Positions 1-64,000 of a DNA stretch of 64,000 nt are shown piece by piece. The stretch comes from Candidatus Methylomirabilota bacterium (GTDB lineage Bacteria; Methylomirabilota; Methylomirabilia; Rokubacteriales; DASRDR01): NCBI GenBank assembly GCA_036558225.1, contig DATBGA010000121.1:4076-68075 (forward strand), given 5' to 3'. The stretch's first letter is position 1. Each line of letters starts with the position of its first letter. The notes under the pieces are model-generated. The model had not been told where the DNA came from. It saw only the letters and a program-made list of their open reading frames with translations, and did not search any database. The position numbers and the translations under genes were made by a program.

Positions 1-1
1 C

Positions 2-598
2 TCAGACGCAGCCCGGCCCTGGATCGAGGCCGCGAAGCCGAGCTATCCGTGCGTGATCGATCACGATCACCGCGTGGCCGAGCTCTACAACATGGTCAAC
101 GTGCCGCAGGCGGTGTGGATCGACGAGGCCGGCCGCATAGTGCGGCCGACCGAGAGCGCCGGGGCCTACGAGGGATTCCGGGCGATGGATCGCACGACCC
201 GGAAGGTCCCGGACGAGGTGGCCGAGATCACGAGCCGCGCCAAGCGTACCTACGTCGACGCCGTATGTGACTGGGTGCGCCGCGGCCGGTCGAGCGTCCA
301 TGCGTTCGGCCCGGAGCAGGCGACCGCCCACCTGAGCCTGCCGGACGAGACCGTCGCCCGCGCGCACGCGCACTTTCGCCTGGGACAGTACCTCAGGAGG
401 CGGGGCCGCCCGGGGGCGGCTGAGGCGCAGTTCGGGGAGGCGCGCCGTCTGCACCCGGACTCGTGGAACATCTGGCGCCAGACGGCGGCCGTCGACGCCC
501 GCGGCCTGGCGTCGGGGCCGGAGTTCTGGGCGCGTGTCGATGCGCTCGGCCACCGCCGGTACTACGCGCCGGTCGACATGGAGGGCATGCCGGACTGA
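2..598 (+). CDS. Thioredoxin-fold (TlpA/ResA-like) protein, 3' part only; gene starts upstream of the window
   Basis: The frame is open from nt 2 (SDAARPWIEAAKPSYPCVIDHDH...) into the listed ORF 53-598. NMVNVPQAVWIDEAGRIVRP resembles the cis-Pro/beta-strand end of thiol-disulfide oxidoreductase folds and is followed by a helical tail. The catalytic CxxC would lie outside the window, so the function is tentative. Confidence 0.45.
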   Translation, partial: SDAARPWIEAAKPSYPCVIDHDHRVAELYNMVNVPQAVWIDEAGRIVRPTESAGAYEGFRAMDRTTRKVPDEVAEITSRAKRTYVDAVCDWVRRGRSSVHAFGPEQATAHLSLPDETVARAHAHFRLGQYLRRRGRPGAAEAQFGEARRLHPDSWNIWRQTAAVDARGLASGPEFWARVDALGHRRYYAPVDMEGMPD

Positions 599-645
599 CG
601 GGCGCGGGCCGGCTTCCGGGGCCCGGTCGGCGGGGAGCGCGGAGG

Positions 646-2001
646 CTAGAAGGAGCGGATCAGGCGCTCGACCCGCTCGTCGTGCGCCTGGAACGGGTCC
701 TTGCAGAGGATTGTCTCGCGCTCCGGATCGTTCAGCTTCAAGTAGACCCAGTCCACCCGGTAGTCCTTGCCCTTGAGGTTCGCGCGGCGGATGAACTCGC
801 CCCGGAGGCGCGCGCGCGTCGTCTGGGGCGGCGTGTGCTTGGCCATCTCCACCTGCTCGTCGCGCACCAGGCGGTCGACGCGGTCGTTTCGCGCGAGGAG
901 GTAGTAGACGCCTTTGAAGGGCCGGATGTCGTGGTACTGCAGGTCGATGAGCGACACGCGGGGGTCGCGCCACGACAGCCGGTGCCGCGTCATGTAGTCC
1001 TCGATCACCTGGCGCTTGATGACCCAGTCGACCTCGCGGTCGCACTGGTTGGGATCGGTCTCGAGCCGCGTCAGCATCTCGGTCCACCGGTCGAGAATGT
1101 CGCGCGTGATCGGGTCGGCGTCGACGTGTTGCGCGTAGGCCAGGCAGGCCTCCAAGTACTCCTTCTGGATCTCGAGGGCGGTCAAGGCGCGGCCGTCCTT
1201 GAGCTTGACCGTCTCCCGGAGCCCGGGGTCGTGGGAGATGTCCCGGATGGCCTGGACCGGGGACTGGAGGCTGTAGTCCCGGTCGAAATAGCCGTCCTCG
1301 ATCATGTCGAGTACCACGGCGGTGGTGCCGACCTTGAGGTAGGTGGCGACCTCCGACATGTTCGAGTCGCCGACGATCACGTGGAGCCGCCGGTACTTCT
1401 CGGCGTCTGCGTGGGGCTCGTCCCGCGTGTTGATGATGGAGCGGGACGAGGTGGTGGCCCCGGAGATCTCCTGGCAGATGTGCTGGGCGCGCTGCGAGAG
1501 GCAGTAGTGGAAGCCCCGCGGGGTCTGCAGGACCTTGCCCGCGCCCGCGAAGATCTGGCGGGTCACGAAGAACGGGATCAGCGCCTCCGCGAGCCGCTGG
1601 AACGAGACGTCGCGCGACACCAGGTAGTTCTCGTGGCATCCGTACGAGTTGCCCGCCGAGTCGGTGTTGTTCTTGAAGAGAAGGATGTTCCCCGAGATCC
1701 CGTCCTCGCGGAGCCGCTTCTCGGCCTGGTGCAGGAGATCCTCGACGATGCGCTCCCCCGCCTTGTCGTAGACGACCAAATCCATCACGTCGTCGCACTC
1801 CGGGGTCGCGTACTCCGGGTGGAACCCGGTGTCGAGATAGAGCCGGGCCCCGTTCTCGAGGAAGACGTTGGCGTTCCGGGCGCCCGGGATGACCTTCTCA
1901 AACAGATACCGGGCGACGTTGTCCGGGGACAGCCGGCGCTGGCCGTTCAGCGTGCAGGTCAGGCCGTATTCGTTCTCGAGCCCGAAGATGCGTCGCTTCA
2001 T
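646..2001 (-). CDS. pafA: Pup--protein ligase PafA
   Basis: 451 aa. It has the N-terminus [14 protein letters not shown] plus [21 protein letters not shown] and [11 protein letters not shown] motifs of the Pup ligase/deamidase family. It lacks the ~40-aa insertion seen in the paralog at 3626-5122. Its ATG overlaps the prcA stop (ATGA). Confidence 0.85.
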
Positions 2002-2723
2002 GAGGTCCCCATGGGCCGGCTGCCCTCCGCCGGGTCGGGACGCCCGAGGATCGTTCGCAGCTCGCCGTTGGCGACACGCCGGAACTTCCGGCGCTCGCGC
2101 TTCTGGTCGAGCACGGCGACCTCGAGGTCCTTGTCCGTCAGCGTCTTGTTCTGCGTGACCGTCAGCGCGCGGATCCCGAGCCGCACCGCGTCCGCGAGGG
2201 GCATCCCCTCGCGGTAGTGCTCCTTGAGGAAGCGGCGGATCTCCTCCGCCTGGCCGCCCATCGCCGCGTAGTTGCGCTCGTCCTCGATCGATCCGTCGTA
2301 GAGGACATGGTACATCTCGTTCTTGCCGTTGGTGCCGTCGGCCACCTCGACGACAAGCACCTCGACCTCGAACGGCTTCATCCCCTCGGTGAAGATGGTC
2401 CCGAGCGCCTGAGAGTAGGCGTTGGCGAGCGCCTTCGCGGTGACGTCCTCGCGGTGGTAGGAGTAGCCGCGGAGGTCGGCGTGGCGCACCCCGGCGATCC
2501 GGAGGTTCTCGAACTCGTTGTACTTGCCCACTCCGGCGAAGGCGATCCGGTCGTAGATCTCGGAGATCTTGTGGAGCAGGGTCGAGGGGTTCTCGGCGAC
2601 CAGGAGCACGCCGTCCTGGTACTCGAGGGCGACGATGGACCGGCCGCGAGCGATGCCCTTGCGGGCATACTCGGCCTTGTCCTTCATCATCTGCTCGGGC
2701 GAAACGTAGTAGGGGAGCGGCAT
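1998..2723 (-). CDS. prcA: Proteasome subunit alpha
   Basis: Start taken at the internal Met ([29 protein letters not shown]...), 2 nt after the prcB stop. The sequence is typical of bacterial 20S alpha subunits ([26 protein letters not shown]). Confidence 0.9.
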
Positions 2724-2725
2724 GG

Positions 2726-3559
2726 TCAGCGTCCCTGGCGCCGCGCGGCGAGCACCGCTTCGCACTGCGCCCGCACCTCGGCCTCGGCGACCTCCTCGAA
2801 CCCGCCGCGGGTGATCACCTTTATCGTGGGGAAGATCCCGTGGACGAAATCGGGGCCGCCCGTCCCCACGTCCTCCTCGGCCGCGTCGACGAGCGCCTCG
2901 GCAGCCCAGCGGAGCCCATCGTCGCGCGACGCGCCGGGCCGGAAGAGCTTCTTGAGGGAGGTGCGCGCGTCCTTGCCGCCCGAGCCGGTCGCGGCGTAGT
3001 CGGTTTCCTCGTACCGGCCCCCGGTGACGTCGTAGTTGAAGATCCGTCCCTCGGCGCGGCGGAGGTCGTAGCCGGCGAAGATCGGCACGACCACCAGGCC
3101 CTGCATCGCCATCGGGAGGTTCATGCGGATCATCTGGCCGAGCTTGTTCGCCTTGCCCTCGAGCGAGAGCCCGTCGCCCTCCACCTTCTCGTAGTGCTCG
3201 AGCTCAGTCTGGAACAGGCGCGCCATCTCGATGGCCGGCCCGGCCGCGCCCGCGATCGCGACCGCGGAGTGCTCGTCCGTCTTGTAGACCTTCTCGATCC
3301 GCCGGTGGGCGACCTGGTAGCCCTCGGTGGCCTGCCGGTCGCCGGCGATGACGACCCCGTCCGCGTACCGCACAGCGAGGATGGTCGTGCCGGTGGGGAC
3401 TCCCGGGACTCCGTGGGCTTCCGCGAGCGGAATCACCCCGCCGAGGCCGCCCGGACGCGAGACGAGCAGGTCGGGCGCCTCCTGGCGCAGGAGGTCCACG
3501 AAGCTCCTGTTCACGTAACGCCCGAAGAGACCTTGCCAGGGCTCGTGCATGGGGACCAT
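2726..3559 (-). CDS. prcB: Proteasome subunit beta (with propeptide)
   Basis: A propeptide is followed by [26 protein letters not shown], the catalytic N-terminal Thr context of 20S beta subunits. An alternative ATG lies at 3550. Confidence 0.9.
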
Positions 3560-3570
3560 CCGTAGGGGGG

Positions 3571-3576
3571 ATTATA
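3571..3576 (-). promoter_or_regulatory. Perfect -10 hexamer TATAAT (context cTGTATAATc) 11 nt upstream of the prcB ATG
   Basis: The minus-strand sequence reads ggcTGTATAATcccccctacggATG. A perfect AT hexamer in an otherwise GC-rich 66-nt dop-prcB spacer is notable. No convincing -35 was found, and it implies a very short leader. Confidence 0.4.
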
Positions 3577-3625
3577 CAGCCGGCTTCGCCGGGAGCCGCG
3601 CCTTCCGGCGCCGGGGGGTCCGGCC

Positions 3626-5122
3626 CTAGACGATGGTGGGCTTCGAGATGTTCTTGAGGAGATCCCGCGCGGTCGGCGACTGGTCCAGCAGCCGGCGCAC
3701 GAGCGCCTCGGTGCCCCGCAGCGGCTCCAGCATGAAGATCTTCTTCAGCGGTCCCTCCTTGAGGTCGAAGAGGACCGAGTCCCACGAGGCCGACACGATG
3801 TCCTCGGAGTAGCGCTGGAGACACATCCCTCGGAAGTACGCGCGGGTGTCGCGCGGGGGATCGTTGACCGCGCGGGCGATCTCCTCGTCGCTCGCGATTC
3901 GCTCGACCGCGTCGCTCTGCTCGAGCCGGTAGTAGAGACCCTTGCCGGGCCGGATGTCGTGGTACTGGAGGTCGATCATCGCCACCCGGGAGTCCGTCCA
4001 GCCCACGCCGTGCTTGGCCCGGTAGCTCTCGAGGAGGTCGAGCTTGATCACCCAGTCCAGCTCGCGATTGAGCGACATCGGATCCTGGGCGAGCCGGTCC
4101 AGCACGCTCTCCCATCGCACGAGGACGTCCTTCGTCACAGGGTCCAGCTCCCGGTCCCGGTAGTAGCGGTGGGCCGCCTCCAGGAACTCCCGCTGGAGCT
4201 CGACGGCGGTGGCGGTGCGCCCGTCGCGGAGGCGGAGCGTCGACCGGCAGGCCAGGTCGCGCGAGACCTGGCGGAAGGCCTGGACCGGATTGTCCAGCGC
4301 GAGATCCCGGTCGATGAAGTCGTCCTCGATCATGGAGAGGACGATCGACGTGGTCCCGACCTTGAGATAGTTGGCCACCTCCGACATGTTGGCGTCGCCC
4401 ACGATCACGTGGAGGCGCCGGTACTTCTCGGGGTCGGCGTGCGGCTCGTCCCGCGTGTTGATGATGGGGCGGGAATGCATCGTCTCCAGCCCGACCTCCG
4501 TCTCGAGGAAGTCGGCGCGCTGGGAGACCTGGTACTCGGTGTACTCGAGGTTATTCTCCGACCCGACCTTGCCCGCGCCGGTGAAGATCTGGCGCGTGAC
4601 CAGGAAGGGCATCATGTACTGGACGATCCGCGTGAAGGGGCAGCGGCGGTCCATGAGGTAGTTCTCGTGGGTCCCGTAGCTGTTGCCCTTGGAGTCGGTG
4701 TTGTTCTTGTAGATGAGGATGCGTTGCTCGGGCGGCGAGGCCGCCTCCGCCCGCCGGCGGGCGAGGTCGAGGACGCGCTCGCCCGCCCGGTCCCAGACGA
4801 CCAGGTCCCGCGGGTTGGTGCACTCCGGGGTGGAGTACTCGGGGTGGGCGTGGTCGACGTAGAAGCGGGCGCCGTTGGGTAGGATCAGGTTGATGAGGCG
4901 CGACTCCTCCTTGGACGGCAGCTCTTTCTCCTCGGCGTACTCGAACCCCCGGGCGTCCCTGAGCGGGCTCTCGGCCTCGTAGTCCCAGCGGATGCGCGCG
5001 GTCCGGTAGGTCTCGTAGGAGTTGATGAGGAGGAGCGAGGACAGGATCGGGTTGAAGTCCGCCTGGTTGCGGACGGTGATCCCGTACTCGGTCTCGATCC
5101 CCATCACCTTCGGGATGGCCAT
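3626..5122 (-). CDS. dop: Pup deamidase/depupylase Dop
   Basis: 498 aa and paralogous to pafA (MGIETEYGI, NGARFYVDHAHPEYSTPEC, GNSYGTHENYL). It carries the extra loop (...RWDYEAESPLRDARGFEYAEEKELPSKEESRL...) that distinguishes Dop from PafA. GAGGA lies 5 nt before the ATG. Confidence 0.85.
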   Translation of the reverse strand: MAIPKVMGIETEYGITVRNQADFNPILSSLLLINSYETYRTARIRWDYEAESPLRDARGFEYAEEKELPSKEESRLINLILPNGARFYVDHAHPEYSTPECTNPRDLVVWDRAGERVLDLARRRAEAASPPEQRILIYKNNTDSKGNSYGTHENYLMDRRCPFTRIVQYMMPFLVTRQIFTGAGKVGSENNLEYTEYQVSQRADFLETEVGLETMHSRPIINTRDEPHADPEKYRRLHVIVGDANMSEVANYLKVGTTSIVLSMIEDDFIDRDLALDNPVQAFRQVSRDLACRSTLRLRDGRTATAVELQREFLEAAHRYYRDRELDPVTKDVLVRWESVLDRLAQDPMSLNRELDWVIKLDLLESYRAKHGVGWTDSRVAMIDLQYHDIRPGKGLYYRLEQSDAVERIASDEEIARAVNDPPRDTRAYFRGMCLQRYSEDIVSASWDSVLFDLKEGPLKKIFMLEPLRGTEALVRRLLDQSPTARDLLKNISKPTIV

Positions 5123-5176
5123 GCCGTCCTCGCGCCGGCCCGCGTCACCGTGCTGCCCGGCGGGGCCGCGGCCGAC

Positions 5177-5217
5177 AGAAAAGGGGTGAGGGGGAGCCGG
5201 TTGCCGCCCCTCACCCC
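5177..5217 (-). terminator. Rho-independent terminator downstream of arc
   Basis: The minus strand reads GGGGTGAGGGG-13 nt loop-CCCCTCACCCC followed by TTTTCT. This is a perfect 11-bp stem (5183-5193 / 5207-5217) starting 6 nt after the arc stop. Confidence 0.65.
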
Positions 5218-5223
5218 CGGAGC

Positions 5224-7053
5224 CTACAGGTATTGTCCGGTGGTCGTCATGCGCTCCACGGGCCGGTTCTTGTCCTTGTTCTCGCCCGTGAGCGGCTTGA
5301 CGTAGACGATCCGCTCGCCCTTCTTCCCCGCGATCTTCGCCCAGTCGTCGGGATTCGTGGTGTTGGGGAGGTCCTCGTTCTCCTTGAACTCCTCGCGCAC
5401 GGCGGCCAGCAGGTCGTCGAGCTTGACGCCCTTCTCGGCGCTCGCGATGTACCGCTTGAGGGCGAGCTTCTTAGCGCGCCGCACCACCGATTCCATCATC
5501 GCGCCGGACGCGAAGTCCTTGAAGTAGAGGATCTCCTTGTCGCCGTTCGCGTATGTGACCTCGAGGAAGCGATTCTCGTCCGCGATGGTGTACATGGCGT
5601 CGACCGCCATCTCGATGAGCCGCGCGATGGCCGCCGCGATGTCCCCGCCGTGCGGCGCGAGCTCCTGCTCGTGCATCGGGATCTCGGGGGTGAGGTACTT
5701 CGCCAAGATGTCGGCCGCCGCGCCGCGGTCCGGCCGGTCGATTTTGATCTTCACGTCGAGCCGCCCGGGCCGGAGGATGGCGGGATCGATCAGATCCTGC
5801 CGGTTGGAGGCGCCGATCACGATGACGTTCTTCAGCCCCTCGACCCCGTCGATCTCGGCCAGGAGCTGCGGCACGATCGTCGTCTCGACGTCGGAGGAGA
5901 TCCCCGAGCCGCGGGTGCGGAACAGCGCGTCCATCTCGTCGAAGAACACGACGACGGGGACGTCCTCGGCCGCCTTCTCCTTGGCCTTGGTGAAGATCTC
6001 GCGGATCTTCCGCTCCGTCTCTCCCACGTATTTGTTGAGAAGCTCGGGCCCCTTGATGTTCATGAAGAAGCCCTTGATCTTCTCGCCGCGCTTCTCCGAG
6101 ACCTTCTCCGCCAGGTTGTTCGCGACCGCCTTGGCGATCATCGTCTTGCCGCATCCGGGTGGCCCGTAGAGCAGGACGCCCTTCGGCGGCGCCAGCTTGT
6201 GCTCGCGGTAGTAGTCGGCGTAGAGGTACGGGAGCTCGACCGCGTCGCGGATGGCCTCGATCTGCGTCGAGAGCCCCCCGATGTCCTCGTACTGGATGTC
6301 CGGAACCTCCTCGAGCGCCAGGTCCTCGACCTCGCTCTTCGGCAGCTTCTCCAGGAGATAGCCCGACTTCGAGTCCATCAGGAGGTGGTCGCCGACCTTG
6401 AGCTTCACGGGGCGCAGCGGGTCGGCGATGACCGCGACCTTCTCCTCGTCCGCCCGGACCGTGACCACCGCCCGCGCCTCGTCCAGGGTCTCCTTCATGA
6501 TCACGACCTCGCCCTGGATCTCGTAGCCTGCCGTCTCGATGACGTTCAGGCCCTCGTTGAGGACGAGCTCCTGGCCGGGCTTGATCGTCTCCTTGCCGAT
6601 CGACGGGTGGAGGTTCACCTTGACCTTCCGCCCGCTCGACAGGATGTTCACCGTGCCGTCGTCGTTCAGCGAGAGGAACACGCCGTAGCTGGACGGCGGC
6701 GCGCAGAGCTTGTCGACCTCCTCCTTGAGGGACGAGATCTGCTCGCGCGCCTCGTAGAGCGTGTTCACGAGCTTCTCGTTCTGGTTGAAGGCCTGGACGA
6801 GCTGCCGGTTCGCCTCCCGGAGCTTGTTCTCCAGGACCACGAAGTCCTTGGGGATCTCCTCGAGCTTCCTCCGCAGATGCACGACCTCGGTCTCCATGGC
6901 CCGGGCATGGGCCTGGAGATCCTGGATCTGGATTTCGTACTCCGTCAGGCGGCGCCGGTAGGCGGATTCGGTCATGGGCAGGAATTTTGACAGCCCACCC
7001 TTGACACCCTCGGAGTCACGGGGAGGATTCGCCTTCTTTTCGAACTCTTTCAT
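5224..7053 (-). CDS. arc: Proteasome-associated AAA ATPase ARC/Mpa
   Basis: It has an N-terminal coiled coil, Walker A GPPGCGKT and Walker B VVFFDEMD. The C-terminus ...TTTGQYL matches the GQYL proteasome-docking tail of Mpa. The start is set at the ATG at 7053 (MKEFEKK, GGGAGG just upstream). The longer listed ORF start at 7191 lies upstream of the predicted promoter. Confidence 0.88.
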
Positions 7054-7140
7054 GGCCTCCCGTCCCTCTCGGCGAGCACCGCGACCGCGCCGCGTCGGCC
7101 GGGCCCGGCGCGGGCGATGGTGCCCCCGCCAGCTTGAGCA

Positions 7141-7170
7141 ACTATAGGCGGCACTGGAAAAAAAAGTCAA
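7141..7170 (-). promoter_or_regulatory. Sigma70-like promoter for arc: TTGACT-18 nt-TATAGT
   Basis: The minus strand reads cTTGACTtttttttccagtgccgccTATAGTtg, with the -35 at 7165-7170 and the -10 at 7141-7146. It sits ~88 nt upstream of the arc ATG and is AT-rich against the GC-rich background. Confidence 0.45.
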
Positions 7171-7321
7171 GTTGTGGGGCCATTCCGGCACCGGTTCTGG
7201 CGAGCGGTCGTGATCGCCTCGTCTCCACGATCCCGAGTTGCTGCAACGCGGGTGCCAGCCGGGAGCGCGGCGACCGTCCAGCGACGCCGTCCGAAGGGGG
7301 TTCGCCCGGTGCGTACGTCTC

Positions 7322-7327
7322 TATAAT
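7322..7327 (+). promoter_or_regulatory. Perfect -10 hexamer TATAAT 8 nt upstream of the SBP gene ATG (leaderless-type arrangement)
   Basis: The sequence reads gtctcTATAATggacgcctATGcgc. There is no SD between the box and the ATG at 7336, and the -35 is weak (TTCGCC). Confidence 0.35.
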
Positions 7328-7335
7328 GGACGCCT

Positions 7336-8952
7336 ATGCGCCGCGAGACCACTGGACGGCGGCGTCCCCCGAGCCCGGTACGCTCGGCGCTGCTCGCCGC
7401 GCTCGTCGCGCTGCTCGCGGTCACCCGTCTCGCCGCCGCGGCGCCGTCCGGCGACCTCCACGTGGGCGTGCCGCGCGTGCCCGCGAGCCTCGACCCGGCG
7501 GAGGCGACCGATCCGGCCCAGCTCCTCGCGATGCGCCTGCTCTACGAGGGCCTCGTCGCCTTCGGCGAGCGCGGTGACGTGGAGCCCGCGCTCGCGACCG
7601 CGTGGGCCGTCTCCCGCGACGGGCTCGTCTGGACCTTCCGCCTCCGCGCGGATGTGCTGCTTCACGACGGCACGCCGCTCGGGCCCGACGAGGTGGTCGC
7701 GGCGCTCGCGGAGCGGATCTCCGCCGACGAGCCTGCCGAGGGCGCGCCGACCTGGGCGCGCCCCTTCCGCGGCGCGGCGCGAATCGTCCGCGAGGTGCGG
7801 CGGGGCGAGGGGGCGTCGCTGCAGGTCGTTCTCGCGCAGCCGTACGCGCCGCTGCTCGCGCTCCTCGCGCATCCGGGCCTCGCGGTCGCCGTGGCGCGCT
7901 CCGGCGGCCCGCGGGTGGGGAGCGGTCCCTACCGGGCCGTCGCGCTCACGCCCGATCGGCTCGTGCTGGAAGCGTCGCCGACCTGGCGCGGGGAGCCGCC
8001 CCAGAGCGCCCGGCTGACGCTCCACGCGGTAGTCGACGACGCGGCCGCGCTCGCCGGGTTCGGGCCCGACGGCCCGCTCCATGTCGCGCTGCTCGCCGCG
8101 CCGCCGGCGTGGGCTGCGGTGGGTCTCCAGGTTGTGTCCGGCCCGACGTGGCGGGTCGGCCTCCTCGCGCTCCGCACCGACCGGGGTCTCACCAGCCGCA
8201 AGACGGTGCGCCAGGCGGTCGCGCTCGCGCTCGATCCCGGGTTGCTGCGACCGGCGCTCGGCCGGTGGGCGGCGCTGCACGCCGCCTGGCTGCCGCCCGG
8301 CGCGTGGGCCGTGCGCGACACGGGGCCGCTCCCCTTCGACCCGACCAAGGCGCGGCGCCTGCTGGCTCAGGTCGCTCCGCTCGACCCGACGGTGACCCTC
8401 CTCGCATCGGAGCAGATGTCGGGTCCCGAGGCCGCGGGCATCGGCGACGCCATCCGGGTCTCGCTGGGCGCCGCCGGGTTTCGGGTGCAGGTTCGTTTGG
8501 AGCGGCCGGAAGTAGCCGACACCGCCGCGCGGCAGGGCACGGTGGAGCTGACGCTCCACGAGGAGACGCTCCAGGTGAACGACCCCGACATCTTTCTCCG
8601 GCGGCTCCTCGCGACCGACGGAGCCACGCCCGGCAGCGCGACCAACGTCGCCTTCCTGCGCAGCCCGCTGATCGACGGCATGCTCGTGCGCGCCGGTCAG
8701 CTCGGATTCCGGCCCGAGCGGTTCCGGCTCTACCAGCGGCTGCAGGGCCTCCTCGCCGAGGAGCTTCCATACGTCCCGCTCTACGTCCGGCTCCAGTGGA
8801 TGGTGGCGCGACCCGAGGTCCGGGGACTGCGTCTGGATCCCGGGGGCCTCCATCGCCTCGAGCGAATCGTGCTCGAGCCGCCGCCGGCGGCCGCGCCGCC
8901 GCGACCTCAGATGAGCCCCCTCTCGGGGAGTCCGCCCCTCCCGCGTCCGTAG
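7336..8952 (+). CDS. ABC transporter substrate-binding protein, peptide/nickel (family 5) type
   Basis: It has an Arg-rich/hydrophobic signal peptide (ALLAALVALLAVTRLAAAAP). LHVGVPRVPASLDPAEATD...YEGLVAF...LHDGTPL is typical of SBP family 5. Confidence 0.8.
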   Translation: MRRETTGRRRPPSPVRSALLAALVALLAVTRLAAAAPSGDLHVGVPRVPASLDPAEATDPAQLLAMRLLYEGLVAFGERGDVEPALATAWAVSRDGLVWTFRLRADVLLHDGTPLGPDEVVAALAERISADEPAEGAPTWARPFRGAARIVREVRRGEGASLQVVLAQPYAPLLALLAHPGLAVAVARSGGPRVGSGPYRAVALTPDRLVLEASPTWRGEPPQSARLTLHAVVDDAAALAGFGPDGPLHVALLAAPPAWAAVGLQVVSGPTWRVGLLALRTDRGLTSRKTVRQAVALALDPGLLRPALGRWAALHAAWLPPGAWAVRDTGPLPFDPTKARRLLAQVAPLDPTVTLLASEQMSGPEAAGIGDAIRVSLGAAGFRVQVRLERPEVADTAARQGTVELTLHEETLQVNDPDIFLRRLLATDGATPGSATNVAFLRSPLIDGMLVRAGQLGFRPERFRLYQRLQGLLAEELPYVPLYVRLQWMVARPEVRGLRLDPGGLHRLERIVLEPPPAAAPPRPQMSPLSGSPPLPRP

Positions 8953-9060
8953 GCGCGGTCGCCCGCGGGGCGCGGTTTGCCGGGGGCCCGAGCCCCGGCT
9001 ACAATGAGGCGGCCTCCCACACGACGGGCCACGACGGGCCAAACCACGGAGGAGTCGCTG

Positions 9061-10041
9061 GTGCCCACGGTTCGTGAGACCGTCACCGAGATGGTCCAGT
9101 ACGTCTTCCCTCAGTACGCGGGCGCCCCGGGTCAGATCTACGGCGGCCGGATGATGGACTGGATCGTGACCGCGGGCACGCTGGCGGCGTCCCGGGTGGC
9201 CCGGGGACCGGTGGCGGTGGGAGCGATGGACGAGATCGACTTCCTCCACCCCGTGCGGGTCGGGGAGATCGCGATCCTCCGCGCTCGGGTGGAGGACGTG
9301 GGGCGCACGTCGCTGGAGGTGGGGGTCCGGGTCTACTCTGAGAACGCGGCCACCGGCGAGCGCCACGTGACGCTTTCGTCGCACATTGCGCTCGTCGCGA
9401 TCGACGAGGCGGGTCACCCCCGGCCGGTCGAGGCGCGCATCGTCCCCGCTGACCCGGGCGAGGCCGCCGTCCTCGAGGCCGCGCAGGCCCGGCGCGAGGC
9501 GCGGCGCGCGCGTCTCGCCTCGCGGACCGAGCGCGCGCGCGAGGTGGCGGACGAGACGGAGGGCTTCCGTTGGCGGTTCGAGCAGCACCGGTTCGTGTTC
9601 CCGGAGGACGCGCTCCACGGGAGCCTGATGTTCGCGGGACGCCTGCTGCTCACGGTCGACGAGGTCGCCGGGCTCCTCGCGGTCCGGTACTCGCGGGCGC
9701 CCCTCGCGACGGCGTCGATCGACGCGCTGGAGTTCTACGCGCCGATCCACGTGGGTGACATGCTCACGCTGCGGGGCGCCCTGACGCGGGTGGGGACCCG
9801 GTCGATGGAGGTGGAGATCCAGGTGCTGGCGGAGCCGCCGTTCACGGGGGAGGTCCAGCACACCTGCACCGCGTACCTGACGTTCGTCAAGCTGCGCGCG
9901 GCCGGCGGCCCGGTTGCGGCGATGGCGGCGGCGACAGGGGCCGAGCAGCGGGAGCGGGAGGCGGCGGACAAGCGGCAGACGGCCCGTGTGGCGCGCGTGC
10001 ACGCGCTCAAGGAGAGCCTCGCGCGCGAGCCTGCCTGGTAG
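9061..10041 (+). CDS. Acyl-CoA thioesterase, tandem hotdog domains
   Basis: The start is set at GTG 9061 (GGAGGAG 6 nt upstream). There are two hotdog repeats (...IYGGRMMDWI...GRTSLEVGVRV... and ...LMFAGRLL...GTRSMEVEIQV...). Confidence 0.75.
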   Translation: MPTVRETVTEMVQYVFPQYAGAPGQIYGGRMMDWIVTAGTLAASRVARGPVAVGAMDEIDFLHPVRVGEIAILRARVEDVGRTSLEVGVRVYSENAATGERHVTLSSHIALVAIDEAGHPRPVEARIVPADPGEAAVLEAAQARREARRARLASRTERAREVADETEGFRWRFEQHRFVFPEDALHGSLMFAGRLLLTVDEVAGLLAVRYSRAPLATASIDALEFYAPIHVGDMLTLRGALTRVGTRSMEVEIQVLAEPPFTGEVQHTCTAYLTFVKLRAAGGPVAAMAAATGAEQREREAADKRQTARVARVHALKESLAREPAW

Positions 10042-10145
10042 CGGAGGTCAGACCTGACTTCGGGACGATTCGCGGGGCGGCTGTGGCGTCCGCGGGACGA
10101 CGGCTCGGAAACTACCGCCTGATCCCGAGAGAGGGGTGAGCAGCG

Positions 10146-10895
10146 ATGTCCGGTCATTCGAAGTGGTCCCAGATCAAGCGCAAGAAGGCCAAGACGGACC
10201 AGGCGCGGGGCAAGGTGTTCTCCAAGCTCGTCCGCGAGATCACCACCGCCGCGCGAACGGGCGGCGATCCCAAGATGAACATGCGCCTGAAAACGGCGAT
10301 CGAGGAGGCCAAGGCGGTTAACATGCCCGCAGACACCCTCAAGCGCGCCATCCAGAAGGGGACGGGCGAGCTGCCGGGGGAGACGTACGAGGAGATCACG
10401 TACGAGGGGTACGCGCCGGGCGGGGTGGCGGTCATGGTCAAGGTCCTGACCGACAACAAGAACCGCACCGCGCCGGAGATCCGGCACACCTTCGCGAAGT
10501 TCAGCGGCAACCTCGGCGAGGTCGGCTCGGTCGGCTGGATGTTCGAGCGGAAGGGAATCATCCAGGTCGACGCCACGCGCGTGGACGAGGACGAGCTCCT
10601 GGGGCTGGCGCTCGACGCCGGCGCCGCCGACCTCCGGCGCGCGGACTCGGTCTTCGAGGTCACCGCGGCGCCGCAGGACCTCGAGGACGTCAGGCGGGCG
10701 CTGGAGGGGCGGGGCGTACCGATCCAGTCCGCCGAGGTCACCTACGTGCCGCAGTCGACGATCCGCCTCGAGGGCAAGGACGCCCAGCAGGTGCTGCGGC
10801 TCGTCGAGGGGCTGGAGGAGCTCGACGACGTGCAGCACGTGTACGCGAACTTCGACATTCCCGACGAGGTGCTGGAGGCGCAGGGAGCCGCTTGA
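10146..10895 (+). CDS. yebC: YebC/PmpR family DNA-binding transcriptional regulator
   Basis: MSGHSKWSQIKRKKAKTDQARGKVFSKL... is the hallmark N-terminus of the family. The gene sits upstream of ruvCAB, as in many bacteria. Confidence 0.92.
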   Translation: MSGHSKWSQIKRKKAKTDQARGKVFSKLVREITTAARTGGDPKMNMRLKTAIEEAKAVNMPADTLKRAIQKGTGELPGETYEEITYEGYAPGGVAVMVKVLTDNKNRTAPEIRHTFAKFSGNLGEVGSVGWMFERKGIIQVDATRVDEDELLGLALDAGAADLRRADSVFEVTAAPQDLEDVRRALEGRGVPIQSAEVTYVPQSTIRLEGKDAQQVLRLVEGLEELDDVQHVYANFDIPDEVLEAQGAA

Positions 10896-11422
10896 GGGGG
10901 ATGGACGAAGCCTCCATCCCGACCCGCCCTGGCCCGCGCGCCGTCGGGTTCGATCCAGGGCTGGCCGACACGGGCTATGCGGCGCTCGAGGGCGGGCGGC
11001 GGGTGCCCACGGTGCTCGGGACCGGGGTCATCCGCACCAGCTCCCGGGACCCCCTGGAGGTGCGGCTCGAGGCGCTGTTCGACGGGGCGCGGGACGTGCT
11101 CGAGCGGTTCACGCCCGATCTCGTGATCATCGAGGACGTCTTCAGCGCGCCGGCGATTCCCCGCACCGCCATCCTGATGGGGCACGCGCGGGCCGCCGTC
11201 TGTCTGGCGGGCCGGCGACAGCGTGTCGCGCTGGTCTCGGTGGCGCCGGCGGAGGTCAAGCGGGCGGTGACCGCCTCGGGCGCGGCCGCCAAGGGGCAGG
11301 TAGCCCGGGCGATGCAGGTCCTCCTGGCACTGGCCGCCTTGCCCAGGCCGAGCCACGTGGCGGACGCACTCGCGCTGGCCTACACGGGCCTCTCCCGGGC
11401 CCGCGGGCTGACCGGGCGATGA
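10892..11422 (+). CDS. ruvC: Crossover junction endodeoxyribonuclease RuvC
   Basis: It has GFDPGLADTGYA (catalytic Asp region), IIEDVF and the HVADALALA C-terminal motif. The start is uncertain (listed TTG at 10892 or ATG at 10901). Confidence 0.85.
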   Translation: MRGMDEASIPTRPGPRAVGFDPGLADTGYAALEGGRRVPTVLGTGVIRTSSRDPLEVRLEALFDGARDVLERFTPDLVIIEDVFSAPAIPRTAILMGHARAAVCLAGRRQRVALVSVAPAEVKRAVTASGAAAKGQVARAMQVLLALAALPRPSHVADALALAYTGLSRARGLTGR

Positions 11423-12063
11423 TCGCCTCGCTCCGCGGGCGACTGCGCCGCCGGTCGGAAGGTCGCGTGATCCTCGAGTCGGCCGGTGTCGGCTACGAGG
11501 TCGTGCTGCCCCCCGTCGTCGCCCGCGGGCTCGAGGATCTCACGGCAGGCGACGGCGCCGAGGGAGCCGAGCTCGAGCTCGTGATCTACTACCACGCCAC
11601 GCGCGACCAGCCGCGGCCTGTCCTGATCGGCTTTGCCCGCGACGTGGAGCGCGAGTTCTTCGAGCGGCTCATCACCGTCAAGGATGTCGGACCCCTGGTC
11701 GCCGCGCGCGCGCTGGTCGCGCCGATCGCCGACATCGCGGAGGCGATCGTCCGGAAGGACGAGCGCTTCCTCCGCCGGCTGCCGGGGATCGGGCCCCAGA
11801 AGTGCCGGAACATCGTGGCGCAGCTGGAGGGCAAGGTGGCCAAGTACGCGCTCCTTCCGCGGGAGGAGGCGCCGAAGGAGGCTCCGCGCGCCGAGGGCGA
11901 CGATGTGCGGGTACTGGTCCGCGACATCCTGGTCCGGCAGATGGGGCTCCGTCCGGGCGAGGCCGAGCAGGCGATCCGCGAGGCTTTGGCGCGGCGTCCC
12001 GACATCGACGCGCCGGAGGCGCTCTTCGAGGAGATCTACCGCGCTCGCCGGGGGACTCCGTGA
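11419..12063 (+). CDS. ruvA: Holliday junction DNA helicase subunit RuvA
   Basis: It has the MIASLRGRL...VILESAGVGYEV N-terminus and the LPGIGPQKCRNIV helix-hairpin-helix. The start overlaps the ruvC stop. Confidence 0.9.
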   Translation: MIASLRGRLRRRSEGRVILESAGVGYEVVLPPVVARGLEDLTAGDGAEGAELELVIYYHATRDQPRPVLIGFARDVEREFFERLITVKDVGPLVAARALVAPIADIAEAIVRKDERFLRRLPGIGPQKCRNIVAQLEGKVAKYALLPREEAPKEAPRAEGDDVRVLVRDILVRQMGLRPGEAEQAIREALARRPDIDAPEALFEEIYRARRGTP

Positions 12064-12090
12064 CGCGGGGCGGAGGGCGAACGGACCCCG

Positions 12091-12137
12091 GCCGACACGG
12101 GTGCCGCGGGCGAGCCCGTGACAGGACCCGTGTCGGC
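12091..12137. repeat. Perfect 12-bp inverted repeat (GCCGACACGGGT ... ACCCGTGTCGGC) with a nested hairpin in the ruvA-ruvB spacer
   Basis: The arms are 12091-12102 and 12126-12137. The 23-nt loop contains CGGGC-GA-GCCCG. A second hairpin, CCGAC-GGCCG-GTCGG, lies at about 12144-12158. Confidence 0.6.
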
Positions 12138-12196
12138 GGAGTGGCCGACGGCCGGTCGGATTCGTCGCGACCCAGTCCGACCCTACGGGGGGCGAG

Positions 12197-13219
12197 GTGA
12201 GCGAGGACCTGCTGAGCGGGACCCCGCTGGCCGACGAGGCGCCGTTCGAGCGCGCGCTGCGCCCGCAGCGGCTGGACGAGTACATCGGCCAGCGCGAGGC
12301 GGTGGAGAGCCTGCGCGTCTCGGTGGAGGCGGCACGGCAGCGCGGAGAGTGCCTGGACCACGTGCTGCTCTACGGGCCGCCGGGTCTCGGCAAGACGACG
12401 CTCGCCATCATCCTGGCCAACGAGATGGGGAGCGGGCTCAAGAGCACGTCGGGGCCGGCGCTGGAGCGCGGCGACGACCTGATGGGCGTCCTCACGAGCC
12501 TGGAGCCCCGTGACGTGCTCTTCGTGGATGAGATCCACCGGCTGCCGCGCGTCGTCGAGGAGCTCCTCTATCCGGCCATGGAGGACTTCGAGGTCAACTT
12601 TGTCATCGAGCGCGGGATGCACGCGCGGACCATGCGGATCCCGCTCAAGCCGTTCACCCTGGTCGGCGCCACGACGCGACCGGGCATGCTGAGTGCGCCG
12701 CTGCGCGAGCGGTTCGGGATCTTCCATCATCTGGACTTCTACGACGACGACGAGCTCGGGCGGATCGTCGTCCGGTCGGCCGGGATCCTCGGCGTCCCCA
12801 TAGAGGCGGGCGGGGCCGTCGAGATCGCGCGGCGGGCCCGCGGCACGCCGCGCATCGCGAACCGCCTCCTGCGGCGCGTGCGGGACTTCGCCCAGGTCAA
12901 GGGCGACGGGCGGATCAGCCGCGACGTCGCCGACGCGTCGCTCACCATGGAGGGCGTGGACACGCGCGGGCTGGACCGGCTGGACCGGCGCTTCCTCCAG
13001 GCCATCATCGAGCAATACGGAGGCGGTCCGGTGGGCCTCGAGGCCATCGCCGCGACGATCAACGACGACGCGGAGACGCTGGCGGAGCTGGTCGAGCCCT
13101 ATCTCCTCAAGATCGGGCTGGTGGTGCGGACCCCGAACGGCCGGCGCGCGACGCCCGTCGCCTACCGGCACCTCGGTCACCGGGGGGGCGAGGGGCCCCT
13201 CCAGCTGTCACTCGAGTAG
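12197..13219 (+). CDS. ruvB: Holliday junction DNA helicase RuvB
   Basis: It has LRPQRLDEYIGQ, Walker A GPPGLGKTT, DEIHRL and the sensor region. The start is GTG. Confidence 0.95.
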   Translation: MSEDLLSGTPLADEAPFERALRPQRLDEYIGQREAVESLRVSVEAARQRGECLDHVLLYGPPGLGKTTLAIILANEMGSGLKSTSGPALERGDDLMGVLTSLEPRDVLFVDEIHRLPRVVEELLYPAMEDFEVNFVIERGMHARTMRIPLKPFTLVGATTRPGMLSAPLRERFGIFHHLDFYDDDELGRIVVRSAGILGVPIEAGGAVEIARRARGTPRIANRLLRRVRDFAQVKGDGRISRDVADASLTMEGVDTRGLDRLDRRFLQAIIEQYGGGPVGLEAIAATINDDAETLAELVEPYLLKIGLVVRTPNGRRATPVAYRHLGHRGGEGPLQLSLE

Positions 13220-13239
13220 ACTGGCGAGTGGGCAGGGCG

Positions 13240-13467
13240 ATGGCGGACGTCGGCCGGACGCTGGTGCTCCTCGGGGTCGTCCTGGTCGTCCTCGGCGGCG
13301 CCCTCTGGCTTGGCGGCGCCGTCGGCGTCAAGGTCCCGTTCCTCGGGCGGCTGCCCGGCGACGTCCACGTCGAGCGCGGTAACTGGTCGTTCTATTTCCC
13401 GCTGACCACCTCGATCCTCCTGAGCATCGTGCTCACGCTGATCCTGGCGCTGCTCTCTCGCCGATGA
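13240..13467 (+). CDS. DUF2905-like small membrane protein
   Basis: 75 aa with two hydrophobic helices and LPGDV...RGNWSFYFPLTTSILLS, typical of the small membrane protein often found after ruvB. An alternative ATG lies at 13228. Confidence 0.7.
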   Translation: MADVGRTLVLLGVVLVVLGGALWLGGAVGVKVPFLGRLPGDVHVERGNWSFYFPLTTSILLSIVLTLILALLSRR

Positions 13468-14636
13468 GGGAGCGCGCGAGCGGGACGGCGCGCCGCGCCT
13501 CCGTGGGGCGGACGATCGCGGCTGTCGTCGTGTGTCTCGCGGGCGCGGCCGGGGCCGCGCCGCCCGCGGGGGCCCTCGAGCCGATCCGGCTCGCGCTGGC
13601 GGACGGCGTCCGTCACGTGGAGATCGGCGTGGCCGAGACCGTGACGGTGCTCGACCCGGCGGCGGGGCGGGTGCTCTTCAGCGTGCCCGGTCCGCGCATC
13701 CTCCGGGTGGTGCCCTCGGGGCCCGGGCTCGACGTGGTCGGGGCCCGGCGGGTGGATCTGCCTCGCCTCCGGCTCGAGGCGCGCCGGGGTCTCCTCCGGG
13801 TCGGCACGCGGGACTACGGGGGGACGCTCGAGATCTGGCGCCAGGGAGACGGTCTCCTCCTGGTGAACGAGCTGCCCATGGAGGAGTACATCGCGGGGAC
13901 GGTCCGCGGCGAGGCCTCCGAGCGGTGGCCGATGGAGGCCCTGCGGGCGATGGCGGTTGTGGCGCGCACGTACGCCGTGTTCCAGCAGGGCCGCGCCGTG
14001 GGGAAGGCGTTCCACGTCGTGGCGGGCAACCAGGACCAGAACTTCGCCGGCTGGGCGACGGAGGGGTCGCCCGCCCGGGAGGCCGCCCGCACGACGGCCG
14101 GGCAGGTGCTGACGTGGCAGGGCCGGGTGTTCCCGACCTTCTACCACTCGGATTCCGGCGGCTTCACTGAGGCGGCGCAGAGCGTCTTCTCGGGAGACGG
14201 CGTGCCACCGCTCGAGGGCGTCCGTGACGAGTTCTCCATGGAGTCGCCGAACTACACGTGGACCGTGACCCTCCCGCTCACCGCGATCGGCGAGCGCCTC
14301 CGCCGGGGTGGGCTCGACGTTGGTCAGGTGACCCGGCTCACGGTGCTCGAGCGCAGCGCCTCCTTCCGAGTGGCCCGGCTCACGGTCGAGGGCTCGCGCG
14401 GGACGGCCACGCTCCGCGGGGCCGACTTCCGCCGGTTGATCGGGTACGATGCGCTGAAGAGCACGCTGTTCGTCCCGGTCGCCCAGGACGGCGTGGTGCG
14501 GTTCGAGGGGCGGGGATGGGGCCACGGCGTGGGCCTGTCCCAGTTCGGCGCCAAGGGCATGGCCGACCGCGGATACGCGTATCCGCAGATCCTCGAGCAC
14601 TACTATCCGGGCACCGTGCTGGTGACCCTCCGCTGA
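13464..14636 (+). CDS. SpoIID/LytB domain-containing protein
   Basis: It has a signal-like N-terminus, EEYIAGTVRGE and FYHSDSGGFTE motifs, and GHGVGLSQFGA. Confidence 0.8.
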   Translation: MRERASGTARRASVGRTIAAVVVCLAGAAGAAPPAGALEPIRLALADGVRHVEIGVAETVTVLDPAAGRVLFSVPGPRILRVVPSGPGLDVVGARRVDLPRLRLEARRGLLRVGTRDYGGTLEIWRQGDGLLLVNELPMEEYIAGTVRGEASERWPMEALRAMAVVARTYAVFQQGRAVGKAFHVVAGNQDQNFAGWATEGSPAREAARTTAGQVLTWQGRVFPTFYHSDSGGFTEAAQSVFSGDGVPPLEGVRDEFSMESPNYTWTVTLPLTAIGERLRRGGLDVGQVTRLTVLERSASFRVARLTVEGSRGTATLRGADFRRLIGYDALKSTLFVPVAQDGVVRFEGRGWGHGVGLSQFGAKGMADRGYAYPQILEHYYPGTVLVTLR

Positions 14637-14670
14637 GCGACCGCCGGGGGCCCCGCGAGCGACGGATCCC

Positions 14671-15006
14671 ATGAGCGAGATCACCTGGAGCGACTTCGAG
14701 CGGGTGGACATGCGGGTCGGCACCGTCGTGCGGGCCGAGCCTTTCCCGGAGGCCCGGAAGCCGGCGTACAAGCTCTGGATCGACCTCGGCCCGCTCGGCG
14801 AGCGGCGGTCGAGTGCTCAGATCACGGACCGGTACCGGCCCGAGGACCTGCTCGGCCGACAGGTCGTGTGCGTCGTCAACTTCCCGCCGAAGCAGATCGG
14901 GCCCTTCGTCTCCGAGGTGCTCGTGCTCGGGGCCTATGGCGATGGCGGCGAGGTGATCCTGCTCCGCCCGGACGACGATGTCGAGCGAGGCAGCCGCATT
15001 GGCTAG
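14671..15006 (+). CDS. tRNA-binding (CsaA/EMAP-like OB-fold) protein
   Basis: FERVDMRVGTVVRAEPFPEARKPAYKLWIDLG...QVVCVVNFPPKQIG matches the CsaA-type tRNA-binding domain. Confidence 0.8.
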   Translation: MSEITWSDFERVDMRVGTVVRAEPFPEARKPAYKLWIDLGPLGERRSSAQITDRYRPEDLLGRQVVCVVNFPPKQIGPFVSEVLVLGAYGDGGEVILLRPDDDVERGSRIG

Positions 15007-16084
15007 TCGCGCGACGTCGGTCGGTGGCGACCTTGCGCAGTTCGACTACGCGCTGCCGCCGGACCGGATCGCCCAGGAGCCGGCGGAGACGCGCGACGCG
15101 GCGCGGCTACTGGTCCTCGACCGGCGGTCGGGCGCGCTCCAGGACACCCACGTGTCGGACCTCGGTCGCTTCCTCCGGGCGGGGGACTGTCTCGTCGTGA
15201 ACGACACGCGGGTCCTGCCCGCCCGGCTCCTCGGGCGGATCGTCGGGACCGAGCGCGATGTCGAGCTCCTGCTGCTCCACCCGATCGGTCCGGCCGCGGA
15301 GGACTGGGCCGCACTCCTGCGCCCGGCCCGCCGCTGTCCGGCCGGGACGACGGTCGTCCTGGCCGAGGGCGCGGCGCGGGCGACCGTGACCCACCGGGAG
15401 GATCTGGGACAGGCGCGCGTCCGGCTCGAGGGGACCGGCCCGGTCGAGGCCTTCCTCGAAGCCCACGGGCTGCCGCCCTTGCCGCCATACATCCGCCGCT
15501 ACCGAAAGCCCGGGGGCGAGGACTGGGCGCGCTACCAGACGGTCTACGCGCGACGGCCCGGTGCCGTGGCCGCGCCGACGGCGGGTCTCCACTTCACGGC
15601 CGAGCTCTTGGCCCGGCTCGAGACGCGGGGCGTCGAGCTCCACCGGGTGACGCTCCACGTGGGCCCGGGGACGTTCCGGCCCGTGCGGGCCGAGCGGGTG
15701 GCTGATCACCGGGTGGACGCCGAGCGGTTCGAGGTCTCCGAGACGACGGCCGCCGCGGTCAGCCGGGCGCGCCGCGAGGGCCGCCGCGTCGTGGCGGTCG
15801 GGACGACCACCGTGCGGACGCTCGAGACGGTGGCCCGTCCGGACGGCAGCGTCGCGCCGGGCGCCGGCTGGACGGATCTCACCATCGTCCCGGGCCACGC
15901 GTTCCGCGTGGTGGACGCGCTGCTCACGAACTTCCACCTGCCGCGCTCGTCGCTGCTCCTGCTCGTGTCGGCGTTCGCTGGCCGCGAGCGGGTCCTGGGC
16001 GCCTACGCCCACGCCGTCGCCGCCGGCTACCGCTTCTACAGCTACGGCGACGCCATGCTGATCGCCGACGGGATCGGGCCTTGA
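14978..16084 (+). CDS. queA: S-adenosylmethionine:tRNA ribosyltransferase-isomerase
   Basis: It has FDYALPPDRIAQEP, VVNDTRVLPARL, TAGLHFT and TNFHLPRSSLL. The start is uncertain (ATG 14978 overlaps the previous gene by 29 nt; an in-frame TTG lies at 14999). Confidence 0.88.
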   Translation: MSSEAAALASRATSVGGDLAQFDYALPPDRIAQEPAETRDAARLLVLDRRSGALQDTHVSDLGRFLRAGDCLVVNDTRVLPARLLGRIVGTERDVELLLLHPIGPAAEDWAALLRPARRCPAGTTVVLAEGAARATVTHREDLGQARVRLEGTGPVEAFLEAHGLPPLPPYIRRYRKPGGEDWARYQTVYARRPGAVAAPTAGLHFTAELLARLETRGVELHRVTLHVGPGTFRPVRAERVADHRVDAERFEVSETTAAAVSRARREGRRVVAVGTTTVRTLETVARPDGSVAPGAGWTDLTIVPGHAFRVVDALLTNFHLPRSSLLLLVSAFAGRERVLGAYAHAVAAGYRFYSYGDAMLIADGIGP

Positions 16085-17289
16085 GCGGCCCCGAGCCCGG
16101 AAGTCAAAGTCGGGGTCTGACCCCGTTTTGGGTTTTGGCGCAGGATGGCGGGGCGCGGAGGGGGCGCCTCGACACCCTGCACGGCGCGGTCGAAACGCCG
16201 GCGTTCATGCCGGTCGGGACGCTGGGCGCGGTGAAGAGCCTCACCCCGGCCGACCTCCGGGAGGTCGGCGCTCAGATCGTCCTCGCCAACACGTATCACC
16301 TCTACCTGCGCCCCGGTTCCGCGCTGATCGCCGAGCTGGGAGGGCTCCACCGCTTCATGGCGTGGGATGGGCCCATCCTCACGGACTCCGGCGGATACCA
16401 GGTGTGGAGCCTCGCCGCGCTCCGGACCATCCGCGAGGACGGCGTGCGCTTCCGCTCTCACCTCGACGGCGGCACCGAGCACCTGCTGACGCCCGAGCTC
16501 GTCGTCGAGGTGCAGCAGGCGCTGGGGGTCGACGTGCTGCATCCGCTCGACGAGTGCCTGCCGTACCCGGCGACTCGGGACGCGGCCGAGACATCCCTCG
16601 CGCGCACGGTCCGCTGGGCCCGGCGGGCGCACGCGGCGCACATCGCGGGGCGGCGCCCGGGTCAGGCCTGCTTCGGGATCGTTCAGGGGGGGATGCACGC
16701 GGATCTCCGGCGGGGGGCGGTGGCGGAGACCTGCGCGATCGGGTTCGACGGCTACGCGCTCGGCGGCTTCGCGGTGGGCGAGCCGCGAGGACTGATGCGG
16801 GACCTGGTCGAGCTCACGGCCGCCGCCCTTCCCGCCGACCGGCCCCGGTACCTGATGGGCGTCGGCCGCCCGTCCGACCTCGTGGACGCGGTGGCGGCGG
16901 GGGTGGACATGTTCGACTGCGTCCTGCCGACGCGGCACGCCCGGACCGGCCAGGCGTTCACGAGTCGGGGCGTGGTCGTCATCCGCCACGCCGCGCACGC
17001 CCGGGCCGGCGAGCCGCTGGACCCGGCGTGCCCCTGCTACGCCTGCCGGCACTTCTCGCGCGCCTACCTGCGGCACCTCTTCCTGGCGCGGGAGCTCACC
17101 GTTTACCGGCTCCTCACGCTCCACAACCTGACATACTATCTCGGCTTGATGGCCGGCCTCCGTGCCGCCATCTCGGCCGGCAGCTTCGCAGCGCTCCGAC
17201 AGGCCGTGCTCGACGCCTACGGGTCGGACGACGCCGAGCCGGTGACCACGCCGGGCGGTGACCCGCCCGGGCAAGAGGAGGCATCGTGA
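16081..17289 (+). CDS. tgt: Queuine tRNA-ribosyltransferase
   Basis: It has ARRGRLDTLHGAVETPAFMPVGT, LANTYHL, DSGGYQV and the zinc site CPCYACRHFSRAYLRHL. The listed TTG start is probably a little too far upstream. Confidence 0.9.
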   Translation: MSGPEPGSQSRGLTPFWVLAQDGGARRGRLDTLHGAVETPAFMPVGTLGAVKSLTPADLREVGAQIVLANTYHLYLRPGSALIAELGGLHRFMAWDGPILTDSGGYQVWSLAALRTIREDGVRFRSHLDGGTEHLLTPELVVEVQQALGVDVLHPLDECLPYPATRDAAETSLARTVRWARRAHAAHIAGRRPGQACFGIVQGGMHADLRRGAVAETCAIGFDGYALGGFAVGEPRGLMRDLVELTAAALPADRPRYLMGVGRPSDLVDAVAAGVDMFDCVLPTRHARTGQAFTSRGVVVIRHAAHARAGEPLDPACPCYACRHFSRAYLRHLFLARELTVYRLLTLHNLTYYLGLMAGLRAAISAGSFAALRQAVLDAYGSDDAEPVTTPGGDPPGQEEAS

Positions 17290-17624
17290 TCGACCTCGCC
17301 TACGCCATGGGGCCGTCGCCGCAGCCGGGCGGCGGCGCCGCGTCCATGCTGGTCCAGCTCGTGCCGATCGCGCTCGTGCTGGGCATCTTCTTCTTCCTCG
17401 TCATCCGGCCCCAGCAGCAGGAGCGCCGGCGGCGCGAGCAGATGCTCGCCAACCTGAAGAAGGGCGACCGGGTGGTGACGTCCGGCGGCCTGATCGGCAC
17501 CGTCGTCAACGTCACGGACCGGAAGGTGAGCCTCAAGCTCGGGGACTCCGTCCGCGTGGAGTGTCTCCGGAGCGCCGTCACGGGGCTCGAGTCCGACCCC
17601 AAGGCCGACGCGGACCAGGCCTGA
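17286..17624 (+). CDS. yajC: Preprotein translocase subunit YajC
   Basis: GTG start with GAGGAGG 4 nt upstream. It has FFFLVIRPQQ...LKKGDRVVTSGGLIGTV. Confidence 0.88.
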   Translation: MIDLAYAMGPSPQPGGGAASMLVQLVPIALVLGIFFFLVIRPQQQERRRREQMLANLKKGDRVVTSGGLIGTVVNVTDRKVSLKLGDSVRVECLRSAVTGLESDPKADADQA

Positions 17625-17634
17625 GGGCGCCGGC

Positions 17635-19200
17635 ATGCCTCGCTACCTCTGGCTCCGCATCGCCCTGGTCGCGGCCGTGATCGTGGGCTCGCTCCTCCTG
17701 GTGGCGCCCCGCGACTGGCACGGCCAGCGTCGCCAGCCGATCAACCTCGGCCTGGACCTCCAGGGCGGGATCCATCTGGTCCTCGGCGTGGACCTCGAGA
17801 AGGGGATCGAGAACGTGCTCGACCGCATGGGTGGCGACGTGCGGGCGGCCCTTCAGAAGAAAGGCATCGGCGCCCAGGTCACCCGCCAGGGGCGCACGGG
17901 GCTCCTCGTCCAGCTGGCCTCGCCTCAGGCGACCTCGGAGGCCCAGCAGGCCCTGGCCGGCTTCGTCGAGTTCGACACCCGGTCGCAGGACCCGGCCGCG
18001 GGCCGGATCGAGCTCGCGCTGAAGGACAAGGTGATCACCGAGCGCCGGAACTCCTTCGTGGACCAGGGCCTCAAGGTGATCCGGAACCGGGTGGACCAGT
18101 TCGGCGTCGCGGAGCCGACCATCCAGAAGCAGGGCGAGAACCGCATCCTCGTCCAGCTGCCGGGCGTCCAGGACCCCGCCCGGGCGAAGGCGCTCATCGG
18201 CAAGACGGCGGTGCTGGAGTTCAAGCTGGTCGACGACCAGGCGGACGCCACCCGCGCCGTCCAGGAGGGGCCGCCGCCCGGTGACGAGATCCTGTACGGC
18301 CGCCGCGTGGACCGCACGACCAAGGCCGAGACGCGGGTGCCCTACGTCGTCAAGAAGGAGGTCCTCCTCACCGGCGACGTCATCTCGGACGCCACCGTCC
18401 GGGTCTCCGACGTGGGCGAGCCCTACGTCTCGGTATCGTTCGACAGCGTCGGGGCGCGCCTCTTCGGCGATGCGACCGAGAAGAACGTGGGCAAGGCGCT
18501 CGCCATCATCCTCGACGGCAACGTCCACTCCGCGCCCGTGATCCGCGAGCGCATTCCCTCCGGGCAGGCCCAGATCTCGGGAGGATTCACCTTCGAGGAA
18601 GCCAGCGACCTCGCGATCGTGCTCCGAACCGGCGCGCTGCAGGCGCCCGTCCAGGTCCTCGAGGAGCGCACGGTCGGCCCCTCGCTCGGGGCCGATTCCA
18701 TTCGCAAGGGAGTCATCTCGACGGTGGCGGGTGCTCTGGCCGTCGTCGTGTTCATGCTCATCTACTACCGGCTGGCGGGCGCGATCGCCGACCTGGCGCT
18801 CCTGCTCAACCTCACCATCCTCCTCGCGGTGTTGGCGTGGCTCCAGGCGACGCTGACGCTGCCGGGCATCGCCGGCATCGTGCTGACCATCGGCATGGCG
18901 GTGGACACCAACATCCTCATCTTCGAGCGCATCCGGGAGGAGTTCCGCCTCGGGAAGACGGTGCGGGCAGCGATCGACGCCGGCTTCCGGCGGGCGTTCA
19001 CCACGGTCATCGATACCCACGTGACGGTCGTGGTATCGGCCGTCATCCTGTACCAGTTCGGGACGGGACCGATCAAGGGTTTCGCGGTCACGCTTTTCTG
19101 GGGCATCGTCGCGAGCCTGTTCACGGCGGTCTTCTTCACCCGCCTGATCTTCGATCTCATCTACATGGGCCGCCGGCGGCTCCAGACGCTGTCCATCTGA
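17635..19200 (+). CDS. secD: Protein translocase subunit SecD
   Basis: It has an N-terminal TM helix, a periplasmic domain (GLDLQGG, RVDQFGVAEP), VGPSLG and C-terminal TM helices. Confidence 0.92.
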   Translation: MPRYLWLRIALVAAVIVGSLLLVAPRDWHGQRRQPINLGLDLQGGIHLVLGVDLEKGIENVLDRMGGDVRAALQKKGIGAQVTRQGRTGLLVQLASPQATSEAQQALAGFVEFDTRSQDPAAGRIELALKDKVITERRNSFVDQGLKVIRNRVDQFGVAEPTIQKQGENRILVQLPGVQDPARAKALIGKTAVLEFKLVDDQADATRAVQEGPPPGDEILYGRRVDRTTKAETRVPYVVKKEVLLTGDVISDATVRVSDVGEPYVSVSFDSVGARLFGDATEKNVGKALAIILDGNVHSAPVIRERIPSGQAQISGGFTFEEASDLAIVLRTGALQAPVQVLEERTVGPSLGADSIRKGVISTVAGALAVVVFMLIYYRLAGAIADLALLLNLTILLAVLAWLQATLTLPGIAGIVLTIGMAVDTNILIFERIREEFRLGKTVRAAIDAGFRRAFTTVIDTHVTVVVSAVILYQFGTGPIKGFAVTLFWGIVASLFTAVFFTRLIFDLIYMGRRRLQTLSI

Positions 19201-19228
19201 GGCGGCGGGCACAAGGGGGCGCCACCCG

Positions 19229-20176
19229 ATGCTCCAGATCTTCACCAACGCGAACTATGACTTCATCGGCAAGCGTCGCTGGGCGTACGCGATCTCCCTG
19301 ATCGTGACCCTGGTCGGGCTGGCCCACATCGGCTGGCAGGGCGGGCTCAAGTACGGCATCGACTTCTCCGGCGGCACCCTGGTGCAGGTGCGCTTCCAGC
19401 AGCCCACGACGGTCGACGCCGTGCGGCGCGCGCTCGACCGGGTCCGCCTCGGCGACAGCGTCATTCAGGAGTTCGGCGACTCTCAGGAGTACCTGGTCCG
19501 GGTTCCCGCGGCGAGCGGCGCGCTGGAGGAGACCTCGAGGAAGATCGAGCAGGGGGTACGCGAGGCCGGCCTGCCCGGCTTCGAGGTGCGGCGGCTCGAG
19601 TTCGTGGGGCCCCAGGTCGGCCGCGACCTGCAGTTGCAGGCGGTCTACGCGGTGCTGGCGGGCATGACGGGGATTCTAGTCTACACCGCGCTCCGGTTCG
19701 ACTTCCGGGGCGGGGTGGCGGCCATCATCGCCCTGATCCACGACATCATGGTGGCGCTAGCCGCCCTATCGCTCACCAACCGGGAGATGTCCCTTCCGGT
19801 GCTGGCAGCGCTCCTCACGATCGTCGGGTACTCGATCAACGACACCATCGTCGTCTTCGATCGAATCCGCGAAACGCGCGGCCGGGGTCTGCGGAAGGGC
19901 GAGAGCCTGGCGAGCGTGATCAACACCGCCATCAACCAGACGCTGTCCCGCACCCTCCTTACCTCGCTGACGGTCTTTCTGGTGGTGGCGATCCTGTACA
20001 TCGCGGGCGGTGAGGTGCTGCGAGACTTCGCGTTCGCGCTCCTCGTGGGGGTGGTGACAGGGACCTACTCCTCGGTTTTCGTGGCCGCTCCGATCATCGT
20101 GGACTGGGAGAACTGGAGCCAGTCGCGCCAGCGAGGGGCCAAAAAGGCCGTGGTGAAGGCGGCCGCCGGGCGGTAA
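19229..20176 (+). CDS. secF: Protein translocase subunit SecF
   Basis: It has NYDFIGKRRWAYAIS, GIDFSGGT and the YSINDTIVVFDRIRE motifs. Confidence 0.92.
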   Translation: MLQIFTNANYDFIGKRRWAYAISLIVTLVGLAHIGWQGGLKYGIDFSGGTLVQVRFQQPTTVDAVRRALDRVRLGDSVIQEFGDSQEYLVRVPAASGALEETSRKIEQGVREAGLPGFEVRRLEFVGPQVGRDLQLQAVYAVLAGMTGILVYTALRFDFRGGVAAIIALIHDIMVALAALSLTNREMSLPVLAALLTIVGYSINDTIVVFDRIRETRGRGLRKGESLASVINTAINQTLSRTLLTSLTVFLVVAILYIAGGEVLRDFAFALLVGVVTGTYSSVFVAAPIIVDWENWSQSRQRGAKKAVVKAAAGR

Positions 20177-20269
20177 ACTACTAGATCACCCGGCGCCCGT
20201 CGGACCGATTCTCCGGGCGAGCGCGCAACGCCCTGCCCGGCGCCCCAGCGGGTGAGCCGGGACGCGCAC

Positions 20270-22414
20270 ATGCGAACGCTGAGCGACCTGCTGACCGAGA
20301 TCCCCCGCTACCAGGTGGGCGGGGACATCGACGTGGTCCGGCGGGCCTACGAGTTCACGTGCGAGGTCCATCGGGGCCAGCAGCGGGTCTCCGGCGAGCC
20401 CTACGACATCCACCCCTTGGCGGTCGCCGGCCTCCTCGTCGAGTTCAAGATGGACGCCACCACCGTGGCGGCCGGGCTCCTCCACGACGTCCTCGAGGAC
20501 ACCGCGACCAGCAAGGACGTCCTCGTCGAGCGGTTCGGCGGTGACATCGCCGAGCTCGTCGACGGCGTCACCAAGATCGGGAAGCTCGCGTTCGCGAGCC
20601 ACGAGGAGCGGCAGGCGGAGAACTTCCGCAAGATGCTGGTCGCGATGGCCCGGGACATCCGGGTCCTGATGATCAAGCTGGCCGACCGCCTCCACAACAT
20701 GCGGACCCTCCACTACCTGCCCCCGGAGAAGCAGCGCGCGATCGGCCGGGAGACCCTGGACATCTACGCGCCGCTCGCCCATCGGCTCGGCATGGCCAAG
20801 GTCAAGGGCGAGCTGGAGGACCTCGCCCTGAAGGCCCTCCACGCCGAGGTGTACGACGACCTCCAGCGCCGGGTGGCGAAGCGGCGCCTCGAGCGCGAGG
20901 CCGAGATCAACCAGGTCATCACGATCATCTCGACCAAGCTGTCCGAGGTCGGGATCTCGGGGCAGATCACCGGCCGGCCCAAGCACTTCTACTCGATCTA
21001 CAAGAAGATGCAGGCGGGGCGAGAGTTCGACGAGATCTACGATCTCACCGCGGTCCGCATCCTCACCCCGACGGTGCGCGAGTGCTACGGGGCGCTGGGC
21101 ATGGTCCACTCCCTCTGGAAGCCCGTGCCCGGCCGCTTCAAGGACTTCATCGCGATCCCGAAGTCGAACATGTACCAGTCCCTCCACACGACGGTCATCG
21201 GGCCGAAGGGCGACCCCGTGGAGATCCAGATCCGGACGCCCGAGATGCACCGGATCGCCGAGGAGGGCATCGCGGCGCACTGGCTCTACAAGGAGAAGAA
21301 GGATCGCTCCGGGCTCGACCAGGCGTTCGTCTGGCTGCGGCAGCTCCTCGAGTGGCAGAAGGAGATGAAGGACCCGCGGGAGTTCATGGAGACCGTCAAG
21401 GTCGACCTGTTCCCCGACGAGGTCTACGTGTTCACGCCGAAGGGCGACGTGAAGGCGCTCCCCGAGGGCTCGACGCCGATCGACTTCGCGTACGCGGTGC
21501 ACACGGAGGTCGGCAACCACTGCGCCGGCGCCCGCGTCAACGGGAAGCTCGTGCCCCTCCGCCACGTGCTCCGGCAGGGCGACATCGTGGAGGTCGTCAC
21601 CTCGCCCACCCAGAAGCCGTCGCGCGACTGGCTCAAGACGATCAAGTCGACGCGGGCCCGGTCGAAGGTCAAGCAGTGGCTCCGGACCGAGGAGCGTGTC
21701 CGCTCCGTTGCCCTGGGCCGCGAGCTCCTCGACCGGGAGGCGCGGAAGCACCGGCTCTCGCTGGCGACGATCCTGGAGGCGGAGGAGCTCCGCAAGCTGG
21801 CGGTCGAGCACGGGTACACGACGGTAGACGACCTGCTCGCCGGGCTCGGGTACGGCAAGCTCGCGACCTCGACGGTGATCGCGCGGTTCCAGCTTCCCGA
21901 GACGACGGAGGAGTCCCGGACGGAGGCGAAGCCCGCGAAGCCCGCCCGCCCGCGGACCGAGACGGGCGGCGTCACGGTCAAGGGCGTGGACGACGTGCTC
22001 GTGCGGTTCGCGAAGTGCTGCGGCCCGGTGCCGGGGGACCCGATCGTGGGCTTCATCACCCGAGGGCGGGGGATCACCGTGCACGCGCGGGACTGCCCGA
22101 ACCTCGCCGCGGGCGCCGTCGACAACGAGCGGACGGTGGAGGTGGAGTGGGCGGTCGCCGACCAGCAGGCGCTGCCCGTGAAGATCGCCGTGCACATCGG
22201 CCGGGACCGGCCCGGGCTCCTCGCCGACATCTCGACGGCCATCTCCTCGCGCCAGGCCAACATCGTGAAGGCCGAGGTGACGGTCACCGAGGACCGCAAG
22301 GGGCTGAACCACTTCACGGTGGAGGTGAAGGACCTCGACCAGCTCCAGGGCGTCATGGCGGCGATCTCCGCCGTCAAGGACGTCATCGGCGTCGAGCGGG
22401 TCCGCGGGCTCTAG
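20270..22414 (+). CDS. rel: Bifunctional (p)ppGpp synthetase/hydrolase (RelA/SpoT homolog)
   Basis: It has the HD hydrolase motif (HPLAVA...LLHDVLEDT), a synthetase domain (YQSLHTTV), TGS (VFTPKGDVKALPEGSTPIDFAY) and a C-terminal ACT-like domain. The start is set at ATG 20270; the listed GTG is at 20252. Confidence 0.92.
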   Translation: MRTLSDLLTEIPRYQVGGDIDVVRRAYEFTCEVHRGQQRVSGEPYDIHPLAVAGLLVEFKMDATTVAAGLLHDVLEDTATSKDVLVERFGGDIAELVDGVTKIGKLAFASHEERQAENFRKMLVAMARDIRVLMIKLADRLHNMRTLHYLPPEKQRAIGRETLDIYAPLAHRLGMAKVKGELEDLALKALHAEVYDDLQRRVAKRRLEREAEINQVITIISTKLSEVGISGQITGRPKHFYSIYKKMQAGREFDEIYDLTAVRILTPTVRECYGALGMVHSLWKPVPGRFKDFIAIPKSNMYQSLHTTVIGPKGDPVEIQIRTPEMHRIAEEGIAAHWLYKEKKDRSGLDQAFVWLRQLLEWQKEMKDPREFMETVKVDLFPDEVYVFTPKGDVKALPEGSTPIDFAYAVHTEVGNHCAGARVNGKLVPLRHVLRQGDIVEVVTSPTQKPSRDWLKTIKSTRARSKVKQWLRTEERVRSVALGRELLDREARKHRLSLATILEAEELRKLAVEHGYTTVDDLLAGLGYGKLATSTVIARFQLPETTEESRTEAKPAKPARPRTETGGVTVKGVDDVLVRFAKCCGPVPGDPIVGFITRGRGITVHARDCPNLAAGAVDNERTVEVEWAVADQQALPVKIAVHIGRDRPGLLADISTAISSRQANIVKAEVTVTEDRKGLNHFTVEVKDLDQLQGVMAAISAVKDVIGVERVRGL

Positions 22415-22445
22415 GGCGAGCCGGCCCGCCCCGGCCGTCCGAATC

Positions 22446-22829
22446 ATGATCGAGATCAGCCGCAAGGAGTTCGAGCAGCTCGTGGCGCGCGCCGTGCGGC
22501 GGCTGCCGAGGCGCTTCCGGGACCGACTGGAGAACATCGCCGTCGTCGTGGAGGACTGGGCCGACGGCGAGACCCTCGACGAGATGGGTATCGAGCCGCC
22601 CGACACGCTTTACGGCCTGTACCGGGGGACCGACCTCACGCGCCGAGATACCAACTACGGCAACGTCCTGCCCGACGTGATCACGATCTACCAGGGACCG
22701 ATCCAGGAGGACTGCGACACGCCCGACGAGATGGAGGAGCTGGTCCGGGACACCGTCGTCCACGAGGTCGGGCACTACTTCGGACTGGACGACGACCGGC
22801 TGTCCGAGCTGGAAGACGGGTCGGCCTAG
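22446..22829 (+). CDS. Small zincin-like metallopeptidase family protein
   Basis: 127 aa with the HEVGHYFG (HExxH) motif near the C-terminus. The architecture is that of the minimal zincin family. Confidence 0.7.
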   Translation: MIEISRKEFEQLVARAVRRLPRRFRDRLENIAVVVEDWADGETLDEMGIEPPDTLYGLYRGTDLTRRDTNYGNVLPDVITIYQGPIQEDCDTPDEMEELVRDTVVHEVGHYFGLDDDRLSELEDGSA

Positions 22830-22986
22830 TGGGCCGGCCGCGACCGGTCGGCGACGCCCGGCGGCGCCCGGGTGCGCGGGAGTCGCGCCGGGCGGCGGCT
22901 GGGGCGCCGGCGGCACCCCGCTGGCCGGGCCCGCGCTTCCCGGGATCGGCGCCCGGCCGGGAGCCAGCGGCGGCCGGCGGGACGGC

Positions 22987-24849
22987 GTGATGACCCGGTA
23001 TCCCCTCGCGGTCCGGCAGCGAGCCGTGCTCACGTTCGTGACGCTGAACGCCCTCGCCGCCGGGCTGCACGCGCAGCGGTTTCTGTTCGCGGAGAGCGCG
23101 CTCCCGTCCGGGCTGGGGCTCGAGTTCGCCGCGCTGGCGCTCCTCGCCCAGGTGGGCCTGGCGGCGCTGGTGATCCACGCCGTGCTGGGAGCGGTCGCGC
23201 TCGTCGACTCCCGGGCGCTCGTCACCGGCTTCCTCGCGGCGCTCACCTTCACGCTCCTCCAGACCTTCATCTACGTGGACGCGCGGATCTACGGCTTCTT
23301 CCGGTTCCACTTCAATGCGCTCGCGCTGAACGTGCTCTTCACGCCGGGGGGCTTCGAGTCGATGCAGCTCCCCGGGCGAGACGTCGCCATGGCGAGCGCG
23401 GGCATCGTCGTCCTCTTCGGTCTCGAGTTCCTCGGCTACGGGCTGCTCCTCCGGCGGGCCCGGGTCGCCACGTGGCCGGTCCGTCGCCGATGGCTCGCAC
23501 TCGTCGGCGTGACCCTCGGGCTGGTCCTGGCGGAGCGACTGACGTACGCGGCCAGCGATCTTCTGGAGATCCCCGGCGTGGCCCGCCAGGCGCGTCTGAT
23601 CCCGCTCTACGAGCCGCTCCGGCTGCGGCAGGTCCGCCAGCGCTTGCAGCTCCCGAGCGATCCCGGCGTCCGGTCCTCCGACCCCGGCGAGAGCGCCCTC
23701 GACTACCCGCGCGCGGCCGTGGTGGGGTCCGTCAGGGCCGATCACCGATGGAACGTGGTCTGGATCATGGTCGAGTCGTGGCGCTCCGACACGTTCACGG
23801 CCGAGAACACTCCGAACGTGTGGCGCTTTTCCCGGCGCGCCCAGGTTTTTCAGCAGCACCTCAGCGGCGGGAACTCGACGCGCTTCGGGATCTTCTCCGC
23901 GCTCTACGGCCTGCACGGGACCTACTGGTGGCCCGTCCTGGCCGAAGGGCACGGGCCCGTCATGCTCGCCAAGCTCGTCGAGGCCGGCTACCGGTTCCGG
24001 ATCCTGTCGAGCACCTCCCTCGGGTACCCGGAGTTCCGTCAGACCGCGTTCGTGTCGGTGCGGTCGTCGCTCACCGATCGCCTGCCGGCCGCGACCGTGG
24101 CCGAGCGCGACGTCCTCCAGGCTCGCGCGTTCCAGGAGTTCCTGGAGTCGACGCCGCGGGACGACGCCTTCTTCGCCTTCATGTTCCTCGGGGCGCCGCA
24201 CTTTCCCTTCCTGTTCCCGCCGGACCACGCGAAGTTCCTGCCGATCCTCGAGCAGCCCACCATCGCGCAGGCGCAGACGCCCGAGGGCGGCCGCCGGATG
24301 TACAACCGCTACCGGAACTCGATCCACTCCGTCGACTCGGTGATCGGGTCGATCCTGGACGCCCTGGAGCGGCGCGGGCTGCTCGACCGGTCGATCGTCG
24401 TGGTGACCGGGGACCACGGCCAGGAGTTCTACGAGCACGGGTTCTTCGGGCACGGCAGCGCGTTCACCCCGGAGCAGACGCACGTGCCGCTCGTCATGCA
24501 CGTGCCCGGGCTGCCCTTTCACGAGTACGGCCACCTGACGCAGCACCAAGACCTGCCGGCCACGATGCTCGCCCTCCTCGGGGTCGACGATCCTCCGGAG
24601 CGCTACAGCCTGGGCCACAACATGCTCGAGGGGCGAGAGCGGCCCTACGCCGTCGTGTGCGGCTTCCGGGAGTGCGCTCTCCAGGACCAGGAGGGCTGGG
24701 TCGTATTCGGCGTCGAGGGCAAGACCGCGCTGTCACTCGAGGCGCGCGACCGCGACTACGTCGAGGTCGGGGATCTCGCGACGGCCGTGAATCGGCGTCG
24801 TGACCGGCTCCTGGCGACCATGCAGGAGATGCGCGCGTTTCTCAGGTAG
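22987..24849 (+). CDS. Sulfatase-domain inner-membrane protein (YejM/LtaS-like)
   Basis: About five N-terminal TM helices are followed by an alkaline-phosphatase/sulfatase-like domain (VWIMVESWRSD, SGGNSTRFGIFS, VTGDHGQEF). Confidence 0.78.
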   Translation: MMTRYPLAVRQRAVLTFVTLNALAAGLHAQRFLFAESALPSGLGLEFAALALLAQVGLAALVIHAVLGAVALVDSRALVTGFLAALTFTLLQTFIYVDARIYGFFRFHFNALALNVLFTPGGFESMQLPGRDVAMASAGIVVLFGLEFLGYGLLLRRARVATWPVRRRWLALVGVTLGLVLAERLTYAASDLLEIPGVARQARLIPLYEPLRLRQVRQRLQLPSDPGVRSSDPGESALDYPRAAVVGSVRADHRWNVVWIMVESWRSDTFTAENTPNVWRFSRRAQVFQQHLSGGNSTRFGIFSALYGLHGTYWWPVLAEGHGPVMLAKLVEAGYRFRILSSTSLGYPEFRQTAFVSVRSSLTDRLPAATVAERDVLQARAFQEFLESTPRDDAFFAFMFLGAPHFPFLFPPDHAKFLPILEQPTIAQAQTPEGGRRMYNRYRNSIHSVDSVIGSILDALERRGLLDRSIVVVTGDHGQEFYEHGFFGHGSAFTPEQTHVPLVMHVPGLPFHEYGHLTQHQDLPATMLALLGVDDPPERYSLGHNMLEGRERPYAVVCGFRECALQDQEGWVVFGVEGKTALSLEARDRDYVEVGDLATAVNRRRDRLLATMQEMRAFLR

Positions 24850-24945
24850 ACCAGCGCCGACCGCCCCCTGATTTCTCCTCCCAAACCCCGATCCACGAGT
24901 GCTCATAGTGTCGGCTGGCTGACGCCATGTGCGATTGTTTTGGTC

Positions 24946-24974
24946 TTGACAGGGGTTTCACTCCTGGATAGGCT
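24946..24974 (+). promoter_or_regulatory. Sigma70-like promoter TTGACA-17 nt-TAGGCT
   Basis: The sequence reads gtcTTGACAggggtttcactcctggaTAGGCTttc. It lies in a lower-GC spacer ~38 nt upstream of the ATG at 25012. Confidence 0.35.
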
Positions 24975-25011
24975 TTCAGCGCACGTTGAAAATGACCGGA
25001 CAAGTGAAAGT

Positions 25012-26064
25012 ATGGCTCGAAGCGGCGAATTCAAGAAGGAAGCCGCGGAGCGGCTCCGCGGGCTCTTCCCGCAAGTCACTGAATGGCAAGAGTCGCTAGA
25101 TGCGACCGTCGGGGGCCAGACGGTGGATGTACTCGTCCGGTTCCAGATGGGGCAGGGGCAGGAGCCAAAGACCCTGATTTGTGAGACCCGCTCCCGGGGC
25201 GAGCCCCGGTACCTCCGCGAGGCCATCACCCGACTCCGCGAGCTCCGAACGCACCTGCCGGGAGCCTATCCGATCCTGGCCGCCCCCTACGTCACCCCCC
25301 AGTCGGCGGCTCTGGTCCGGCGGAACGGCTGCGGCTACCTGGACCTCGCCGGCAACTGCTACCTGGCGTTCGACAACGTCCTGATCCAGAAGGAGGGGCG
25401 CCCGAACGTCGCCCTAGTCCGGCGCCCGCTCAAGACCCTGTTCGCCCCCCGGGCGACGCGGGTGGTGCGGGCCCTCCTGGTGGAGCGGGAGCGGACCTGG
25501 CGGCTGGACGAGCTGGGGCGCGCCGTCGGCGTGAGCCTCGGCCATGCCCACAACGTGATCAAGCGGCTCGAGGAGCTGGACTGGGTCGAGCGGGGCCGAG
25601 ACGGACTGTATCGTCTTCCCCGTCCGGGCGACCTGCTCGACGCCTGGCGGGATGCGTACAGCTACCGCGTCAACGGGCTCAGCGCCTTCGTCTCCCCCGC
25701 GGGAGACAAGCGGCGGGTCATGGAGGCCCTGGCCCGGCACGCGACCGAGCTGGGCATGAGCTACGCGTTCACGCTTCACGCCGGCGCGTCCCTGATCGGG
25801 CCCCACACGCGCCTCCCCATGGTGCACGCCTACGTGAGCGGCGACACCGAGGCGCTCGTCCGGGTCCTGGGGCTCCAGCCGGTGGAGGGCGAAGGCTCGG
25901 TCTATCTCATGGCCCCGTACGATCCGGGTGTCTTCTACGCGCCCGTGATCAAGGGGGGATTCCGGGTGGTCAGTCTCCCGCAGCTCTACGTGGACCTCCA
26001 TGGTCACGAGCGGCGCGGGCGCGAGCAGGCGGAGAAGCTCCGTCGCGACGCGATGGGGTTCTAG
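25012..26064 (+). CDS. Hypothetical DNA-binding protein: PD-(D/E)xK-like N-terminus, winged HTH, AbiEi-like C-terminal domain (tentative)
   Basis: The start is set at Met25 of the listed ORF (MARSGEFKK). TVDVLV...LICETRS resembles a PD-(D/E)xK core. WRLDELGRAVGVSLGHAHNVIKRLEELDWVER is wHTH-like. The C-terminus ...VVSLPQLYVDLHGHERRGREQAEKL resembles AbiEi-type antitoxin C-domains. Domain calls are from memory, not a search. Confidence 0.7.
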   Translation: MARSGEFKKEAAERLRGLFPQVTEWQESLDATVGGQTVDVLVRFQMGQGQEPKTLICETRSRGEPRYLREAITRLRELRTHLPGAYPILAAPYVTPQSAALVRRNGCGYLDLAGNCYLAFDNVLIQKEGRPNVALVRRPLKTLFAPRATRVVRALLVERERTWRLDELGRAVGVSLGHAHNVIKRLEELDWVERGRDGLYRLPRPGDLLDAWRDAYSYRVNGLSAFVSPAGDKRRVMEALARHATELGMSYAFTLHAGASLIGPHTRLPMVHAYVSGDTEALVRVLGLQPVEGEGSVYLMAPYDPGVFYAPVIKGGFRVVSLPQLYVDLHGHERRGREQAEKLRRDAMGF

Positions 26065-26097
26065 CCGGGCTCACGGTGACGGAAGGAGGTGAATACG

Positions 26098-26133
26098 ATG
26101 GCGAAGAAGAAGGCGGCGAAGAAGAAGAAGTAG
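26098..26133 (+). CDS. Micro-ORF 1 encoding MAKKKAAKKKK (11 aa)
   Basis: ATGGCGAAGAAGAAGGCGGCGAAGAAGAAGAAGTAG is preceded by GGAGGTGA with a 5-nt spacer. It is identical to the copy 110 bp downstream and is not in the ORF track because it is too short. Confidence 0.5.
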   Translation: MAKKKAAKKKK

Positions 26134-26207
26134 TGCCCGAACGCGTCGTGCGAAGAGGGTGCAGCCCCTTCGCGGGACCAGCCCAAGATGGGGGGAGGTG
26201 ATGATCG

Positions 26208-26243
26208 ATGGCGAAGAAGAAGGCGGCGAAGAAGAAGAAGTAG
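26208..26243 (+). CDS. Micro-ORF 2 encoding MAKKKAAKKKK (11 aa)
   Basis: A 36-nt exact copy of micro-ORF 1 with the same GGAGGTGA SD (6-nt spacer). The flanking sequence is not conserved, so conservation is confined to the SD plus the ORF. Confidence 0.5.
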   Translation: MAKKKAAKKKK

Positions 26244-26303
26244 CGTGAGTGAGCGGGTCAGGGGACGATGCCAGCCCTGGCCCGGTGTGACGCGGTCAAC
26301 GCA

Positions 26304-26336
26304 GGCCGCCGGGGGCGACTGGCACCCCCGGCGGCC
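26304..26336. terminator. Perfect 12-bp GC hairpin between the micro-ORFs and rpmB (putative bidirectional terminator)
   Basis: GGCCGCCGGGGG-cgactggca-CCCCCGGCGGCC. It lies 5 nt beyond the rpmB stop on the minus strand. There is no clear U tract on either side. Confidence 0.4.
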
Positions 26337-26341
26337 GGTCC

Positions 26342-26533
26342 TCAGACGGCCTTGACGACCTTGCCCCCTCGCAGGCAGCGTGTGCAGACGCGGACCCGCT
26401 TGGCTCGGCCCTTCACGACCGCCCGCATCGACACCAAATTCGGCAGCCACCGGCGCGAGGAGACGTTGTGCGCGTGGCTGATCTGGTTGCCCACGACCGG
26501 GCCCTTCCCACACACATCACAGCGCTGGGCCAT
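26342..26533 (-). CDS. rpmB: 50S ribosomal protein L28
   Basis: MAQRCDVCGKGPVVGNQISHAHNVSSRRWLPNLVSMRAVVKGRAKRVRVCTRCLRGGKVVKAV (63 aa). The start is taken at the internal Met of the listed 100-aa ORF. Confidence 0.92.
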   Translation of the reverse strand: MAQRCDVCGKGPVVGNQISHAHNVSSRRWLPNLVSMRAVVKGRAKRVRVCTRCLRGGKVVKAV

Positions 26534-26679
26534 GCTCCTGGACTCCTCGGGAGAGATGGGGGTTCGGCGGCGCCGCGGCCCAGGAACGGGCCGGCTTGCC
26601 GCCGAGCAACGCACTTCTATACCATGGGGGCCGAGGTGAGACAAGCCTGGCGCCTCGGGCCGGCGCGGTCGTCCCTTCC

Positions 26680-28773
26680 GTGAATCCGGGCGCCAAGTCG
26701 CCCGCCGGCCTGGAGACGCCCCTCCAGTACCTCAAGGGGGTCGGGCCCCATCGGGCCCGACTGCTCGAGCGGCTCGGGCTCCAAACGGTCCGGGACGCGC
26801 TGAATCACTTCCCGCGCGACTACCAGGACCGCCGGACGTTCGTGCCGTTCCACAAGCTCGCGCTCGGGGAGGCGGCCCTCGTGCACGGGACGGTGTTCGG
26901 CGTCGCTCCGCCCCGTCACGGGTCTCGTGCCCCGATTCAGGTGACCTTCCGCGACCAGGTGGGATACTTTACCGCGCTCTGGTTCGGCAAGGCCTTTCTC
27001 GCGCATACGTTCAAGCGGGACCAGCGGGTCGTTCTCTACGGGAGGAAAACCCTCGCCAAGGACCGCCGAGTCGTCCTCGACAACCCCGACTTCGAGATCG
27101 TCGAGGACGACGAGTCGGCGTCGATCCACATGGGCCGCTTTGTACCCGTCTACCCGCTCACCGAGGGCTTGCTCCAGCGCGCCTTGCGGACATTCCTGCA
27201 CCAGATCGTCGTGGCGCGCGCCGATGAGGCCCCGGACATCCTGCCGGAGGAGCTCCGTCGCCGTCGGGAGCTCCTGCCGGTCGCGGCGGCCTATCGGACA
27301 GTGCACTTCCCGGAGCGCCTGGAAGACGTCGAGGCAGCGCGTCGGCGCTTCGCGTTCGAGGACTTCTTCGTCCTGCAGGTGGGCCTCGCCCTGAAGCGCC
27401 GGCGGCAGGCCCGGGAGCACGGGCGTTCCCTCGCGCCCCCCGGCGAGCTGGTCGCGCAGCTCCGCCGGGCGCTGCCGTTCGCCCTCACGTCCGCCCAAGA
27501 GCGCGTCTGGTCCGAGATCCGGTCGGACCTGGCGCGGCCGGTGCCCATGAACCGTCTCTTGCAAGGCGACGTGGGGTCCGGCAAGACGATCGTCGCCGTA
27601 ATGGCGCTCCTCACGGCGGTGGAGGCCGGGTGCCAGGCGGTGCTCATGGCGCCGACCGAGATCTTGGCCGAGCAGCACGTCCGCACCCTGCGGAGCCTCG
27701 TGGAGCCGCTCGGGCTGACGGTGGCGTGGCTCTCCGCGGGTCAGCGGGCGCGGGAGCGGCAGGCCGCCCTCGAGGCCCTCCGCAGCGGCATCGCCGCCAT
27801 CGGTGTGGGGACTCATGCCCTCATCCAGGAAGCCGTGGAACTTCAGCGGCTCGGCCTCGCCGTCGTCGACGAGCAGCACCGCTTCGGCGTGCTCCAGCGC
27901 GCATCTCTCCGCGGCAAGGGAGAGCACCCGCACGTGCTCGTGATGACGGCGACACCGATTCCTCGGACGCTCGCGTTGACGCTCTACGGCGACCTCGACG
28001 TTTCCGTCCTCGACCAGCTTCCGCCCGGGCGGACGCCGATCCGGACGGACGCGCGCTACGAGCCGGCCCGGGAGAGGATCTACGACTTCGTGCGGAGCGA
28101 GCTTCGGGCTGGACGACAGGCGTACGTGGTCTGCCCGCTCGTCGAGGAGACCGAGGCGAGCGACCTCAAGGCCGCGACCGAGATGGCCGAGCGCCTCGGC
28201 GCGGGCCCGTTTCGGGACTTCCGGGTCGGCCTCGTCCACGGCCGCCTCGGGTTCGACGCGAAGGACGCCGTCATGCGCGCATTCAAGACTGGGGAGATCG
28301 ACCTCCTGGTCGCCACGACGGTGATCGAGGTCGGGATCGACGTCCCCAATGCCTCCGTGATGCTGATCGAGCACGCCGAACGCTTCGGCCTGGCCCAGCT
28401 CCACCAGCTCCGCGGCCGTGTGGGTCGCGGCGCGGCCAAGTCCTTCTGCATTCTTCTCGAGAGCGGTCCCGCGTCCGAGGAAGCGAGGCAGCGACTAGCG
28501 GCCATGGTCGAGACCCAGGACGGCTTCCGACTCGCCGAGGTCGATCTGAAGATCCGCGGGCCCGGCGAGTTCTTCGGGACGCGGCAGTCGGGCCTCCCGG
28601 AGTTCCGCACCGCGAGCCTCGTGACCCACGTGCGGCTCCTCGAGGAGGCGCGGCAGGACGCCCTGCAGCTGGTCCACCGTGACCCCGGGCTGCGCCTGCC
28701 CGAGCACCGCGCTCTGCGCGAGGCTCTCGTCGCCCGCTGGCGCGAGCGCCTCGAGCTGGCGTCGATCGGATAG
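26680..28773 (+). CDS. recG: ATP-dependent DNA helicase RecG
   Basis: It has LQYLKGVGPHRARLLERLG, a wedge/OB region, GDVGSGKT, DEQHRFG and QLRGRVGRG. The start is uncertain (GTG 26680 preferred; the listed ATG is at 26596). Confidence 0.9.
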   Translation: MNPGAKSPAGLETPLQYLKGVGPHRARLLERLGLQTVRDALNHFPRDYQDRRTFVPFHKLALGEAALVHGTVFGVAPPRHGSRAPIQVTFRDQVGYFTALWFGKAFLAHTFKRDQRVVLYGRKTLAKDRRVVLDNPDFEIVEDDESASIHMGRFVPVYPLTEGLLQRALRTFLHQIVVARADEAPDILPEELRRRRELLPVAAAYRTVHFPERLEDVEAARRRFAFEDFFVLQVGLALKRRRQAREHGRSLAPPGELVAQLRRALPFALTSAQERVWSEIRSDLARPVPMNRLLQGDVGSGKTIVAVMALLTAVEAGCQAVLMAPTEILAEQHVRTLRSLVEPLGLTVAWLSAGQRARERQAALEALRSGIAAIGVGTHALIQEAVELQRLGLAVVDEQHRFGVLQRASLRGKGEHPHVLVMTATPIPRTLALTLYGDLDVSVLDQLPPGRTPIRTDARYEPARERIYDFVRSELRAGRQAYVVCPLVEETEASDLKAATEMAERLGAGPFRDFRVGLVHGRLGFDAKDAVMRAFKTGEIDLLVATTVIEVGIDVPNASVMLIEHAERFGLAQLHQLRGRVGRGAAKSFCILLESGPASEEARQRLAAMVETQDGFRLAEVDLKIRGPGEFFGTRQSGLPEFRTASLVTHVRLLEEARQDALQLVHRDPGLRLPEHRALREALVARWRERLELASIG

Positions 28774-28780
28774 CGGACCC

Positions 28781-29362
28781 GTGCGCGTCATCGGCGGCCA
28801 CGATCGCGGGCGGCGCCTCCGGGCGCCCCGGGGCCTCGGGACGCGCCCCACCGCCGATCGCGTGCGCGTGACCCTGTTCGACGTGCTGGGGCCGGCCGTG
28901 GCCGGCGCCCGTGTCCTCGACCTCTTCGCCGGCACCGGAGCGGTCGGGATCGAGGCGCTGTCCCGGGGTGCCGCGCGCGTCGTTCTGGTGGAGCGCGACC
29001 CGTCGGCCCTCCGTGCGCTTCGCGCCAACCTGGCGGCCCTCGGCGCGTCGCGTGGTGCCGCGCGCGTGATGGCCGGCGACGTGCTGCGGCTCTTGCCCGA
29101 GCTCGGCGCGCAGGAGGGGCCGTTCGACCTCGTGTTCGTCGACCCGCCGTACGCGACGACGCTCGCCGGACGCACGCTGGAGGCGTTGGGCGCCGCGCGG
29201 GTCTGCCGCGCCGGCACGGAGGTGGTGGTGCAGCACTCCACACGAACCGCGCTCCCCGCCGTCGAGGGTCTCGCGGCGCATCGCCGAGCGCGCCATTTCG
29301 GCGACACCGCCTTGACTTTCCTTCGAGCCGGGGAGTACACTCCCGGCGGTTCGAGGCCCTGA
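28781..29362 (+). CDS. rsmD: 16S rRNA (guanine966-N2)-methyltransferase RsmD
   Basis: VRVIGGHDRGRRLRAP...TRPTADRVRVTLFDVL..., DLFAGTGAVGIEALSRGA and FVDPPY. GTG start 8 nt after the recG stop. Confidence 0.85.
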   Translation: MRVIGGHDRGRRLRAPRGLGTRPTADRVRVTLFDVLGPAVAGARVLDLFAGTGAVGIEALSRGAARVVLVERDPSALRALRANLAALGASRGAARVMAGDVLRLLPELGAQEGPFDLVFVDPPYATTLAGRTLEALGAARVCRAGTEVVVQHSTRTALPAVEGLAAHRRARHFGDTALTFLRAGEYTPGGSRP

Positions 29363-29462
29363 GTGCGCCACTTCGGATGCCGCCGCGCGCCCGATCTCGC
29401 CGTTTCGCGGTGAGCCGGCGCGGCCGTCAGCTCATCTAGCGCCGAGACAGCAGGAGCGATTC

Positions 29463-29948
29463 GTGGCCGTCCGTGCCGTCTACCCTGGCTCGTTCGACCC
29501 GCTGACCAACGGACACCTCGATCTCATCGAGCGGAGCCTCCGGCTCTTCGACGACCTGGTGGTGGCGGTCGTGACGAACCCGGCGAAGACGGCGCTCTTC
29601 ACGGATGCCGAGCGCGTCGAGATGATTCGGGAGGCGACGCGGCATCTGCGCGAGATCGAGGTCGTCGTGTTCGACGGCCTCCTCGTCGACCTGACCGCCC
29701 GGCTCGGGGCCCGTGCGATCATTCGCGGGCTCCGGGCGGTGTCCGACTTCGAGTACGAGTTCCAGATGGCCCTGATGAACCGGAAGCTGCGCGAGGAGGT
29801 CGAGACCGTTTTCCTCATGCCTCACGAGGCGTACTCGTACATCTCCTCGCGCCTGATCAAGGAAGTCGCCGGCCATGGAGGCTCCGTGAAGGGCCTGGTC
29901 CCCGCCGGCGTCGAGCAGCGGCTCCGGGAAAAGCTGCAACGCGGCTGA
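29463..29948 (+). CDS. coaD: Pantetheine-phosphate adenylyltransferase
   Basis: AVYPGSFDPLTNGHLDLIERS and ISSRLIKEV. GTG start. Confidence 0.92.
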   Translation: MAVRAVYPGSFDPLTNGHLDLIERSLRLFDDLVVAVVTNPAKTALFTDAERVEMIREATRHLREIEVVVFDGLLVDLTARLGARAIIRGLRAVSDFEYEFQMALMNRKLREEVETVFLMPHEAYSYISSRLIKEVAGHGGSVKGLVPAGVEQRLREKLQRG

Positions 29949-29988
29949 TCCCGGCCCGCGAGAACCGCGAAGAGGAGTGAGCCGACCC

Positions 29989-31179
29989 ATGCTGGCCGAG
30001 CGTGTCCGCCGCCTGACCCCGTCCCCGACCCTGGCCCTGTCTGCCCGAGCCCGCGCCCTCCGCGCGCAGGGGATCGACGTCCTCTCCTTCACCGCCGGAG
30101 AGCCCGACTTCGACACCCCCGAGCGCGTCAAGGAGGCCGCGGTGCGGGCCATTCGCGAGGGGAAGACGAAGTACACGGACGCGGGGGGGATCCCGGAGCT
30201 CAAGTCGGCGATCTGCGCCAAGCTGAAGCGCGACAACGGGCTGACCTACGAGCCGCCCGACGTCATCGCCTCGGTCGGGGCCAAGCACACGCTCTACAAC
30301 ATCTGCGCGGTCCTCGTGGACCCCGGGGACGAGGTCCTCGTGCCCTCGCCGTACTGGGTGAGCTACACCGAGCAGGTGCGCCTCTGCGAGGGCGTGCCCG
30401 TCACGGTCCCGACCGACGAGGCCCGCGGCTTCCAGCTCGACCTGGCGGCGCTCGGCGCCGCGGTGACGCCGCGCACGAAGCTCCTCATCCTCAACAGCCC
30501 CAACAACCCCAGCGGCGCCGTCTACCCGCGGGCGGACCTCGAGCGCGTCGCCGCCCTCGCGCTGGAGCGCGGGTTCTGCGTGGTCTCCGACGAGTGCTAC
30601 GACTCGCTGTCCTACGAGGGGCGCGTGCCGAGCATCGCCGAGCTGGCCCCGGAGATCAAGGCGCGGACGATTCTCGTCAACACGTGCTCGAAGGCGTACG
30701 CGATGACGGGCTGGCGGCTCGGCTTCGCGGCGGGGCCGCGCGAGATCGTCCGCGCGATGAGCGACCTGCAGGGGCAGTGCACGTCGAACCCGACCTCGAT
30801 CGCGCAGTGGGCGGCCGTCGAGGCGCTGGGAGGGCCGCAGGACGAGGTCGCGAAGATGGCCGGCGAGTTCGACCAGCGCCGGCGCGTGATCATCGCCGGC
30901 CTCGACCGCATCCCCGGTTGGCGGTGTGCCATGCCGCAGGGCGCCTTCTACGCCTTCCCGGACGTCTCCGGGCTGTTCGGCCGACGCTACAACGGCCGGG
31001 CGCTCTCGGGCTCGGCGGACGTGACGACCTTCCTGCTGGAGGCGGCGCGGGTGGCGGTCGTGCCCGGGGTCGATTTCGGCTCCGACCGGCACCTCCGGAT
31101 CTCGTACGCGTGCGGGCTCGCGCAGATCCGCGAGGGCCTGGCCCGGATCGAGGCGGCCTGCGCCGGGCTAGAGGGCTGA
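29989..31179 (+). CDS. Pyridoxal phosphate-dependent aminotransferase (aspartate aminotransferase-like, class I)
   Basis: It has LTPSPTLALSARA, NSPNNPSGAVY and SKAYAMTGWRLG (PLP lysine context). The start is set at ATG 29989; the listed GTG is at 29977. Confidence 0.85.
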   Translation: MLAERVRRLTPSPTLALSARARALRAQGIDVLSFTAGEPDFDTPERVKEAAVRAIREGKTKYTDAGGIPELKSAICAKLKRDNGLTYEPPDVIASVGAKHTLYNICAVLVDPGDEVLVPSPYWVSYTEQVRLCEGVPVTVPTDEARGFQLDLAALGAAVTPRTKLLILNSPNNPSGAVYPRADLERVAALALERGFCVVSDECYDSLSYEGRVPSIAELAPEIKARTILVNTCSKAYAMTGWRLGFAAGPREIVRAMSDLQGQCTSNPTSIAQWAAVEALGGPQDEVAKMAGEFDQRRRVIIAGLDRIPGWRCAMPQGAFYAFPDVSGLFGRRYNGRALSGSADVTTFLLEAARVAVVPGVDFGSDRHLRISYACGLAQIREGLARIEAACAGLEG

Positions 31180-31201
31180 GCCGCCGGAGGCGCCCCCCCG
31201 C

Positions 31202-32122
31202 GTGACCCCCGGCAAGGTCCTCCCCCTCGGGGAGGCGCTCCGGCGGCACGTGCCGGACGGGGCGTCGGTCGTCTTGGGGACCGCGCTGGAATGCCTGATC
31301 CCCTTCGCCGCCGCGCACGAGCTGATTCGCCAGCGGCGGCGAGACCTCACGCTGGTGGGGCCGATCTCCGACATCTGCTTCGAGCAGCTGATCGCGGCCG
31401 GCTGCGCGCGGAGCGTCGTCGCGGCGTGGGTCGGCAACGTCCAGCACGGGGCGGCCTACGCCTTCCGCCGCGCGCTCGAGCAGGGTGTGCCGCGACCGCT
31501 CTCGATCGAGGACCACTCGAACTTCTCGATCGCGCTGGCGCTCGAGGCGGCCGCGCAGGGCGTGCCGTACCTGCCGACCCGAAGCCTGCTCGGCTCGGAC
31601 CTCCTCGCGAGGAATCCCCGCTTGCGCGTGGCGCCGTGCCCCTTCACGGGCGTCCCGCTGGTCCTGGTGCCGGCGCTGGCGCCGGACGTGGCGATCCTCC
31701 ACGTCCAGCGGTCGGACGCCGACGGGAACTGCCACGCGTGGGGGCCGACCGGCGTCAGCGCGGCGGCCGGGAAGGCGAGCCGGGCCGTCATCGTCGTGAC
31801 CGAGGAGCTGGTCGAGCCGGCCGTGATCCGGAGCGACCCGAACCGGACCCTCCTCCCCGGGTTCCTGGTGACGGCCGTCGTCCACCTGCCCGGGGGCGCG
31901 CATCCCTCGCCCGTCCAGGGCCACTACAACCGGGACCACGCCGCCTACGCGGACTGGCACGCGCGCTCGGCGACCGCCGAGGGCGCGGTGGCCTGGCTGG
32001 ACGAGTGGGTCCGGGGACCCGGTGATCACGCCGGCTACCTCGCGAAGCTCGGCCGGGCCCGCCTCGACCGGCTCCGGCCTCGTGCGTCGCGGCTCGCGGC
32101 GCCGGTCGACTACGGCTGCTGA
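31202..32122 (+). CDS. CoA-transferase subunit A (glutaconate/3-oxoacid CoA-transferase family)
   Basis: LGEALRRHVPDGASVVLG...LTLVGPIS... is typical of subunit A. It is followed by a subunit B gene. Confidence 0.75.
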   Translation: MTPGKVLPLGEALRRHVPDGASVVLGTALECLIPFAAAHELIRQRRRDLTLVGPISDICFEQLIAAGCARSVVAAWVGNVQHGAAYAFRRALEQGVPRPLSIEDHSNFSIALALEAAAQGVPYLPTRSLLGSDLLARNPRLRVAPCPFTGVPLVLVPALAPDVAILHVQRSDADGNCHAWGPTGVSAAAGKASRAVIVVTEELVEPAVIRSDPNRTLLPGFLVTAVVHLPGGAHPSPVQGHYNRDHAAYADWHARSATAEGAVAWLDEWVRGPGDHAGYLAKLGRARLDRLRPRASRLAAPVDYGC

Positions 32123-32138
32123 GCGCGAGGGCCCGCGG

Positions 32139-32909
32139 GTGAGCCTCGACCACACGCCGGCGGAGCTGATGGTGGCCGCCGCGGCTCGCGAGATCCGGGA
32201 CGGCGAGGTCGTGTTCGTCGGCATGCGGCTTCCGCTCCTCGCGTTCTGCCTGGCCCGGTCGACCCACGCGCCGACGGCGGTGGGCCTCTTCGAGAACGGC
32301 GTCGTGCGCGACTCGCCCGCTCTGGACTTCCTGGTGACCATGTCGGACGGCCCCAACGTGGCCGGCGCGGTCTGGTGCACCGAGATGCGTGAGGTCATGG
32401 GACTCATGCAGTCGGGACGGGTGACGCTCGGGTTCATCGGCGGCGCCCAGGTGGACCGCTTCGGCAATCTCAACACCACGTACGTCGGCCGGCAGGCGGA
32501 GGCCGTCCGCCTGCCCGGCTCCGGCGGCGCCCCCGACATCGCCTCGCTGGCCCGGCGCCACGTCGTGATCATGGCGCACGAGCGCCGGCGGTTCGTGGAA
32601 CGGGTCGACTACGTGACGTCGCCGGGGCACGGCGAGGGCGGTGACTGGCGGGTGCGAACCGGGCTTCCCGGCGGTGGTCCGTCGGCCGTCATCACGACGC
32701 TCGGGCTGTTCCGCTTCGACGCGGTGACCCGGGAGATGGTGCTCGCGAGCGCGCACCCCGGCGTGACCGTCGACCAGATCCGGGCGCAGACCGGCTGGCC
32801 GCTGCGCCTGGCCCAGCCCGTGACGGAGACGCCGCCGCCGAGCGCCGCGGAGCTGGCGATGATCCGACGGTTCGACCCCGAGGGGTTCTGGACCGGCGCG
32901 CGACGCTGA
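32139..32909 (+). CDS. CoA-transferase subunit B
   Basis: GTG start 17 nt after the subunit A stop. ELMVAAAAREIRDGEVVFVGMRLP...GGAQVDRFGNLN matches subunit B of class I CoA-transferases. Confidence 0.75.
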   Translation: MSLDHTPAELMVAAAAREIRDGEVVFVGMRLPLLAFCLARSTHAPTAVGLFENGVVRDSPALDFLVTMSDGPNVAGAVWCTEMREVMGLMQSGRVTLGFIGGAQVDRFGNLNTTYVGRQAEAVRLPGSGGAPDIASLARRHVVIMAHERRRFVERVDYVTSPGHGEGGDWRVRTGLPGGGPSAVITTLGLFRFDAVTREMVLASAHPGVTVDQIRAQTGWPLRLAQPVTETPPPSAAELAMIRRFDPEGFWTGARR

Positions 32910-32972
32910 TGCGGTTCGTCGCGGACTACCGGCATTTCCACTCGTACGACGCCCCGAGCGGGTGAGGGTTCC

Positions 32973-33812
32973 ATGCGTACACAGGGGGAGAGAGCGGCTG
33001 CATTCCGGGCGCTCCACGACCGGCCGGGCGCCTTCATCATCCCGAACCCGTGGGATGCCGGCACGGCCCGGCTGCTCGCGTCGCTCGGGTTCGAGGCCCT
33101 CGCCACGACGAGCCTCGGGCTGGCGAACGCCCTCGGGCGTCCCGACGGCGCCGGCGCCGTGAGCCGAGGCGAGGTCGTCGAGAACTGCCGGGCGATCGCC
33201 GGCGCGACCGATCTTCCCGTCAACGCCGACCTGGAGAACGGGTACGCGCACGAGCCGCGCGCTGCCGCCGAGATGATCCGGCTGGCGGCGGAGGCGGGCG
33301 TCGTGGGCGGCTCGATCGAGGACGCGACGGGAGACCCGGCGAAGCCGATCTACGAGTTCTCCCTCGCGGTCGAGCGGGTGCAGGCCGCGGTCGAGGTGGC
33401 GCGGTCGCTGCCCGTGCCGTTCGTCTTCACGGCGCGGGCGGAGAACCTCCTGCACGGCCGCCTCGACCTCGAGGACACGATCCGGCGGCTGCAGGCGTTC
33501 GAGCGGGCGGGGGCGGACGTGCTCTACGCGCCGGGCCTCCGCGACCTCGCCACGATCCGCACCGTCGTGTCGTCGGTGACGCGGCCCGTCAACGTCGTGG
33601 CGAGCTTCATGGATCCCTCGATCACGCTGGCGCAGCTGGCCGAGGCGGGGGTCAAGCGGATCAGCGTCGGCGGCTCGCTCTCGCGGCTTGCCCTCGCGGT
33701 GTTCCTCGTGGGGGCGCGCGAGATGAAGGAGCGGGGCGGGTTCACCTGGCTTCGCGAGGCCATCCCGGGCGGAGCGCTGCGCGCGATCTTCACCGCGAGC
33801 CGGACGGACTGA
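32973..33812 (+). CDS. Isocitrate lyase/PEP mutase family protein (2-methylisocitrate-lyase-like)
   Basis: FRALHDRPGAFIIPNPWDAGTARLLASLGFEALATTS...DLENGYA is characteristic of the family. Confidence 0.8.
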   Translation: MRTQGERAAAFRALHDRPGAFIIPNPWDAGTARLLASLGFEALATTSLGLANALGRPDGAGAVSRGEVVENCRAIAGATDLPVNADLENGYAHEPRAAAEMIRLAAEAGVVGGSIEDATGDPAKPIYEFSLAVERVQAAVEVARSLPVPFVFTARAENLLHGRLDLEDTIRRLQAFERAGADVLYAPGLRDLATIRTVVSSVTRPVNVVASFMDPSITLAQLAEAGVKRISVGGSLSRLALAVFLVGAREMKERGGFTWLREAIPGGALRAIFTASRTD

Positions 33813-33847
33813 CGACCGCCGGGCCCGGGCTCACACGGGCGAGCGCC

Positions 33848-35764
33848 TCACCACACCGGCTGGACGGGCGGTGGCTCCGAGAGGAACCCGCTCGCGCCGA
33901 GGCGCGGGACGGGCTCGCGCTCGAGGCCGTGACCGTGCGAGATGGGCTGGAGGTCGGGGCTGACCGCCCGCACGACGCGGAACGGTCCCGTGGCGACGTC
34001 CGGCGACGTGACGTCCACCAGCGCCACGCGAACGCGTGAGGCGCCGAGGGCCGACGCGCAGCCGGTCAGCGTGCGTGCCGGCGCGCGGCGCGCGAGCTCC
34101 CGAACGGACACGGGCGCGGCGTGGCCACGCAGGCGGTCGAACGCCGCCGCGCGATCGGGCGGGAAGTAGTACGCCGCGTGGTCGAGCATGGTGCGGACCT
34201 CGGAGGGATCGCGCGGAACGGGAATGGCCCGCGACCGCATCATGCGCCTGAGGTACGGACCCGTCTGGCCGAGCTCGAGAATGGCCTGCCGGATGGCCAG
34301 GCGCGGATCCAGGTCGGCCCCCAGCGCGATCGTCGCGCCCGGATACCGGCGCCCGTCGCCCAGCGCCAGGCACATGGCCGTCGTCCCGCAGGCGCTCGTG
34401 GGGAGCACGTAGAGCTCGACCCGGGCCCCGAGCGCTTCCACGCCCGCGACCACCCGGCGCAGCCGCGAGTCACGGCCGAGCTCGACGGGCGAGCCCGGTC
34501 GTCCGGTGAGCCAGGCCGCCATGAGCGCATCGCGCTCGACGAGCTCGAGGGTGGCGCGCAGCGCGGCTTCGTCCGGATCGGTGGAGGCCGCCAGCCCGTT
34601 GGAGCTGCCCTGGCAGATCAGCTGCTCCGGCCCGAGCGTGAGCGACAGGAACGCGAGCACCGCGGGCACCCAGACCCGGCGGTCGGTGCCGAGCCAGATC
34701 CCCGACACCCAAGGGTGGCGGACGGCGGGGTCGAACCGACGATAGGGGAAGCCCTCGCGCCGGTACTGCTCGTCCGAATAGAGCGCAAAGGCGCGGGGAT
34801 CGAGGCATTCGCCGTCCAGCTCGTGCAGGCGCGCCCAGCGGATCCGGGACGGGTCGGGCAGCCACGCCGCGTAGCGCTCCACCGCCTCGCCGACGGCCGA
34901 GAGAATCGCGTCGGCCCACGTGAGACCCTTCCCCCAGCCGAGCGGCAACCGCTCGAGTAATCCGTGCTCATCCACCACGTGCGGCGGCGCGGCGGTTGCC
35001 ACGTGCGGAAGCTCAACGCCCGTGTCGGCGGGCCGCTCCAGCACGAGGCCGCTGATGACGCCAGTGCGCGGATCGATCCAGCCGGCGAGCGCAGCCAGCA
35101 GAGATCGGGGCGCGTCGGTCGGCGCCGGTCCGAGACCGGGGCCGTCCGACCTCGGGAAGGCTCCCGCGCCGCCGCAGGCGGGGCACCGCGACAGAGGGAT
35201 CACACGATGGCGGGAGGCCGCGCGCCGGCGCGCGTCGATGATGAGGACGTGATCGACGAGCGTTGACGCGCGGGGGCCGCGACGGAGGATCCGGCGGGCC
35301 TCGCGGATCAGCACCGGCGCCGCCGCCGCCATGACGATCCCGGTTTCCGCGGTGTGGGTGATGGGGGCGAGCGCCATCGATGCGGCGGCCATGCGTCGCG
35401 CCGCGCAGATGCCGCAGCCCGCCCGGCCCGGGATTGCCAGGGGACCGATTCGCAGCTCGGCGCCGGCCGCGACGGCGCTCAGCGCCGGGATACCGCGTGC
35501 GAGCGCGCCGGCCGTGAACTCCTGGTGCGCGCCGCCGCCATCGGGTCCATGGAGGCCGACGGCGAGGCGAGGCAGAGGCGCGGCGGGCGCCCGGTCGCCG
35601 AGACGCGGGAGACAGGTGACGTTGGCCCCCCACGCCCGCCGCAGACGCCTTGCCCAGAGATCCTCGGGCCGGACGCCGACGATCAGGAGCGCGGGATGGG
35701 GATCGGGAGAGGACGGCGGCTGGCGCGACCGAGGGCGGTCGCGCCCAGCCGCGGAGTCACGCAA
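33848..35764 (-). CDS. Fused E1-like (ThiF-like, non-catalytic)/YcaO-domain protein, TOMM-type cyclodehydratase-like
   Basis: The N-terminal half has two CxxC pairs (CGIC, CPAC). The C-terminal half has YcaO motifs GEAVERY, SSNGLAAS and LELVERDA and a Pro-rich tail (EPPPVQPVW). The listed start is TTG, 9 nt after the stop of the upstream 79-aa ORF. Confidence 0.85.
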   Translation of the reverse strand: MRDSAAGRDRPRSRQPPSSPDPHPALLIVGVRPEDLWARRLRRAWGANVTCLPRLGDRAPAAPLPRLAVGLHGPDGGGAHQEFTAGALARGIPALSAVAAGAELRIGPLAIPGRAGCGICAARRMAAASMALAPITHTAETGIVMAAAAPVLIREARRILRRGPRASTLVDHVLIIDARRRAASRHRVIPLSRCPACGGAGAFPRSDGPGLGPAPTDAPRSLLAALAGWIDPRTGVISGLVLERPADTGVELPHVATAAPPHVVDEHGLLERLPLGWGKGLTWADAILSAVGEAVERYAAWLPDPSRIRWARLHELDGECLDPRAFALYSDEQYRREGFPYRRFDPAVRHPWVSGIWLGTDRRVWVPAVLAFLSLTLGPEQLICQGSSNGLAASTDPDEAALRATLELVERDALMAAWLTGRPGSPVELGRDSRLRRVVAGVEALGARVELYVLPTSACGTTAMCLALGDGRRYPGATIALGADLDPRLAIRQAILELGQTGPYLRRMMRSRAIPVPRDPSEVRTMLDHAAYYFPPDRAAAFDRLRGHAAPVSVRELARRAPARTLTGCASALGASRVRVALVDVTSPDVATGPFRVVRAVSPDLQPISHGHGLEREPVPRLGASGFLSEPPPVQPVW

Positions 35765-35773
35765 CGGGGCGAG

Positions 35774-36013
35774 TCAGCCGATCTGCTTCGCCGCGCTCCC
35801 CAGCGCCTTGGTCTGGTCCTGAAGCTGCTTGGCGGTTGCCTGGATCGCGTTCAGCTGATTCGAGACGAGCCGGAACTCGGCCGGCGTGGTGATGCCCTTC
35901 AGGATCTCCCACAACCGCAGCCCGTTGTTGCCATAGAGCTTGAGAATGCCGGCCAGGCTCAGCTGCACTGCCTTGGTTTGACCCTTCAGCTTGCGGGAGT
36001 TGCCGTTCGGCAT
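35774..36013 (-). CDS. 79-aa Cys-free helical small protein, translationally coupled to the YcaO gene (candidate substrate or partner)
   Basis: ATG with GGAGGA 7 nt upstream. G/C third positions are strongly preferred, as in neighbouring genes. The sequence is Leu/Lys/Gln-rich with 0 Cys, 4 Ser and 5 Thr. I recognise no family. Confidence 0.75.
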   Translation of the reverse strand: MPNGNSRKLKGQTKAVQLSLAGILKLYGNNGLRLWEILKGITTPAEFRLVSNQLNAIQATAKQLQDQTKALGSAAKQIG

Positions 36014-36292
36014 GCCTCTGTCCTCCGCGTTTCTGGAGTGATGGAGTGGAGCGCGTCACTGCGAGGAATGGTGACAAGAAGCTGTCGACCCACCGACCGC
36101 GCTGGCATCCCAGACCTTCGCCAGAGTCGTCCACTGCGATGCGTCAATCCGAGCGCCCTTCGGAGCCTTGTGGAAGCGAGATCCACGCCAACGACCGGGC
36201 GGGATCTCGCGATAGCCGGTCTCGCCTGCTGTGCCGGGCACTTTCGCGCCGGGCGCCCCTCGTCATGCGGTGCGCCGGGCCCCCGAGCCGAT

Positions 36293-36414
36293 TGCACAGA
36301 AACAGGGCACTGCGCTCCACAGAGAGGCCCGAGTCCATTGGAAACTGTCGCGAAATCGCTGTGTTCCGAGACGCTGCACAGCAGACTGTGCACCCTGCAC
36401 TGTAGGCAGTGCAG
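36293..36414. promoter_or_regulatory. Cluster of TGCAC(A/T)G half-sites, including two adjacent perfect inverted repeats
   Basis: TGCACAG-caga-CTGTGCA lies at 36375-36392 and CTGCACTG-tagg-CAGTGCAG at 36395-36414. Further half-sites lie at 36293-36299 and 36307-36312. All are inside the ~600-bp non-coding-looking leader upstream (minus sense) of the 79-aa ORF. Confidence 0.45.
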
Positions 36415-36622
36415 TGCGCGGTCCGGATCAGAGACGGGCGTGGCCGCCGGAGGGCGGTCTCCGCCAACCGTGGGGCGTCCTCAGGACGTCGCCCGGTCGG
36501 TCGGGATCAGATGCGGATCCCGGTGTCGAGGCTCGCCCTCGTGGCCTTCCGCGCGGCGGCGAGACGGACACCATCCGGCCACGGGATCGGATTGGCCTGG
36601 CCGCACCGCCCGGATGGCGGGA

Positions 36623-37687
36623 TCAGTCGGAGTCGAACGCGTAGTGCATTAGCGGGGGAAGGCGCCGGATCTCCCGCTCGACGTACTCGATCACGCCGGG
36701 CGCGAACGGTACCCTCGTCCGGCTGCGCGCCGGTGACTCCCGGACGATGCTGGTCGCGTCGTCCAGGTAGGAGGCGGACGCCTCCTCGCCCACGAACTCG
36801 ATCGCCGCGCGCAGGGTTTCGCGCGCGCTCGTCAGGAAGCGCTCGTGATAGACGTCGAAGCGCTCGGAGTCCGCGAGCTCTTCGCGGGCCCGCTCCATCG
36901 TGCCGAAGCGGCGGATCTCGGCTCGCGCCGCACCCATGGTGACCTCGGTCCGGGCCGCCCGCTGCGCCATGGTGGCGAGGACGTCGAACGGATTGCGGTA
37001 GTAGAAGAACACCCGCAGTGGCACGCCCACGCGGTGGCGGAGCACCTCGATGGCGTTCGGATTGCCGCGCGCCAGGTAGCGGCTCGACGCACCGCCCTTC
37101 TTGTCGCCGATGACCCGCAGCCGCTGGAAGCGGCCTTGCCATTGGCCGGGCACTGCGTACGAGTAGCCCGACCATCCGCGGCCACAGGCCGCGAACCGCC
37201 GCGAGTTGTCGAGGATCGCCCAGAAGAGCTGGTTCCGCGAGTAGCCGGCGCCCACCAGTGGCAGCGCGTCCAGCTCGTGCGCCACCACGACGTTCGGGTG
37301 GGCGTCGAGGAGCGCCCCGAAAAGGCTGTGGCCGCTGCGCGGCGAGGCCAGGAAGAAGCAGAACGCGCTCACCTCGTGGAACGCGTCGGTGGCGGCCCGC
37401 GACGCCACCAGCGCCTTCAGCCAACCCGTGAGCACCAGCTGCCGGATGAAGATCTCGCCGTGCTCGGCGCTCGGCACCGGGACGTGGTGCGGACGCAGGA
37501 TCAGCGGCAATGCGTGACGGGCCACGTAGAGCAGGGCGCCCAGTTCCACTGGCTGCGACTCCCAGCGGCTCAGAATGCCGGTAAGGGTCCCGTCCGCCGG
37601 CGTGCGACCTGCCCTCCCCGGACGGACACTCCCGGGGCGCCTTCCGAGCCGGTCGGCGGCCGGGGGCGCACCGCCACCATAGCGCAC
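36623..37687 (-). CDS. Sulfotransferase family protein
   Basis: FFLASPRSGHSLFGALLDAHP matches a PAPS-binding 5'-PSB loop, with later basic/aromatic segments (RVIGDKKGGASS..., YRNPFDVLAT). The N-terminal ~100 aa and the true start are uncertain. Confidence 0.65.
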   Translation of the reverse strand: MRYGGGAPPAADRLGRRPGSVRPGRAGRTPADGTLTGILSRWESQPVELGALLYVARHALPLILRPHHVPVPSAEHGEIFIRQLVLTGWLKALVASRAATDAFHEVSAFCFFLASPRSGHSLFGALLDAHPNVVVAHELDALPLVGAGYSRNQLFWAILDNSRRFAACGRGWSGYSYAVPGQWQGRFQRLRVIGDKKGGASSRYLARGNPNAIEVLRHRVGVPLRVFFYYRNPFDVLATMAQRAARTEVTMGAARAEIRRFGTMERAREELADSERFDVYHERFLTSARETLRAAIEFVGEEASASYLDDATSIVRESPARSRTRVPFAPGVIEYVEREIRRLPPLMHYAFDSD

Positions 37688-37904
37688 CTGGACCGGGTAG
37701 CGCGAGTGGCGGCCCCGGCTCGCGGGAGGGAGGGCGGGCCGGGCGATCCGCGGGCGATCGCGGCTGCCGGCGCGGGCGCGGTCCGGGTCGGTCCACGCAC
37801 CGCGCCGAGCGCGCCGGGTGTCGGGTTGACAGGCGCCCGCTCAATTAAGTATCCATTAACTAGGTTTCATTGACCCTGAATGTCCAGCCGTCCCGGGGGG
37901 CCCG

Positions 37905-38396
37905 ATGCGTAGCCTGATGAGCCTGAGTGTCAACGGAGAGCGCCGCGAGGTCGCCGTCCCGGTCCACCGGACGCTCCTCGAGGTGCTGCGCGAGGACCTC
38001 GGGCTGCCCGGGACCAAGCACGGCTGCGAGCTGGGCGAGTGCGGCACGTGCACGGTCCTGGTGGACGGCCAGCCGGTTCTCTCGTGTCTGGCGCTCGCGA
38101 TCGAGTGCCAGGACGTGACGATCCTGACCGTGGAAGGTCTCGCCCGGGGCAGCCGGCTCGACCCGCTCCAGCAGGCCTTCGCGGAGCTGGGCGCCGCCCA
38201 GTGCGGATACTGCACGCCGGGGATCCTGCTCACCGCCCGGGCCCTGCTGGATGCGACGCCGCGGCCCGACCGCGACGCGATCCGGGCCGCGCTCGCGGGA
38301 AACCTCTGCCGCTGTACGGGGTACACGAAGATCCTCGACGCCGTCGAGCTCGCCGCCGACCGCACGGCCCGCCAAGGCGCGGGGAGCCGCCCGTGA
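37905..38396 (+). CDS. XDH-family [2Fe-2S] small subunit (CoxS/HcrC-like)
   Basis: LSVNGERREV...GTKHGCELGECGTCTVLVDG...GAAQCGYCTPG...NLCRCTGY, showing both 2Fe-2S motifs. Confidence 0.9.
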   Translation: MRSLMSLSVNGERREVAVPVHRTLLEVLREDLGLPGTKHGCELGECGTCTVLVDGQPVLSCLALAIECQDVTILTVEGLARGSRLDPLQQAFAELGAAQCGYCTPGILLTARALLDATPRPDRDAIRAALAGNLCRCTGYTKILDAVELAADRTARQGAGSRP

Positions 38397-40825
38397 GCCC
38401 GCGCGAACGGCCGCTCTCCGTCGTCGGGCATCGGCTGCCCAAGGTCGACGCCTGGGCGAAGGTCACCGGCGAGACGCGCTTCGCCGACGACCTCGTGCTC
38501 CCGCGGATGGCGTACGCGAAGCTCCTGCGGGCCCAACACCCGCACGCGCTCATCCGGCGGATCGACACGACGCGCGCGGCGGCGCTGCCCGGCGTCTACG
38601 CGGTCATCACGGGACGGGACTTTCCACCGGTCCGGTTCGGCATCATGCCCGTCAGCCAGGACGAGGAGCCGCTCTGCGTCGAGAAGGTGCGCTTCGTGGG
38701 GGATCCGGTGGCCGCCGTCGCCGCCGTGGACGAGGAGACGGCGGAGGCCGCCGCGCGGCTGATCGACGTGGAATACGAGCCGCTCGACTCGCTCATGTCG
38801 ATGGAGGCCGCCCTGCGTGACGGCACCCACCGGATCCACGAGTACGGCGACGGGCACAACATCCACAAGCTCGTCTCCCTCGAGTTCGGCCACGTCGAGG
38901 ATGGCTTCCGCGAGGCCGACCTCGTCCGCGAGGACGTGTTCTTCTTCGAGGGGAACACGCATCTGCCGATGGAGCAGCACGCGGCCGTCGCCCAGTGGAC
39001 GCCGGACGGGAAGCTCACGCTCTGGTCCTCGACCCAGACGCCGCACTACGTCCACCGGGCCCTCGGGAAGGTCCTCGGCGCGCCGATGAGCCACATCCGG
39101 GTCGTCGCCACGCCGAACGGCGGGGGATTCGGGGGGAAGTCCGACCCGTTCAGCCACGAGATGGTCGTGGCGCGCCTCTCCCAGCTCACGGGCCGCCCGG
39201 TGAAGACGACGCTGACGCGCGAAGAGGTCTTCTACACGCACCGCGGCCGGCACCCGGTGCTCATGTGGGTCCGCGCGGGCGTGCGGAAGGACGGTGAGAT
39301 CCTCGCGCTCCACTTCCGGACCTGGCTCGACGGCGGGGCGTACGGCTCCTACGGCGTGGCGTCGACGTTCTACACGGGCGCGCTCCAGACGGTGACCTAC
39401 CGGGTTGCCCGGTACAAGTTCGAAGGCTGCCGCGTCTTCACGAACAAGCCTCCCTGCGGGCCGAAGCGCGGACACGGGACGCCGCAGCCCCGGTTCGCCC
39501 TCGAGGTCCACCTGGACAAGATCGCCGAGGAGCTGGGCCTCGACCCGGCGGAGATGCGGCGGCGCAGCGTCGTGCCCGAGCACGCGAAGACGGTGAACCA
39601 CCTGACCGTGACGACGTGCGGGCTGCCCGAGTGCATCGACCGTGTGGTGGAGGCGTCGGGCTGGCGGGACAAGTTCCGGAAGCTGCCGCCCGGTCGCGGG
39701 ATCGGGTTCGCCGCGTCCGCCTACCTGTCCGGGGCGGGGCTGCCGATCTACTGGAACGACATGCCGCACTCCGGCGTGATGGTGAAGATCGACCGCGGGG
39801 GCGGCGTTGCCGCGTTCTGCGGGTCGATCGACATCGGCCAGGGATCGGACTCGGTCCTCGCGTACGTCGTCGCCGAGGTCCTGGGCATCCGGCCGGAGGA
39901 CGTGCGGGTCGTGACCGCCGACACCGATCTCACCCCCGTGGATCTCGGCTCGTACTCCTCGCGCGTGACGCTCATGATGGGCAACGCCGCGCGCGAGGCG
40001 GCGGAGAAGCTCCGGACCCCGCTGCTCGCCGCGGCGGCGAAGGAGCTCGACGTTTCGCCCGAGGATCTCGAGGCCCGCGACCGGCGGGTGTTCCTGCGGG
40101 ACGACCCGCCGCGCGGGCTCGCCTTCGACGAGGTCGCGCGGCTCGCGGAAGCGGCCCACGGGACGCTCGTGGGCGTGGGCTCCTACACGCCGCCCCGTCG
40201 CGCGGCCAAGTTCAAGGGATCGGGGGTCGGCCCGACCCCTGCCTATTCCTACTCGGCATGCGTCGTGGAGCTCGAGGTCGATCGGGAAACCGGCGACATC
40301 CGGCTCGACCACGTCTGGATCGCCCACGACGGGGGGACGGCCATCAACCCGCTCCTCGTCGAGGGCCAGGTCGAGGGCTCCATCTACATGGGGCTCGGCG
40401 AGGCGCTGATGGAGGAGTCGGCCTTCCGGGTCCACGGGCTCCACAAGATCCCGTCCATGCTCGAGTACAAGAGCCCGACGACGCTCGAGACGCCGGAGAT
40501 CACGACGCTCCTGGTGGAGACGCGGGATCCGGAGGGGCCGTTCGGCGCCAAGGAAGCGGGCCAGGGCCCGCTCCTTCCCGTGATCCCGGCGGTCGCCAAC
40601 GCGGTCTACGACGCCGTTGGCGTGCGGATCGACGAGGTGCCGATCACGCCCGAGAAGGTCCTGAAGGCGCTCGAGCTGAAGGCACAGGGGAAGGCGCCGC
40701 GCGTGGGACCGGACCGCCTGCCGCACGTCGCGTTCCCCGACCCGATCCGCGTCCCGCCGCCCTGGATCGACCCGGAGGGGCGCGCGGTCACGGCCGTGCA
40801 CGAGCGGGAGAAGCCCCGGCGATGA
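38393..40825 (+). CDS. XDH-family molybdopterin large subunit (HcrA/aldehyde-oxidase-like)
   Basis: The GTG start overlaps the upstream stop (GTGA). It has VGHRLPKVDAWAKVTGETRFADD, QTPHYVHRAL, GGGFGGK and GAKEAGQGPL. Only the 3' 810 codons of the listed ORF 38039-40825 are taken. Confidence 0.88.
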   Translation: MSPRERPLSVVGHRLPKVDAWAKVTGETRFADDLVLPRMAYAKLLRAQHPHALIRRIDTTRAAALPGVYAVITGRDFPPVRFGIMPVSQDEEPLCVEKVRFVGDPVAAVAAVDEETAEAAARLIDVEYEPLDSLMSMEAALRDGTHRIHEYGDGHNIHKLVSLEFGHVEDGFREADLVREDVFFFEGNTHLPMEQHAAVAQWTPDGKLTLWSSTQTPHYVHRALGKVLGAPMSHIRVVATPNGGGFGGKSDPFSHEMVVARLSQLTGRPVKTTLTREEVFYTHRGRHPVLMWVRAGVRKDGEILALHFRTWLDGGAYGSYGVASTFYTGALQTVTYRVARYKFEGCRVFTNKPPCGPKRGHGTPQPRFALEVHLDKIAEELGLDPAEMRRRSVVPEHAKTVNHLTVTTCGLPECIDRVVEASGWRDKFRKLPPGRGIGFAASAYLSGAGLPIYWNDMPHSGVMVKIDRGGGVAAFCGSIDIGQGSDSVLAYVVAEVLGIRPEDVRVVTADTDLTPVDLGSYSSRVTLMMGNAAREAAEKLRTPLLAAAAKELDVSPEDLEARDRRVFLRDDPPRGLAFDEVARLAEAAHGTLVGVGSYTPPRRAAKFKGSGVGPTPAYSYSACVVELEVDRETGDIRLDHVWIAHDGGTAINPLLVEGQVEGSIYMGLGEALMEESAFRVHGLHKIPSMLEYKSPTTLETPEITTLLVETRDPEGPFGAKEAGQGPLLPVIPAVANAVYDAVGVRIDEVPITPEKVLKALELKAQGKAPRVGPDRLPHVAFPDPIRVPPPWIDPEGRAVTAVHEREKPRR

Positions 40826-40849
40826 AGTACGGAGGAACGCGACGGGGTC

Positions 40850-40870
40850 GCCACAGGCCGAAGGCCGTCC
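40850..40870 (+). repeat. 21-nt motif GCCACAGGCCGAAGGCCGTCC, copy A (spacer between the XDH large-subunit and FAD-subunit genes)
   Basis: It is identical to 59628-59648. It contains a GGCC-GAA-GGCC mini-hairpin enclosed by GACGG/CCGTC, and the spacer ends GTACG...CGTAC can also pair. Confidence 0.7.
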
Positions 40871-40889
40871 ATCAACGGGGGGCGTACCG

Positions 40890-41930
40890 ATGATGCGGCT
40901 GCCGCCCTTCCGGTACTTCGCGCCGCGCAGCGTGGCCGAGGCGCTCGGGCTCCTCGTCGAGCACGGCCGCGAGGCCGCGGTGGTCGCCGGCGGCACCGAC
41001 CTCTATCCCAACATGAAGCGCCTGCAGATGCAGCCGCGGGTGCTCGTCGGGCTCCGCGGGATCCGGGAGCTCGCGGAGATCCGGGGGAGCGCCGGGGCCG
41101 GCCTGGTCGTGGGGGCCGGCGCGACGCTCACCCGCGTCGCGGACCACCCGGAGGTCGCGGCCCACTACCCGGCCCTCGCGCGGGCCGCCGGCGTCGTCTC
41201 GACCCCTCAGCTCCGCAACATGGGGACGCTCGGCGGCAACGTGTGCGTCGACACGCGCTGCAACTACTACAACCAGTCCTACGAGTGGCGCCGGGCGATC
41301 GGCTTCTGCATGAAGAGGGACGGCGACATCTGCCTGGTGGCGCCCGGGAGCGCCCGCTGCTGGGCCGTCTCCTCCTCCGACACGGCGCCGGTCCTGTGGG
41401 CGCTCGGCGCCGAGGCGACGCTTGTCGGCCCGTCGGGCGAGCGGCGGATCCCGGTGGCCGGGCTCTTCCGGGACGACGGCATCGAGTACCTCGGCAAGAC
41501 GCCCGCCGAGATCGTGACCGAGCTCCGCCTGCCGCCGGTCGACGGCTGGCGCGCCACGTACTGGAAGCTCCGGCGCCGGGGCGCGTTCGACTTCCCGGTG
41601 CTGGGCGTGGCGGCGGCCGTGCGGGTCGAGGGCGGCGTGTGCCGGGACGCCCGGATCGTCCTCGGCGCCGTGGCCTCGATGCCGCGCGAGGTACCCGAGG
41701 CCGCGCGCGCGCTCGTCGGCCAGCGCCTCGAGCCGGAGGTCATCGCGCGGGCCGCGGAGGCCGCCGCCCGGCCCGCGAAGCCGCTCGACAACACGGACCT
41801 CGTCTATCACTATCGGAAGCGCATGACGCGGGTGTACGTCGGCCGCGCGCTCCGGGAGCTGGCCGGACTGCCCCTCGAGGGGCTCTGGCCCTCCGGGATG
41901 TCGGCGCGGGCCGTGGACGAGGCCCGGTAG
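40890..41930 (+). CDS. XDH-family FAD-binding subunit with a four-Cys insertion (HcrB-like)
   Basis: It has the FAD-binding fold (AGGTDLYPNMK, GTLGGN). The insertion CNYYNQSYEWRRAIGFCMKRDGDICLVAPGSARC gives spacing C-x15-C-x7-C-x8-C, absent from ordinary CoxM/XdhB-type subunits. Confidence 0.85.
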   Translation: MMRLPPFRYFAPRSVAEALGLLVEHGREAAVVAGGTDLYPNMKRLQMQPRVLVGLRGIRELAEIRGSAGAGLVVGAGATLTRVADHPEVAAHYPALARAAGVVSTPQLRNMGTLGGNVCVDTRCNYYNQSYEWRRAIGFCMKRDGDICLVAPGSARCWAVSSSDTAPVLWALGAEATLVGPSGERRIPVAGLFRDDGIEYLGKTPAEIVTELRLPPVDGWRATYWKLRRRGAFDFPVLGVAAAVRVEGGVCRDARIVLGAVASMPREVPEAARALVGQRLEPEVIARAAEAAARPAKPLDNTDLVYHYRKRMTRVYVGRALRELAGLPLEGLWPSGMSARAVDEAR

Positions 41931-41970
41931 GCTCCGGCGGGAGCCGGGGCGAGGGAAAGCGGAGGAGACG

Positions 41971-42735
41971 ATGGCCGGGCAGCCCGCCGAGGTCCAGGGA
42001 GGCGCCTTCAACGACGTCGCGCGGTATGACGCCCTGATGACGGTGGTGCGCGCGCGGATGACCAACCGGGCCTTCGCCTCCTACGAGGTCCCCCGCGAGC
42101 ACTTCACCATGATCCTCGAGGCCGCGCGCCACGCGCCGTCGGGGGCGAACGCCCAGCCGTGGCACTACGTCGTCGTGACCGACCCCGCCGTCAAGCGCCG
42201 CATCGGCGAGCTGTTCGTCGCGGAGCAGCAGCACCGGGCGAAGCTCCGGATGGGGTTCCCCACGCCCAACTACAATGGCGTCAAAACCGCTCCCGGGCTG
42301 ATCGTGATCGTCGCCGACTTCCGCTTCGTCCGGGCCTTCCCGGTGCTGAACGACGACTCGGAGCTCGACCGCCTCTACAAGAAGAACGCCGAGCGGATCC
42401 TCCTCCAGAGCGTGGCCGCCTCGACCATGTCGGCGCACCTGGCGGCCGCCGCCCTCGGCTATGCGGTGTGGTGGATCACGGCGATCGGCCAGGAGGAGAT
42501 CCAGCGCGAGGTGAAGCCGCTCCTCGGCGTGCCGGAGGAGCTCGCGGTCATCGACATCATGTGCTTCGGGCCCCCGGCGAAGCCGTCGTACAAGCGGTGG
42601 AAGAAGCCCCTCGAGCAGATCATGAGCTGGGACCGCTTCGATCCCGCGGCCATGATGTCCGACGCCGACATCGACGCGTGGATCCGGACGACGCGCCACA
42701 AGGTCATGTACCGCGACGAGACGCGGGTCGACTGA
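41971..42735 (+). CDS. Nitroreductase family flavoprotein
   Basis: RMTNRAF...ILEAARHAPSGANAQPWHYVVV is typical of the nitroreductase fold. GGAGGAG precedes the ATG, and the stop lies 9 nt before boxC. Confidence 0.8.
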   Translation: MAGQPAEVQGGAFNDVARYDALMTVVRARMTNRAFASYEVPREHFTMILEAARHAPSGANAQPWHYVVVTDPAVKRRIGELFVAEQQHRAKLRMGFPTPNYNGVKTAPGLIVIVADFRFVRAFPVLNDDSELDRLYKKNAERILLQSVAASTMSAHLAAAALGYAVWWITAIGQEEIQREVKPLLGVPEELAVIDIMCFGPPAKPSYKRWKKPLEQIMSWDRFDPAAMMSDADIDAWIRTTRHKVMYRDETRVD

Positions 42736-42744
42736 CGGGGCGGC

Positions 42745-44427
42745 ATGACGGAGCGCTCGACGGGCGGCGCGGCGACCCCGGTGGACTTCCGGACGGAGCC
42801 CTCGCGCTACCGGCACTGGAAGCTCGAGATCGACGGCCGCGTGGCGACGCTGGCGATGGACGTCCAGGAGGACGGGGGGCTCCGGCCGGGCTACGAGCTG
42901 AAGCTCAACTCCTACGACCTCGGCGTCGACATCGAGCTGGCCGATGCGATCCAGCGCCTCCGGTTCGAGCACCCCGAGGTGGGCGCGGTGATCCTCACGT
43001 CGCTGAAGGAGCGGGTGTTCTGCGCGGGGGCCAACATCCGCATGCTGAGCCAGTCTGGCCACGGCTGGAAGGTGAACTTCTGCAAGTTCACCAACGAGAC
43101 GCGGAACGGGATGGAGGAGGCGAGCGCGGCGTCCGGCCAGCGCTACATGACCGCCGTGAACGGGCCCTGCGCGGGCGGCGGCTACGAGCTGGCCCTGGCG
43201 ACCGACTGGATCGTGATGGCGGACGACGGCAACACGGCCGTGTCGCTTCCGGAGGTCCCGCTCCTCGCGGTCCTGCCGGGCACCGGCGGTCTCACGCGCC
43301 TCATCGACAAGCGCCACGTCCGGCGGGACCGGGCCGACGTCTTCTGCACGCTCGAGGAGGGGATCAAGGGCCAGCGAGCGGTCGAGTGGGGCCTGGTGGA
43401 CGAGGTCGTCTCCCGGTCCCGGCTCGCCGACGCTGCCCGGAGCCGCGCGGTCCAGCTTGCGGAGCGGAGCGACCGGCCCGCGTCGGCGCGGGGAATCGCG
43501 CTGTCGCCCCTCGGCCGGACGATCGAGGGGGACCGGATCGCGTACGGCCACCTCGGCTGTGCCATCGATCGGACGCGGGGGGTGGCGGAGATCAGGGTGG
43601 CGGCGCCGGCCGCCGCCCCGCCGGGCGACCTCGCCGGGCTGCACGCCCAGGGCGCCGCCTTCTGGCCGCTCGCCCTCGCCCGGGCGCTGGACGACCTGAT
43701 CCTCCACCTCCGGACCAACGAGGAGGAGATCGGGATCTGGGTGTTCCGCACGGCGGGCAGCGCCGATCTCGTGACGGCGTACGATCGGCTCCTCGCCGAG
43801 CACCAGGCCGACTGGCTCGCGCGGGAGATCCGGCTCTTCTGGAAGCGGGTCCTGAAGCGCCTCGACGTGTCCTCCCGGTCCGTCTTCGCGCTGGTCGAGC
43901 CCGGCTCGTGCTTCGCGGGCACGCTCCTCGAGCTGGTGCTGGCCGCCGATCGCGCATACATGCTGGACGGCATGCGCGAGGGCCACGCGGGCCCGGCGGC
44001 GACGGTCCGCCTGGGCGAACCGAGCTTCGGGGCGTACCCGATGGTCAACGGGCTCACGCGGCTCGAGAGCCGGTTCCTGGGGGAGCCGCAGCGGGTCGAC
44101 GAGCTGAAGCGGCGGATCGGCGAGGATCTCGACGCGCGCGCCGCGGCGGCCGCCGGGCTCGTCACGTTCACGCCCGACGACATCGACTGGGACGACGAGG
44201 TGCGCATCGCGATCGAGGAGCGCGCCGCGTTCTCGCCGGACGCTCTGACCGGCATGGAGGCTTCGCTCCGGTTCGGCGGCCCGGAAACCGTCGAGAGCAA
44301 GATCTTCGCGCGGCTGTCGGCGTGGCAGAACTGGATCTTCCAGCGAGGGAATGCCGTGGGCGAGCGGGGGGCGCTCCGCGTCTACGGAACGGGCCAGCGC
44401 CCGGAGTTCGATCGGAGGAGAGCCTGA
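42745..44427 (+). CDS. boxC: Benzoyl-CoA-dihydrodiol lyase BoxC (crotonase superfamily)
   Basis: 560 aa. VDFRTEPSRYRHWKLEIDGRVATLAMDVQEDGGLRPGYELKLNSYDLGVDIEL matches my memory of the BoxC N-terminus. It has the crotonase oxyanion region GPCAGGGYELAL and lies immediately upstream of boxB. Confidence 0.8.
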   Translation: MTERSTGGAATPVDFRTEPSRYRHWKLEIDGRVATLAMDVQEDGGLRPGYELKLNSYDLGVDIELADAIQRLRFEHPEVGAVILTSLKERVFCAGANIRMLSQSGHGWKVNFCKFTNETRNGMEEASAASGQRYMTAVNGPCAGGGYELALATDWIVMADDGNTAVSLPEVPLLAVLPGTGGLTRLIDKRHVRRDRADVFCTLEEGIKGQRAVEWGLVDEVVSRSRLADAARSRAVQLAERSDRPASARGIALSPLGRTIEGDRIAYGHLGCAIDRTRGVAEIRVAAPAAAPPGDLAGLHAQGAAFWPLALARALDDLILHLRTNEEEIGIWVFRTAGSADLVTAYDRLLAEHQADWLAREIRLFWKRVLKRLDVSSRSVFALVEPGSCFAGTLLELVLAADRAYMLDGMREGHAGPAATVRLGEPSFGAYPMVNGLTRLESRFLGEPQRVDELKRRIGEDLDARAAAAAGLVTFTPDDIDWDDEVRIAIEERAAFSPDALTGMEASLRFGGPETVESKIFARLSAWQNWIFQRGNAVGERGALRVYGTGQRPEFDRRRA

Positions 44428-45839
44428 TGACGGTCAATTACCGGGAGCGCATTCCCAACAACGTGCGCCTCCACGAGGACCGGCGCCTGCTGCGGGCCCT
44501 GGAGGAGTGGCAGCCGCGCTTTCTCCAGTGGTGGAATGACATGGGGCCTGAAGGCTTCCAGGCGCGGGACGTCTACCTGCGTACCGCGACGAGCGTGGAC
44601 GCCCAGGGATGGGCGCACTTCGACTACGTGCGGATGCCCGAGTACCGGTGGGGCATCTTCCTGGCCGAGCCGGAGCCCGCTCGCGCGATCGGGTTCGGCG
44701 CGCACCGGGGCCAGCCGGCCTGGCAGGACGTGCCGGGCGAGTATCGCGGCACGCTGCGGCGGCTGATCGTGACCCAAGGAGACACCGAGCCAGCGTCGGT
44801 CGAGCAGCAGCATCAGCTGGGGCGGACGTGCCCGTCGCTGTACGACCTCCGCAACCTCTTCCAGGTCAACGTGGAGGAAGGCCGGCATCTGTGGGCCATG
44901 GTCTACCTGCTCCACGCGCACTTCGGGCGCGACGGCCGCGAAGAGGCCGAGGCGCTCCTCCAGCGCCACTCGGGCGATCCGGACAAGCCGCGCATCCTGG
45001 GCGCGTTCAACGAGAAGACCCCCGACTGGCTCTCGTTCTTCATGTTCACCTACTTCACCGACCGGGACGGGAAGTACCAGCTGGCGAGCCTCGCCGAGAG
45101 CGGATTCGATCCGCTCTCCCGCACCTGCCGCTTCATGCTGACCGAGGAAGCGCACCACATGTTCGTCGGGGAAACTGGCCTGGGGCGGGTCGTCCAGCGG
45201 ACCTGCGAGGTGATGCGGGAGCACTCCACGGAAGACGTCCGGAAGCACGGGGCCATCGATCTGGCGACGATCCAGCGCTACCTGAACTTCCACTTCTCCG
45301 TCTCGATCGACTTGTTCGGGGGGGAGATCTCGACCAACGCCGCCAACTTCTACACAGCGGGGCTGAAGGGTCGGTTCGAAGAGGGCAAGAAGACCGACGA
45401 TCACGTGCTCGCGCAGGCCCGGTACCCAGTGGCCGAGCTGGACGGCGACCGCATCGTGACGCGGGAGGAGCCGGCACTGACCTCGCTGAACGAGCGGCTC
45501 CGCGATGACTACGTCGCGGACTGCCAGCGCGGCGTCGACCGCTGGAACCAGATCATCCGGAAGCACGGGGTCGACTTCGAGCTCCTGCTACCCCATCGGG
45601 GCTTTCACCGGGCGATCGGAGCGTTCGCCGAGGCGCGGGTGTCGCCGGACGGCCGGGTGGTGAGCCAGGCCGAGTGGGACGCCCGGCACGGCGAGTGGCT
45701 CCCGACCGAGAGCGACAAGGCCTTCGTCCAGAGCGTCATGGTCCCGGTCGTCGAGCGGGGGAAGTTCGCGGGCTGGATCGCGCCCCCCGCCCGCGGCATC
45801 AACGGGAATCCCGTCGACTACGAGTACGTCCGGAGCTAG
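44427..45839 (+). CDS. boxB: Benzoyl-CoA 2,3-epoxidase (oxygenase) subunit BoxB
   Basis: The ATG overlaps the boxC stop (TGATGA). It has MTVNYRERIPNNVRLHEDRRLLRALEEWQPRFLQWWNDMGP and diiron-type EEGRH / EEAHH motifs. Only the last 470 codons of the listed ORF 42159-45839 are genic. Confidence 0.85.
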   Translation: MTVNYRERIPNNVRLHEDRRLLRALEEWQPRFLQWWNDMGPEGFQARDVYLRTATSVDAQGWAHFDYVRMPEYRWGIFLAEPEPARAIGFGAHRGQPAWQDVPGEYRGTLRRLIVTQGDTEPASVEQQHQLGRTCPSLYDLRNLFQVNVEEGRHLWAMVYLLHAHFGRDGREEAEALLQRHSGDPDKPRILGAFNEKTPDWLSFFMFTYFTDRDGKYQLASLAESGFDPLSRTCRFMLTEEAHHMFVGETGLGRVVQRTCEVMREHSTEDVRKHGAIDLATIQRYLNFHFSVSIDLFGGEISTNAANFYTAGLKGRFEEGKKTDDHVLAQARYPVAELDGDRIVTREEPALTSLNERLRDDYVADCQRGVDRWNQIIRKHGVDFELLLPHRGFHRAIGAFAEARVSPDGRVVSQAEWDARHGEWLPTESDKAFVQSVMVPVVERGKFAGWIAPPARGINGNPVDYEYVRS

Positions 45840-45842
45840 CCG

Positions 45843-46397
45843 GTGTCCCTCGGGGCGCGGATCCGCGGGCTCCGGACGGATCGCGGCATCCGCCAGAAGG
45901 CCCTCGCGGAGACGGCCGGCCTCACGCCCAGCCTCGTCTCCCAGATCGAGTCCGACAAGCTCACCCCGTCCCTTCACACGCTCGGGCGGCTGGCCGGCGC
46001 CCTCGGGGTCCCCATCGCCCAGTTCTTCGAGCAGCCGCCGAATGGGCAGCTCCACGTGGGCCGGCGGAAGGACTACGCCGTGGTCAGCTTCGACGGCTCG
46101 AGCGAGCGCTGGGAGGTCCTGGCGGCCGGTCTCTTCCGGGGCAAGGTGCGCGCCGTCGTCTCGACGCTCGGGGGGCGGGGCGCGAGCGTGCCGCCCGAGC
46201 GCGTCCTGATCGAGCCGGGACAGATGAAGCTCATGTACGTCCTCGAGGGGAAGGTCGCCCTCCAGTACAACGGCGCGCGGCATGTCCTCGAGGCCGGCGA
46301 TTCCGCCTACCTCGACGGCGGCGTTCCGCACACGTGGGAGAACGTCGGGTCGGGGACCGCGCGGACGCTCTGGGTCATCACGGGCAAGGACGCGTGA
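45843..46397 (+). CDS. XRE-family HTH regulator with C-terminal cupin domain
   Basis: IRGLRTDRGIRQKALAETAGLTPSLVSQIESDK is an HTH_3-type helix-turn-helix. The C-terminal cupin contains GDSAYLDGGVPHTWEN. Confidence 0.85.
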   Translation: MSLGARIRGLRTDRGIRQKALAETAGLTPSLVSQIESDKLTPSLHTLGRLAGALGVPIAQFFEQPPNGQLHVGRRKDYAVVSFDGSSERWEVLAAGLFRGKVRAVVSTLGGRGASVPPERVLIEPGQMKLMYVLEGKVALQYNGARHVLEAGDSAYLDGGVPHTWENVGSGTARTLWVITGKDA

Positions 46398-46405
46398 GCC
46401 CCCGA

Positions 46406-47353
46406 GTGAAGGCCGTCCGGTCCGGTGCTCGGAGCCGCTTCGCGGACGAGCGTCGCGTCGTGAGGGGGATCGAGGTCGTGCTCGTCGACGCTTTCACGTC
46501 GACGCCCTTCACGGGGAACCCTGCCGGCGTGGTGCCGGACGCGACGGGCCTGGACGACGCCGCGATGCGGGCGGTCGCCGCGGAGTTGGCGCGGCCGGCG
46601 ACCGCCTTCCTCGGACCGGCGGCAGGCGGCGGCGAGCGCGGGCTCCGCTGGTTCTCGCCGACCGGGATCGAGCTGACGTTCTGCGGCCACGGCACGGTGG
46701 CGGCGGCCCACGTGCTCGCCGCGCGCGGAGAGGCTCCGGGCGGCCGGCTCGTCTTCGCGGCCCCGCGCCACCGCCTGGCGATCACCTTGGAGGGGGCCGA
46801 GACCTCCCGGACCGCGTGGCTCGAGCCCGACTGCCCGCGCTGGACGCCGGAGAGCGGCGATCTCTCGCCGTTCCTCTCGACCCTCGGGCTCCCGGCGGAG
46901 GGCGTCGCCCGGTGGGCGCCGCCCGCGCGCACCGCGGAGCACGATCTCCTGATCCCGGTTGCCAGGCTCGACGCGCTCCGGACGCTGGCGCCCGATCTCA
47001 GCGGGCTCGGGCGGATTGCGAGGGACCGCGGAGTCCGCGGCGTCGTCCTCACGACGCGTGAGACCCGCGAGGCCGGCGCGTTCACCCACAGCCGGAACTT
47101 CATCCCGCACTTCGGGATCCCGGAGGACTACGCGACCGGCTCCTCGCACGCGGCCATCGGCGTGTGGCTCTGGGAGGCCGGCGTCCTCCCGGCTGCCGAC
47201 GGCGTCGCCCGGTTCCGCGCGGAGCAGGGCGACTTCGCGGGCCGACCCGGACGGCTCGCCGTCGAGGTGCACGGGGTCCCCGGCCGCGCGACCCGCGTCC
47301 GGGTCGGCGGGCAGGCGGCCATCGTGCTGACGGGTCGGCTCACCCTTCCGTGA
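46406..47353 (+). CDS. PhzF-family isomerase-like protein
   Basis: VDAFTSTPFTGNPAGVV...ELARPATAFL...RWFSPTGIELTFCGHGTVAAAHVL is typical of PhzF/YddE. The start is uncertain (GTG 46406). Confidence 0.75.
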   Translation: MKAVRSGARSRFADERRVVRGIEVVLVDAFTSTPFTGNPAGVVPDATGLDDAAMRAVAAELARPATAFLGPAAGGGERGLRWFSPTGIELTFCGHGTVAAAHVLAARGEAPGGRLVFAAPRHRLAITLEGAETSRTAWLEPDCPRWTPESGDLSPFLSTLGLPAEGVARWAPPARTAEHDLLIPVARLDALRTLAPDLSGLGRIARDRGVRGVVLTTRETREAGAFTHSRNFIPHFGIPEDYATGSSHAAIGVWLWEAGVLPAADGVARFRAEQGDFAGRPGRLAVEVHGVPGRATRVRVGGQAAIVLTGRLTLP

Positions 47354-47381
47354 GGAGGGCCGCGCGGGGGATCGCCGAATC

Positions 47382-48728
47382 ATGACCCGCCCGGATCCGG
47401 CGAGCGACGTCCCGTTTCTCGAGCGCGCGCGGGAGACGGCGCCCCCCGAGACGCTTCGACGGTGGCAGTGGGAGCGGCTCGCCGCCGGGATCTCCGAGGT
47501 CTGGAGCTCGAACGCCTTCTGGCGGGAGCGTCTCCATGCGGCCGGCGTGCGCGACCCGCGCGACGTCGGGTCCTGGGACGACTTCGCCCGGCTGCCGCGG
47601 CTCACCAAGGCAGAGCTGGCCGCCGACCAGGCGGCGCACCCGCCGTTCGGCACGAACCACACCCACCCGCTCGACCGCTACGTGCGCGTGTTCCAGACGT
47701 CGGGCACCACGGGGCGACCCATCCGGTGGCTCGAGACCGATGCCTCGTGGGCGTGGTGGGCTCGGTGCTGGGCCTTCGTGTTCCGCGGCGCGGGGCTGGG
47801 TCCGCAGGACCGCCTCTTCTTCCCGTTCTCGTTCGGCCTCTTCGTTGGCTTCTGGGCCGGGCTGGAGGGCGCCCGGGTCCTCGGCGCGATGGCCATTCCC
47901 GGCGGCGGCCAGGACTCGCCGACCCGCCTCCACGCGATGCGGGAGCTCGGCGCCACGGCCCTCGTGTGCACGCCGTCGTACGGGCACCACCTCGCCGAGG
48001 TCGCGCGGGCCCAGGGCGTGGAGCCCGCGACGCTCGGCGTCCGGACGACGGTCCACGCGGGGGAGCCGGGCGCCGGCATTCCCGCGGTGCGGCGGCGCCT
48101 CGAGACGCTGTGGGGGGCGCGGGCGTACGACCACGCGGGCATGACGGAGGTGGGCGCCTACGGGTTCGAGTGCGTGGCGCAGGCGGGGCTCCACGTGAAC
48201 GAGCTCGAGTTCATCGCCGAGATCCTCGAGCCGGAGAGCGGCCGGCCGGTGGCGCCGGGCGAGATCGGCGAGCTGACGCTCACGAACCTCGGCCGCTGGG
48301 GGGCGCCGGTCCTCCGGTATCGCTCGGGCGACCGCGTGCGCGTCGCCCCGGCCGCGTGCGCGTGCGGCCGCACCTTCGCGCGCCTCGAGGGCGGCATCCT
48401 TGGCCGGGTCGACGACATGCTCGTCGTCCGCGGCGTCAACGTGTTCCCGTCGGCGCTGGAGGGAATCGTCCGGCGCTTCCCCGCGGTCGACGAGTTCCAG
48501 ATCGAGGTGTTCCGCCGCGGAGCCCTGGACGAGGTGCGGCTCCTGCTCGAGATCGGCGGCAACGCGGGACTCGGAGAGGGCGGGCGGGCGACGGTCGACG
48601 GGGTCGCCGAGGCCGTCCGCCGTGACCTGGGGATCCGGGTCGAGGTCGCCGCCGTGCCCGCCCGGACCCTGCCGCGCTACGAGCTGAAGGCCCGGCGCGT
48701 CGTGCGGCGGGAGGAGCCGGGACGCTGA
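47382..48728 (+). CDS. Phenylacetate-CoA ligase family (PaaK/F390-synthetase-like) adenylate-forming enzyme
   Basis: It has LPRLTKAEL and FQTSGTTGRPI (P-loop), at a PaaK-like length (448 aa), with a C-terminal RVDDMLVVRGVNVFP motif. Confidence 0.82.
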   Translation: MTRPDPASDVPFLERARETAPPETLRRWQWERLAAGISEVWSSNAFWRERLHAAGVRDPRDVGSWDDFARLPRLTKAELAADQAAHPPFGTNHTHPLDRYVRVFQTSGTTGRPIRWLETDASWAWWARCWAFVFRGAGLGPQDRLFFPFSFGLFVGFWAGLEGARVLGAMAIPGGGQDSPTRLHAMRELGATALVCTPSYGHHLAEVARAQGVEPATLGVRTTVHAGEPGAGIPAVRRRLETLWGARAYDHAGMTEVGAYGFECVAQAGLHVNELEFIAEILEPESGRPVAPGEIGELTLTNLGRWGAPVLRYRSGDRVRVAPAACACGRTFARLEGGILGRVDDMLVVRGVNVFPSALEGIVRRFPAVDEFQIEVFRRGALDEVRLLLEIGGNAGLGEGGRATVDGVAEAVRRDLGIRVEVAAVPARTLPRYELKARRVVRREEPGR

Positions 48729-48803
48729 CGTCCGCCATCCCACCGGCCGACGTCTGCCGGTCGCGACAGGCCACCCCACGCCGATCCCAGGCGTCATCGC
48801 ACT

Positions 48804-48824
48804 CGCCATGGCCGACGCCATGGC
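48804..48824. promoter_or_regulatory. Two direct copies of CGCCATGGC (each containing the palindrome GCCATGGC) spaced 12 bp apart
   Basis: The copies lie at 48804-48812 and 48816-48824, about 30 nt upstream of the ATG at 48854. This may be a regulator site. Confidence 0.25.
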
Positions 48825-48853
48825 GCGCGCCAGGGCTTGTGAAGGAGACCCGA

Positions 48854-49867
48854 ATGCCCGCGCCCCTCAAGGTCCTTGTCGTGCCGTCACTCCTGGCGAA
48901 TCGGCCGTCTCCGTATCTCACGCACCTCGAGGCCGCGGGCCTCGAGGTGCTGCGCAGCCCGCTGGGGCGACCATACGGCGAGGCCGAGCTGATCGAGGGG
49001 CTGCGCGGCGTGTTCGCGACGGTTGCCGGCATCGAGCCGTACACGGAGCGCGTGCTGCGCGAGGCGCCGGACCTCGAGGTGATCGCGCGCTTCGGGGTGG
49101 GCTACGATCAGATTGACGTCCCGGCGGCGACCCGTAATGGCGTCTACGTCGCCATGGCGTTCGGCGGGAACCACGAGACGGTCGCGGATCTCGCCGTGAC
49201 GCTGATGGGCGCCGTCGCCCGGAACGTCGTCGTCTACCACCAGCGCGTGACGGCGGGGGGCTGGGGGTGGGAGTTCCGGCAGGGGCTCTGGCGGGCCACG
49301 GTCGGGATCGTGGGGCTCGGGCGGATCGGACGAGCGGTGGCGCGGCGCTGCCGCGCCTACGAGATGCGTGTCCTGGCCCACGACACGGCGCCCGATCCCG
49401 CGTACGCGGGGAGCCACGGCGTCGAGCTCACGTCGCTCGAGCGACTTCTTGCCGAGTCGGACTTCGTCACGCTGCACGCGCCGCATACGCCCGAGACCGA
49501 CCGGCTCATCAATGCCGCGCGTCTCCGGCTCATGAAGCCGACCGCGGTCCTGATCAACACCGCGCGTGGTGGGCTCGTGGACGAGGACGCCCTCCACGAG
49601 GCGCTCCTGGCCCGGCGGATCGCCGGCGCCGGGCTCGACGTCTTCCGCCGCGAGCCGCCGACCGGCTCGCCGCTCCTCACCCTCGACAACGTCGTCCTCA
49701 CGCCGCACGCGGCGGGATCGGACCTGGCCTCCGAGGCGGCGACGGGACAATGCTGCGTGGACTCGATCCTCGCCGTGGCGCGCGGCGGCGCGCCGTCACC
49801 GGCGCTGCTGCTGAATCCGGACGCGGCCGCCGTCGCCCGAACCCGCCGCCGTCGCCCCTCGCCCTGA
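48854..49867 (+). CDS. D-isomer-specific 2-hydroxyacid dehydrogenase family protein
   Basis: The start is set at ATG 48854 (AAGGAGA 5 nt upstream). It has the NAD motif VGIVGLGRIGRAVARR, NTARGGLVDE and TPHAAG. Confidence 0.85.
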   Translation: MPAPLKVLVVPSLLANRPSPYLTHLEAAGLEVLRSPLGRPYGEAELIEGLRGVFATVAGIEPYTERVLREAPDLEVIARFGVGYDQIDVPAATRNGVYVAMAFGGNHETVADLAVTLMGAVARNVVVYHQRVTAGGWGWEFRQGLWRATVGIVGLGRIGRAVARRCRAYEMRVLAHDTAPDPAYAGSHGVELTSLERLLAESDFVTLHAPHTPETDRLINAARLRLMKPTAVLINTARGGLVDEDALHEALLARRIAGAGLDVFRREPPTGSPLLTLDNVVLTPHAAGSDLASEAATGQCCVDSILAVARGGAPSPALLLNPDAAAVARTRRRRPSP

Positions 49868-49957
49868 GCCGGGCCGCGATCCGGTGGCCCTCTCCGATCT
49901 CCAGGTCGGCGCCAGGCTCGTCGCGCGGCTCCCGAGCTTCCTCCCCGTCCGATCGGG

Positions 49958-50503
49958 GTGGACGAGGCGCGACGCGCGCTGACGCAGCGCTTCGCGAGCC
50001 GCGGCGCGACCTTCCTCGAGCTCGCCCGGCGCACCGTCTACGCGAGCGCCACGAGCCCCTACGCGCGACTCCTTCGTCACGCAGGATGCGGGTACGCGGA
50101 CCTCGAGCATCTGGTCCGAGCGGACGGCGTGGAGGGGGCGCTGCGTCGGCTGCTGGACGGCGGGCGTCTATCTGACGGCATCCCAGCTCCGGGGCGACCA
50201 AGCCGGTCCGACGCGGCGGACTGACGATCGAGGTCACTATGCCGCCATCGAGAGGAGAGGCCTGACGGGCAGTCGCGACTTCGCCTGCTCGTGCATCCGG
50301 ACGTCGGCCCCGTCGAGTCGGGCGCGGTGACGGAGGCCTTCCTCTCGGCCCTCGGGGAGCCGGGCCGCGCCGGCCGCGTGATGGCGCTGGTGTGGCGCGC
50401 GGCCGAGATCCTCGAGGTGGAGCGTGGCGCCCCGCGGACCACGCCGGCCGGCAAGGTGCTCCACGTCCACCGGATCTCGCGGGGACGCAACGGATCGATG
50501 TGA
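49958..50503 (+). pseudogene. Probable decayed remnant of a PaaK/F390-synthetase-like gene (frameshifted and internally deleted)
   Basis: The N-terminal-like piece is ...SPYARLLRHAGCGYADLEHLVRADGVEGALRRLLDGG. It continues in another frame as GVYLTASQLRG. A C-terminal-like piece (...TTPAGKVLHVHR) lies in a third ORF. Only ~180 codons remain where ~430 are expected. Similarity is judged from memory. Confidence 0.3.
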
Positions 50504-50573
50504 CCCGCGCGGGTGGCCCCCGAGCCGCGCGCCGCAGCCGGGAGTCGCGGGCCGCCCGTTCCGAAGCCGGGTG

Positions 50574-50579
50574 TATAGT
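50574..50579 (+). promoter_or_regulatory. -10-like hexamer TATAGT (context gTGTATAGTg) 10 nt upstream of the ThiS-like ATG
   Basis: The TGTATA(A/G)T context is the same as upstream of prcB, and no SD intervenes. Confidence 0.3.
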
Positions 50580-50589
50580 GAGGGCCGCC

Positions 50590-50790
50590 ATGAAGATCGT
50601 CCTCCGCAACCAGGGCCGCGAGGTCGAGCTGAGCGGCCGTCGCCGGGTGCGGGAGGTCCTCGCCGAGCTGGGCGTTCTCCCCGAGACCGTGCTCGTGATC
50701 CGGGGGCGGGATCTGCTCACGATCGATGAGGTCGTCGCCGAGGACGACGTCGTGGAGCTCCGGCCGGTCATCTCCGGGGGCCGCTCGTGA
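50590..50790 (+). CDS. ThiS/MoaD-family ubiquitin-like sulfur carrier (TtuB-like) ending GG-RS
   Basis: 66 aa: MKIVLRNQGREVELSGRRRVREVLAELGVLPETVLVIRGRDLLTIDEVVAEDDVVELRPVISGGRS. It has beta-grasp length and pattern. Its TGA overlaps the GTG of the downstream PP-loop thiolase gene. Confidence 0.7.
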   Translation: MKIVLRNQGREVELSGRRRVREVLAELGVLPETVLVIRGRDLLTIDEVVAEDDVVELRPVISGGRS

Positions 50791-51809
50791 AGTGCCGGAA
50801 GTGCGGCGGCCGGGCCGTGCTGGAGCTCCGGCGCCACAACACGGCCTTCTGCGGGCCCGACTTCCTGGACTTCTTCCGGCACCACGTGCTGGAGACGGTC
50901 CGGCGGTGGCGGATGCTCACGCGCGACGAATCGGTCCTGGTCGCGGTGTCGGGCGGGAAGGACTCCCTGGCCCTCTGGGACGTGCTCCACGACGCCGGCT
51001 ACCGGACCACCGGCCTCTACATCGACCTCGGGATCCTCGACTACTCGCGCGCCTCGAAGGCCCGGTGCGAGGCGTTCGCCGCCGAGCGGGGGCTCGAGCT
51101 GCGCGTCGTGGCCGTGGCCGACGAGGTGGGCGCGCCGATCCCCGCCGTGCGGGACGTCACCCGGCGGCCGACGTGCTCGGCCTGCGGGCTCTCGAAGCGC
51201 TACATCATGAACCGCGCCGCGATGGAAGGCGGATTCCCGGTGGTCGCCACCGGGCACAATCTCGACGACGAGGCCGCGACCCTGTTCGGCTCCACGCTGC
51301 GCTGGGACGAGTCGGCGCTCGCGCGACAGATGCCGGTCCTCGGGGCCACGCATCCGAGGCTCGCGCGCCGGGTCAAGCCGCTCTTCCGGATGAGCGAGCG
51401 CGAGACCGCCGCCTACGCCTTCCTCCGCGGCATCGACTACATCGTGGAGGAGTGCCCCTTCGCGCGGGGCGCGACGTCGATCACGCACAAGGAGCTGCTC
51501 AATCGCCTCGAGGACACGTCGCCCGGCTCCAAGGCGATGTTCGTCCAGGGATTCCTCGACAAGGCGCGCGGGCTCTTCCAGGAGCGCGAGGCCGTCACGC
51601 TCCTCGAGTGCGTCCGCTGCGGCCAGACCACGACCGGCGAGGTGTGCGCCTTCTGCAAGCTCCGTGACCAGGTGAAGCGCGGAGTCCGCCCGGCGCCGCG
51701 CCGCGCCGGTGCCGACCCCGGCTCCGGCTCATCGGAGTCCCAGGACCCACCGGCTGCGCGCGGGCTCATCTCGGACCTTCACGCGGCGTCCGAGATCCAC
51801 GCGCCCTGA
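50787..51809 (+). CDS. ttuA: TtuA/NcsA-type tRNA 2-thiolation PP-loop ATPase
   Basis: It has an N-terminal zinc finger (CRKCGG...FCGPDF), the PP-loop SGGKDS, a central CSACG Fe-S ligand region, GHNLDDE and a C-terminal CVRCG...CAFC zinc finger. Confidence 0.8.
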   Translation: MKCRKCGGRAVLELRRHNTAFCGPDFLDFFRHHVLETVRRWRMLTRDESVLVAVSGGKDSLALWDVLHDAGYRTTGLYIDLGILDYSRASKARCEAFAAERGLELRVVAVADEVGAPIPAVRDVTRRPTCSACGLSKRYIMNRAAMEGGFPVVATGHNLDDEAATLFGSTLRWDESALARQMPVLGATHPRLARRVKPLFRMSERETAAYAFLRGIDYIVEECPFARGATSITHKELLNRLEDTSPGSKAMFVQGFLDKARGLFQEREAVTLLECVRCGQTTTGEVCAFCKLRDQVKRGVRPAPRRAGADPGSGSSESQDPPAARGLISDLHAASEIHAP

Positions 51810-51823
51810 GGGGCGCGCCCGCC

Positions 51824-52645
51824 GTGGCTCGGCCGCCCCGCCTCGACAGCAACCAGGTCGTGTTCGTCGGCACGGGCGGCGGCCGCATGACGACGGCGTT
51901 CCAGGCCCGCGCGACGGGGGGCCTGTGGGTCTGCCTCGATGGGATCTGGGTGTGCGTCGATCCGGGTCCCGGCGCGCTGGCGCACGCGCGGGGACGCGCG
52001 CTCGGCCTCGACCCGGGCGTCCTCGATGCCATCGTCCTGACTCACAAGCACCTCGATCACTCGGGCGACGTCAACGCGATGATCGAGGCGATGACGCAGG
52101 GCGGGACGAAGAAGCGAGGCCTGGTCCTCGCGCCGCGCGACGCGTACGAAGACGATCCGGTGATCCTCAGGTACGTGCGGAGTTACCCGGCGGCCATGGA
52201 GACGCTCGAGCCTGGCGGCCGGTATCCGCTCGGCGGCGACAGCGGCCCGGTCCTGGAGACCCCCATTCGCCTGAAGCACCCGGTCGAGACCTACGGTCTT
52301 CGCTTCGTGGGTCGACGGTGGACGGTGGGGCTCGTCTCGTGCACGGGATACCTGCCGGAGATCGAGACGGCCCTCTCCGCGGACGTCCTGATCCTGAACG
52401 TCGTCTATCGCGAGCCGCGGGACGAGATCCACCTGGCCGTGCCCGACGCGCGCCAGCTCATCGGCGCCATGCGGCCGCGCCTGGCGATCCTCACGCATTT
52501 CGGGCTGACCATGCTGAGGGCGCGCCCCTGGGAGCTGGCCGAGACGCTCTCGCGCGAGACGGGGGCCCGCGTGCTCGCCGCCCGCGACCGCTGGCGGCTC
52601 GACCTCGACGCCGAGCTGGGAGGGGACGGCCAGCCGGGATCGTGA
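51824..52645 (+). CDS. MBL-fold metallo-hydrolase
   Basis: It has the HxHxDH motif in LTHKHLDHSGD, and GTGGGR near the N-terminus. Confidence 0.75.
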   Translation: MARPPRLDSNQVVFVGTGGGRMTTAFQARATGGLWVCLDGIWVCVDPGPGALAHARGRALGLDPGVLDAIVLTHKHLDHSGDVNAMIEAMTQGGTKKRGLVLAPRDAYEDDPVILRYVRSYPAAMETLEPGGRYPLGGDSGPVLETPIRLKHPVETYGLRFVGRRWTVGLVSCTGYLPEIETALSADVLILNVVYREPRDEIHLAVPDARQLIGAMRPRLAILTHFGLTMLRARPWELAETLSRETGARVLAARDRWRLDLDAELGGDGQPGS

Positions 52646-52649
52646 CGAG

Positions 52650-52683
52650 GCGAGCCGGGCGCTTCACCGCATGCCCGGCTCGC
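52650..52683 (+). terminator. Perfect 11-bp hairpin after the MBL hydrolase gene
   Basis: GCGAGCCGGGC-12 nt-GCCCGGCTCGC begins 4 nt after the stop. The T tract afterwards is weak (GCGTTCC). Confidence 0.4.
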
Positions 52684-52812
52684 GCGTTCCTGCGTGACCC
52701 CCAACGGCTGCCGCAGCCGCCGGGGAGCCGGCCACGAACCCCCTTCGTCTCCGCCCAGCGTCAGCCGGGAACGGACGGTGCGAGATGAGGCTCGGGGCCG
52801 GCCCTCGGCTCC

Positions 52813-53472
52813 CTACTTCGGCTGCGGCACGATCCGGATGTAGGGCTTCGGCGACTTCCAGCCGGCCGGGTACTTCTCCTTGGCCTCGGCGTCGGAGACC
52901 GTCCCGCTGATGATCACGTCGTCGCCCTGCTTCCAGTTGACGGGGGTCGAGACCTTGTGCTTCGCCGTCAGCTGGCAGGAATCCAGGATCCGCAGGACCT
53001 CGTCGAAGTTGCGGCCCGTGCTCATCGGATAAGTCAGCATCGCCTTGATCTTCTTGTCGGGGCCGACGACGAACACCGACCGGACGGTCGCGTTGTCGGC
53101 GGGGGTCCGGCCCTGAGACGTGGTGCCGGCCGCCTCGGGCAGCATGTCGTAGGCCTTCGCCACCTTCAGCTCAGGGTCGCCGATCAAGGGATAGGTGACG
53201 GCGTGTCCCTGGGTCTCCTCGATGTCCTTGGACCACCGCTGGTGGTCGTTGACCGGGTCGACGCTGAGGCCGAGGATCTTGCAGTTGCGCTTGTCGAACT
53301 GCGGCTTCAGTCCGGCCATGTAGCCGAGCTCGGTCGTGCAGACCGGCGTGAAGTCCTTCGGGTGCGAGAACAGGATGGCCCAGCCGTTGCCGATCCACTC
53401 GTGGAAGTTGATGGGGCCCTGAGTGGTCTCCGCGGTGAAGTTGGGGGCGTCGCCGTTGATGCGCAGTGTCAT
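52813..53472 (-). CDS. 1-Cys peroxiredoxin (Prx6-type)
   Basis: APNFTAETTQGPINFHEWIGNGWAILFSHPKDFTPVCTTELG. GGAGGTGA lies 5 nt before the ATG. Confidence 0.92.
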   Translation of the reverse strand: MTLRINGDAPNFTAETTQGPINFHEWIGNGWAILFSHPKDFTPVCTTELGYMAGLKPQFDKRNCKILGLSVDPVNDHQRWSKDIEETQGHAVTYPLIGDPELKVAKAYDMLPEAAGTTSQGRTPADNATVRSVFVVGPDKKIKAMLTYPMSTGRNFDEVLRILDSCQLTAKHKVSTPVNWKQGDDVIISGTVSDAEAKEKYPAGWKSPKPYIRIVPQPK

Positions 53473-54350
53473 TGGGTCACCTCCGGTTAGAGAGAGTTTG
53501 GCCAGCTCGACCCGGTACGAGGCGGCGGGTGCCCCGTCGTGCGTCGTGCGCCCTCACGCGGCCCGCAGGCGCGCGTGAGGAAGCGGACCCACCCGAGCCG
53601 AGCGAAACACGGTCTCCTGGGGCGTCAGCACCAGCTCGTAACGGCCGGGCATGCGGTCCAGGGCGTCGTGCACGATACCGAGGACGCGCGATACCACCGC
53701 CGGCCGCTCGAACGGAACGGCCATCTTGATCTGCCAGGGGCCCCAGCAGCCTTTGTGAACGAACGAAGCGACCACCGCGTCGACTCGCGCCCGACCGCGT
53801 AGGTCAGCCGGATCTGCCGGCTCACGACCGCCGCCCGCCTCCGATCTCGCCACGCAGTGAAGGCGGGAAGGGCCACGAGCGACAGCAGCGGGGGAAAGGC
53901 CACCACGGCGGCGGCCATTCGCGCGAGCCGATCCGCCCCCTTCAAGGCTGAGGACCCCGGATGCCCCGACGACACACAGTCATTCTACGTCAGGCACCCC
54001 ACGGAAGTCCGGGGCGCGATCGACCCAATCCAAGCGCTCTGCTCGTCTTCTCCTCCTCTATTGATGGACGTTTCGAGGCTGCGGGTCCCGTCGGCCGCGG
54101 GCGGCGTCCCGGTGCCGGGCGCGGCGGGCGTCCGACGGCTCGAAGGAGCCTCGGCTAGCGAGCGCGGGACAGGGCAAGCGACATGCCATCCGACAGGCCA
54201 ATGAAATCGAGATGTTGCGCGTGGCCCACGATCGCGTGGTCGCGGCGGTCCCGTGAGGCGCGGGGCGGCGACGCGGACGAGCGCGACTAGGGGCGCGGCG
54301 ATGACGCTCGACCAGGCCATCCAGTGGAGGATGCCCGACGGGGAGGGGAG

Positions 54351-54998
54351 TCAGGGCCGGACGCCGACCTCCGCCAGGAGCGCCGCGAGGTCCTGACCGC
54401 GATCCACGCGGTAGACGATTCCCTTCATCCCGAGCGCCTCGGCCGCGCGGACGTTGGCGTCGTAGTCGTCCACGAAGACGCAGGATTCGGGAGGCAGCCC
54501 GATCCGCCCCGCCGCCCGGCGGTAGATCTCGGCGTCCGGCTTCGCCACGCCTTCCTCCGCCGACGAGACGACCGTGTCGAACAGGTCGTGGATCCCGAGC
54601 TCGCGCAGGCGGATTCGTAGGCTCTCATCAGCATTCGACAGGATGGCGGTCCGGTACGCGGGCCGGAGCCGCCGGGCGAGCAGGACGTTGGCCTGGATCA
54701 GGTGGCGGGCCGCCACCCAGGCGTCGTGGAGCCCTGGCAAGGCCCGGCCCGCCCGCTCCTCGAGCAGCCGGTGCGCCTCCGCGCGCCACGCGAGGAGATC
54801 GCCCTGGCCTCGCTCGATCTCCCGCCAGGTGGGCGTTCGGTACAGCGTCTCCAGGAGGGCGTGCCGAGGCAGGCCGTGGGCGTCCTCGAGCCCGGCGGAG
54901 ACGTCCCAGCGCATGTCGATCAGCACCCCGCCGAAGTCGAAGATGACCCCGCGGACGCCCGGGCCGGCGGTCAGGGAAGTTTTGGTCGGGGCGTGCAC
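54351..54998 (-). CDS. HAD-superfamily hydrolase (subfamily IA-like)
   Basis: It has motif I VIFDFGGVL, a motif II-like ILSNA segment and the motif IV-like VFVDDYDANV. GTG start. Confidence 0.8.
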   Translation of the reverse strand: MHAPTKTSLTAGPGVRGVIFDFGGVLIDMRWDVSAGLEDAHGLPRHALLETLYRTPTWREIERGQGDLLAWRAEAHRLLEERAGRALPGLHDAWVAARHLIQANVLLARRLRPAYRTAILSNADESLRIRLRELGIHDLFDTVVSSAEEGVAKPDAEIYRRAAGRIGLPPESCVFVDDYDANVRAAEALGMKGIVYRVDRGQDLAALLAEVGVRP

Positions 54999-55075
54999 GA
55001 CGCGGTACGCTAGCCCGCGGCGTGGTCGGGGTCAAGCCGAGCCCCGGGCCATAGCGGAGCCGCGCGACAGGAGCC

Positions 55076-58000
55076 ATGCCGCCAAAGCCGCCGGGCCCGT
55101 CCAGCCGCGACAGCCTCGCCACCCTGCGCGCCCGCGTCGGGGAGCTCGAGCAGGAGGTCGCTCGCCGCCAGCACGAGGCGGTGGTGATGGCCGCCGCGGC
55201 CCGGCTGGCCGGCGAGAGTCTCGCCGTCGAGGACCTCGCCGACCGAGTCGCCCGGAGCATCGTCCACCTGTTCGACGCCGCCTCGGCCTGCGTCCGCCGT
55301 CTCGAGCCCGACGGGTCGCTCGTGGCGCTCGCCTGGGCCGGGAGGTCCAGCGCCGACGCCTTCGCCCGAGGCCACGCTTTGCCCTCGGGGACGGCGACGG
55401 GCGCACGGGCGGTCGCGCTCGGCCGGCCGGTGTGGACGCCGGACGTGCTGACCGATCCCGACATCACGCTGAGCCCGGACCTGCGCCAGCTCGTGGAGGC
55501 CACCGAGAACCGGGCGGTCCTGGCCGTGCCGCTCAAGGCTCGCGGTGCCGTCATCGGGGCCGTTATCATCGCGTATCCGCTGGGACGCGCCCTCCGTGAG
55601 CACGAGGTGCGGCTGGCGGAGGCTTTCACGGATCAGGCCGCGCTCGCGCTGGAGAACGCGCGGCTGTTGGCCGAGACGCGCGGCCGGCTGGCCGAGAGCG
55701 AGACGCTCCTGACCGTGGCCGGCATGCTCTCCCAGCCGCTGCCGATCGCGGAGGCGATGCGGCGCGTCGCCCGGGAAGTGGCGGTCTCCCTCGCCGCCGA
55801 CATGTCGGGCATCTACTTTCTCGACGCCGCCCGGCAGGCGCTCCGGCCCGTGGCGGGCTACCGCGTGCCGAAGCATCTGCTGGCCGCGCTCCGCGAGACT
55901 CCGTTCCCCATCGAGGTTCTCGGGGAGGCCCTCGCCGAGCGCCGGCCCGTCTGGTCGTCGGACTACCTGGCCGATCCGCACTTCGACTTCCCGTTCATCA
56001 CCTCGATCCGGCCCGGCGCGGTGCTGTTTGCGCCGACCCTGGTCCGTGGAGAGGTGGTCGGTGGCATCTTCCTCGTGTGGTGGACACGCGGTCGCACCTT
56101 CGGCCCGACCGAGATCCGCCTCATCGAGGGCGTCGCGTCCCAGGTGGCGCTCGCGGTGGAGAACGCCGACCTGGCGCGGCAGACGGCCGAGAAGCTGGAC
56201 GAGATGGAACGGCTGCTCACCGTCAGCCGCGCCCTCTCGTCGACGATCGAGCTGGGGCCCCTGCTTCGGACGCTGCTCCAGCAGGTCGCCCGGACGGCGG
56301 GCGCCGACTCCGCGGGCGTGTGGCTCGCGGACGCCGCCACCGGAGAGCTGGAGCCGTTCGCGGGGTACCACGTCCCGCCGGACGTGCTGCAGCGGCTGAA
56401 GAGCCACCGCATCGATCCCGGCCGGAGTCCGCTGTACGCGGAGGCGATCGCCCGGCGGGCGGTGAGGATCTGGACGCGCGACCAGGACGCGGGGCAATCG
56501 CCGCCCGGGTTCGTGAGCCTCGCGCCGCATCGGGCGCAGCTCTTCGCTCCCATCGTCGCGAACGAGCGCCTGGTCGGCGCGATCATCGTGGTCTGGTGGG
56601 AGCGCGAGCTGACGTGCGGCGACCGAGAGCTCGCGCTGGTGGCTGCCATGGCGAGCCAGGCCGGGATCGCGCTCGAGCACGCCCGCCTGTTCGCGGACGA
56701 CCGGCGGAAGCTGGCCGAGCTGTCCGCGCTGTACGAGCTCTCCCGGGTGGTGACCGGTCAGCTGGACACGGCGCAGCTCGTCGAGGCCGTCCATCGGGAG
56801 GTGGCGCGGGTGCTGGACGTCCGCAGCCTGGCCATCTTCTTCTACGACCCGGCCCGTCGCGAGCTGGAGGTCGCCCTGCGCGAGTGGGGCGGAGCCCGGG
56901 AATCGGACCTTCCGCGGCGGCGCGCCCTCGGCGTCGGCCTCGCGACCGCCGTCGTGACCCGGCGGGCGCCGCTCCGCACGGCCGACTACGCCGCCGCGTG
57001 CGAGCGGGAGGGCGTCGTCCCGGTGCCCGAGACGCTGGCCCTGCCGCACTGGCTCGGCGTGCCCATCATGGCCGGCGACGACGTGCTGGGCGTCCTGACG
57101 CTCGCGGACGCCGCGCGCCCGTTCACGGCGGCCGACGAGCGCCTCCTGAGCAACATCGCGAGCCTCACGGCGCTGGCGCTCCGCAGCGCGCGCCTCTACG
57201 AGGAGCGCTCGGCGACCTACCGGGAGCTCGCCCTGGCCCAGGAGCACCTGGTGCGGACCGAGAAGCTCCGGGCGCTCGGCGAGATGGCGGCGGGGGTGGC
57301 GCACGACTTCAACAACCTCCTCGCCGTCATCGTCGGTCGCGCCGAGCTGCTCCTGCGGCGCGTCCAGGGGACCGAGCTCGCGCGCGGCCTCGAGACGATC
57401 CACCAGGCGGCGCTCGACGGCGCCCAGACCGTGCGGCGCATCCAGGAGTTCACGCGGACGCGCCGGACCCGGCCGTTCCGCCGCGTGGACCTCCTGGACA
57501 TCGTCCGGGAGGTCGTCGAGATGACACGGCCGCGCTGGAAGGACGAGGCGCAGAGCCGGGGCGTCGCCTACGACGTGGAAATCGACGGCGGAGCGGTCCC
57601 GTGGGTCGCCGGACGGCCCGAAGAGCTGCGCGAGGTCTTCACCAACCTCCTCACCAACGCGCTCGAGGCGATGCCCAAGGGGGGCCGTCTCGTCTTCGGC
57701 CTCGGCACGCAGGGGAGCAGCGCCATCGTCACGGTCCGCGACACGGGGGTCGGCATGTCGCCCGAGACCGCGCGCCGGGTCTTCGAGCCTTTCTTCACGA
57801 CGAAAGGCCCGCAGGGCAGCGGCCTCGGGCTCGCCGTCGTCTGGGGCATCGTGGCGCGGCACGGCGGAACGGTGGAGGTGGCCAGCCAGCCCGGGTCGGG
57901 GAGCACGTTTACGGTGCGGCTCCCCGGCGCGCGCTCGGTGCCGGAGCCGCCCGCGGGAACCGCGCCCGCACGGCCCGCGCGCCCGGCGCGCGTTCTCGTG

Positions 58001-58378
58001 GTCGACGATGAGGCGGGCGTGCGCGCGGTGCTCCGGGAGATCCTTGGCGGAGAGGGCTACACGGTCGTCGACGTGCCGGACGGCCCCTCGGGGCTGGCGC
58101 ACTGCGAGACGGAGCCGGTCGACGTCGTGCTCAGCGACGTGTCGATGCCGGGGATGTCGGGCTGGGAGGTCGCCGAGGCGTGCCATGCCCGGTTCCCGGA
58201 CGTGCCGGTCGGGCTCATCACGGGCTGGGGCGACCACCTCGATCCGGCTGAGCTGGCGCGCCACGGGGTGCGGTTCGTCGTCGCGAAGCCGTTCGAGGCC
58301 GCCGAGGTCCTGCATCGGGTGGGCGACGCCCTCGCCGCGGCCGACGGGCCTGACACGCCCGACGGTGCGGCGGCGTGA
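55076..58378 (+). CDS. Hybrid sensor histidine kinase with four GAF domains and a C-terminal receiver
   Basis: An N-terminal coiled coil is followed by four GAF-like repeats, each ending ...A(L/V)ALENA/EHARL. It has the H-box AHDFNNLL and the HATPase motifs DTGVGM and GSGLGLA. The receiver has ARVLVVDDE...VLSDVSMPGMSG...KPF. Confidence 0.88.
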   Translation: MPPKPPGPSSRDSLATLRARVGELEQEVARRQHEAVVMAAAARLAGESLAVEDLADRVARSIVHLFDAASACVRRLEPDGSLVALAWAGRSSADAFARGHALPSGTATGARAVALGRPVWTPDVLTDPDITLSPDLRQLVEATENRAVLAVPLKARGAVIGAVIIAYPLGRALREHEVRLAEAFTDQAALALENARLLAETRGRLAESETLLTVAGMLSQPLPIAEAMRRVAREVAVSLAADMSGIYFLDAARQALRPVAGYRVPKHLLAALRETPFPIEVLGEALAERRPVWSSDYLADPHFDFPFITSIRPGAVLFAPTLVRGEVVGGIFLVWWTRGRTFGPTEIRLIEGVASQVALAVENADLARQTAEKLDEMERLLTVSRALSSTIELGPLLRTLLQQVARTAGADSAGVWLADAATGELEPFAGYHVPPDVLQRLKSHRIDPGRSPLYAEAIARRAVRIWTRDQDAGQSPPGFVSLAPHRAQLFAPIVANERLVGAIIVVWWERELTCGDRELALVAAMASQAGIALEHARLFADDRRKLAELSALYELSRVVTGQLDTAQLVEAVHREVARVLDVRSLAIFFYDPARRELEVALREWGGARESDLPRRRALGVGLATAVVTRRAPLRTADYAAACEREGVVPVPETLALPHWLGVPIMAGDDVLGVLTLADAARPFTAADERLLSNIASLTALALRSARLYEERSATYRELALAQEHLVRTEKLRALGEMAAGVAHDFNNLLAVIVGRAELLLRRVQGTELARGLETIHQAALDGAQTVRRIQEFTRTRRTRPFRRVDLLDIVREVVEMTRPRWKDEAQSRGVAYDVEIDGGAVPWVAGRPEELREVFTNLLTNALEAMPKGGRLVFGLGTQGSSAIVTVRDTGVGMSPETARRVFEPFFTTKGPQGSGLGLAVVWGIVARHGGTVEVASQPGSGSTFTVRLPGARSVPEPPAGTAPARPARPARVLVVDDEAGVRAVLREILGGEGYTVVDVPDGPSGLAHCETEPVDVVLSDVSMPGMSGWEVAEACHARFPDVPVGLITGWGDHLDPAELARHGVRFVVAKPFEAAEVLHRVGDALAAADGPDTPDGAAA

Positions 58379-58429
58379 CGCGCGCCCGTTGCGGCGCCGG
58401 AAGGGCGCCGGTATGATGAGCTTCGCGCG

Positions 58430-58513
58430 ATGGCAGGCTTCTACTGTCCGAAATGCCTCAAGACGGCTCCCGTGCAGAAGGTGTGCTGCGGGCGGCCGAT
58501 GAAGCGCGGCTAG
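58430..58513 (+). CDS. Possible 27-aa Cys-rich micro-protein MAGFYCPKCLKTAPVQKVCCGRPMKRG
   Basis: The ORF is below the track cut-off, has CxxC...CC spacing like a half zinc ribbon and mostly G/C third positions. It has no good SD, so support is weak. Confidence 0.25.
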   Translation: MAGFYCPKCLKTAPVQKVCCGRPMKRG

Positions 58514-58565
58514 CGCCGTCTCGCGTGCCCCCCACCCCGCCCGTCGCCTGAGGCTCCCCGCTCCC

Positions 58566-59567
58566 ATGACCGCCGCGCCGGCCGCGCCGCTCGTCGTCGT
58601 GTGCGGACTCGATCACGTGAGCCTCACCGAGGAGCAGGAGGTCTTCGCCCGGGCGGGCGTGCGGCTCCAGACGGTGGTCGCGCGCACCGACGCCGAGTAC
58701 CTCGAGCGGTGCGCCGACGCCGACGCCCTGCTGATCCAGTATGGCGACCTGTCGCGCCGCGTCTTCGAGGGACTCCCCCGGGTCCGAGTGGTGGTCCGGT
58801 ATGGCGTCGGCGTGGACGGCATCGATCTCGCGGCGGCGACCGACCACGGCGTGCCGATCGTGAACGTGCCGGACTACGGGACCGACGAGGTCGCGAACCA
58901 CGCGGTGGCGCTTCTCCTGGCCCTGGCCCGCAAGCTCCCTCGGCTCGACCGCCAGACGCGGAGCGGCGGCTGGGACGTGTTCCGGGTCGGTCCCGTGGCG
59001 CGTCTCTCGGGTCAGACCGTGGGGATCCTAGGATGCGGCCGCATCGGGTCGGCGGTCGCCCGCAAGCTCGGTGGCTTCGACGTGCGCCTCCTCGGCTGCG
59101 ACCCCTACGTCGACACCTTCCCGCCGGGGGTCCAGCCCGTGGCCTTCGAGCGGCTGCTCGCCGAATCGGACTACGTCACGATCCACTGCCCCCTCACCGA
59201 CGAGACGCATCACGCCTTCGACGCCGAGTCGCTGTCGTGGATGCGACCGACCGCGGCGCTGATCAACACGGCGCGCGGAGGTATCGTCGACACCGCCGCG
59301 CTCGTCGCGGCCCTCCAGGAGGGGCTCCTGGCGGGCGCGGGGCTCGACGTGCTCGAGCACGAGCCGATCGACCCCGCGAGCCCCTTGCTCCGGATGGAGC
59401 AGGTGATCGTGACGCCCCACGCCGCCTGGTACTCGGAGGAGGGGCGCTCCGATCTCAAGCGGCGCGCGGCCGAGGAGGCCGTGCGGGTGCTGCGCGGGGA
59501 GCGACCGCGCAACTGCGTCAACGCCGAGGTGCTGGGACGCCTGCGCCGGCCCGCCGCCGGCGGCTGA
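58566..59567 (+). CDS. D-isomer-specific 2-hydroxyacid dehydrogenase family protein (second copy)
   Basis: It has the NAD motif VGILGCGRIGSAVARKL, NTARGGIVDT and TPHAAWYS. Confidence 0.85.
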   Translation: MTAAPAAPLVVVCGLDHVSLTEEQEVFARAGVRLQTVVARTDAEYLERCADADALLIQYGDLSRRVFEGLPRVRVVVRYGVGVDGIDLAAATDHGVPIVNVPDYGTDEVANHAVALLLALARKLPRLDRQTRSGGWDVFRVGPVARLSGQTVGILGCGRIGSAVARKLGGFDVRLLGCDPYVDTFPPGVQPVAFERLLAESDYVTIHCPLTDETHHAFDAESLSWMRPTAALINTARGGIVDTAALVAALQEGLLAGAGLDVLEHEPIDPASPLLRMEQVIVTPHAAWYSEEGRSDLKRRAAEEAVRVLRGERPRNCVNAEVLGRLRRPAAGG

Positions 59568-59627
59568 GAGCCGAGACCGACGTGGCTCGCCGCCGACTGG
59601 CACGTCAGTGCGGTGGGGGGACGTGGG

Positions 59628-59648
59628 GCCACAGGCCGAAGGCCGTCC
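59628..59648 (+). repeat. 21-nt motif GCCACAGGCCGAAGGCCGTCC, copy B (spacer upstream of the kdgK-like gene)
   Basis: It is identical to 40850-40870. It is enclosed by GGACG/CGTCC, with further possible pairings GGGGC/GCCCC, GGGGGG/CCCCC and GTCAGT/ACTGAC across 59605-59686. Confidence 0.7.
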
Positions 59649-59688
59649 GAGGAAGCCCCGCCGCTTCCCCCTACGGTGACTGACCGCC

Positions 59689-60660
59689 GTGGCCACGACG
59701 CTCTTCGACGTCATCGCCCCCGGCGAGGTCATGCTGCGCCTGGCCTCGCGCCCGCCTACGCGGCTCGAGCAGGCGAGGGAGCTCGACGTGTCGTATGGCG
59801 GGACCGAGGCGAACGTCCTGTGCGCCCTGGCGCGCCTCGGGCATCGCACGGCGTGGATCTCCGCGCTGCCGGCAAACGTCTGGGGCGAGCGCCTGGCCCG
59901 CGAGCTCCGCGGCCACGGCGTGGACGTCGAGCACGTCGCCTGGCGCGAGGGCGGCCGGATCGGCACCTACTTCATCGAGTACGGCGTCGCGCCCCGCCCC
60001 ATCCGGGTGGTCTACGACCGGAAGGACTCCGCGTTCGCGTCGCTGGACGAGGCGGATGTGGACTGGGCCTCCGTGTCCCGCACACGGGTCGTCCACGTCA
60101 CCGGCATCACGGCCGCGCTCGGCCCGCGGCCGCGCCGCCTGTTCGAGCGCGCGGTCGAGGCGGCCCGGGCGGGCGGCGCTCTCCTGTCTCTCGACGTCAA
60201 CCACCGCACGGCGCTCTGGACGCACGAGGCGGCCCGGGCGTACCTGGAGCCCCTGCTCGCGCGCGTCGGGCTCCTCTTCATGGGGATCGAGGACGCGCGG
60301 CGCGTGTTCGGGCTCGCGGGCGAGCCCGAGACCGTCGCGGCGAGTCTGCGCGGGCTGGCGCCCGCGGCGATCGTCGTCCTGACGCTCGGCGATCAGGGCT
60401 CGGTGGTGCTGACCGACCGGCCGCACCGGCCGACGCGCCTTTACAGCCTGGACGCCGTGGCCGACCGGGTCGGGGCCGGCGACGCCTTCGCGGCCGGATT
60501 CCTGCACGGCTGGCTGACGACCGGGGACGTGCAGCGGGCCCAGGATCTCGGCACGGCCCTCGCGGCGCTGAAGTGTACGATGTGGGGTGACATCGCGGTC
60601 GTCCGGCCCGGCGAGCTCGAGGAGCTCCTGGCGCAGCCGGATCCGCGCATCCGCCGATGA
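59689..60660 (+). CDS. PfkB-family sugar kinase (2-dehydro-3-deoxygluconokinase-like)
   Basis: GEVMLRL...YGGTEANV and the C-terminal DRVGAGDAFAAGFL motif. GTG start. Confidence 0.82.
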   Translation: MATTLFDVIAPGEVMLRLASRPPTRLEQARELDVSYGGTEANVLCALARLGHRTAWISALPANVWGERLARELRGHGVDVEHVAWREGGRIGTYFIEYGVAPRPIRVVYDRKDSAFASLDEADVDWASVSRTRVVHVTGITAALGPRPRRLFERAVEAARAGGALLSLDVNHRTALWTHEAARAYLEPLLARVGLLFMGIEDARRVFGLAGEPETVAASLRGLAPAAIVVLTLGDQGSVVLTDRPHRPTRLYSLDAVADRVGAGDAFAAGFLHGWLTTGDVQRAQDLGTALAALKCTMWGDIAVVRPGELEELLAQPDPRIRR

Positions 60661-60698
60661 GACCCGCCCCGCGGCGGGCGGCAAGGGGGAGGACTCCG

Positions 60699-61622
60699 GT
60701 GACGGCCAATCGACACGTGTACCTCGACGGTAAGCTCGTGCCCTACGCGGACGCGCGGATCCACGTCCAGTCGACGGCGGTGAAGTACGGGGGGTCAGTC
60801 TTCGAGGGGCTCCGGGCCTACTGGAACCCGGCTCACGAGGAGCTCTACGTCTTCCGGCTCAAGGAGCACGTCGACCGCCTCTTCGGATCGATGCGCCTCA
60901 TGCGGATGAAGCACTCGCTGACGCGCGAGGAGGTCGAGCGGTCGATCCTGGAGGTCCTCCGGAAGAACCAGGCGCGGGAGGATGTGCACATCCGGCAGAC
61001 CGCCTACCTGTCGAGCGACGGCGACATGGACGACACGGGGCCGGTGGGCCTCGCCGTCGACGCGCGCCCCCGGAAGGCGACGCAGAAGCCGGGCATCGCG
61101 GTCGGCGTCTCGTCGTGGACCCGCATCGCCGACGGCTCCATGCCGCCCCGCATCAAGTGCTCCGCGAACTACCAGAACGGCCGGCTCGCCGTGCTGGAGG
61201 CGAAGGCGAACGGCTACGACAGCGCCCTCCTCCTGAACACGCGCGGGAAGGTGGCCGAGGCGCCCGGAGCCTGCTGCTTCCTCATGCGCGGCGGCGTGCC
61301 CATCACGCCGCCGGTGACCGCGGACATCCTGGAGTCCGTGACGCGGACGACCCTCCTCGAGCTGTTCCGGACCGAGCTCGGCCAGCCCGCGATCGAGCGC
61401 GACGTCGATCGCACCGAGCTCTACCTCGCGGACGAGGCCTTCCTCTGCGGCAGCGGCTGGGAGATCACGCCGGTGGTGTCCATCGACCGGATGCCCCTCG
61501 GCGACGGGGTCCAGCCGGGCCCGGTGACGCGCGCGATCCAGGCCTGCTACTTCGCGGTGGTCCGGGGCGAGAAGCCCGCCTACCGCCACTGGCTGACCCC
61601 GGTCTACGGCCGCGAGGCTTGA
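60699..61622 (+). CDS. ilvE: Branched-chain-amino-acid aminotransferase (class IV)
   Basis: The start is set at GTG 60699 (GGGGGAGGA 5 nt upstream; the listed ATG at 60657 overlaps the kdgK-like stop). It has YLDGKLVPYADARIHV, FEGLRAY and KCSANYQNG. Confidence 0.85.
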   Translation: MTANRHVYLDGKLVPYADARIHVQSTAVKYGGSVFEGLRAYWNPAHEELYVFRLKEHVDRLFGSMRLMRMKHSLTREEVERSILEVLRKNQAREDVHIRQTAYLSSDGDMDDTGPVGLAVDARPRKATQKPGIAVGVSSWTRIADGSMPPRIKCSANYQNGRLAVLEAKANGYDSALLLNTRGKVAEAPGACCFLMRGGVPITPPVTADILESVTRTTLLELFRTELGQPAIERDVDRTELYLADEAFLCGSGWEITPVVSIDRMPLGDGVQPGPVTRAIQACYFAVVRGEKPAYRHWLTPVYGREA

Positions 61623-61629
61623 GCCGGCC

Positions 61630-61657
61630 AGGCATCCGCCGGCGCCGGCGCATGCCT
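61630..61657 (+). terminator. Near-perfect 28-bp palindrome after ilvE (terminator-like)
   Basis: AGGCATCCGCCGGC|GCCGGCGCATGCCT has one mismatch and begins 8 nt after the stop. There is no U tract. Confidence 0.3.
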
Positions 61658-61697
61658 CGGCGCGGCCTGCGAGGTAAGGCAGGCGGGGGTGTGACGT

Positions 61698-61733
61698 TGA
61701 CACCAGTGTGCTACATGTAGCACACTGGTGTCA
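61698..61733. promoter_or_regulatory. Perfect 36-bp palindrome TGACACCAGTGTGCTACA|TGTAGCACACTGGTGTCA abutting the antitoxin start codon (putative TA operator)
   Basis: Exact dyad symmetry was verified base by base. The left end overlaps a TTGACA hexamer (61697-61702) and the last base is the A of the ATG at 61733. Confidence 0.7.
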
Positions 61734-61969
61734 TGCGCACCGCCGGAGTCCGCGAAGCTCGTCAGAACCTTTCCGTGCTCCTCGATGAGGTCAAGAGAGG
61801 CCGGGAAGTGGTGATCACCGAGCGCGGTCGTCCAGTGGCAAAGCTGGTGGCCCCCGATCGCCCGCGCGGCCGGGGCGTGCCGAACCTCGCGACATTCCGT
61901 CGAACCATGCCCACTCTCCATCCCCCGCTCTCGGCGACCGTCCAGGAGGGTCGCGAGGATCGCCTCTAG
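61733..61969 (+). CDS. Phd/YefM-family type II antitoxin
   Basis: 78 aa. AGVREARQNLSVLLDEVKRGREVVITERGRPVAKLV is a typical Phd/YefM N-terminal domain. Confidence 0.82.
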   Translation: MRTAGVREARQNLSVLLDEVKRGREVVITERGRPVAKLVAPDRPRGRGVPNLATFRRTMPTLHPPLSATVQEGREDRL

Positions 61970-62033
61970 GAAACGCACTTCGGCGAGGGTTCGGGAGCAA
62001 CGCACCGCCTACCAGGCCGGGCTTCCTGGCCCG

Positions 62034-62456
62034 ATGTACTGCGACACCAGCGCCTTGCTCAAGCTCTACCTACCCGAGGACGGCAGCGACGAGTTCAACC
62101 GAGCGGTGCAGGGACGGGTGGACCTCCTCGTGTCCGATCTGGCCGTGACCGAAATCGTCTCCGCCCTGGCGCGTCGATTCCATCAGGGGACTCTGCCGCG
62201 AGACGCGGCCCGCCGCGTGCAACACGCCATCGTCGGCCGCCTCGACGAGGGTGCGTTCCGGCGCGTCGAGCTGACCCGTGACGTGCACCGGCGAGCCGAG
62301 CACTTCCTGCTGAATCTGTCGGCGGCCCCGCTGCGGGCGGCCGACGCTCTGCACCTGGCGCTGGCGACGTCCGGCCGCGCGGCGTCGATGGCATCCTTCG
62401 ACGCGCGCCTGGGCGCCGCGGCCCGCGCGATCGGCCTGGCGACCTACCCGGCATGA
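62034..62456 (+). CDS. vapC: PIN-domain toxin VapC
   Basis: MYCDTSALLKLY (first acidic residue) and AADALHLALA (later acidic residue). It is 140 aa and downstream of the antitoxin. Its stop overlaps the helicase ATG. Confidence 0.8.
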   Translation: MYCDTSALLKLYLPEDGSDEFNRAVQGRVDLLVSDLAVTEIVSALARRFHQGTLPRDAARRVQHAIVGRLDEGAFRRVELTRDVHRRAEHFLLNLSAAPLRAADALHLALATSGRAASMASFDARLGAAARAIGLATYPA

Positions 62457-64000
62457 GCGCCCCGTCGGATCACGCCGCGCGGCGCATCCTCGAGGATCTG
62501 AATCCGGCACAGGTGGAGGCGGTCACGCACGGCCAGGGGCCGCTCCTGATCGTGGCGGGGGCCGGAACGGGCAAGACCAGGGTCCTCACCCGCCGCATCG
62601 CCTATCTCATCGCCACGCGCCGGGCACGCCCGGAGGAGATCCTCGCCCTCACGTTCACCGACAAGGCCGCGCTCGAGATGGAGGAACGCGTCGACGTCCT
62701 GGTCCCCTACGGATACGCCGACGTGCGCATCGCGACCTTTCACGCCTTCGGGGACTGGCTGCTTCGGGAGCACGCCCTCGAGCTCGGGCTGACGCCCGCC
62801 TTCCGGGTCCTGAACCGGGCCGAACAGATCCTGTTCCTCAGGACGCGCCTGTTCGAGCTGCCCCTCGACCAGCTCCGGCCGCTCGGCGATCCGACGCGTC
62901 ACCTCCAGGCACTGACCGGCCTCTTCGGGCGCGCCAAGGACGAGGACGTCACGCCGGAGGCCTACCTCGCCCACGCGGCCGCGCTTTCCGCCGACGCGGC
63001 GGCGCACCCGGAGGACGCGGAGCGGCGCGATCTCGCCACACGCACCCTCGAGCTGGCGCGTACCTACGCCACCTACCGGGACCTCATGGCGCGGGCGGGG
63101 TTCGTCGACTTCGGGGACCAGATCTTCCTGGCGCTTCGACTATTCCGCGAGCGGCCGTACGTCCTCGCGCACTACCAGCGGCGATTCCGCTACGTCCTGG
63201 TCGACGAGTTCCAGGACACGAACCATGCCCAGTTCGAGCTGGTGAAGCTGCTCGCGGCTCGGCACCGGAACGTGACCGTCGTGGGAGACGACGACCAGGC
63301 GATCTTCCGGTTTCGGGGCGCGTCGATGACCAACATCCTCGGCTTCGACGCGACGTATCCGGACGCCCGCCGCGTCGCGCTCGTGCAGAACTACCGCTCG
63401 GGCCAGCTCGTTCTGGACGCCGCTCGGCGGCTCATCGAGCACAATCCCGACCGGCTGGAAGCGGCCCACGGAATCGACAAGCGGCTCGTCGCGGCCGGCG
63501 GCCCGGGATCCTATCCCGTGCACACGGTCTACGAGACGGTGACCCAGGAGGCGGATGCCGTCGCTCGGGCGATCGAGGAGGAGGTGCAGGGCGGGCGGCG
63601 CGCGTACCGGGACTTCGCGATCCTGGTCCGCGCGAACGCCGACGCGGACCCGTTCCTCCGGTCGCTCAACCTGCGGGGAATCCCGTGGACCTTCTCCGGG
63701 AACCAGGGACTGTACGCGCGGCCCGAGGTCCGTCTCTGCATGGCCTTCCTCCGGGTCCTCGCGCGCCCGGACGACTCGGTGAGCCTCTACGCGCTGGCGG
63801 CATCCCGGCTCTTCGGAGTGCCGGCTGTGGACCTCGCCCGATGCGGCGCCCACTCGGACCGGCGGAACCGGTGGCTGTTCGACGTCCTCCGCGGCCTCGA
63901 CGAGACGCCCGAGCTTCGCGCGGCCCTCTCGGCGGAGGGCGCCGAGGCGATCGCGCGCCTGGTGAAGGAGCTGGAGCGGTACTTCGGACTGACCGCGGAG
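62453..64000 (+). CDS. UvrD/Rep/PcrA-family ATP-dependent DNA helicase, 5' part (runs off the window)
   Basis: This ORF is not in the ORF track. I translated it by hand from ATG 62453 to the window end and found no stop in 516 codons. It has motifs AGAGTGKT (I), VDEFQDTN (II), VGDDDQAIFRFRGA (III) and QNYRS (IV). Confidence 0.88.
   Translation, partial: MSAPSDHAARRILEDLNPAQVEAVTHGQGPLLIVAGAGTGKTRVLTRRIAYLIATRRARPEEILALTFTDKAALEMEERVDVLVPYGYADVRIATFHAFGDWLLREHALELGLTPAFRVLNRAEQILFLRTRLFELPLDQLRPLGDPTRHLQALTGLFGRAKDEDVTPEAYLAHAAALSADAAAHPEDAERRDLATRTLELARTYATYRDLMARAGFVDFGDQIFLALRLFRERPYVLAHYQRRFRYVLVDEFQDTNHAQFELVKLLAARHRNVTVVGDDDQAIFRFRGASMTNILGFDATYPDARRVALVQNYRSGQLVLDAARRLIEHNPDRLEAAHGIDKRLVAAGGPGSYPVHTVYETVTQEADAVARAIEEEVQGGRRAYRDFAILVRANADADPFLRSLNLRGIPWTFSGNQGLYARPEVRLCMAFLRVLARPDDSVSLYALAASRLFGVPAVDLARCGAHSDRRNRWLFDVLRGLDETPELRAALSAEGAEAIARLVKELERYFGLTAE

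Follow-up and report, generated by a model that had tools for sequence, protein, structure and literature searches.

We favour, with reasonable confidence, the view that the two identical 11-codon open reading frames lying in tandem in the 64-kb stretch of DNA analysed here (the window) are translated genes for an oligolysine micropeptide, the product of which, considering its charge and copy number, would probably bind RNA, ribosomes or DNA. On comparison of related sequences, these micro-ORFs evolve as protein-coding sequence, and the Shine-Dalgarno sequences before them are conserved.

Both micro-ORFs encode the peptide MAKKKAAKKKK, with Lys at seven of the 11 codons. The 36-nt string ATGGCGAAGAAGAAGGCGGCGAAGAAGAAGAAGTAG has exactly two occurrences in the window, both on the plus strand, and no further copy was found there even when three mismatches were allowed, nor was any found in 100 shuffles. 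The exact repeat is 38 nt long, comprising the ORF and the CG just before it. Perfect GGAGGTGA octamers occur five times in the 64 kb; two of these lead the micro-ORFs and one leads a peroxiredoxin-like gene. The initial annotation had described the duplicated string with a perfect Shine-Dalgarno sequence before each copy, unlike flanks, a bulged and a perfect 12-bp hairpin, and a position just past an AbiEi-like gene and next to rpmB, and each of these points was reproduced (Table 1).

Table 1. Features of the micro-ORF pair and its surroundings (positions within the window)
Feature	Positions	Strand	Basis or remark
Upstream gene, 350-aa winged-helix / AbiEi_2-like protein	25012..26064	+	Borderline Pfam
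Shine-Dalgarno 1, GGAGGTGA, 5 nt before ATG1	26085..26092	+	Sequence read; invariant in 18 relatives
Micro-ORF 1, MAKKKAAKKKK + stop	26098..26133	+	Coding-type conservation
Hairpin 1, GCGAAGAGGG / CCCCTTCGC, one bulge	26150..26173	+	RNAalifold consensus, orthologues
Shine-Dalgarno 2, GGAGGTGA, 6 nt before ATG2	26194..26201	+	Sequence read; invariant in 18 relatives
Micro-ORF 2, MAKKKAAKKKK + stop	26208..26243	+	Coding-type conservation
Hairpin 2, GGGTCAGGG, 11-nt loop, CCCTGGCCC	26255..26283	+	Single-sequence fold and RNAalifold consensus
Perfect 12-bp GC hairpin between ORF2 and the rpmB stop codon	26304..26336		Folds, near-invariant
rpmB	26342-26533	-	Convergent to the micro-ORFs

The winged-helix (wHTH) gene has the same orientation as the pair and stops 33 nt upstream of ORF1; the micro-ORFs are therefore probably carried on the same transcript. 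No promoter belonging to the pair itself was recognised in the 257 nt upstream by scans with a sigma70-like consensus, TTGAC-N16-19-TAGCAT, or looser 9-of-12 patterns. The linkage of the wHTH gene and the pair holds in 18/18 cluster loci as well as in the most divergent homologues (57-60% identity), the distance from the wHTH stop codon to the pair being 30-41 nt phylum-wide and 33-34 nt in the main group, and the order sulfatase, wHTH, micro-ORFs, rpmB, recG forms a syntenic block. The upstream protein has 1264 homologues, the best 120 of which are about 348 aa long. Its Pfam matches are borderline (HTH_IclR, 21.8 bits; AbiEi_2, 21.6 bits; cut-off 21), no NCBIfam model matched it, and PADLOC returned only one weak non-AbiE match (PDC-M05A, E=0.003). 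Some databases label homologues of this protein 'AbiEi family antitoxin'. No ORF of the AbiEii type (DUF1814 nucleotidyltransferase) is found between 26064 and rpmB, and no plus-strand cistron follows ORF2 in the window, where hairpin 2, the putative terminator and the convergent rpmB are found instead.

The hairpins around the micro-ORFs are themselves conserved. For hairpin 1, the RNAalifold consensus includes wobble and compensatory changes and the per-column diversity is 0.15, compared with 0.3-0.4 in the spacers; hairpin 2, an addition to the features of the initial annotation, has a diversity of 0.10 among orthologues. The 12-bp GC hairpin, a putative and likely terminator for both convergent transcripts, is almost unchanging in the main group (0.017). 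RNAalifold predicts only simple hairpins, 16 nt past the ORF1 stop and 11 nt past the ORF2 stop, with no conserved alternative pairing, although a fold prediction does not prove that such pairing is absent. A larger duplicated unit consisting of Shine-Dalgarno sequence, ORF and hairpin was also considered, since the loops look alike by eye, and was dropped because the downstream flanks of the two copies are as unlike as shuffled sequence (local alignment against shuffles, z~0 in 11 genomes), so that only the Shine-Dalgarno sequence and the ORF are common to both copies. Searches with Rfam 15 gave no match at the gathering score in the window, and in 18 related loci nothing overlapped the micro-ORFs; no tRNA was found in the window.

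Related genomes, in which the initial annotation had proposed to look for the combination of Shine-Dalgarno sequence and ORF, yielded the pair in 18 Methylomirabilota relatives; the organism from which the window comes is itself a member of this phylum (Rokubacteria). All nine contigs with an identical L28 carry both ORFs, in which the only changes are synonymous ones at Ala third positions, and the spacers of these same nine contigs are variable and contain indels. Diversity by site class was computed over the 18 Methylomirabilota sequences. The Shine-Dalgarno sequence shows no variation (0.000) and the spacer between it and the ATG varies freely (0.367); codon positions 1 and 2 have diversities of 0.005 and 0.000, the third position 0.251 in Ala codons and 0.000 in Lys codons, and the stop codons 0.141, reflecting TAG-TAA interchange. 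The other spacers range from 0.31 to 0.41, such that the Ala third positions change nearly as fast. Indels within the ORFs occur only in 3-nt runs, that is, as whole codons. The constancy of AAG as the Lys codon may alternatively reflect a constraint at the RNA level.

Other reading frames across the region were examined and rejected as coding: for the poly-Glu frame (26076-26201), the poly-Arg frame (26188-26355) and a 150-aa antisense ORF (26061-26513), the start codon is unconserved and the spacers change by lengths that are not multiples of 3. Relative to the antisense ORF the two copies are out of frame with each other, and the copy-to-copy period varies (108-121 nt in close relatives, 69-121 nt phylum-wide); this ORF therefore cannot explain the conservation, in agreement with what had been argued for it at the outset.

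Across the phylum the pair is kept beyond the point at which the flanks can be aligned, with peptides of 10-13 aa. Divergent relatives also retain the pair, copy 1 being there a K/R-rich peptide of 12-22 aa; the most divergent variants of copy 1 are MAKKKAKKKKKC, MAKKRATKKKKKGKR and the 22-aa MATKRRAAKKKAAPKRKKKGKR. Arg, Gly and Pro codons take the place of Lys AAG codons in divergent copies while the charge is maintained. Since Arg preserves the charge yet is neither a Lys codon nor an AAG repeat, the conserved trait appears to be positive charge rather than Lys codons or an RNA motif. A third copy, mostly MAKKKATKKKK, is located at a separate locus in eight MAGs. It is preceded by the promoter TTGACA-N17/18-TAGCAT in 9/9 loci, has a Shine-Dalgarno sequence and a strong downstream hairpin, and is flanked by a divergent B12/radical-SAM gene and, about 115 nt downstream, by an EamA transporter gene. 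An RNA of some 150 nt is predicted from this unit.

Look-alikes in other phyla were collected by scanning a genome collection with the back-translated pattern M-A-KKK-xx-KKKK-stop. As this pattern fixes the peptide, synonymous variation between phyla is partly built in; the signals free of the pattern are the Shine-Dalgarno sequence, the stop codon, the two free positions and the promoter or terminator. The scan gave 108 matches, 106 of them with a real stop, and none is the tail of a long ORF; the TGG ending that the pattern allows was seen in 0/42 high-GC matches. An SD-like motif lies upstream of 73/103 matches, the background frequency over all ATGs of these loci being 8.6%, and 206/206 residues at the free positions come from the set A, K, T, G, S, N and P against an expected 38-50%. 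With residue 2 left unfixed, matches with Ala at this position more commonly have a Shine-Dalgarno sequence (11/23 vs 12/98, p=4e-4) and more commonly carry Lys or a small residue at the free positions (p=1e-3). In viral contigs the real pattern gave 10 matches and a composition-matched reversed pattern none; nine of the 10 form the Lys-rich C terminus of a longer phage ORF and lack a Shine-Dalgarno sequence, and these were not accepted as members but serve as a contrast.

Stand-alone mini-genes were found in DPANN archaea (with BRE/TATA, Shine-Dalgarno sequence and oligo-T), in CPR bacteria (with an intrinsic terminator) and in other candidate phyla. In DPANN, a TATA-like motif at -59 to -40 is present in 37-40% of matches per 10-nt bin (5-6% at random positions) and an oligo-T tract follows in 28/35 (vs 25%); in CPR an intrinsic terminator follows in 17/20 (vs 6%). 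As read from these signals, the mini-genes of other lineages are autonomous expression units. Where genomic GC is below 40%, 55% of the micro-ORF Lys codons are AAG compared with 25% in neighbouring genes, a preference by which A-runs stay short, and AAA and AAG are freely mixed in the micro-ORFs of AT-rich genomes. In CPR loci the order is ORF, terminator, and then secA or speD on the same strand, speD being the neighbour in seven of them; in DPANN the next gene, at a distance of 20-50 nt, frequently has the opposite orientation. No Pfam family among the neighbours of the DPANN and other low-GC copies recurs in more than five loci (74 flanking proteins, 75 Pfam families), and the 25 Pfam families listed for these neighbours include no ribosomal-protein family. 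Linkage to ribosomal-protein operons was likewise not found, rpmB being convergent and the DPANN neighbours heterogeneous. The DPANN and CPR mini-genes may have arisen by convergence, an 11-residue low-complexity peptide being too short to prove homology across phyla.

The closest known systems include very small basic proteins of the ribosome. bL37 (24 aa) and bS22 (about 33 aa) of Actinobacteria, the latter also of Bacteroidota, were found by cryo-EM (PMC5876184). The micro-ORF products are similarly very short, strongly basic, lineage-restricted and overlooked by routine annotation, and the 22-aa MATKRRAAKKKAAPKRKKKGKR falls in the same class of size and composition. MAKKKAAKKKK, however, has at most half their length, consists almost entirely of Lys and Ala and has no detectable sequence similarity to them, and its genes are present in two to three copies per genome and lie outside the ribosomal-protein operon. 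What the micro-ORFs have in common with genes for small basic ribosomal proteins is a tiny K/R-rich frame with translation signals and conservation within a lineage. Thx (bTHX, of Thermus) and eL41 (of eukaryotes and archaea) are K/R-rich ribosomal peptides of 25-27 aa that fill rRNA pockets. The micropeptide is likewise tiny and polycationic, with eL41 as a precedent in archaea, but Thx and eL41 are Arg-rich, contain Trp or Tyr and are single-copy; no sequence match to them was found, 11 residues being too few to test membership. AKK/AAKK repeats of the protamine or histone-H1-tail kind occur in the C-terminal tail of mycobacterial HupB, in chlamydial Hc1 and in the 29-aa protamine-like Tpr of E. 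coli. The Ala/Lys-only composition and AKKK/AAKK periodicity of the micropeptide resemble these and suit nucleic-acid backbones, although in HupB and Hc1 (not in Tpr) the repeats are domains of larger proteins, whereas here a single repeat unit is the entire product of a micro-gene. At E<=10 the 22-aa variant matched nothing in Pfam, in NCBIfam or among PDB sequences, and the 11-mer is too short for such tools; the micropeptide was not found in the literature, either by its exact string or in work on small ORFs, lysine-rich microproteins and CPR/DPANN. Together with the Rfam result, this agrees with the initial statement that no family with this sequence had been described.

A translated micropeptide, a Lys-sensing uORF and a partner of the upstream DNA-binding protein had been left unranked in the initial annotation. 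The first is now favoured on the strength of the codon-position pattern, whole-codon indels, interchange of stop codons, Lys-to-Arg replacement and the promoter-to-terminator mini-genes elsewhere. A cis-regulatory leader, in which a Lys-codon-rich mini-ORF senses Lys-tRNA supply or stalling and controls a downstream gene through attenuation or translational coupling, is unlikely. Attenuator leader peptides such as hisL, trpL, thrL and pheL are also short ORFs with a strong ribosome-binding site, a codon run for one amino acid and a hairpin after it; the Lys content and the hairpin after each ORF resemble this arrangement, as do the gene order in CPR and the EamA gene at the second Methylomirabilota locus. 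The window, however, has no downstream operon, no antiterminator structure was predicted there, and with only a terminator and convergent rpmB after ORF2 the uORF role is unsupported there. Elsewhere the micro-ORF forms a unit from promoter to terminator, the strand of the downstream gene in DPANN often speaks against regulation in cis, and at four CPR secA loci (L037, L054, L065, L092) a -10-like TAAAAT is seen by eye right after the terminator. Replacement of Lys with retention of charge is tolerated, and the non-Lys positions are limited to small or polar residues, which would be needless for a codon sensor. An element acting as RNA, in which (AAG)n tracts and a strong, exposed Shine-Dalgarno sequence would bind proteins or ribosomes or act as a sponge, with an incidental ORF, is very improbable. 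The distal face of Hfq binds A-R-N repeats, and (AAG)3 and (AAG)4 in each copy are perfect repeats of this type, giving at least three consecutive triplets; within the main group all Lys codons are AAG, and the tracts are flanked by conserved hairpins. Conservation is nevertheless not independent of frame, as variation follows codon position: only Ala third positions and TAG/TAA vary, indels are of whole codons, and ATG, stop codon and Shine-Dalgarno spacing are all kept. The loss of AAG to Arg, Gly and Pro codons, the mixing with AAA in AT-rich genomes and the missing Rfam match argue in the same direction.

A co-expressed partner of the wHTH/AbiEi_2-like protein, acting as a co-factor, modulator or toxin-like component, is possible but doubtful. 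The constant position behind the wHTH gene and the failure to find a separate promoter before ORF1 are in its favour, and a polycation could plausibly modulate DNA binding. In the AbiE type IV toxin-antitoxin system, an AbiEi antitoxin is paired with an AbiEii nucleotidyltransferase, and the upstream protein, with its wHTH and AbiEi_2 match, has some likeness to the former. The micro-ORFs occupy the AbiEii position with no such nucleotidyltransferase present, though, the AbiEi assignment is borderline with no AbiE match in PADLOC, and the upstream gene is conserved, syntenic and chromosomal across the phylum. As the whole block from sulfatase to recG is syntenic, the linkage may be mere inherited gene order; moreover, the third copy in the same genomes has its own promoter and unrelated neighbours, and CPR, DPANN and other phyla have no wHTH neighbour. 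A translated peptide with another target, namely a neutraliser of polyphosphate or acidic membrane lipids, a polyamine substitute, or a cationic antimicrobial or host-interaction peptide, has in our estimate only a slim chance of being correct. A constraint on charge only would suit any polyanion, and occurrence in episymbiotic CPR and DPANN as well as the speD neighbours is suggestive; against this, signal peptide, linked exporter and immunity gene are all absent, most copies belong to free-living, large-genome Methylomirabilota, and the speD linkage is confined to part of CPR.

Returning to the oligolysine micropeptide, the two units would be real, efficiently translated micro-genes with a third paralogue elsewhere in close relatives. 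We infer translation, removal of Met, high expression and the binding target of the peptide. Cleavage of Met before Ala would leave AKKKAAKKKK, a decapeptide carrying a net charge of about +7. The window pair would most probably lie at the 3' end of the wHTH-gene mRNA, with a conserved hairpin after each ORF and a transcript end at the GC hairpin presumably common with the convergent rpmB. Selection would act on the polycationic, non-hydrophobic character of the peptide, and its most likely role would be that of a free intracellular polycation required in high copy number. The predicted ligand is a polyanion, either ribosomal or other RNA or the nucleoid, and the role may be likened to that of bL37, bS22, Thx and eL41 in the ribosome or of protamine/H1-tail-like AKK motifs.

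More tentatively, the micro-ORFs may represent a family, so far unrecognised, of stand-alone protein-coding genes that would be the smallest conserved ones (10-13 codons, grading to 22), spread across Methylomirabilota, CPR, DPANN and other candidate phyla, with a stoichiometric component such as a ribosome- or nucleoid-bound polycation as the product. Such a family would have escaped all gene callers as well as tryptic proteomics. Genes of 11 codons are below every annotation threshold and a Lys/Ala peptide is destroyed by trypsin, so that such a conserved, multi-copy gene would go unnoticed in routine genomics and proteomics. For so short an ORF, the signal from sequence comparison is unusually clear, and mini-genes of the same layout, each with the promoter, ribosome-binding site and terminator proper to its lineage, are found again in CPR and DPANN, whose reduced genomes retain little dispensable DNA. 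The peptide is a concrete target for ribosome cryo-EM and non-tryptic peptidomics in enrichment cultures such as those of Methylomirabilis, anammox Brocadiales and Saccharibacteria (co-cultures). Should the peptide turn out to belong to the ribosome or the nucleoid, or to act like a polyamine, several major uncultured lineages would gain a new part of their core machinery, and conserved protein-coding genes would have a new lower bound in size.

The 36-nt string ATGGCGAAGAAGAAGGCGGCGAAGAAGAAGAAGTAG, encoding MAKKKAAKKKK, occurs in two exact copies on the forward strand of the window, as the initial annotation had described, each led by the Shine-Dalgarno (SD) sequence GGAGGTGA at a distance of 5 nt from the first ATG and 6 nt from the second. 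The exact repeat is 38 nt long, and no third copy of the string was found in the window even at three mismatches, nor any in shuffled sequence. Perfect GGAGGTGA octamers number five in the 64 kb: two before the micro-ORFs, two within coding sequence and one before a peroxiredoxin-like gene (MTLRINGDAPNFTAETTQGPINFHEWIG...). Apart from the micro-ORFs, the latter is the sole gene in the window whose start is led by the octamer, which suggests that GGAGGTGA is a mark of high translation in this organism, and the ribosome-binding sites of the micro-ORFs are of the strongest class in this stretch. No promoter for the pair was found upstream, and neither Rfam families nor tRNAs were detected in the window. 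Labelling the upstream wHTH gene as part of an AbiE toxin-antitoxin system is weakly founded, considering its borderline Pfam score, the lack of an AbiEii gene or a PADLOC match to AbiE, and its retention in synteny on the chromosome throughout the phylum.

Features of the micro-ORF locus and other window positions discussed in the text
Feature	Position	Strand	Remark
YejM-like sulfatase gene	22987-24849	+	
wHTH/AbiEi_2-like gene	25012-26064	+	350 aa
Two micro-ORFs	26098-26133, 26208-26243	+	between wHTH gene and 12-bp hairpin
Hairpins	26150-26173, 26255-26283		one past each ORF
Perfect 12-bp GC hairpin	26304-26336		likely terminator
rpmB	26342-26533	-	convergent
recG	26596-28773	+	
Peroxiredoxin-like gene start	53465-53484	-	perfect GGAGGTGA

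An L28 protein (the rpmB product) identical to that of the window is encoded on many metagenomic contigs, and nine of these, retrieved with their DNA, were compared. All nine keep the gene order and both micro-ORFs with an unchanged peptide, all substitutions inside the ORFs falling at Ala third positions (GCG changed to GCC or GCA). By contrast, substitutions and indels are numerous in the spacers, and the start-to-start period is 108-121 nt. Scanning a genome collection, one genome per GTDB species, with the back-translated pattern ATGGCNAARAARAARNNNNNNAARAARAARAARTRR returned 97 loci, the high-GC matches being nearly all from Methylomirabilota (Rokubacteria), which places the window in this lineage. 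Where the pattern matched once, a further SD-led copy differing slightly in length is also present, for example MAKKKAAKKKKK, MAKKKKAAKKKK, MAKKKAAKKKKKK or MKKKAKKKKK, and therefore the tandem pair is conserved throughout the phylum, including a subgroup with unalignable flanks. The initial annotation had considered that the SD-plus-ORF unit might be missing from related genomes; it is present in all nine close contigs and phylum-wide. In the intergenic region of two loci retrieved from other genomes or contigs, orthologous to about 26061-26300 of the window (L005:3348-3473 and L006:3242-3343), automatic callers place spurious genes of 41 and 33 aa and miss the micro-ORFs; public annotations at this locus are misleading.

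Per-column diversity among 18 main-group sequences was 0.000 in the SD, at codon position 2 and at Lys third positions, 0.005 at codon position 1, 0.141 in the stop codons (TAG/TAA), 0.251 at Ala third positions, 0.367 in the SD-ATG spacer and 0.31-0.41 in other spacers, and gaps inside the ORFs come in runs of three only. To judge from the alignment, this is the expectation for a translated sequence under purifying selection, and the micro-ORFs evolve as coding sequence. A consensus fold of 18 sequences contains the three hairpins of the table, with stem changes that are mostly wobble and a few that are compensatory; the whole-region fold was not better than shuffles (z = -1.6), and no conserved alternative pairing hinting at attenuation was seen. 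The flanks following the two ORFs are without similarity to each other and thus the paralogous copies share the SD and ORF alone, in agreement with what was first noted.

The pair persists even behind the most divergent wHTH homologues (57-60% identity), in whose downstream regions the second copy is MAKKKAAKKKKK (L239-L242) or MAKKKTKKKKK (L237/L238) and the first is MAKKKAKKKKKC, MAKKRATKKKKKGKR or the 22-aa MATKRRAAKKKAAPKRKKKGKR. Arg appears in place of Lys, along with some Gly, Pro and Thr, and neither hydrophobic nor acidic residues were found in these copies; the conserved property is positive charge, not Lys codons or an AAG-repeat RNA motif. The two copies evolve asymmetrically in divergent Methylomirabilota: in L240-L242 (41 nt past the wHTH stop), L239 and L237 the first paralogue has grown to 12-22 aa and the second is still 11-12 aa. 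Upstream of the wHTH gene, L237-L242 encode a 117-126-aa Zincin_1 (PF06262) protein instead of the sulfatase, preceded in L237 by relA/spoT. Given this replacement, the sole invariant linkage is that of the wHTH gene, the micro-ORFs and then rpmB or recG.

Eight MAGs, one encoding the exact L28 of the window, carry the tandem locus together with a single micro-ORF on another contig or region (L012+L014, L040+L063, L055+L075, L058+L072, L019+L023, L036+L099, L076+L100, L049+L085), that is, three copies per genome in this lineage. Most of these third copies encode MAKKKATKKKK; one encodes MAKKKAAKKKK and another MAKKKAKKKKK. With L079, from a MAG in which the scan did not match a tandem locus, the second-locus copies number nine, and all have TTGACA-N17/18-TAGCAT 36-62 nt before the ATG, followed by a GGAGGTGA-type SD, the ORF and a strong hairpin, and the micro-ORF is here a self-contained transcription unit. 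The hairpin is GGAGGCCCCGC...GCGGGGCCTCC with a short T tract in 7/9 (other stem in L079 and L085). The unit is flanked by an EamA transporter gene and a divergent B12/radical-SAM gene, neither of them related to the window's flanking genes. Seven of the nine (L014, L023, L063, L072, L075, L099, L100) also have an anti-SD-like CACCTC (CAACTC in L014) immediately 5' of the terminator stem, 14-16 nt past the stop, which could pair with the copy's own GGAGGTG and loop the mini-mRNA closed; such closure might lead to autoregulation or stabilisation.

The same scan found matches in DPANN archaea (Woese-, Pace-, Nano-, Aenigm- and Micrarchaeota), in CPR bacteria (Saccharibacteria, Nealsonbacteria, Wildermuthbacteria, Levybacteria, Minisyncoccales) and in single MAGs of Brocadiales, Planctomycetales, Eisenbacteria, Eremiobacterota, Goldbacteria, Acidobacteriota, Spirochaetia and others. 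These matches are not due to chance, as seen from signals that the pattern does not impose. A true stop ends 106/108 matches, and TGG none of 42 high-GC matches; an SD-like motif precedes 73/103, the background among all ATGs of these loci being 8.6%, and no match in this SD-tested set from the genome scan is the tail of a long ORF. The two free positions hold A, K, T, G, S, N or P in 206/206 cases (38-50% expected), and where genomic GC is below 40%, 55% of micro-ORF Lys codons are AAG, compared with 25% in the neighbouring genes, and A-runs reach ~6 at most against ~10 expected, which is consistent with avoidance of slippery runs in a frame that matters. Expression signals are supplied lineage by lineage. 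In DPANN, a BRE/TATA element ~50 nt upstream is followed by an AGAGGTG SD, with TATA-like motifs at -59 to -40 in 37-40% of matches per 10-nt bin (5-6% at random positions) and an oligo-T tract downstream in 28/35 (25% at random); in CPR, the micro-ORF lies between murB and secA or speD and an intrinsic terminator follows it in 17/20 (6% at random). Elsewhere, the micro-ORFs are autonomous mini-genes. Homology and convergence among the archaeal, CPR and Methylomirabilota genes cannot be told apart from 11 low-complexity residues.

Several CPR loci (L031, L035, L037, L054, L062, L065, L069, L078, L086, L088, L092) also carry, between murB and the micro-ORF and 28-90 nt upstream of the latter, a conserved hairpin that is absent from Rfam: (C/G)AAATAG, a loop ending GUCGA, and CUAUUUG. 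Compensatory changes are seen in it, namely GCGAATAG/CTATTCGC (L035, L088) and GTCGAAT variants (L054, L065, L092). Termination of murB transcription, a 5'-UTR function and protein binding are possible roles. In a single woesearchaeotal locus (L044:2660-2731, minus strand), a GGAGGTGA-led ORF for the strongly acidic 23-aa MKLHLMSDWDDEDEYQDEDYDFD lies 16 nt past the basic micro-ORF, possibly forming a polycation/polyanion pair. In an uncultured archaeon (L010:4977-5036, minus strand), the SD-led ORF MAKKKKTTKKKSSCCSCCR, with a Lys-rich head and Cys-rich tail, lies 11 nt past MAKKKAAKKKK. Eremiobacterota L070 (oriented 4504-4557) and L105 encode a 17-aa variant, MPAKKKMAKKKAAKKKK, with the SD before its first ATG and the 11-mer as its C-terminal part.

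Both control scans support the specificity of the pattern. On viral contigs it gave 10 matches, against none for a composition-matched pattern with reversed codon order; nine of the ten lack an SD and form the Lys-rich C-terminus of a longer phage ORF, showing the appearance of matches that do not belong to the family. These IMG/VR contigs (L107-L116) include several small phage ORFs ending ...MAKKKxxKKKK-stop, and in L112 the copy stands alone ahead of a terminator, CPR style. A metagenome scan with residue 2 also free mostly returned low-complexity noise, in which an SD accompanied 11/23 of the Ala-2 class against 12/98 (p=4e-4), and small residues or Lys occupied the free positions in 19/23 against 44/98 (p=1e-3).

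Amongst the roles proposed in the initial annotation, Lys-codon uORFs acting as a Lys-sensing leader are contradicted, as no cistron lies downstream in the window, Arg replaces Lys, and the units elsewhere are self-contained from promoter to terminator. An RNA-level (A-R-N)n or SD-sponge element is likewise contradicted, because variation follows codon phase. Partnership with the upstream wHTH protein is possible at this locus, where linkage is conserved and co-transcription probable; the independent third copy and the occurrence in other phyla preclude it as the general function. A translated polycationic micro-peptide is the proposal that coding-type evolution, strong SDs and autonomous units argue for.

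As no promoter was found for the pair, we infer that it is transcribed together with the wHTH gene, and each micro-ORF would be translated. Methionine aminopeptidase cleaves Met before Ala, and its action would leave AKKKAAKKKK, a free polycation of charge ~+7. The charge-only constraint, the lack of hydrophobic or acidic residues, the multiple copies and the strong initiation signals fit a product needed in bulk, whose likeliest target would be a polyanion, e.g. rRNA or the ribosome, or DNA. That these are translated genes selected for their peptide is considered highly probable; that they also have a polyanion-binding role is favoured with less assurance, and any specific target is less probable still. 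The nearest precedents are bL37, bS22, Thx and eL41, to none of which a sequence relationship is demonstrable, and a ribosomal role may be envisaged by analogy. The 24-aa bL37, buried in an rRNA pocket and restricted to Actinobacteria, was recognised solely through the fitting of small ORFs to cryo-EM density that was otherwise unexplained (PMC5876184).

No paper in the searchable literature contains the peptide and no family library matched it, in agreement with the earlier remark that no family with this sequence was known. Tiny basic peptides from overlooked ORFs are already known as a general kind; what is new is the size (10-13 codons), the almost pure Lys/Ala composition, and the tandem and multi-locus copies, with the same mini-gene design recurring in CPR, DPANN and Methylomirabilota. 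The micro-ORF peptide has a substantial chance of being a new cellular component.
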